From IMG/VR virus record IMGVR_UViG_3300027708_002528: a stretch of 20,000 nt of DNA; one strand, written 5' to 3'. The position numbers and the translations under genes were made by a program. Within the stretch, counting starts at the first letter, position 1, and each line of letters starts with the position of its first letter. Shown here piece after piece: positions 1-20,000 of this stretch. Below the pieces are notes generated by a model that saw only the letters and a list, made by a program, of their open reading frames with translations, searched no databases and had not been told where the DNA came from. The DNA comes from an uncultured virus (IMG/VR IMGVR_UViG_3300027708_002528). Lineage: Duplodnaviria; Heunggongvirae; Uroviricota; Caudoviricetes.

Positions 1-123
1 GATAATAGAACTCAAGTTGCTAGTCCTAAAGACAATTCAACTCCGATGTTGAGTCTGCCTCCAGTTAGAAACCCCGAAAAAGCATATCGCTCGGTTATTC
101 AGTACAATACGCGAGTTGTATAA
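1..123 (+). CDS. 3' end of a convergent gene running in from the left edge (unknown product)
   Basis: Frame +1 is open from base 1 (DNRTQVASPKDNSTPMLSLPPVRNPEKAYRSVIQYNTRVV) to TAA at 121-123, immediately before the hairpin. Confidence 0.5.
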   Translation, partial: DNRTQVASPKDNSTPMLSLPPVRNPEKAYRSVIQYNTRVV

Positions 124-143
124 AAAACCCCGCTTTCGCGGGG
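122..143 (-). terminator. Rho-independent terminator for gp32
   Basis: Minus strand reads CCCCGC-GAAA-GCGGGG-TTTTTT (6-bp GC stem, GNRA loop, U6 tail), 7 nt after the gp32 stop. Confidence 0.9.
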
Positions 144-150
144 CAGGTGC

Positions 151-1035
151 TTATTCGTCCTCGGCTAGAGCCTTGAAGTAATCCATATCATCTTCGTCTT
201 CAGTATCTACCCTACTTTCGGTATATTCTTTGGGACTTGATGCTTCTTTGAACTTAGCCTGTTCCACTGTAGTACGTGGAGCCGATCCGTTTAGACCGAG
301 AACTTTATCCAACTTAGCCTTGAGTTCGTCATATGACTTGAAGTTGGATGGAAGTAGAAACTCTTTGAGAGAATATTCTTTCTTCCAAAGCTGTTCAAGC
401 TTACCGTCATCACCATTGAAAATAGCCGAAGGTGAATCAAACTCAGACTTATCGTAATTCTGATAACCCTCAACTTTACGAATCTTGAGCTTGAAGTTAG
501 CACCAGACCAGAAGTCAAATGGATTGATCGCCTTTTCATCCTCGAATTGAGGATTCATTGCCTCGGTGATTTTATCGAAGATTTTCTTTCCATAACGAAA
601 CAGAAAAACCTTTCCCTCATTCTCAGGATTTTTTGAATCCTCAATCACGAGAATGTTAGAGATGTACTTGAGGCGACGTTTCTGCTCGCGAGCAATACCC
701 TTGTTCGCTTCGATTCCAGAATTCCATAGCAAAGAATTATATTCCGAAACAGGATCCTTTTGATTCAGTGTAGTGAGAGAATTCTCAATATACCAGCCAC
801 CAGGACCTTTGAAACCATGATCAAAGATTTTGACCCAAGGAAGAGCATCCTCACCATCTGCCGCAGGTGAAGGAAGGAATCGAATAACAGCATAGCCATT
901 GCCAGCCTTATCGATCTCGGGCTTCCAGAAATTGTCATCTTTGGATTGTCCACCCTCAGAACTGAGGGCTTCTACGGCTTTCGCGAGTTTATCGAGATTG
1001 CCAGAATTACGTTTTAGATTTGCAAATGAACTCAT
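151..1035 (-). CDS. gp32: T4 gp32-like single-stranded DNA-binding protein
   Basis: Motifs FWKP..DKAGNGYAVIRFLP, HGFKGPGGWYIENSLTT, GKVFLFRYGKKIFDKI, GANFKLKIRKVEGYQNYDKSEF; acidic tail DDMDYFKALAEDE; SD AAGGAA. Confidence 0.97.
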   Translation of the reverse strand: MSSFANLKRNSGNLDKLAKAVEALSSEGGQSKDDNFWKPEIDKAGNGYAVIRFLPSPAADGEDALPWVKIFDHGFKGPGGWYIENSLTTLNQKDPVSEYNSLLWNSGIEANKGIAREQKRRLKYISNILVIEDSKNPENEGKVFLFRYGKKIFDKITEAMNPQFEDEKAINPFDFWSGANFKLKIRKVEGYQNYDKSEFDSPSAIFNGDDGKLEQLWKKEYSLKEFLLPSNFKSYDELKAKLDKVLGLNGSAPRTTVEQAKFKEASSPKEYTESRVDTEDEDDMDYFKALAEDE

Positions 1036-1129
1036 TGTATTTCCTTATTAACGGTGTATTAGCGGTGTATGTCACTTTATCATAATCAACTACAGTATGG
1101 TGATACGAAAATATATATCCCCAATGTTC

Positions 1130-1657
1130 TTATTTTTTAAGGTAATCAATAACGAGATTGAATTCTTTATTGAATCGATGATCAGCGCCTGGTACAATCA
1201 CATAATCAACATTCTTATCTTTACATTCTTGAATGCATTTAGTATGATCGATGACAGAATCTTCCTCAGCAAAATAATACTTGTGTTTAGGATTAACTTC
1301 AAGCTTACTGTATTTACTCAGTAGACTTTCATCGACCCCATATTTTTTGAGTGAAGTGCTTGGATCATATGATGGGTTGATCACCACAGCATTGCAATCA
1401 TACATACTGGCGATCTTCGATGCATACCAACCACCGAGTGAAGTACCGACAACTGTCATTGAAGTATTACCGGCAACTTTATCGATCAGAAGATTATCGA
1501 TTTTATCGGTCAACGATTCGATAGCTATCTCTGGATCGAGTGATGCATCAAAGCAATACGCTTCAAATCCAGCATCCTGCAGTTCTTTTAGCTTCGAAGT
1601 ATTCGAACTAGAGCCGAAACCGTGACAATAAATTACAAGTTTATCGGGAATATTCAT
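1130..1657 (-). CDS. YqiA/YcfP-like (UPF0227) alpha/beta-hydrolase esterase
   Basis: YCHGFGSS oxyanion motif, GTSLGG nucleophile elbow, INPS, D-x-V-I-D acid and GADHRF catalytic His; SD GAGG. Confidence 0.85.
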   Translation of the reverse strand: MNIPDKLVIYCHGFGSSSNTSKLKELQDAGFEAYCFDASLDPEIAIESLTDKIDNLLIDKVAGNTSMTVVGTSLGGWYASKIASMYDCNAVVINPSYDPSTSLKKYGVDESLLSKYSKLEVNPKHKYYFAEEDSVIDHTKCIQECKDKNVDYVIVPGADHRFNKEFNLVIDYLKK

Positions 1658-1679
1658 AATGTCTTACCTCACAAACACA

Positions 1680-1708
1680 ATTATAGCAAGCTTGTATCAT
1701 ATTGTCAA
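1680..1708 (-). promoter_or_regulatory. Consensus sigma70 (early) promoter
   Basis: TTGACA (1708-1703), 17 bp spacer, TATAAT (1685-1680), with an A-tract UP element upstream; lies in the intergenic gap before the esterase. Confidence 0.9.
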
Positions 1709-1737
1709 CAATTTTTTTACGATAAAACCGGCAAACA

Positions 1738-2283
1738 TTATTCTTTGGGGTGACCCATCATGGTTTTGGTATGCATATGACCTCCAATGGATCTATCGTA
1801 ACTCTCGCCGTCTTTGTGGGGAATTACATGCTTATTGAGTAGTTTTCCAGCTTTATTTGCCGGAATAACCGGTACTCCCATCTTGGTTTGCAGATGTTTT
1901 GCCGCCCCAGATACTTCTCCCCATGCACGTTTTTGCTCATGATCTTCTAATTTTGTCTTTTTCCAGTCCGCTTTACCCTGCTCAGTTCCATCAGTTCCGG
2001 AAGCAATAGACTTCCTTCCATGTTGTTTCTTATAAAGATTAACTGAACTGATCTTACCATTTCGTTTAGTTGCCTTTATAACTGAATGGGTAATATCATG
2101 ATGAATAGCATCAGACTCTTCTTTAGATCCTGATTTATGTCCGGAATAACCACCTATACCTGAATATGATTTATGAAGAATATCATGTATTTCTTCTCGA
2201 TGTTTTTCTCTATGGGATTCTTGATCTGGATGCAGACCTATCGATATAACACGTTCAATGATAAAATCTTTAAACTTTTCCAT
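1738..2283 (-). CDS. Hypothetical His/Lys-rich protein with a T4 capsid-targeting-like N-terminus (candidate internal head protein)
   Basis: 181 aa ORF, SD GAGG, N-terminus MEKFKDFIIE, exact late promoter upstream. Function not recognised. Confidence 0.75.
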   Translation of the reverse strand: MEKFKDFIIERVISIGLHPDQESHREKHREEIHDILHKSYSGIGGYSGHKSGSKEESDAIHHDITHSVIKATKRNGKISSVNLYKKQHGRKSIASGTDGTEQGKADWKKTKLEDHEQKRAWGEVSGAAKHLQTKMGVPVIPANKAGKLLNKHVIPHKDGESYDRSIGGHMHTKTMMGHPKE

Positions 2284-2309
2284 GAGAAAACCTCGGTATG
2301 TAGATATAA

Positions 2310-2317
2310 TATTTATA
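2310..2317 (-). promoter_or_regulatory. T4-type late promoter
   Basis: Exact TATAAATA directly after the upstream stop codon and 26 nt before the ATG at 2283; gp33 is encoded in the window. Confidence 0.85.
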
Positions 2318-2818
2318 TTAATCAGTACCGATGCTGTGTTTGTTCAATTGATTCAATGTTTTAGATAGTGTGGTGTGTAGAATACCAACACCTCCAGCAT
2401 CATTCCATTGATCAATATTTGATTTTGTATCGTCAATTAGAATTGCATCTGGTTTTGCGTACTTCCATTTGAATCGTTTTCCCGGAACATAATTTCTGCG
2501 ATAGTATACATGATGAGTATCACACCAGATATTTTTCTGTCTGGAGATTTCATCATACTTATCTTCGGTGGCAGTAGACGATAGAATCTCAATAGAAACA
2601 TTTTTATAGGTCTTCATCTTGGCGAGAAGTCCTTGTGCACCGGGCATCCAATCTAGAGTCGCGAATTGTTGAGTGCCAATGAACTCATCAAAATACTTTT
2701 GAAATACTTTACTCTTTTCAGCCTCAGATGGATGCATGTTATAAAGTTCTTGGTATCTCCGAACGAAGTCACAGAGAACTCCATCTAAATCCAAATAGAT
2801 AGTATTAATTTTTGACAT
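2318..2818 (-). CDS. HAD-family 5'(3')-deoxyribonucleotidase-like protein (NT5C type)
   Basis: Motif I YLDLDGVLCDF, motif II ILSS, conserved Lys, motif IV LIDD, then W..AGG.GILH. Confidence 0.85.
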   Translation of the reverse strand: MSKINTIYLDLDGVLCDFVRRYQELYNMHPSEAEKSKVFQKYFDEFIGTQQFATLDWMPGAQGLLAKMKTYKNVSIEILSSTATEDKYDEISRQKNIWCDTHHVYYRRNYVPGKRFKWKYAKPDAILIDDTKSNIDQWNDAGGVGILHTTLSKTLNQLNKHSIGTD

Positions 2819-3413
2819 TTTCTTTCGCCTTATTTTTTAAGGTTTCTTTAAACTTGGTTTTGTCATAAAGGCTTTGCATAAAGGGAGAATACTTTTTGAT
2901 ACGTTTTGCTTGTGTAGGAAAGATGACATCATCTGATATTTTTTTCTCCCATACTGGAAGAAAATTCAATAAGTCATTTAGAATAACAACAGTCTCTAAC
3001 CTTATCTCATGAAAATTTAATAGTTCAAGTAATACAGGGTATTCTCCTGCATCACCTGGCTTGAACACATTAGATTCTGAATCAAATATCTTATCAAGGT
3101 CTTGATTAAATATATAGCTCAGAGACTGTGTTATTTTTTTCCAACTCGCAAAGCAATCATCCGCAACATCTCCGCTTAAGTCTCCTATCCACAGATTAGA
3201 ATTCCTGATTAAATTTGAAATCAAAAATCCAATCAACTCATCATTCGAATATCGTCTAGATAGTTTATAGAAACTGAATTTATTCTTATGCGTCCTGAAA
3301 CTATCCTGACTAATGAAATTTGTCTTACCGTTATATTTAAAGTAATCGTATGAATCTGAATTGAAATGTAGCTTCAATGCAGTGAACAACTTATACGTTT
3401 CGTAACCATCCAT
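2805..3413 (-). CDS. gp59: T4 gp59-like helicase loader
   Basis: Y..F.ALKLHF....YDYFKYNGK, F..LSRRY, ETVVIL..LLNF, IKKYSPF; synteny with gp33 and gp32. Confidence 0.92.
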   Translation of the reverse strand: MDGYETYKLFTALKLHFNSDSYDYFKYNGKTNFISQDSFRTHKNKFSFYKLSRRYSNDELIGFLISNLIRNSNLWIGDLSGDVADDCFASWKKITQSLSYIFNQDLDKIFDSESNVFKPGDAGEYPVLLELLNFHEIRLETVVILNDLLNFLPVWEKKISDDVIFPTQAKRIKKYSPFMQSLYDKTKFKETLKNKAKENVKN

Positions 3414-3414
3414 A

Positions 3415-3639
3415 TTATATAGGCAATTTAGGTTGCTTTTTGAGCATGTTTAGTTCTTGAGCCTCCTCAGATATCTTTGCCTTGAGAGGGGCGGTGATCA
3501 GAGTAGCAGCAACTTCGACCTCTAATCCAGTAATCTCACAATGATGCAGGATGGCTTCCATGTATCCGATGCGTTTCTCTTTTGAGAGTTTTTCAATCAG
3601 AATAGAAAATGTTCTAATCTCATCTTTATTCGCCATCAA
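3415..3639 (-). CDS. gp33: T4 gp33-like late-promoter transcription co-activator
   Basis: FS..IE......IGYMEAI..C....LEVE....LI..PLKAKI..EA..LNML.....LPI; directly upstream of gp59. Confidence 0.92.
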   Translation of the reverse strand: MMANKDEIRTFSILIEKLSKEKRIGYMEAILHHCEITGLEVEVAATLITAPLKAKISEEAQELNMLKKQPKLPI

Positions 3640-3817
3640 AGATTCTCCAGTAAATACTTCCTATGAAAACATATAGCTCTCCCACATCTTCATCGCTTAG
3701 AAACATCGAAGATTGACTATAGGGAAGAATCCCTGGAGGAACTTCAGTCCGATCATCATCTTTTCTCATAGTGAGCATCCATTCATCGCCATGCTTTCTG
3801 ATACTGAATTTATCCAT
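3626..3817 (-). CDS. Small hypothetical protein
   Basis: Fills the gap between the hydrolase and gp33 with short overlaps at both ends; start re-assigned to ATG 3817 (MDKFSIRK), which overlaps the end of the upstream gene. Confidence 0.6.
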   Translation of the reverse strand: MDKFSIRKHGDEWMLTMRKDDDRTEVPPGILPYSQSSMFLSDEDVGELYVFIGSIYWRIFDGE

Positions 3818-4334
3818 TCGTTTTTTCTTTGTAAAAGATATGCCTACCAATTTTTGTAATTCGTTTCAGATCCCATCCTGGAGACACATAGTCTGCATGA
3901 TAGTAGAGAGCGCGATTAGCATATAGCATATCATGCGCAACGGGCTCAGTCAATGCTTTTTTAGCGATAAGTTGAGACTCTTCCCATAGATACTTGTCCT
4001 TTTTAGGAAGATTGGTTAGACAATACCATGAGAATTGGCAAACAATGTATCCGTTCGAGGATGTCTTCTGTTTGACCACGCGACAAATGTCTGATGGAAA
4101 TTTACCACTAGACGACCTATTGAGTGTCACTTGAGCCACCGCAAGCTTTCCTTCATAAGGTTCTGTTGCTGCTTCATAGTAAATATTTTCTGCGAGACAA
4201 TGTACCTGCTCCTTAAATATAGGAGCTTGAGTTTTGATTACATATTCATTGGGTCGATATAGAAGACTTCCGATGAAAATCATCGAGCTTACCAAAGCCA
4301 ATAGTATGATAGAGGAGTTTTTAGATCCCTGCAT
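3810..4334 (-). CDS. Cell wall hydrolase, SleB/Hydrolase_2 family, with N-terminal signal anchor
   Basis: CLAENIYYEA..EP..GK.AVAQV.LNR....FP..IC.VV.Q, CQFSW, ALYYHADYVSP.W, IGRHIFY. Start placed at 4334 (SD AAAGGTG) because the longer start overlaps the tmRNA 3' end. Confidence 0.92.
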   Translation of the reverse strand: MQGSKNSSIILLALVSSMIFIGSLLYRPNEYVIKTQAPIFKEQVHCLAENIYYEAATEPYEGKLAVAQVTLNRSSSGKFPSDICRVVKQKTSSNGYIVCQFSWYCLTNLPKKDKYLWEESQLIAKKALTEPVAHDMLYANRALYYHADYVSPGWDLKRITKIGRHIFYKEKTNG

Positions 4335-4371
4335 TATTGCACCTTTTTGATCAAATTTGAATAATGAAAGA

Positions 4372-4682
4372 GCCAACTGATTGGGTGATAAGGACAGTTG
4401 GCGAAACCCCAGAATCAGTTACGCTGCGAGAGCGAAAACCTCATCGTTAGACGCTTTATTTGCGTTTACTTTTTTTGCTTGATTTACGGTCATCGCCTAC
4501 CGTGTTGCCGTCTCCACTAGCTCACCTTGTCGAAACCGGTCGGACCCATCAAAAGCACACATAAAACTAAGATTTTGCATAGCTGCCTTAGTCACTTGCT
4601 ATCAGTGTGTGTGCTTTTGGTGGATCCGGGGGGAATCGAACCCCCGTCCAAGATGCCTTCATTTTGAAGGGATTACAACAAT
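4372..4682 (-). ncRNA. ssrA: Circularly permuted (two-piece) tmRNA gene
   Basis: Acceptor piece comes first: GGAC-GGGGG-TTCGATT-CCCCC-CGGATCC-A-CCA (4649-4618). A 70-nt intervening segment follows (4617-4548), then the coding piece starting GGGTCCG at 4547, which pairs with CGGATCC and gives G3:U70. D-loop-like GGTTTCGAC; tag frame 4463-4419 = ANKASNDEVFALAA*. Outer ends are approximate. Confidence 0.95.
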
Positions 4683-4687
4683 ACTTT

Positions 4688-4695
4688 TATTTATA
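4688..4695 (-). promoter_or_regulatory. T4-type late promoter driving the tmRNA
   Basis: Exact TATAAATA 4 nt after the upstream stop codon and just before the acceptor piece. Confidence 0.85.
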
Positions 4696-4699
4696 CCAG

Positions 4700-5284
4700 T
4701 TAGTCAATACCAACCATTTCCACTTCACTTCGATTCAACATTCCTCCGATAGGTGTATAAAACTTGAATTCGATATAATCCACATCTTCTTTCTTGAACT
4801 CAAACCCTCGATTCTTACGCAGAACTGAGTGAAATTGCGTCATCGTAGTTGGATGAAACCTACCTACTGTTTCGGTATTACCTTTACCTGGATAACCACC
4901 TTCTTTGGTTCCTATCAGATGAGCTTCTGTGTCATCATGTGCTTTGTGAAGAACTGAATCTTGTCCATACTTTTCTCCGTGCTTCTTGAGAAAGCCTTTG
5001 AGCTTACCGCCATCATCACCTTTAGATCCTACGATTAGATAGGAATGTTCATCGACAGCAGTTGCGTCTGGTGTTCCATGATTTTCAATGTATCGACCTT
5101 TGACATGAACAAAACCAAATCCATGTGATCTGATATCCGCCTCAAGCTTCTTATTTCGGCGAGCATTCTCAGTACTATCATACTCACCTCGATGAGCGGT
5201 GATAGCACCGATATTGCGATCTTTTGTGTGCTGGAGAACTCTTCCTACACTGGATTCATTAAGGATAGTTTTTAGTGTCTTCAT
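4700..5284 (-). CDS. S-adenosylmethionine lyase (T3 SAMase-like) protein
   Basis: Ordered motifs ITAHR...EN.RR..L...IR, KGRYIE, VDEHS, YGQDSVL, EAHLI parallel T3 SAMase VSAFR...VNMSR...LR, TGCYRE, TEEKT, WEQDCVL, TAGLV (reference recalled from memory). Confidence 0.7.
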   Translation of the reverse strand: MKTLKTILNESSVGRVLQHTKDRNIGAITAHRGEYDSTENARRNKKLEADIRSHGFGFVHVKGRYIENHGTPDATAVDEHSYLIVGSKGDDGGKLKGFLKKHGEKYGQDSVLHKAHDDTEAHLIGTKEGGYPGKGNTETVGRFHPTTMTQFHSVLRKNRGFEFKKEDVDYIEFKFYTPIGGMLNRSEVEMVGID

Positions 5285-5320
5285 GTTGGATGAATTGGAT
5301 TAGAAGTGACTAGTATACAC

Positions 5321-5328
5321 TAGTTATA
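5321..5328 (-). promoter_or_regulatory. Probable late promoter variant
   Basis: TATAACTA (one mismatch to TATAAATA) in the intergenic gap, 36 nt before the ATG at 5284. Confidence 0.55.
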
Positions 5329-5346
5329 CGAAATAAACAGGTAATA

Positions 5347-6012
5347 TTAAATATTTTTTCTCTTATATTTGGATATTATCCTAACTAAAGTTTCAATATG
5401 ATCCTCAGTTTTCTCTATGAATACTAAAGGCGCATCATTCTCAACAGCCATTATGATAACTAATTGATCTACAGGAATTCTTGTTAATTCTTCAGACATT
5501 AAAGCATATGCACAAGTCTGTGCAAAATAATCAGCGATATCATCCTTATTTTTAACTCTAGATGATGTTTTGAAATCGATAACGGAAAGCTTACCCTCAT
5601 ATTCTGCGATAGCGTCAACTCGACCTGCCAATTCTAGGTCCTCTGACCATAGAGATTGTTCCATATAGTGGATGTTATTAATTTTATCGACATATGGCTT
5701 TATCGATATAAACATCTCCATCGCATCAGGCATGAAGCTTTCCTGTCTTAGGTTACGCCCTAACATGTACTTTTCGCATATCGTATGGATATTAGTTCCT
5801 CGGGAACTTGCTTTTTTCGATATGCGATTTGCCTCCGCTTCTCCTACACGAGCGCGCCACTCCATGATTGCGGCTTTCTTCATTGAACCCACGACGGTTG
5901 TGACTGAAGGAACTTTTTTACCTGAAGGTAGAGTGTAGAATCTCTTTCCGTCAGATTGTGTTTCTGAGGTCAGATTTGGTAATGTGCGAGGAGGACAAAA
6001 ATTAAACGTCAT
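5347..6012 (-). CDS. PD-(D/E)XK exonuclease (T4-like phage exonuclease, Cas4/RecB-like)
   Basis: PSVTTV, WR.RVG..EA.RIS..A..RGT..H, E..L.S..L..AGRVDAI, IDFKTS, Q..AYA. Confidence 0.9.
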   Translation of the reverse strand: MTFNFCPPRTLPNLTSETQSDGKRFYTLPSGKKVPSVTTVVGSMKKAAIMEWRARVGEAEANRISKKASSRGTNIHTICEKYMLGRNLRQESFMPDAMEMFISIKPYVDKINNIHYMEQSLWSEDLELAGRVDAIAEYEGKLSVIDFKTSSRVKNKDDIADYFAQTCAYALMSEELTRIPVDQLVIIMAVENDAPLVFIEKTEDHIETLVRIISKYKRKNI

Positions 6013-6061
6013 AATTTAGTTTAACCAACCGCATCATAAATGCGAGAAGTATCTCCATTTT

Positions 6062-6331
6062 TCATTCAGCTTTGCGGGCTTCAACTTCCATTGGGTTATT
6101 TTCATAACCATAGCGAAGTTGAAAGGAAAGATATTTAATGTAAAACATTACTACGCCAATATCTTGCGCTTGCTTCCAATGAACCGTTTCATGGTTGTAA
6201 ATATTTTTGTCGTTTATATGATCAGGTCTAATAAAAATGCCGAACGGGGGTAGGGTAATAGCGTGATGACCTACAAACTTTAAATACCACTTAACCGGGC
6301 CTTTGGCTTCAAAGAATTTAGGCTCGCTCAT
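6062..6331 (-). CDS. Small HEXXH zinc-metallopeptidase-like protein
   Basis: AITLPPFGIFI, HETVH..Q and a distal Glu in NNPMEVEA; ATG directly follows the upstream TAA. Confidence 0.7.
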   Translation of the reverse strand: MSEPKFFEAKGPVKWYLKFVGHHAITLPPFGIFIRPDHINDKNIYNHETVHWKQAQDIGVVMFYIKYLSFQLRYGYENNPMEVEARKAE

Positions 6332-7348
6332 TTATACTACCGCTCCGTATACACGGGTTAGATCGTTTGATACAAAAGCCAAAGACGCGCCATTTAGAGA
6401 AACGGCTTTACCTCCTGCCGCGCCAGCGTAGTCATTAGAATACCCACCGGAAGCCCCCCATCCTCCGCCACCTGCTCCAGCATAGATAGTAGAACTGCCT
6501 CCCGGTGAATTTGCGCTACCTCCCGGAGATCCATAGACATAATCCCCGTCAGACGGGACAACAACAGATCCCCCTCCTCCGCCAGCACCTGCCGCCGTAC
6601 CGGGATTATTACCTTGCTGGTAGCCCGAGCCACCCACTCCCGGAAAAATGCGACCTCCTCCTCCGCCGCCGTTCTTGCCGTAGCGATAAAGTCCAACACC
6701 GCCGTAATCTCCAATTAAACCTCCAGCCCCTCCATCTGTAAGATAGGCGCCTGATTGTCCTCCCGCTCCTCCTCCTGCTCCGCCACCCCCTCCTACATCA
6801 TTTATTGAGGCGGCCGGACTACCCGCGCCCCCGCCACCACCTCCGGCAATCCACGCAGAACCATAAGTATTATCAATTGTAAATACAGCGGCGCTATTAA
6901 GCTGTATGGCATCGGTGCCCGCAGTGGGAGGGGTATATGTTCCCGGTAACCAACTACCTCCGTTACCGCCGGTACCGGCAATGACCCCAAGATTAATAAT
7001 TTTTACTGTGTCACCATAATTGTTGTTTACAATTCGCAAACCATTAGCCAGCCAAACACCGTAGTTTACAGTAATAGTTAAATCAGTTCTCCCGGCTGAA
7101 TAACCAGACAAACTTGAAACATAAACCGTAACGGTAGAATAGGTAGAAGAACTATAAGTCAGACTTAACGCCACACGATTACTTTTACCGTACAGATTAC
7201 TCATTGAGATAGTAGATTGGGGAGTTGGAACGCCAGCAAGACTACGAACCGCAGAATCATTCATATTAATATTCTGTGTCGAAGGTCTTCCTAATTCGGA
7301 ATTGACCTGCGATAAACTTATAGGGTTGCCTGGTTGAACGAGAGCCAT
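6332..7348 (-). CDS. Glycine-rich tail-fibre adhesin, T2/T6/S16 gp38-like
   Basis: IINLGVIAGTGGNGG, WIAGGGGGGAG, multiple polyglycine runs separated by variable loops, GGGGGWGASGG, GAAGGKAV, terminal VYGAVV; N-terminal ISLS.VN.ELG...ISMSNLYGKS attachment-like segment; SD AAGGA. Confidence 0.8.
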   Translation of the reverse strand: MALVQPGNPISLSQVNSELGRPSTQNINMNDSAVRSLAGVPTPQSTISMSNLYGKSNRVALSLTYSSSTYSTVTVYVSSLSGYSAGRTDLTITVNYGVWLANGLRIVNNNYGDTVKIINLGVIAGTGGNGGSWLPGTYTPPTAGTDAIQLNSAAVFTIDNTYGSAWIAGGGGGGAGSPAASINDVGGGGGAGGGAGGQSGAYLTDGGAGGLIGDYGGVGLYRYGKNGGGGGGRIFPGVGGSGYQQGNNPGTAAGAGGGGGSVVVPSDGDYVYGSPGGSANSPGGSSTIYAGAGGGGWGASGGYSNDYAGAAGGKAVSLNGASLAFVSNDLTRVYGAVV

Positions 7349-7370
7349 CTATTACAGTCCTTTTATCTCT

Positions 7371-8114
7371 TTAGTTACTATCGTCATAATGTATTTTAGC
7401 CAGAATATAATCTTTCACCAAGCTACTTCTAACAATGTCATCGGCAGTGAATTCAATCTTTGTGAATGCATTCATAGATTGGCAAATGTCAAAGAATTTT
7501 AGAATTCCTGACATATCATTCTTTCTTTTATTTAGGTCTGTTTGACGATAATCTCCACACCAAATAATTTTTGAACGATATCCTACCCGGGTCATGACAG
7601 TATCAATTTCTTCAAAGGTAAGGTTCTGCATTTCGTCAACGATGATGATCGCATCATCAAAACTCATACCTCTAATGAAACTTGTAGAGATGAATTCGAT
7701 ATATCCCTGTTCAGTCAATCTTTGATATGAATCTTTCCTTCCGAAAAGAGTCTCGCAAATCTGTACGTATGGCTGTTGATAGATTTCCATCTTTTCATTT
7801 ACGTCACCTGGCAGGTGACCCATCTCGCGAGATTGAACCGCAGATCGAACCATGATTATTTTTTTAAATGGATTTCCCTTGTCCAGAACTTCTTCCAGTG
7901 CTTTGTACATTGCACAGAATGTTTTTCCTGTTCCTGCCACACCATGCAGTGCTACGAAATAGTCGCCTCTGCGATATCCATCAAAGAATAGTTTTTGATT
8001 ATTTGTTAATGGGTCAAAAGTTTTTAAATGATCTATGGTTATTTTTAGTGTGTTTGGGGAAGGTTTCACATGTTCAACATGAGTATCTACGTCATTCTTT
8101 CTTCTAGTCGCCAT
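7371..8114 (-). CDS. phoH: PhoH-family ATPase
   Basis: Walker A GVAGTGKT, RSAV..REMGHLPG, FIRGMSF, IIVDEMQN, CGDYRQTDL, DIVRS.LVK.YI. Start re-assigned to ATG 8114 (SD AGAGGA). Confidence 0.95.
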   Translation of the reverse strand: MATRRKNDVDTHVEHVKPSPNTLKITIDHLKTFDPLTNNQKLFFDGYRRGDYFVALHGVAGTGKTFCAMYKALEEVLDKGNPFKKIIMVRSAVQSREMGHLPGDVNEKMEIYQQPYVQICETLFGRKDSYQRLTEQGYIEFISTSFIRGMSFDDAIIIVDEMQNLTFEEIDTVMTRVGYRSKIIWCGDYRQTDLNKRKNDMSGILKFFDICQSMNAFTKIEFTADDIVRSSLVKDYILAKIHYDDSN

Positions 8115-8137
8115 GCATCCTCTCTTATTGCGGTAAG

Positions 8138-8419
8138 TTACCATTCTCGGGGTAGTTTAGTTTTATGAGTCCTTCGAAGATTATTACGTGGAACTTTTTC
8201 TATCATACGTTGAATAACACCTTTCTCAAAGGCTGAATCCGCCTTGCCGATTCCAGGCGTGTTCATTCGCATCGAATCTCCAAAACCAGGAAAGTCTTCG
8301 ATGGAATGATATCGTTCTAAGTGAGCGTTTTTTTGCTTGAATTCATCTAGTTCAGTGGACCTAAACTTATGCTCTTCAATTTCATTGGTCAAAGTGTTTC
8401 TAAACGTATACGTCGGCAT
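8138..8419 (-). CDS. Conserved T4-like phage hypothetical protein (FmdB-like MPTY.F N-terminus, no Cys)
   Basis: MPTYTFRN..T.E..E N-terminus; position upstream of phoH is typical for this phage group; SD GGA. Confidence 0.75.
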   Translation of the reverse strand: MPTYTFRNTLTNEIEEHKFRSTELDEFKQKNAHLERYHSIEDFPGFGDSMRMNTPGIGKADSAFEKGVIQRMIEKVPRNNLRRTHKTKLPREW

Positions 8420-8993
8420 TTTTCATTTCCATTTCATAAAACCAATCAGGAACTTCTCTACTATTTATCTTACCTTTCCATGAAGACAGATGCTGTTTGT
8501 TCATGAAATAATAATTTCGATATGATTGAATAGAGTTCCCTTTGACTTTGCAATCATCTGGCATCGCAGGTGTTGGCTCAGTGAATGAATTATTCGATAT
8601 ATTGTTAGGAACATTCGAAAGAAGCGTCTCCACAAGTTTTGAGCTTTCACACTTATGCACTTTACCATATCTATATGTATATTCAGCACATAGCTCGACG
8701 TTTAGTCTTGCAAGCCAAAGATAGTTTGCTTTAGACTTGCGACACCACACGGCAGATGGATGATTGTTATGCGTTGCGGAATACAGAGTACTCTCGCGCC
8801 AATCAGACAATAGCCACTTTTTAACTTTGCGACCAGTGGCTGAAGTAACAATAGATTCACTGCCATCTAGTAATCGATGTGCGGTTGAAAGGAGTTGGCA
8901 TGTCTCCAGAATCATTTTGACTACATGCCTATCCACATGGTACTTTGCACACAAATTTGTATTGCTATCAAGATAGAATATATTCAAGGTCAA
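8400..8993 (-). CDS. Pyrimidine-dimer DNA glycosylase/endonuclease V-like family protein
   Basis: NIFYLD....CA..H.D.HVVKMILE..QLLSTAH, TH.NHPS.VW.R.S..NY.WL, EYTYRYGKVH, PTPAMPD, YRNYY. TTG start at 8993 or 8987. Confidence 0.7.
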   Translation of the reverse strand: MTLNIFYLDSNTNLCAKYHVDRHVVKMILETCQLLSTAHRLLDGSESIVTSATGRKVKKWLLSDWRESTLYSATHNNHPSAVWCRKSKANYLWLARLNVELCAEYTYRYGKVHKCESSKLVETLLSNVPNNISNNSFTEPTPAMPDDCKVKGNSIQSYRNYYFMNKQHLSSWKGKINSREVPDWFYEMEMKNADVYV

Positions 8994-10330
8994 TCTTTCT
9001 TATATTTCATTCCTACCGCGAATCCAAAGTTTTGAAGTTTGGGAAGGTCTTTTTCAAGCTTTTCACCAATATCGTCGCGGTATTGTGCGTTATTGGGCAA
9101 CTCAATTTTCTTCATTATAGCATATGCTTTGTCTGCTGCGCCCTTTACAGTATCATCTACACCGGTAGTTTGTAGCACATATGTTCCGGCAGTAACCCAA
9201 TCCGGTACGTCAATAATCTGACCGTCGATGAATTTGGTAACTTCACCAAGCTTAACTTCGCATGGATGAATGTTCCTATAGTCCGCATATGCTTTATCGG
9301 TATAAACGGGGAATCCAACCTCTTCTTCAGGAGGTCTGAGGTTTAGTGGATATGATCCATGAGCAAGAACAACACCGACGCAAACTTTATTTTCTATGAC
9401 TTTCTGTGTATCCTGCCCCCTTAGAAGATCATAGATCCACTGTGCTGGATCACCCTCATGCAATGGCTGTTGAATATTCCAACATGGCCATCCGCAACGT
9501 GCAGTAAATTCTAGAGGATATGGCGTACCATCTTCTTCATCGATGATGCAGTTGACATCAACGAATCCGGTGTAGTTGATTGAATGTAAGTAATCTTCAA
9601 CTGGTCGAAGAACTGCGTCGGCTAGTTTAGACTCTTGAACGTAACGCATAACAGTACCTTGCTCACCGGTATTTACACCGAGATCACTTGGCATATGCTT
9701 CTTGAATTCCCAACCTTCTAAGAAATACTTATTGAAACCCTTGGGTCCGAAATGACCAGCAACAGCCATTTCTAGACCGGGTTTAAATTTCTGTAGAATG
9801 AATTCCTGCTTGCTTCCGTTTTCTTTCCATTTTTTCAGCATGAAGATCATATCTCCTGCTGATTTTGACACATAGGAAAGAGATTTATCTGTTTCGGTAC
9901 CGCAAGGTTTAGACACCCATCGACCAGGATTTTCTCTGATGTAGTCAATACCAGCATCGAAATCTTTAAATGGACCTTCATATTCCATTGTTTTGATTCC
10001 AGCTTTTTTGAAGATGTCTTGACCTAGGTTACGGTCTAGTTCACATTTTGCAGTCAGATCATCACCGCCCCACACCAAATATCCATTCTTACGATACTTC
10101 CTAATTTCAGGAAGAAAGTCCATAATGTTATCGGTGAGGAAAACGAAATCACACCAGTCCATCCACTTACGCCAGTCTTTTACTTTAGATACTAGTCCGT
10201 CGCCGATGTCAGCTACATGGCCCTTATCGTCCTTGTCGATAAACCACTTAACCGTATGTCCTGCGGTAATAAAACGTAAACATGTATCTAGACCTAGGCC
10301 GCAATAGCCGTCGATAACCAGTATGTTCAT
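8990..10330 (-). CDS. purD: PurD (phosphoribosylamine-glycine ligase)-like ATP-grasp protein, divergent
   Basis: ELDR..G...FK.AGI, WVSKP, FILQKF.PG.E, E.KK....DLGVNTGEQGT, YTGFVDVNCI, PLEFTARCGWP, C-terminal YRDDIG. Lacks the N-terminal GSGGREH motif. Confidence 0.75.
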   Translation of the reverse strand: MNILVIDGYCGLGLDTCLRFITAGHTVKWFIDKDDKGHVADIGDGLVSKVKDWRKWMDWCDFVFLTDNIMDFLPEIRKYRKNGYLVWGGDDLTAKCELDRNLGQDIFKKAGIKTMEYEGPFKDFDAGIDYIRENPGRWVSKPCGTETDKSLSYVSKSAGDMIFMLKKWKENGSKQEFILQKFKPGLEMAVAGHFGPKGFNKYFLEGWEFKKHMPSDLGVNTGEQGTVMRYVQESKLADAVLRPVEDYLHSINYTGFVDVNCIIDEEDGTPYPLEFTARCGWPCWNIQQPLHEGDPAQWIYDLLRGQDTQKVIENKVCVGVVLAHGSYPLNLRPPEEEVGFPVYTDKAYADYRNIHPCEVKLGEVTKFIDGQIIDVPDWVTAGTYVLQTTGVDDTVKGAADKAYAIMKKIELPNNAQYRDDIGEKLEKDLPKLQNFGFAVGMKYKKD

Positions 10331-10370
10331 TTAGATATCCTGTTGAATTAGTTCAGGATATTTATCTAAA
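10330..10370 (-). promoter_or_regulatory. Late-promoter-like box inside an RBS-sequestering hairpin
   Basis: TTTAG[ATAA]ATATCCTG...CAGGATATCTAAA forms 13 bp with a 4-nt bulge and buries SD AGGA plus the A of ATG; GATAAATA (10366-10359) lies in the 5' arm. Confidence 0.7.
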
Positions 10371-10647
10371 CTGGATGATGAGGAACCTCTCCGGTTTTAG
10401 GGAATCGTTTTTTGATGTCCTCAGCCGTTACTTTTCGAATAGCATATTGATCAGCGAATTTGCTATACTTATCGGAGACAGTCAACTCAGTTCCGTCAAT
10501 GAGTCTTAAAGTACATCCTTCAAAATCCTTGGCATCGATTTTATCGATAGATACAATTTTGTCCAAAGAGACTAGAACATCTTTATTCAAAGATGGTTCA
10601 CTTACATAACCACGATTATGGACGGTTACTTCAATGAATAGTGACAT
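10366..10647 (-). CDS. Hypothetical protein
   Basis: Operon-packed ORF; start re-assigned to ATG 10647 (MSLFIEV), 1 nt after the upstream stop, SD AAGGA. Confidence 0.7.
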   Translation of the reverse strand: MSLFIEVTVHNRGYVSEPSLNKDVLVSLDKIVSIDKIDAKDFEGCTLRLIDGTELTVSDKYSKFADQYAIRKVTAEDIKKRFPKTGEVPHHPV

Positions 10648-10648
10648 A

Positions 10649-10903
10649 TCATTTATCCTTATTGCAATCAGGTACAGCAACTAGATAGACTGTATCAGTG
10701 TAAGTAGGTTTTGCAAAGAAACATTCACCTTTCACTGACCACAGAAGATGATTTTGAATCCCACCTTTAGGGAACTCTCGATTCTCCAATGCAATGCGTT
10801 CATTGAAAAATGCTACTCCAAAGTATAGCATGGCTCCGGAGATGCCGATCACAATGAAGTTGATTACATTGTCTTTTAGAAATTTAAGAATTGCATTGAT
10901 CAT
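10649..10903 (-). CDS. Hypothetical single-TM membrane protein
   Basis: Hydrophobic stretch VINFIVIGISGAMLYFGVAFF, two C-terminal-half Cys; ATGA overlap at 10903-10900 supports this start. Confidence 0.7.
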   Translation of the reverse strand: MINAILKFLKDNVINFIVIGISGAMLYFGVAFFNERIALENREFPKGGIQNHLLWSVKGECFFAKPTYTDTVYLVAVPDCNKDK

Positions 10904-11121
10904 ACAAAACGCTCCCAATTGAAATAAAGTACCACGACAAGAATCGTGTACACTAGCAGTTCAAACACCAATTTTTTACGAATTGCGTTGGATTCATCTT
11001 CAACGACAGTCAGCATTGAAACGCAATATGTTGCGATTTCTTCATTCATAGCCAAGCTTAAATACTTTTCCCAGAATTCTATTTCTTCGGTTTTCTTATA
11101 AAGCTTCCATAGGTTATACAT
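10900..11121 (-). CDS. Hypothetical protein with C-terminal TM segment
   Basis: SD AAGGAG; LVFELLVYTILVVVLYF hydrophobic tail. Confidence 0.7.
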   Translation of the reverse strand: MYNLWKLYKKTEEIEFWEKYLSLAMNEEIATYCVSMLTVVEDESNAIRKKLVFELLVYTILVVVLYFNWERFV

Positions 11122-11263
11122 TTTTATCTCCTTTCACTTTCTCCTGTTTTTTCTGTTTTTCTAGTTCAACTTTTGCCTTTTTAAAGGTTCGCGTGATGTC
11201 AGTATCATATGACGGGTTGTACTTAAATTTTGGATTGAGAATGTTTTTTTCGTCGTATTTCAT
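11114..11263 (-). CDS. 49-aa small protein missed by the ORF track
   Basis: MKYDEKNILNPKFKYNPSYDTDITRTFKKAKVELEKQKKQEKVKGDKNV*; ATGA overlap with the upstream gene, 8-nt overlap with the downstream gene, and it exactly fills the gap. Confidence 0.8.
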   Translation of the reverse strand: MKYDEKNILNPKFKYNPSYDTDITRTFKKAKVELEKQKKQEKVKGDKNV

Positions 11264-11514
11264 AGGAATGAGTAGATATATTGGCGAGCCTGAGATAGAG
11301 ATGAGTATTTTTTACCGTTGATGAAAATGCTTTTTGGAGAGTAAACAAAAATCTGTCCGATCGATGTCATGATACGATATCTAGTAGCACCTTTACTATC
11401 CGTTTCTTTGAACTTAAAGACATCATCACGGATGAGATCGGCAAATAAAAGAGTCTCGCAAAATTCATCAGTTGCGACTTTTCGATAGTATGCAACGTTC
11501 ATGATGAATCTCAA
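11260..11514 (-). CDS. Hypothetical protein
   Basis: Operon-packed ORF; true start may be the ATG at 11502. Confidence 0.7.
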   Translation of the reverse strand: MRFIMNVAYYRKVATDEFCETLLFADLIRDDVFKFKETDSKGATRYRIMTSIGQIFVYSPKSIFINGKKYSSLSQARQYIYSFL

Positions 11515-12035
11515 AAAGAAGGGTTATCTGACGAAGGACGTTCAGGATCGTTAAACTTGTTTAGAGGAGGATATGGAGTTTTCACTGGACGATTACGATC
11601 AGGTTGGAAATAATGCTCTGAATATTTCTCTCGCAATTCAGGATCGCTGAGCCAGCTATCCGGAATGTTTTTCAAGTCCAGATTTTCACGTACAGACTGT
11701 TCCCGCTCACGTAAATGCTGTTCCCACGTTTGCTCAGGCTGCGAACGCTCGGGGTCTTTTAATCGGTTGGATTGAAGTTCATGGAGATAAGAAAATCCTT
11801 CACGCATTTTTTTACCTTCATCGAATTCAGTCACCAATGATTCAAAAATACGGAAAAGCTGACCGAATTTCAACTCATAAAGAGTTGCAACTCCTGAGAC
11901 GATGTTGTATACTGAATCAGGATCGCATGCGCTGCGTCCCTCAATAATTGACTCAGAAATTACTTTTAGGTCAGAAACGACATTCCAGCACTGCATGATC
12001 TGATCTTCGAGATCGAATCGATCAAAGACTTTCAT
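11511..12035 (-). CDS. Hypothetical early protein
   Basis: First gene after the sigma70 promoter; N-terminal DRFDLE.QI..CW.V..DL...LYELKF..LF..FE pattern familiar from large phages, plus a low-complexity C-terminal extension. Confidence 0.75.
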   Translation of the reverse strand: MKVFDRFDLEDQIMQCWNVVSDLKVISESIIEGRSACDPDSVYNIVSGVATLYELKFGQLFRIFESLVTEFDEGKKMREGFSYLHELQSNRLKDPERSQPEQTWEQHLREREQSVRENLDLKNIPDSWLSDPELREKYSEHYFQPDRNRPVKTPYPPLNKFNDPERPSSDNPSF

Positions 12036-12068
12036 GATTTAGTTCCATGTGAGTAGTAATGAAACTAG

Positions 12069-12097
12069 ATTCTACTCTCAGATCATGTAAGTGTCAA
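12069..12097 (-). promoter_or_regulatory. sigma70 (early) promoter
   Basis: TTGACA (12097-12092), 17 bp spacer, TAGAAT (12074-12069), intergenic. Confidence 0.85.
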
Positions 12098-12112
12098 GGG
12101 AAATCTAGAACA

Positions 12113-12337
12113 TTACCAATACTTGAACCAATTGGAAGATACCTGTATTGTGGGAGGAGATGTATTTGCTGTTGTGGGCTTTGATATCTTTAGGTAATTG
12201 CCGTATAGATAGTTACCGGTAAAATACTTTCCGGCAAAGAAAGTAGGTTTACCGGTAACGGCAGGCTTAGAGTTGCTTAACATATTTCCGGAAAGATATC
12301 CACCATCGAGATATCTTCCGGAAAAGTAGTTCATCAT
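12113..12337 (-). CDS. Small aromatic/Gly-repeat protein (probable virion accessory)
   Basis: Two internal repeats YFSGRYLDGGYLSGNML and FFAGKYFTGNYLYGNYL, each followed by SKP; ATGA overlap with the upstream gene. Confidence 0.7.
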   Translation of the reverse strand: MMNYFSGRYLDGGYLSGNMLSNSKPAVTGKPTFFAGKYFTGNYLYGNYLKISKPTTANTSPPTIQVSSNWFKYW

Positions 12338-13371
12338 GTTGTAGAATCAACCGAAACTGCTGTACGATCACCTGTAGTGGTATTGATAGTACCTGTGACT
12401 CTGATTTTACCACTCGAAACAGCGGAACGGAAGATTTCGCTTCCAGTACCAGTACCAGAACGAACACCTAGAAGTACAGCAGCAATAAGACGTAGTGCAC
12501 CTCTATGTGTGAGTCCAGTTTCAATACCGTTTGTGGTATCCATAACAGCAGCCTCCACAACAGCCGCGGTCAGTGTCGAAACACCGTATGCAGTCAAAGC
12601 AGTGGTAACTGAAGCTTGTGATTGTGCTTGTGTCAGTGTAGATGTTCCATACGAAATCAACGCTCCAGATGCGGCACTCGAAACTTGTGCTTGTGTTAGC
12701 GTAGAAGTTCCATATGCAACCAATGCTGAGTTGGCAGCGGATTGCGATTGAGCTTGTGTTAGCGTAGATGTTCCGTATGAGGATAGAGCCGAAGTGACAG
12801 TAGCTGCAATCTGCGTATTAGATAGACCGTAGATTCCCAAAGGAAATAATCCATATACTGATGTAGTGTCTAGAGTTCCTACTGTGTTGGCATCAACTAT
12901 AGCGGTTCTAGTATTACCTACGTATTGGGTGATAACGCGAGTTTGTCCTGCGCCAGCACCTGCTAGGATAACGATACGCGATCCTTGGTAGATGTTGTCT
13001 GTAGTGGATGCATTAATATCAAGTACGATTGAGTTATTGCTTCCCGACTGAATCGTTCTTGATCTGGTAGCTCCTGGAGGTAAAGTGGAGATAACAAACA
13101 GCTGGTCGGTGACGTTTGCTCTATCGACCGTTTGAACAACAATCTCATCAGATGCCATCTCGGTAGCTGAAAGTGTCCAATTGTAGACATATTGTCCTGA
13201 AACTAATGTAGGAAGCGTATTGATGTTTCCTAAGGTAGTTCCATTCTGAATAACTTTGACCGTTCCTGCTGTTGCGGTCCAAGTATTAGCATAATTTGTT
13301 GTGTTAGCACCAATTACGGGTGCCCGAAATGTGTATGCGGTTCCATATGGAGACCATGTAGGAGATGGCAT
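12334..13371 (-). CDS. Putative virion structural protein with 21-aa tandem repeats
   Basis: Thr/Ser/Ala-rich; SD AAGGAA; C-terminal E.GLT...ALRL..AVL.G..SG....FR......RV..T....G.RTAV..D segment typical of phage structural cassettes. Confidence 0.7.
   Translation of the reverse strand: MPSPTWSPYGTAYTFRAPVIGANTTNYANTWTATAGTVKVIQNGTTLGNINTLPTLVSGQYVYNWTLSATEMASDEIVVQTVDRANVTDQLFVISTLPPGATRSRTIQSGSNNSIVLDINASTTDNIYQGSRIVILAGAGAGQTRVITQYVGNTRTAIVDANTVGTLDTTSVYGLFPLGIYGLSNTQIAATVTSALSSYGTSTLTQAQSQSAANSALVAYGTSTLTQAQVSSAASGALISYGTSTLTQAQSQASVTTALTAYGVSTLTAAVVEAAVMDTTNGIETGLTHRGALRLIAAVLLGVRSGTGTGSEIFRSAVSSGKIRVTGTINTTTGDRTAVSVDSTT
12568..12777 (-). repeat. 63-bp (21-aa) degenerate tandem repeat, about 3.3 copies
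   Basis: YG(T/V)STLT starts at 12777, 12714, 12651 and 12588, an exact 63-nt period. Confidence 0.9.
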
Positions 13372-13437
13372 GTTGTTTCCTTTTTAATTGGTGTATTGTT
13401 TCTATTATTTAGTAACCTGATCGTCCTATCTTAGTAA

Positions 13438-15660
13438 TCAAGAAATTCCTCTGAAAATTCCACGAAATATACCTCTACTAAGAGATTCATTTAAAATATT
13501 AGCTACGGTAGGAGACACAGGTATTGAACCTGTCAACCCAGCATCAAACGCGGTGATTCCTGGAGTAGCCAATCCGTTTCCGGCCATTAAAAATCCTGAA
13601 AATCCTCCACTGATTGGTGATGCATCATTATAAGACGCAACGAAAGATAGGGTACCGACAGGACCTGCGTATATGTTTACAGTCGATCCTACTTTTTCAA
13701 TTTTCAGTTCAGTATTTGTAAAATTACTATTAAGCCCATTTGGTAATGCGTAAGTGGAAATAAATGAGTTGTTGCGCCTAAATTGTCCAGTAGTTCCACC
13801 AACCGAAAACCAATATCCATTATTAGATGTTCCATCGGATGAACAAATGATAGCGCGATATTCTCCGCCACTTCCTACGGATTGTGATGCTACGGATTTT
13901 ACAGTAGCATATGTCGACCCGGATAGGTTTAAATATGCCGTCTTTATAGCATAAGCGTTAAGGTTATCTGCTCTCAGTACTGATGATTGAACTTGAAGAG
14001 TTGCTGCATCACCTGCCCATGCTGTGCTAATTGAACTGAGCGTTGTATTATTGGATTGATTAAAGGTCCAAAAGGTATTGGAAGATGGCTCAGTAAGCCT
14101 AGGACCAAGCTCTGGAGGATAACGAAGCCAGAAAACTTTAATACTAAGATCGCCGAACTGTTGAGTTGTGTAAACTTTGAGAGTTGCCGATGTTGGTCTA
14201 GTTGAAGGAGGAGGAACATCTAGAATCCATCGTGACCAATTTGCGGAGGTGCCGAGATCAGGACCAACATATTGTTCACTTCCATTCGCAGATCCTCCAA
14301 ATGAACCATAGTTGATTCCGGTTTCATTAGTTATTGACTGATCCGCACCACCATCGTAACTGATTTTTGGACGTTTCGTCGAATCGCTATAGGTGTTGCC
14401 TGCAAACAATTGATTAATTCCCGAGCCTGTTGCTCCAATGATTACGGCACTTAGATGGTCCGGATTATCATAAATTGCTTGAAATAATGTTGTTACGTCA
14501 AGCGAAACTAATTTAACTGTATCAGTATCCGTTACGGTTTGAGTAGCCCATGCAGATGATCCGTTAGGGTAACCGGTAGAATCCCACCAACTTCCCCCGT
14601 AGATATTATTGGCACTTGGATCTATCCAAGTAATATTATTTGCATAGGAAAATTGTGATCGGGTAATATCACCGATAGTGATTAATGGTCTAGGATATTC
14701 GGCGCCTCCTATACTTGGAGTTGCCCCATTGCGAGAAGTTCCTAAAATATCTAGACCGCCAGTGTAGGTTGCGTCTGGTATACCCGCTTTGACTAGATCA
14801 GCATTGTATTTAAGACGAAAGTCCTCGGAACCTGATGTTAGTGAGACGAATTGATTAGCTGCTGTTTTGCTAACAATATTTCCAGTGCCTGTCCATCCAA
14901 ATGATGCAAGGTCTGTGGCATTATATGTGCTGTTGGTCGCATCGAGCTTGCTGTTTATGTCCTGTCTAATACTAGCAAAACCAAAAAACGTACAGTTTTT
15001 AATTATTTGTCCGGTGGCTGCATAATTGCCTATGTTTATGGCAGTTGCTGATGAACCAGTTCCAATAATATGACAGTTTCTCAAATAACAAGCGGTTCCC
15101 GGACCAAATTGATTAGCTAAAGAATTTGAAGTAGGCATGTACAACAAGCAATTAACTGCACTGCAACAACCATAAAACATTACATTTGAATATTTTACGA
15201 TGCAAGAATCGAGTATAAATTGACCATTTGACCAATATGAAAAATACGATGATCCAGTTCCGATAAATTGAATGCCAGTTATAACTAGCTTTTGACCATT
15301 GGCTACTGTGTTTGAAGTAAACACACCTAACGCATTTGCTGAGGTGGATACCGCAACTCCATTGGCGTTGTTATAACGCAAGGCATTAGTTAACTTGTTT
15401 ACATTGTCCCTAAACGACAATCCAGGTGCCGCGGTCAACCATAAATATCTTGTTGAGTCGCAAATTGTAGTAACCGATATGTCTGACGTAATAGACCATT
15501 CGCCGTTGGTACCACCACCTTCAGGATACAGAACTCCTTTCCAAACAACATCGGCCGCCACCAAACCACTTGGATAAGTTGTGTTAGCTCCGGCAAGCCA
15601 TGCGGAAATGCTTGGGTAGTCTCGACCAGACCCAATCGTTTTAGTTATAATTGTTGCCAT
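13438..15660 (-). CDS. Large putative virion surface/adhesion protein (beta-helix-like N-half, DNRLRE-like module, beta-sandwich C-terminus)
   Basis: KTIGSGRDYPSISAW start, NC-ladder repeats, DFRLK....L..AG...DI.G..R....SIGG.EY closing motif; TAATG coupling with the upstream gene. Domain names are inferred. Confidence 0.7.
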   Translation of the reverse strand: MATIITKTIGSGRDYPSISAWLAGANTTYPSGLVAADVVWKGVLYPEGGGTNGEWSITSDISVTTICDSTRYLWLTAAPGLSFRDNVNKLTNALRYNNANGVAVSTSANALGVFTSNTVANGQKLVITGIQFIGTGSSYFSYWSNGQFILDSCIVKYSNVMFYGCCSAVNCLLYMPTSNSLANQFGPGTACYLRNCHIIGTGSSATAINIGNYAATGQIIKNCTFFGFASIRQDINSKLDATNSTYNATDLASFGWTGTGNIVSKTAANQFVSLTSGSEDFRLKYNADLVKAGIPDATYTGGLDILGTSRNGATPSIGGAEYPRPLITIGDITRSQFSYANNITWIDPSANNIYGGSWWDSTGYPNGSSAWATQTVTDTDTVKLVSLDVTTLFQAIYDNPDHLSAVIIGATGSGINQLFAGNTYSDSTKRPKISYDGGADQSITNETGINYGSFGGSANGSEQYVGPDLGTSANWSRWILDVPPPSTRPTSATLKVYTTQQFGDLSIKVFWLRYPPELGPRLTEPSSNTFWTFNQSNNTTLSSISTAWAGDAATLQVQSSVLRADNLNAYAIKTAYLNLSGSTYATVKSVASQSVGSGGEYRAIICSSDGTSNNGYWFSVGGTTGQFRRNNSFISTYALPNGLNSNFTNTELKIEKVGSTVNIYAGPVGTLSFVASYNDASPISGGFSGFLMAGNGLATPGITAFDAGLTGSIPVSPTVANILNESLSRGIFRGIFRGIS

Positions 15661-15992
15661 TATTCAATCAACTCCTGACTATAAACGCCGTGAACCGGCG
15701 AACCCATTTCTGGTTTCTTAAATTCGCAATCCCAATAACCTTCTTCGCTGAGAATTTCAATTTCATGAAACAATCCAGCAAAAACTACAAACCTGCAAGG
15801 ACCTTTGTATACCGACTCTTTAATAATTTCTCCATCTTTATGATGACGGTATTTAACTGACAGTATCGTACCTTCGTGTACATAGCTATCATGATCAATC
15901 CAATGTCTATGACCTCGATAAACAAACCCTTTATCAAAAGGTCCGTGACATCGAACAAATACATCACCTTGATCAACTTCCTTCATAGTCAT
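15660..15992 (-). CDS. Cupin-like small protein
   Basis: GHRH..DH.S.V..G and GP....V.AG.FH.I..L motifs match the two cupin metal-binding motifs; coupled on both sides (ATGA, TAATG). Confidence 0.65.
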   Translation of the reverse strand: MTMKEVDQGDVFVRCHGPFDKGFVYRGHRHWIDHDSYVHEGTILSVKYRHHKDGEIIKESVYKGPCRFVVFAGLFHEIEILSEEGYWDCEFKKPEMGSPVHGVYSQELIE

Positions 15993-18007
15993 AGATTGGT
16001 CGCGTTAGTGATTTGAAAGACATGAACAGCTTTTCCCACAAGCGGAAGAGGATAGGGATTATCGGACCAAACATTGCTAACAATATAAAGCCGACTGGTC
16101 GATTGGTCGTAAGTGCATACCACAGTGTCTTCTGCCAAACCGGTGTATCTTGTATAGCTAGGAAGTCGGATACTCCAAGACGCTCTTGGTTTGATAGTGC
16201 TATAAGTTAAAGATCCGCTAACAACTGCGGCGAGATCCGTTGCACTATACGCCCAAAAACGTATTCCGCTGCCGTTAGGACTAAAGCCTGTCAGTGGGCC
16301 GGGACCATCAAATGCCGGATAGGTAAAATCATAAATACGTTTTAGTGAGCTATTGCCCATCAATCCTTTGATTCCGTATTCATAAAAACACCCGCCCCCC
16401 CCGCCAACAAATACCAAACTGTCCGTCCCGTTAGGCCAAAACATTCCTGAACATCCTGTACCGCCATGCCAAATTGGAGAAAATGCATCAGGTATTGCCG
16501 AATTGGGGTCAAGTTGACCAGGGTCATATCTGGACAATTGGTTACCAGAAACGTAAGGAATAAGTTTATAAGTTGTTGATGACGTTGGGTTGGTTGTCCA
16601 ATTATAAAATCCTATGTCTACAGTGGCTACTTTAGTAACACCGTTGTAAGCGGTTATTTTCAAAGCCGCTGGAGATGCGCTTGGCGCATAAACCCAAAAG
16701 TTTTTATAATAATCGGTTGTTCCGTTAGCTGAAAGTGCTAATTGAATCGTATTAGCCGATCCGCCTTGTGCAGTTCCAGTTTCAATTTTTGCAATAGCAG
16801 CCGATATATTTGCTGAATTAAAACAAATTGCAGCGGGGCCATCTGATGCAGATCCCACAGTGGAAATATTACCGTTTCCAGCAATAATGTCGCCGCCCAA
16901 AGCAGTTTGCCACGCAGCGGGTACTTTTGTCATAAACCCTGCATTTGCTCTTGGGAGTAATTGGCCCCTCACCGGATCAATAACAGTAAATGGACCCTCT
17001 ACAGAAGTAACTGTGACGTTTGCATTCCTACGCCAAAAATAACCGCTTGGTACCTGCGTATAAGTTCCAACTTGAGTAACTAAAGAATTAGCGGAGCCAT
17101 AAACATTAAATAATCCATTTGACCTCCAGTCTGTTCCTGAAGGCAATCCTGTCGTTGTGTAGTTTCCACCACTTACTAAAGTAGCCTGTCCACCATATAC
17201 ATCTGAACTAGACCTTTTTACCTCGGCTACCGGTAACGAAGAAAAATTGTTAGACGAACTTAGTGATGTTGGAATAGATAGCTCAGCCATTCCAGTCCAT
17301 TCGACGCCATTACCAAATTGTTGTAAATAGCTTACTGATAATGATGAATTGCCACTTACACTATAAGATGCAGGAATTAGTCCCATGCAAGTTACACCGT
17401 ATTTTGTTTCTGATCCAGCAATACTTGATGGTAAAGCAAAAGAGCCAAGATATGAAAGATTATCTTGAAATACTAACGTACTACTTGGAGCTGATCCCGT
17501 AACAGTAACCGGATCGCTGATTGTTGTAGTAGTGCTGGTTGGGCCTTCATATGTTTTACCATCATTTGAACTACTGATCTTCCAAACAGTTTCTTTAACA
17601 GTCAGGTTTTTCCCAATATCCGCAGCTTGTGCGGTATACATGGTATGTACTGCATTAGAAATAGCAACTCCGTCTCGATACCACTGAAAGTCACGTTGCA
17701 ATGGATAATCAATCACTAACTTCCAAGCCGTTCCAACGGCCGGCGCTGTATCCCAGCTAACCGTTGCTCGTTTTGTTGTTTGATCATAAGAAGTAACATT
17801 CCAATTATATTGGGGAGCGACTGTTCTTCCTGTCGTCAACCAATGGCCAATATAGGAATTGGCCGAACTTGAGGCAGACGCGCCAAGATATATCGTTGAG
17901 CCAACAACGTCCCCCACACCAACTGTTCCAGTCAATACAAAAGGAGGTTCATTTACATACGTTCCGACGGTTGTCGAAAGGATCGATCCTACGTTAACAC
18001 TAGGCAT
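15989..18007 (-). CDS. Large putative virion surface protein with Ig-like domain and inserted repeat modules
   Basis: FQWYRDGVAISNA....YT...ADIGK.LTV Ig-like motif; start re-assigned to ATG 18007 (TAATG overlap, GGAG 9 nt upstream). Confidence 0.7.
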   Translation of the reverse strand: MPSVNVGSILSTTVGTYVNEPPFVLTGTVGVGDVVGSTIYLGASASSSANSYIGHWLTTGRTVAPQYNWNVTSYDQTTKRATVSWDTAPAVGTAWKLVIDYPLQRDFQWYRDGVAISNAVHTMYTAQAADIGKNLTVKETVWKISSSNDGKTYEGPTSTTTTISDPVTVTGSAPSSTLVFQDNLSYLGSFALPSSIAGSETKYGVTCMGLIPASYSVSGNSSLSVSYLQQFGNGVEWTGMAELSIPTSLSSSNNFSSLPVAEVKRSSSDVYGGQATLVSGGNYTTTGLPSGTDWRSNGLFNVYGSANSLVTQVGTYTQVPSGYFWRRNANVTVTSVEGPFTVIDPVRGQLLPRANAGFMTKVPAAWQTALGGDIIAGNGNISTVGSASDGPAAICFNSANISAAIAKIETGTAQGGSANTIQLALSANGTTDYYKNFWVYAPSASPAALKITAYNGVTKVATVDIGFYNWTTNPTSSTTYKLIPYVSGNQLSRYDPGQLDPNSAIPDAFSPIWHGGTGCSGMFWPNGTDSLVFVGGGGGCFYEYGIKGLMGNSSLKRIYDFTYPAFDGPGPLTGFSPNGSGIRFWAYSATDLAAVVSGSLTYSTIKPRASWSIRLPSYTRYTGLAEDTVVCTYDQSTSRLYIVSNVWSDNPYPLPLVGKAVHVFQITNATNL

Positions 18008-20000
18008 TATGCTGCTCTCCAAACATTAATACTCGGCGCACTAATTAATACAGGTCCGGTTGAAGGACTTACCGTCAGTGCCAGCGTTGTGTTTGCGTTG
18101 CCGGAACTGTTAGAAGCCTTGAACGTAATCTGGCTTGACGTAGTATTTAGTGTCGGCGTTCCCGATAGTAGCCCACTTGAGCTAAATGTCATGCCACTAG
18201 GTAATGTTCCTGATAGGATAGACCATGTGATTGGAGGCACCCCGGCAGCGATAAACTGGGTATTGGCATATGCGGTGCCTGTCGAGCCATCAGTAAGATA
18301 GGTTGGAGAAAGAATGATCGGATATGAAGTAGGAACAGATTCTCCAGGATAACGCAACCAGAATATGCTGTTAGTTACTGGACCACTGTATTGTCTTAAT
18401 TTATAAATCTTCAATGTTGCAGAAGTAGGTCGTGTCAATGGAACAGGAAGATTGAGAATAATTCGTCCGCCGGAGCTTGAGCCTGACCCTAAATCTCCAT
18501 ATACGTTCCATGAGGCTGAAGTCGGCGCTCCTCCAAATCCAGATAAATTCAGTCCAGTATCACTAATCACATATTGATCAGCACCACCATCATAGCTGAC
18601 TCTTGGACGATGCGTTGAATCGGTGTCTTCCGACAATGCCCATGATGATCCAGGCGCGGGACCTGATCCGCAGATAATAATAGCACTCAATTTATATGGA
18701 TTATCATAAATTGCTTGCATCAATGAAGTAATGTCTACTGTAAATAATGTAGCCTCGGAAGGATCCGTTATTGTTGCCCATGGAGTTGTTCCGTTTGCTG
18801 TACCAGTAGCATCCCACCAGTCACCCCCATTGACGTTCCAAGCTTTGTTTGTGTCGAAATACGGCGTGCTAATGTTTGCTATATTGATTACTGGTCTTAT
18901 ACTCTGTACAGCAAAGCTAAATGTTGCATTAGCGTCTGGTGCATTACCATTAGAGCAATTGAACGTCAAATTAATACCGGTATTTACATCAGTCAATAAA
19001 GGTGTTCCACTAATGGTTCCGGCTGAAGAAATTGTCATCCATGCAGGCTTATTGCCGCTAGTGAGAGTCCAGGTAAAGGCGTTGGGTGCACCGAGTGCTT
19101 TTAACTGAAAATTGTATGGCTGAAGTGCCGTTGCATTAGTCAATGTAGTCGTAAGAATTCTTGGATATGATGTTACCACAGGTCGAGCAGTCATAGCCCA
19201 ACCTGGTTGAAAAGGAAAATAAGTTCCTCCGAAAGCATCAGGACCTAAACGTACATCATTGAAATTTGTTTTATACCAAGTCCAAGTTGTGTTTGCTCCG
19301 GGCAATTGTCCTTGATCATTGAGTATTGAAAATGCAGCCGCTGTAACATTAGGAGACGATCCATGGCTTTCCCATGTACTTAGTGCGCGAGCCTGTGTCG
19401 ATCCTGCGGCCAATGCAGTATAATAATCAGAAGTGGCTGGCTTCATACCTGGAATATAAGTTTGATTATTATAAACACTAAGAACATCTTGCCAACTATT
19501 AAACCAAGAAGTCCTGGTTCGAGGATCATCCGTTGAGGTTACACGAATCGTACCTCGTTGTAGAGGTGCTGGATGTGATGCGACTATCCAAGCAGTTGCT
19601 GGATCTTTAATAGCCTCGGTAAAATAATACGAATACCAACTTATCAAGTTATCGGTTGCGAATCCAAGGTCTTTCGCATATGCCATGGCCAATACGAAAT
19701 ATCCTTGTTGAAAGGTGGCGGCTTGAGAACCGACCGTAACACTTCCATTGAAGTCGGAAACATATCCTGTGTAGTAATCATATCCATAACCATAGTTAGC
19801 GGAATCATTAAGGTTATCACCATAGTGAAGAGGATCAACATCAACGCCGTTAAGAGGTGTTCCATAGAAACCTATTCTACCGGTTGTCTGTCCCCAAGCA
19901 TAGTCAGCATCGAATTGAGTATCCGTAAACGTTCTAGGGGAAATCTTCCTTATACCTTCATTTACGGTAATACCACTCTTCACCAGGTATGTAAAGTAAT
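18007..20000 (-). CDS. Large putative virion surface protein with two putative-Ig (He_PIG-like) domains; 5'-truncated by the window edge
   Basis: Frame stays open to base 20000; two I.T..L.......Y...L.A.G.....TW...SG.(K/L)P..MT.SS.G..SGTP repeats flank a DNRLRE-like module. Confidence 0.75.
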   Translation of the reverse strand, partial: YFTYLVKSGITVNEGIRKISPRTFTDTQFDADYAWGQTTGRIGFYGTPLNGVDVDPLHYGDNLNDSANYGYGYDYYTGYVSDFNGSVTVGSQAATFQQGYFVLAMAYAKDLGFATDNLISWYSYYFTEAIKDPATAWIVASHPAPLQRGTIRVTSTDDPRTRTSWFNSWQDVLSVYNNQTYIPGMKPATSDYYTALAAGSTQARALSTWESHGSSPNVTAAAFSILNDQGQLPGANTTWTWYKTNFNDVRLGPDAFGGTYFPFQPGWAMTARPVVTSYPRILTTTLTNATALQPYNFQLKALGAPNAFTWTLTSGNKPAWMTISSAGTISGTPLLTDVNTGINLTFNCSNGNAPDANATFSFAVQSIRPVINIANISTPYFDTNKAWNVNGGDWWDATGTANGTTPWATITDPSEATLFTVDITSLMQAIYDNPYKLSAIIICGSGPAPGSSWALSEDTDSTHRPRVSYDGGADQYVISDTGLNLSGFGGAPTSASWNVYGDLGSGSSSGGRIILNLPVPLTRPTSATLKIYKLRQYSGPVTNSIFWLRYPGESVPTSYPIILSPTYLTDGSTGTAYANTQFIAAGVPPITWSILSGTLPSGMTFSSSGLLSGTPTLNTTSSQITFKASNSSGNANTTLALTVSPSTGPVLISAPSINVWRAA

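Follow-up and report, generated by a model that had tools for sequence, protein, structure and literature searches.

Within the window, by which the whole stretch of 20,000 nucleotides analysed here is meant, the open reading frame (ORF) 4700..5284 on the minus strand was found to encode a member of the S-adenosylmethionine (SAM) lyase family whose first ten residues resemble the capsid-targeting leaders of T4 internal proteins. The protein was filed as a SAM lyase on the basis of profile, fold and ligand-binding residues taken together; it is very probably an enzyme of the T3/Svi3-3 type, with catalysis predicted from its sequence and structural model. The enzyme probably enters the cell together with the injected DNA, where it would blunt host defences, and we lean slightly towards the complete reading, in which a SAM lyase would be loaded into the phage head, cleaved there and ejected.

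The window was identified as a piece of a T4-like phage in which every gene lies on the minus strand. Its gp32 showed 56-60% identity to gp32 of T4-like cyanophages and of Pelagibacter phage HTVC008M, and freshwater metagenomes gave the best DNA matches to the window. The SAM lyase ORF was surrounded by replication genes (exonuclease, gp33, gp59 and gp32), and the neighbouring features were as follows:

151-1035, minus strand, gp32 SSB
minus strand, 5'-nucleotidase, listed between gp32 and the gp59 helicase loader
2805-3413, minus strand, gp59 helicase loader
3415-3639, minus strand, gp33 late-transcription factor
3810-4376, minus strand, SleB-type cell-wall hydrolase
5347-6012, minus strand, exonuclease, the gene upstream of the SAM lyase ORF
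7371-8144, minus strand, PhoH
8400-8993, minus strand, DsbA-like DNA-binding protein

The homologue gene adjoined gp59 and gp32 in three of five representative loci (L014, L028 and L032), and in L014 and L028 a DsbA-like protein and an exonuclease gene were also close by, as in the window. The homologue loci L034 and L024 had different neighbours.

The SAM lyase ORF and its parts were mapped on the minus strand, with residue roles assigned by alignment to T3 and Svi3-3 (PMC7877911, as far as its available text goes):

4700..5284, minus strand, predicted SAM lyase precursor of 194 aa (P0001), ATG start, PF23780
5255..5284, minus strand, capsid-targeting-like leader, residues 1-10 (MKTLKTILNE)
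4835..5206, minus strand, catalytic core, residues 27-150, PII-like ferredoxin fold
5084..5098, minus strand, G63-R-Y65-I-E67 (putative ribose-packing Gly and sulfonium-contacting Tyr), aligned to T3 G-C-Y-R-E
5048..5053, minus strand, D78-E79, with E79 the putative key substrate-orienting glutamate, aligned to T3 E67-E68
4958..4963, minus strand, Q108-D109, putative contacts to the homoserine moiety, aligned to the T3 Q-D pair
4703..4834, minus strand, C-terminal tail, residues 151-194, conserved in the family and modelled with low confidence

The profile PF23780 (S-adenosylmethionine lyase family) matched residues 27-150 at E 2.2e-12 with a score of 47.5 bits, above its cut-off of 28, which places the protein motifs beyond chance, and PHROG 26015 (587 positions) matched the protein at profile positions 420-552. 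Homologues were collected in 98 clusters (90% identity, E <= 0.001), most of them 180-195 aa long and most aligned over no less than 80% of the query, and nearly all carried PF23780. In the family alignment of 37 sequences, G63, E79 and Q108 were invariant, while Y65, E67 and D109 were conserved in at least 90%. According to the available text of Guo et al. (PMC7877911), Gly56, Glu69 and Gln104 are the sole strictly conserved residues of Svi3-3, Tyr58 and Glu105 enclose the ligand, and T3 E68 is the counterpart of Glu69. Gly56, Tyr58, Glu69, Gln104 and Glu105 of Svi3-3 (6ZM9, 6ZNB) all have counterparts in the ORF, namely G63, Y65, E79, Q108 and D109. A homotrimer whose active sites lie between the subunits is characteristic of the family (T3 SAMase, Svi3-3).

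Searching the PDB with the sequence of this one protein gave no match, so a fold search was needed. The AlphaFold2 model, built on the 37 family sequences, was confident for residues 21-148, with pLDDT below 50 for residues 1-11 and 149-194. In the Foldseek search against the PDB, ranks 1-7 were occupied by Svi3-3 (6zm9, 6znb) and the T3 SAM lyase (8bb1_E, 7ock), the best match being Svi3-3 with E 2.5e-4, and the model superposed on the solved SAM lyases as a PII-like ferredoxin alpha-beta sandwich. An hhalign comparison with T3 gp0.3 (from the T3 record) aligned the GxYxE, DE and QD elements with a probability of 12.6%, a low value since the template consisted of one sequence only. An initial annotation made from the letters alone had called the ORF a SAM lyase-like enzyme and had proposed the AlphaFold and Foldseek comparison with Svi3-3 and T3 SAMase. 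Our results bore out that assignment, and the five motifs in their order (ITAHR, ENARR, GRYIE, DEHS and GQDSVL), the N-terminus MKTLKTILNE and the absence of a clear sigma70 promoter from the gap upstream were all found as it had described them.

In the leader, L4 and I7 occupy the targeting positions and L8-N9-E10 forms the predicted prohead-protease site, so that S11 would be the mature N-terminus. The form of this leader was conserved throughout the family. A leader ending in hydrophobic-x-Glu stood directly before (S/A)(S/A)LSRV in 95 of 99 family proteins, and the residue two before the Glu (P3) was L in 54 and I in 19 (73 of the 95). The leaders were 3-29 residues long with a mode of 10 (37 sequences). 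Among these ten-residue leaders, position 4 was F, L, Y or I in 36 and position 7 was I, F, L, Y or V in 35, while position 8 (L, I, F, V or Y) and the E at position 10 fitted in 37 of 37; E10 was likewise invariant in the 37 sequences of the family alignment. Where leaders were longer, the additional residues fell between the MxxFKxF part and the cut site, and from this placement a two-part tag fits better than a fixed structural helix. In the structural alignment, residue 14 of the model aligned to T3 residue 3; on this ground, and with the low pLDDT of residues 1-11, the leader is an addition by comparison with T3 SAMase.

The leaders of T4 IPI, IPII and IPIII (and of Alt) end in (L/I)-x-E and are removed by gp21, as stated in the available text of PMC3012670 and PMC9026906, and their form is similar to that of the ORF leader. 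The available part of PMC9026906 adds that packaging of IPIII requires no more than its first 10 residues, with targeting mainly by residues 4 and 7 and processing by residues 8 and 10. In the T4 record, ipII and ipIII begin with MKTYQEFIAE and ipI with MKTFKEF; homologues of the ORF begin with MKTYKEFVQE (L034), MKTYKEFIQDIQE (P-TIM68, from the third ATG) and MKTFSEFLGE (PANV1). For IPIII, a change of Glu10 to Asp is reported to prevent processing and leave loading intact. Positions 4 and 7 are L and I in the ORF leader, whereas they are aromatic in T4, which counts against the reading as a head-targeted protein. A loose leader pattern matched only 2 ORFs in the window. When the fetched loci were included, it matched 30 of 1052 ORFs (>=50 aa): 28 copies of the SAM lyase (one from the window, 27 from fetched loci), the protein P0100 and 1 other ORF. 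Apart from the homologues, only P0100 and one further match were thus found among the 1052 ORFs, which is beyond chance. A search of the four related contigs G002-G005 with a DNA pattern for N-terminal MKT[YF]xEF hit the SAM lyase gene of G002 alone and revealed no further cargo.

The second ORF of the window with the leader pattern was considered as a second candidate head cargo:

1738..2283, minus strand, P0100, 181 aa, GNAT-like fold, leader MEKFKDFIIE
2310-2317, minus strand, exact TATAAATA, 26 nt upstream of P0100

P0100 gave no Pfam match and no PHROG match. Its model had a mean pLDDT of 82 and was confident except for residues 1-9, and every top Foldseek match was a GNAT acetyltransferase (E about 1e-4, probability 1.00). 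Relatives of P0100 with a readable N-terminus were counted in viral contigs; the leader form M-x-x-F-(K/I)-x-(F/Y)-(L/I)-x-(E/S) was present in all 21, several of which had a second hydrophobic-x-E five to six residues further on, and an ATAAATA core was located within 60 nt upstream in 20 of the 21. P0100 is thereby a candidate head-loaded acetyltransferase, as judged from its leader and model. The same kind of leader on two unrelated enzymes is the pattern described for the T4 internal proteins, which are presented in the available text of PMC3012670 as diverse defence proteins with the targeting sequence as their only common feature.

The genomes of relatives were searched for the prohead protease, the window covering part of its own genome, so that the result concerns the relatives. 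A gp21-type protease (Peptidase_S77, PF03420) was detected in all three complete isolate genomes with a leader-bearing homologue (S-CREM2, P-TIM68 and PANV1), in the T4 control, and in the 145-kb, 83%-complete contig G002, which holds L034. No PF03420 match was obtained in T3. The same search of nine fragmentary contigs (9-52% complete) gave no match, a result uninformative on absence; the nearest record, the 14.9-kb fragment G001, had no protease match.

A virion precedent was provided by gp6 of the Synechococcus phage S-CREM2, a T4-like phage with a gp21-type protease, where the protein is named 'SAM hydrolase (virion protein)'. S-CREM2 gp6 matched PF23780 at E 2.3e-19 and shared 38% identity with the ORF over 141 residues (E 9e-14), and the L-x-E-S-S junctions of the two coincide in the alignment. 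It differed from the ORF in its length of 414 aa, in a 20-residue leader with two L-x-E sites, in a long basic C-terminal extension and in an exact TATAAATA 22 nt upstream. In the available text of PMC10665884, gp6 was reported in CsCl-purified virions with 19 peptides and 26% coverage; its authors proposed that the protein enters the cell and protects the DNA, and cautioned that co-purification with virions may occur for abundant proteins. The notion of a SAM-degrading enzyme carried in the virion is thus not entirely new, one having already been reported and discussed in that paper. Its supplement held no peptide-level data able to reveal a processed N-terminus, and the PANV1 paper held no virion proteome. 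Among papers that mention both SAM lyases and virions, the openings of the abstracts named no virion-borne enzyme beyond that of S-CREM2, and no publication connecting SAM lyases to the T4 targeting leader was found; subscription journals lay outside both searches. With the family-wide (L/I)-x-E, the GNAT-like ORF with the same leader, the gp21-type proteases and a homologue in virions, the capsid-targeting-like leader that the initial annotation had recognised is supported more strongly than sequence alone could show its reader.

The expression of the ORF was considered from the region upstream:

5285..5346, minus strand, intergenic gap of 62 nt upstream of the SAM lyase ORF, with a 6-bp ACTAGT hairpin
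5321-5328, minus strand, TATAACTA, 36 nt upstream of the SAM lyase ATG

A scan that found strong sigma-70-like sites elsewhere in the window found none in the gap 5285-5346, and the gap had no Shine-Dalgarno sequence. The initial annotation had taken TATAACTA for a late promoter. The sequence was present where described but is not beyond chance: one-mismatch matches to TATAAATA numbered 43 across the window, this one included, where 39.1 were expected. It also lacks the intact ATAAATA core seen in genuine late motifs of relatives. It was rejected as a late promoter on these two grounds. The exact TATAAATA occurred only twice in the window, neither time upstream of the SAM lyase ORF. A lake metatranscriptome contig from X4, identical to the window, covered 5009-5511 and ran from the SAM lyase gene over the gap into the exonuclease gene upstream, which fits read-through transcription and lends no support to a late promoter for this copy, though it is no proof of transcription or of its timing; a second contig, from X8, covered 4975-5226, part of the SAM lyase gene. 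The two contigs came from two runs and are silent on transcript start, strand, level and timing; DNA may also be present in RNA libraries.

Canonical late motifs were present ahead of homologues from other phages. ATAAATA was located within 60 nt upstream in three of eight homologue clusters (85% identity, viral contigs), and a fourth had it if the second ATG is the start; in the controls, the core preceded 5 of 113 other ORFs and occurred in 17 of 3488 random stretches of 60 nt. In T4 itself, none of the three ip genes had ATAAATA within 70 nt upstream, and the absence of a nearby late motif is thus weak evidence against loading.

The leader, the virion precedent and the expression data bear on an alternative that we hold to be rather doubtful, namely an ordinary cytoplasmic SAM lyase like T3 gp0.3, expressed by read-through from early or middle promoters, in which the N-terminus would be a structural or regulatory helix. 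The missing canonical late promoter upstream of this copy, the position of the gene amid replication genes and the RNA-library contig bridging the gap into the exonuclease gene are all in line with it. So is the AlphaFold2 model, which draws residues 4-20 as one helix; the conserved N-terminal helix could be structural instead, and so could the conservation of the glutamate. The promoter argument is weakened by the T4 ip genes, which also have no ATAAATA close upstream. A structural helix is further at odds with a leader that varies from 3 to 29 residues and yet keeps the hydrophobic-x-E junction in 95 of 99 proteins, with T3 SAMase, which has no counterpart of the leader, and with the same leader form in the unrelated GNAT-like family, while a cytoplasmic location is at odds with the detection of S-CREM2 gp6 in virions. 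On balance, head loading, cleavage after E10 and ejection are favoured.

Two further alternatives concern the activity itself. In the first, which is improbable, the protein would be a lyase with the same fold but with a SAM derivative as its substrate; were this SAM-AMP, a signal of CorA-associated type III CRISPR, it would be an anti-CRISPR like the candidate AcrIIIB4. According to the available text of PMC12255297, the PII-like fold and the key glutamate are also found in SAM-AMP lyases, and one phage enzyme cleaves SAM-AMP and not SAM; 9gab_A was among the Foldseek matches of our model, at rank 36 with a weak E of 0.14. A non-catalytic PII-like binder, which would sequester SAM or inhibit MetK, the SAM synthetase of the host, without turnover, is very improbable in view of the strong conservation of all ligand-binding and catalysis-linked residues, even if T3 SAMase also inhibits MetK via heteropolymers (available text of PMC8406200) and the conserved C-terminal tail (residues 151-194) has no assigned role.

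In the mechanism proposed for this SAM lyase, the protein would be made as a precursor with the 10-residue capsid-targeting leader. During head assembly the leader, through its hydrophobic residues 4 and 7, would bind the scaffolding core of the prohead; the gp21-type prohead protease would then cut after L8-N9-E10, and the mature enzyme from S11 would stay in the head. Upon infection the enzyme would be ejected with the DNA and would convert SAM to 5'-methylthioadenosine and homoserine lactone, so that the SAM pool would fall before any phage gene is read, and the lowered SAM would weaken SAM-dependent defences such as Type I/III restriction-modification and BREX. The turnover of Svi3-3 is 9.5 per second. 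By a rough estimate, a hundred injected copies at this rate could use up on the order of a thousand SAM molecules per second, a fast drain when set against the SAM pool that a small cell contains.

Among the counter-defences of T3-like phages, SAM lyases are known to be expressed earliest, and T3 SAMase is the first protein expressed after infection (available text of PMC8406200). The T3 gp0.3 SAMase (7OCK, 8BB1) has no N-terminal leader, in contrast to the ORF, with which it shares a sequence identity of about 13-14% in structural alignment, and T3 is without the gp21-type protease. If the proposed mechanism is true, an enzyme arriving with the DNA would act even earlier, in the first seconds and with no need of transcription. 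Such timing is important in the face of Type I/III restriction and BREX, systems that attack DNA as soon as it enters. The result would be a pre-emptive, enzyme-based counter-defence different from that of T3 in timing and delivery. The head cargo of T4 consists of diverse defence-related proteins ejected with the DNA (available text of PMC3012670 and PMC9026906); there the cargo is a small basic inhibitor or an ADP-ribosyltransferase, whereas here it would be a predicted SAM-degrading enzyme.

The family, with its 98 clusters, is widespread in marine and freshwater T4-like phages, and the mechanism would thus bear on phage-host dynamics in natural waters. That aquatic T4-like phages load whole enzymes by means of a portable leader of about 10 residues with a hydrophobic-x-Glu cut site, here at least a GNAT-type acetyltransferase and a SAM lyase, the latter acting catalytically before transcription to starve SAM-dependent defences, is in our judgement an even call. 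If they do, a common leader on unrelated enzymes would be a simple sequence rule to find injected cargo in uncultured phages, and the leader may also be of use as a natural tag that directs proteins into phage heads.

Some members of the SAM lyase family are longer (281-414 aa; P0102, P0071, P0082, P0088, and L039 at 2950-4194). They were seen to keep the N-terminal leader and to add lysine-rich C-terminal extensions where the ORF 4700..5284 has its tail; these extensions recall the basic nature of the T4 internal proteins. The search for longer fused forms gave one 345-aa protein with a C-terminal extension, and no N-terminally fused form was among its results, although the match of the ORF to PHROG 26015 covers positions 420-552 of the 587 in that profile.

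Two near-perfect sigma-70 promoters, both likely early, were located on the minus strand of the window. One (TTGACA-17-TATAAT with TG, 1680-1708) lies upstream of the alpha/beta-hydrolase-like ORF 1130-1657 (UPF0227) and the other (TTGACA-17-TAGAAT, 12069-12097) upstream of the ORF 11511-12035. The latter ORF, on the minus strand, begins with the leader-like MKVFDRFDLE; in this ORF the hydrophobic residue stands one, not two, before the Glu, it lies behind a sigma-70 promoter, and it was not counted among the cargo.

The stretch 6007-7372 was swapped for 807 other letters in a related phage from another metagenome (run X3) and is a variable cassette:

inside 6007-7372, minus strand, an 89-aa ORF and the glycine-rich tail-fibre-like ORF 6332-7348

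The ORF 8990-10330 (minus strand, 446 aa) carries PurD-like (phosphoribosylglycinamide synthetase) ATP-grasp and C domains and is a possible auxiliary purine-synthesis gene, as judged from these domains. The SAM lyase gene is followed directly downstream, at 4328-4731 on the minus strand (core 4419-4680), by a two-piece (permuted) tmRNA that is encoded by the phage and is of betaproteobacterial type. Its score was 138.6 bits with RF04321 and 134.7 bits with RF01850, and the tag read by ARAGORN was ANKASNDEVFALAA. The other exact TATAAATA of the window (4688-4695) ends 7 nt ahead of the start of the tmRNA model, which suggests that the tmRNA is transcribed late, and the type of the tmRNA hints at a betaproteobacterial host.
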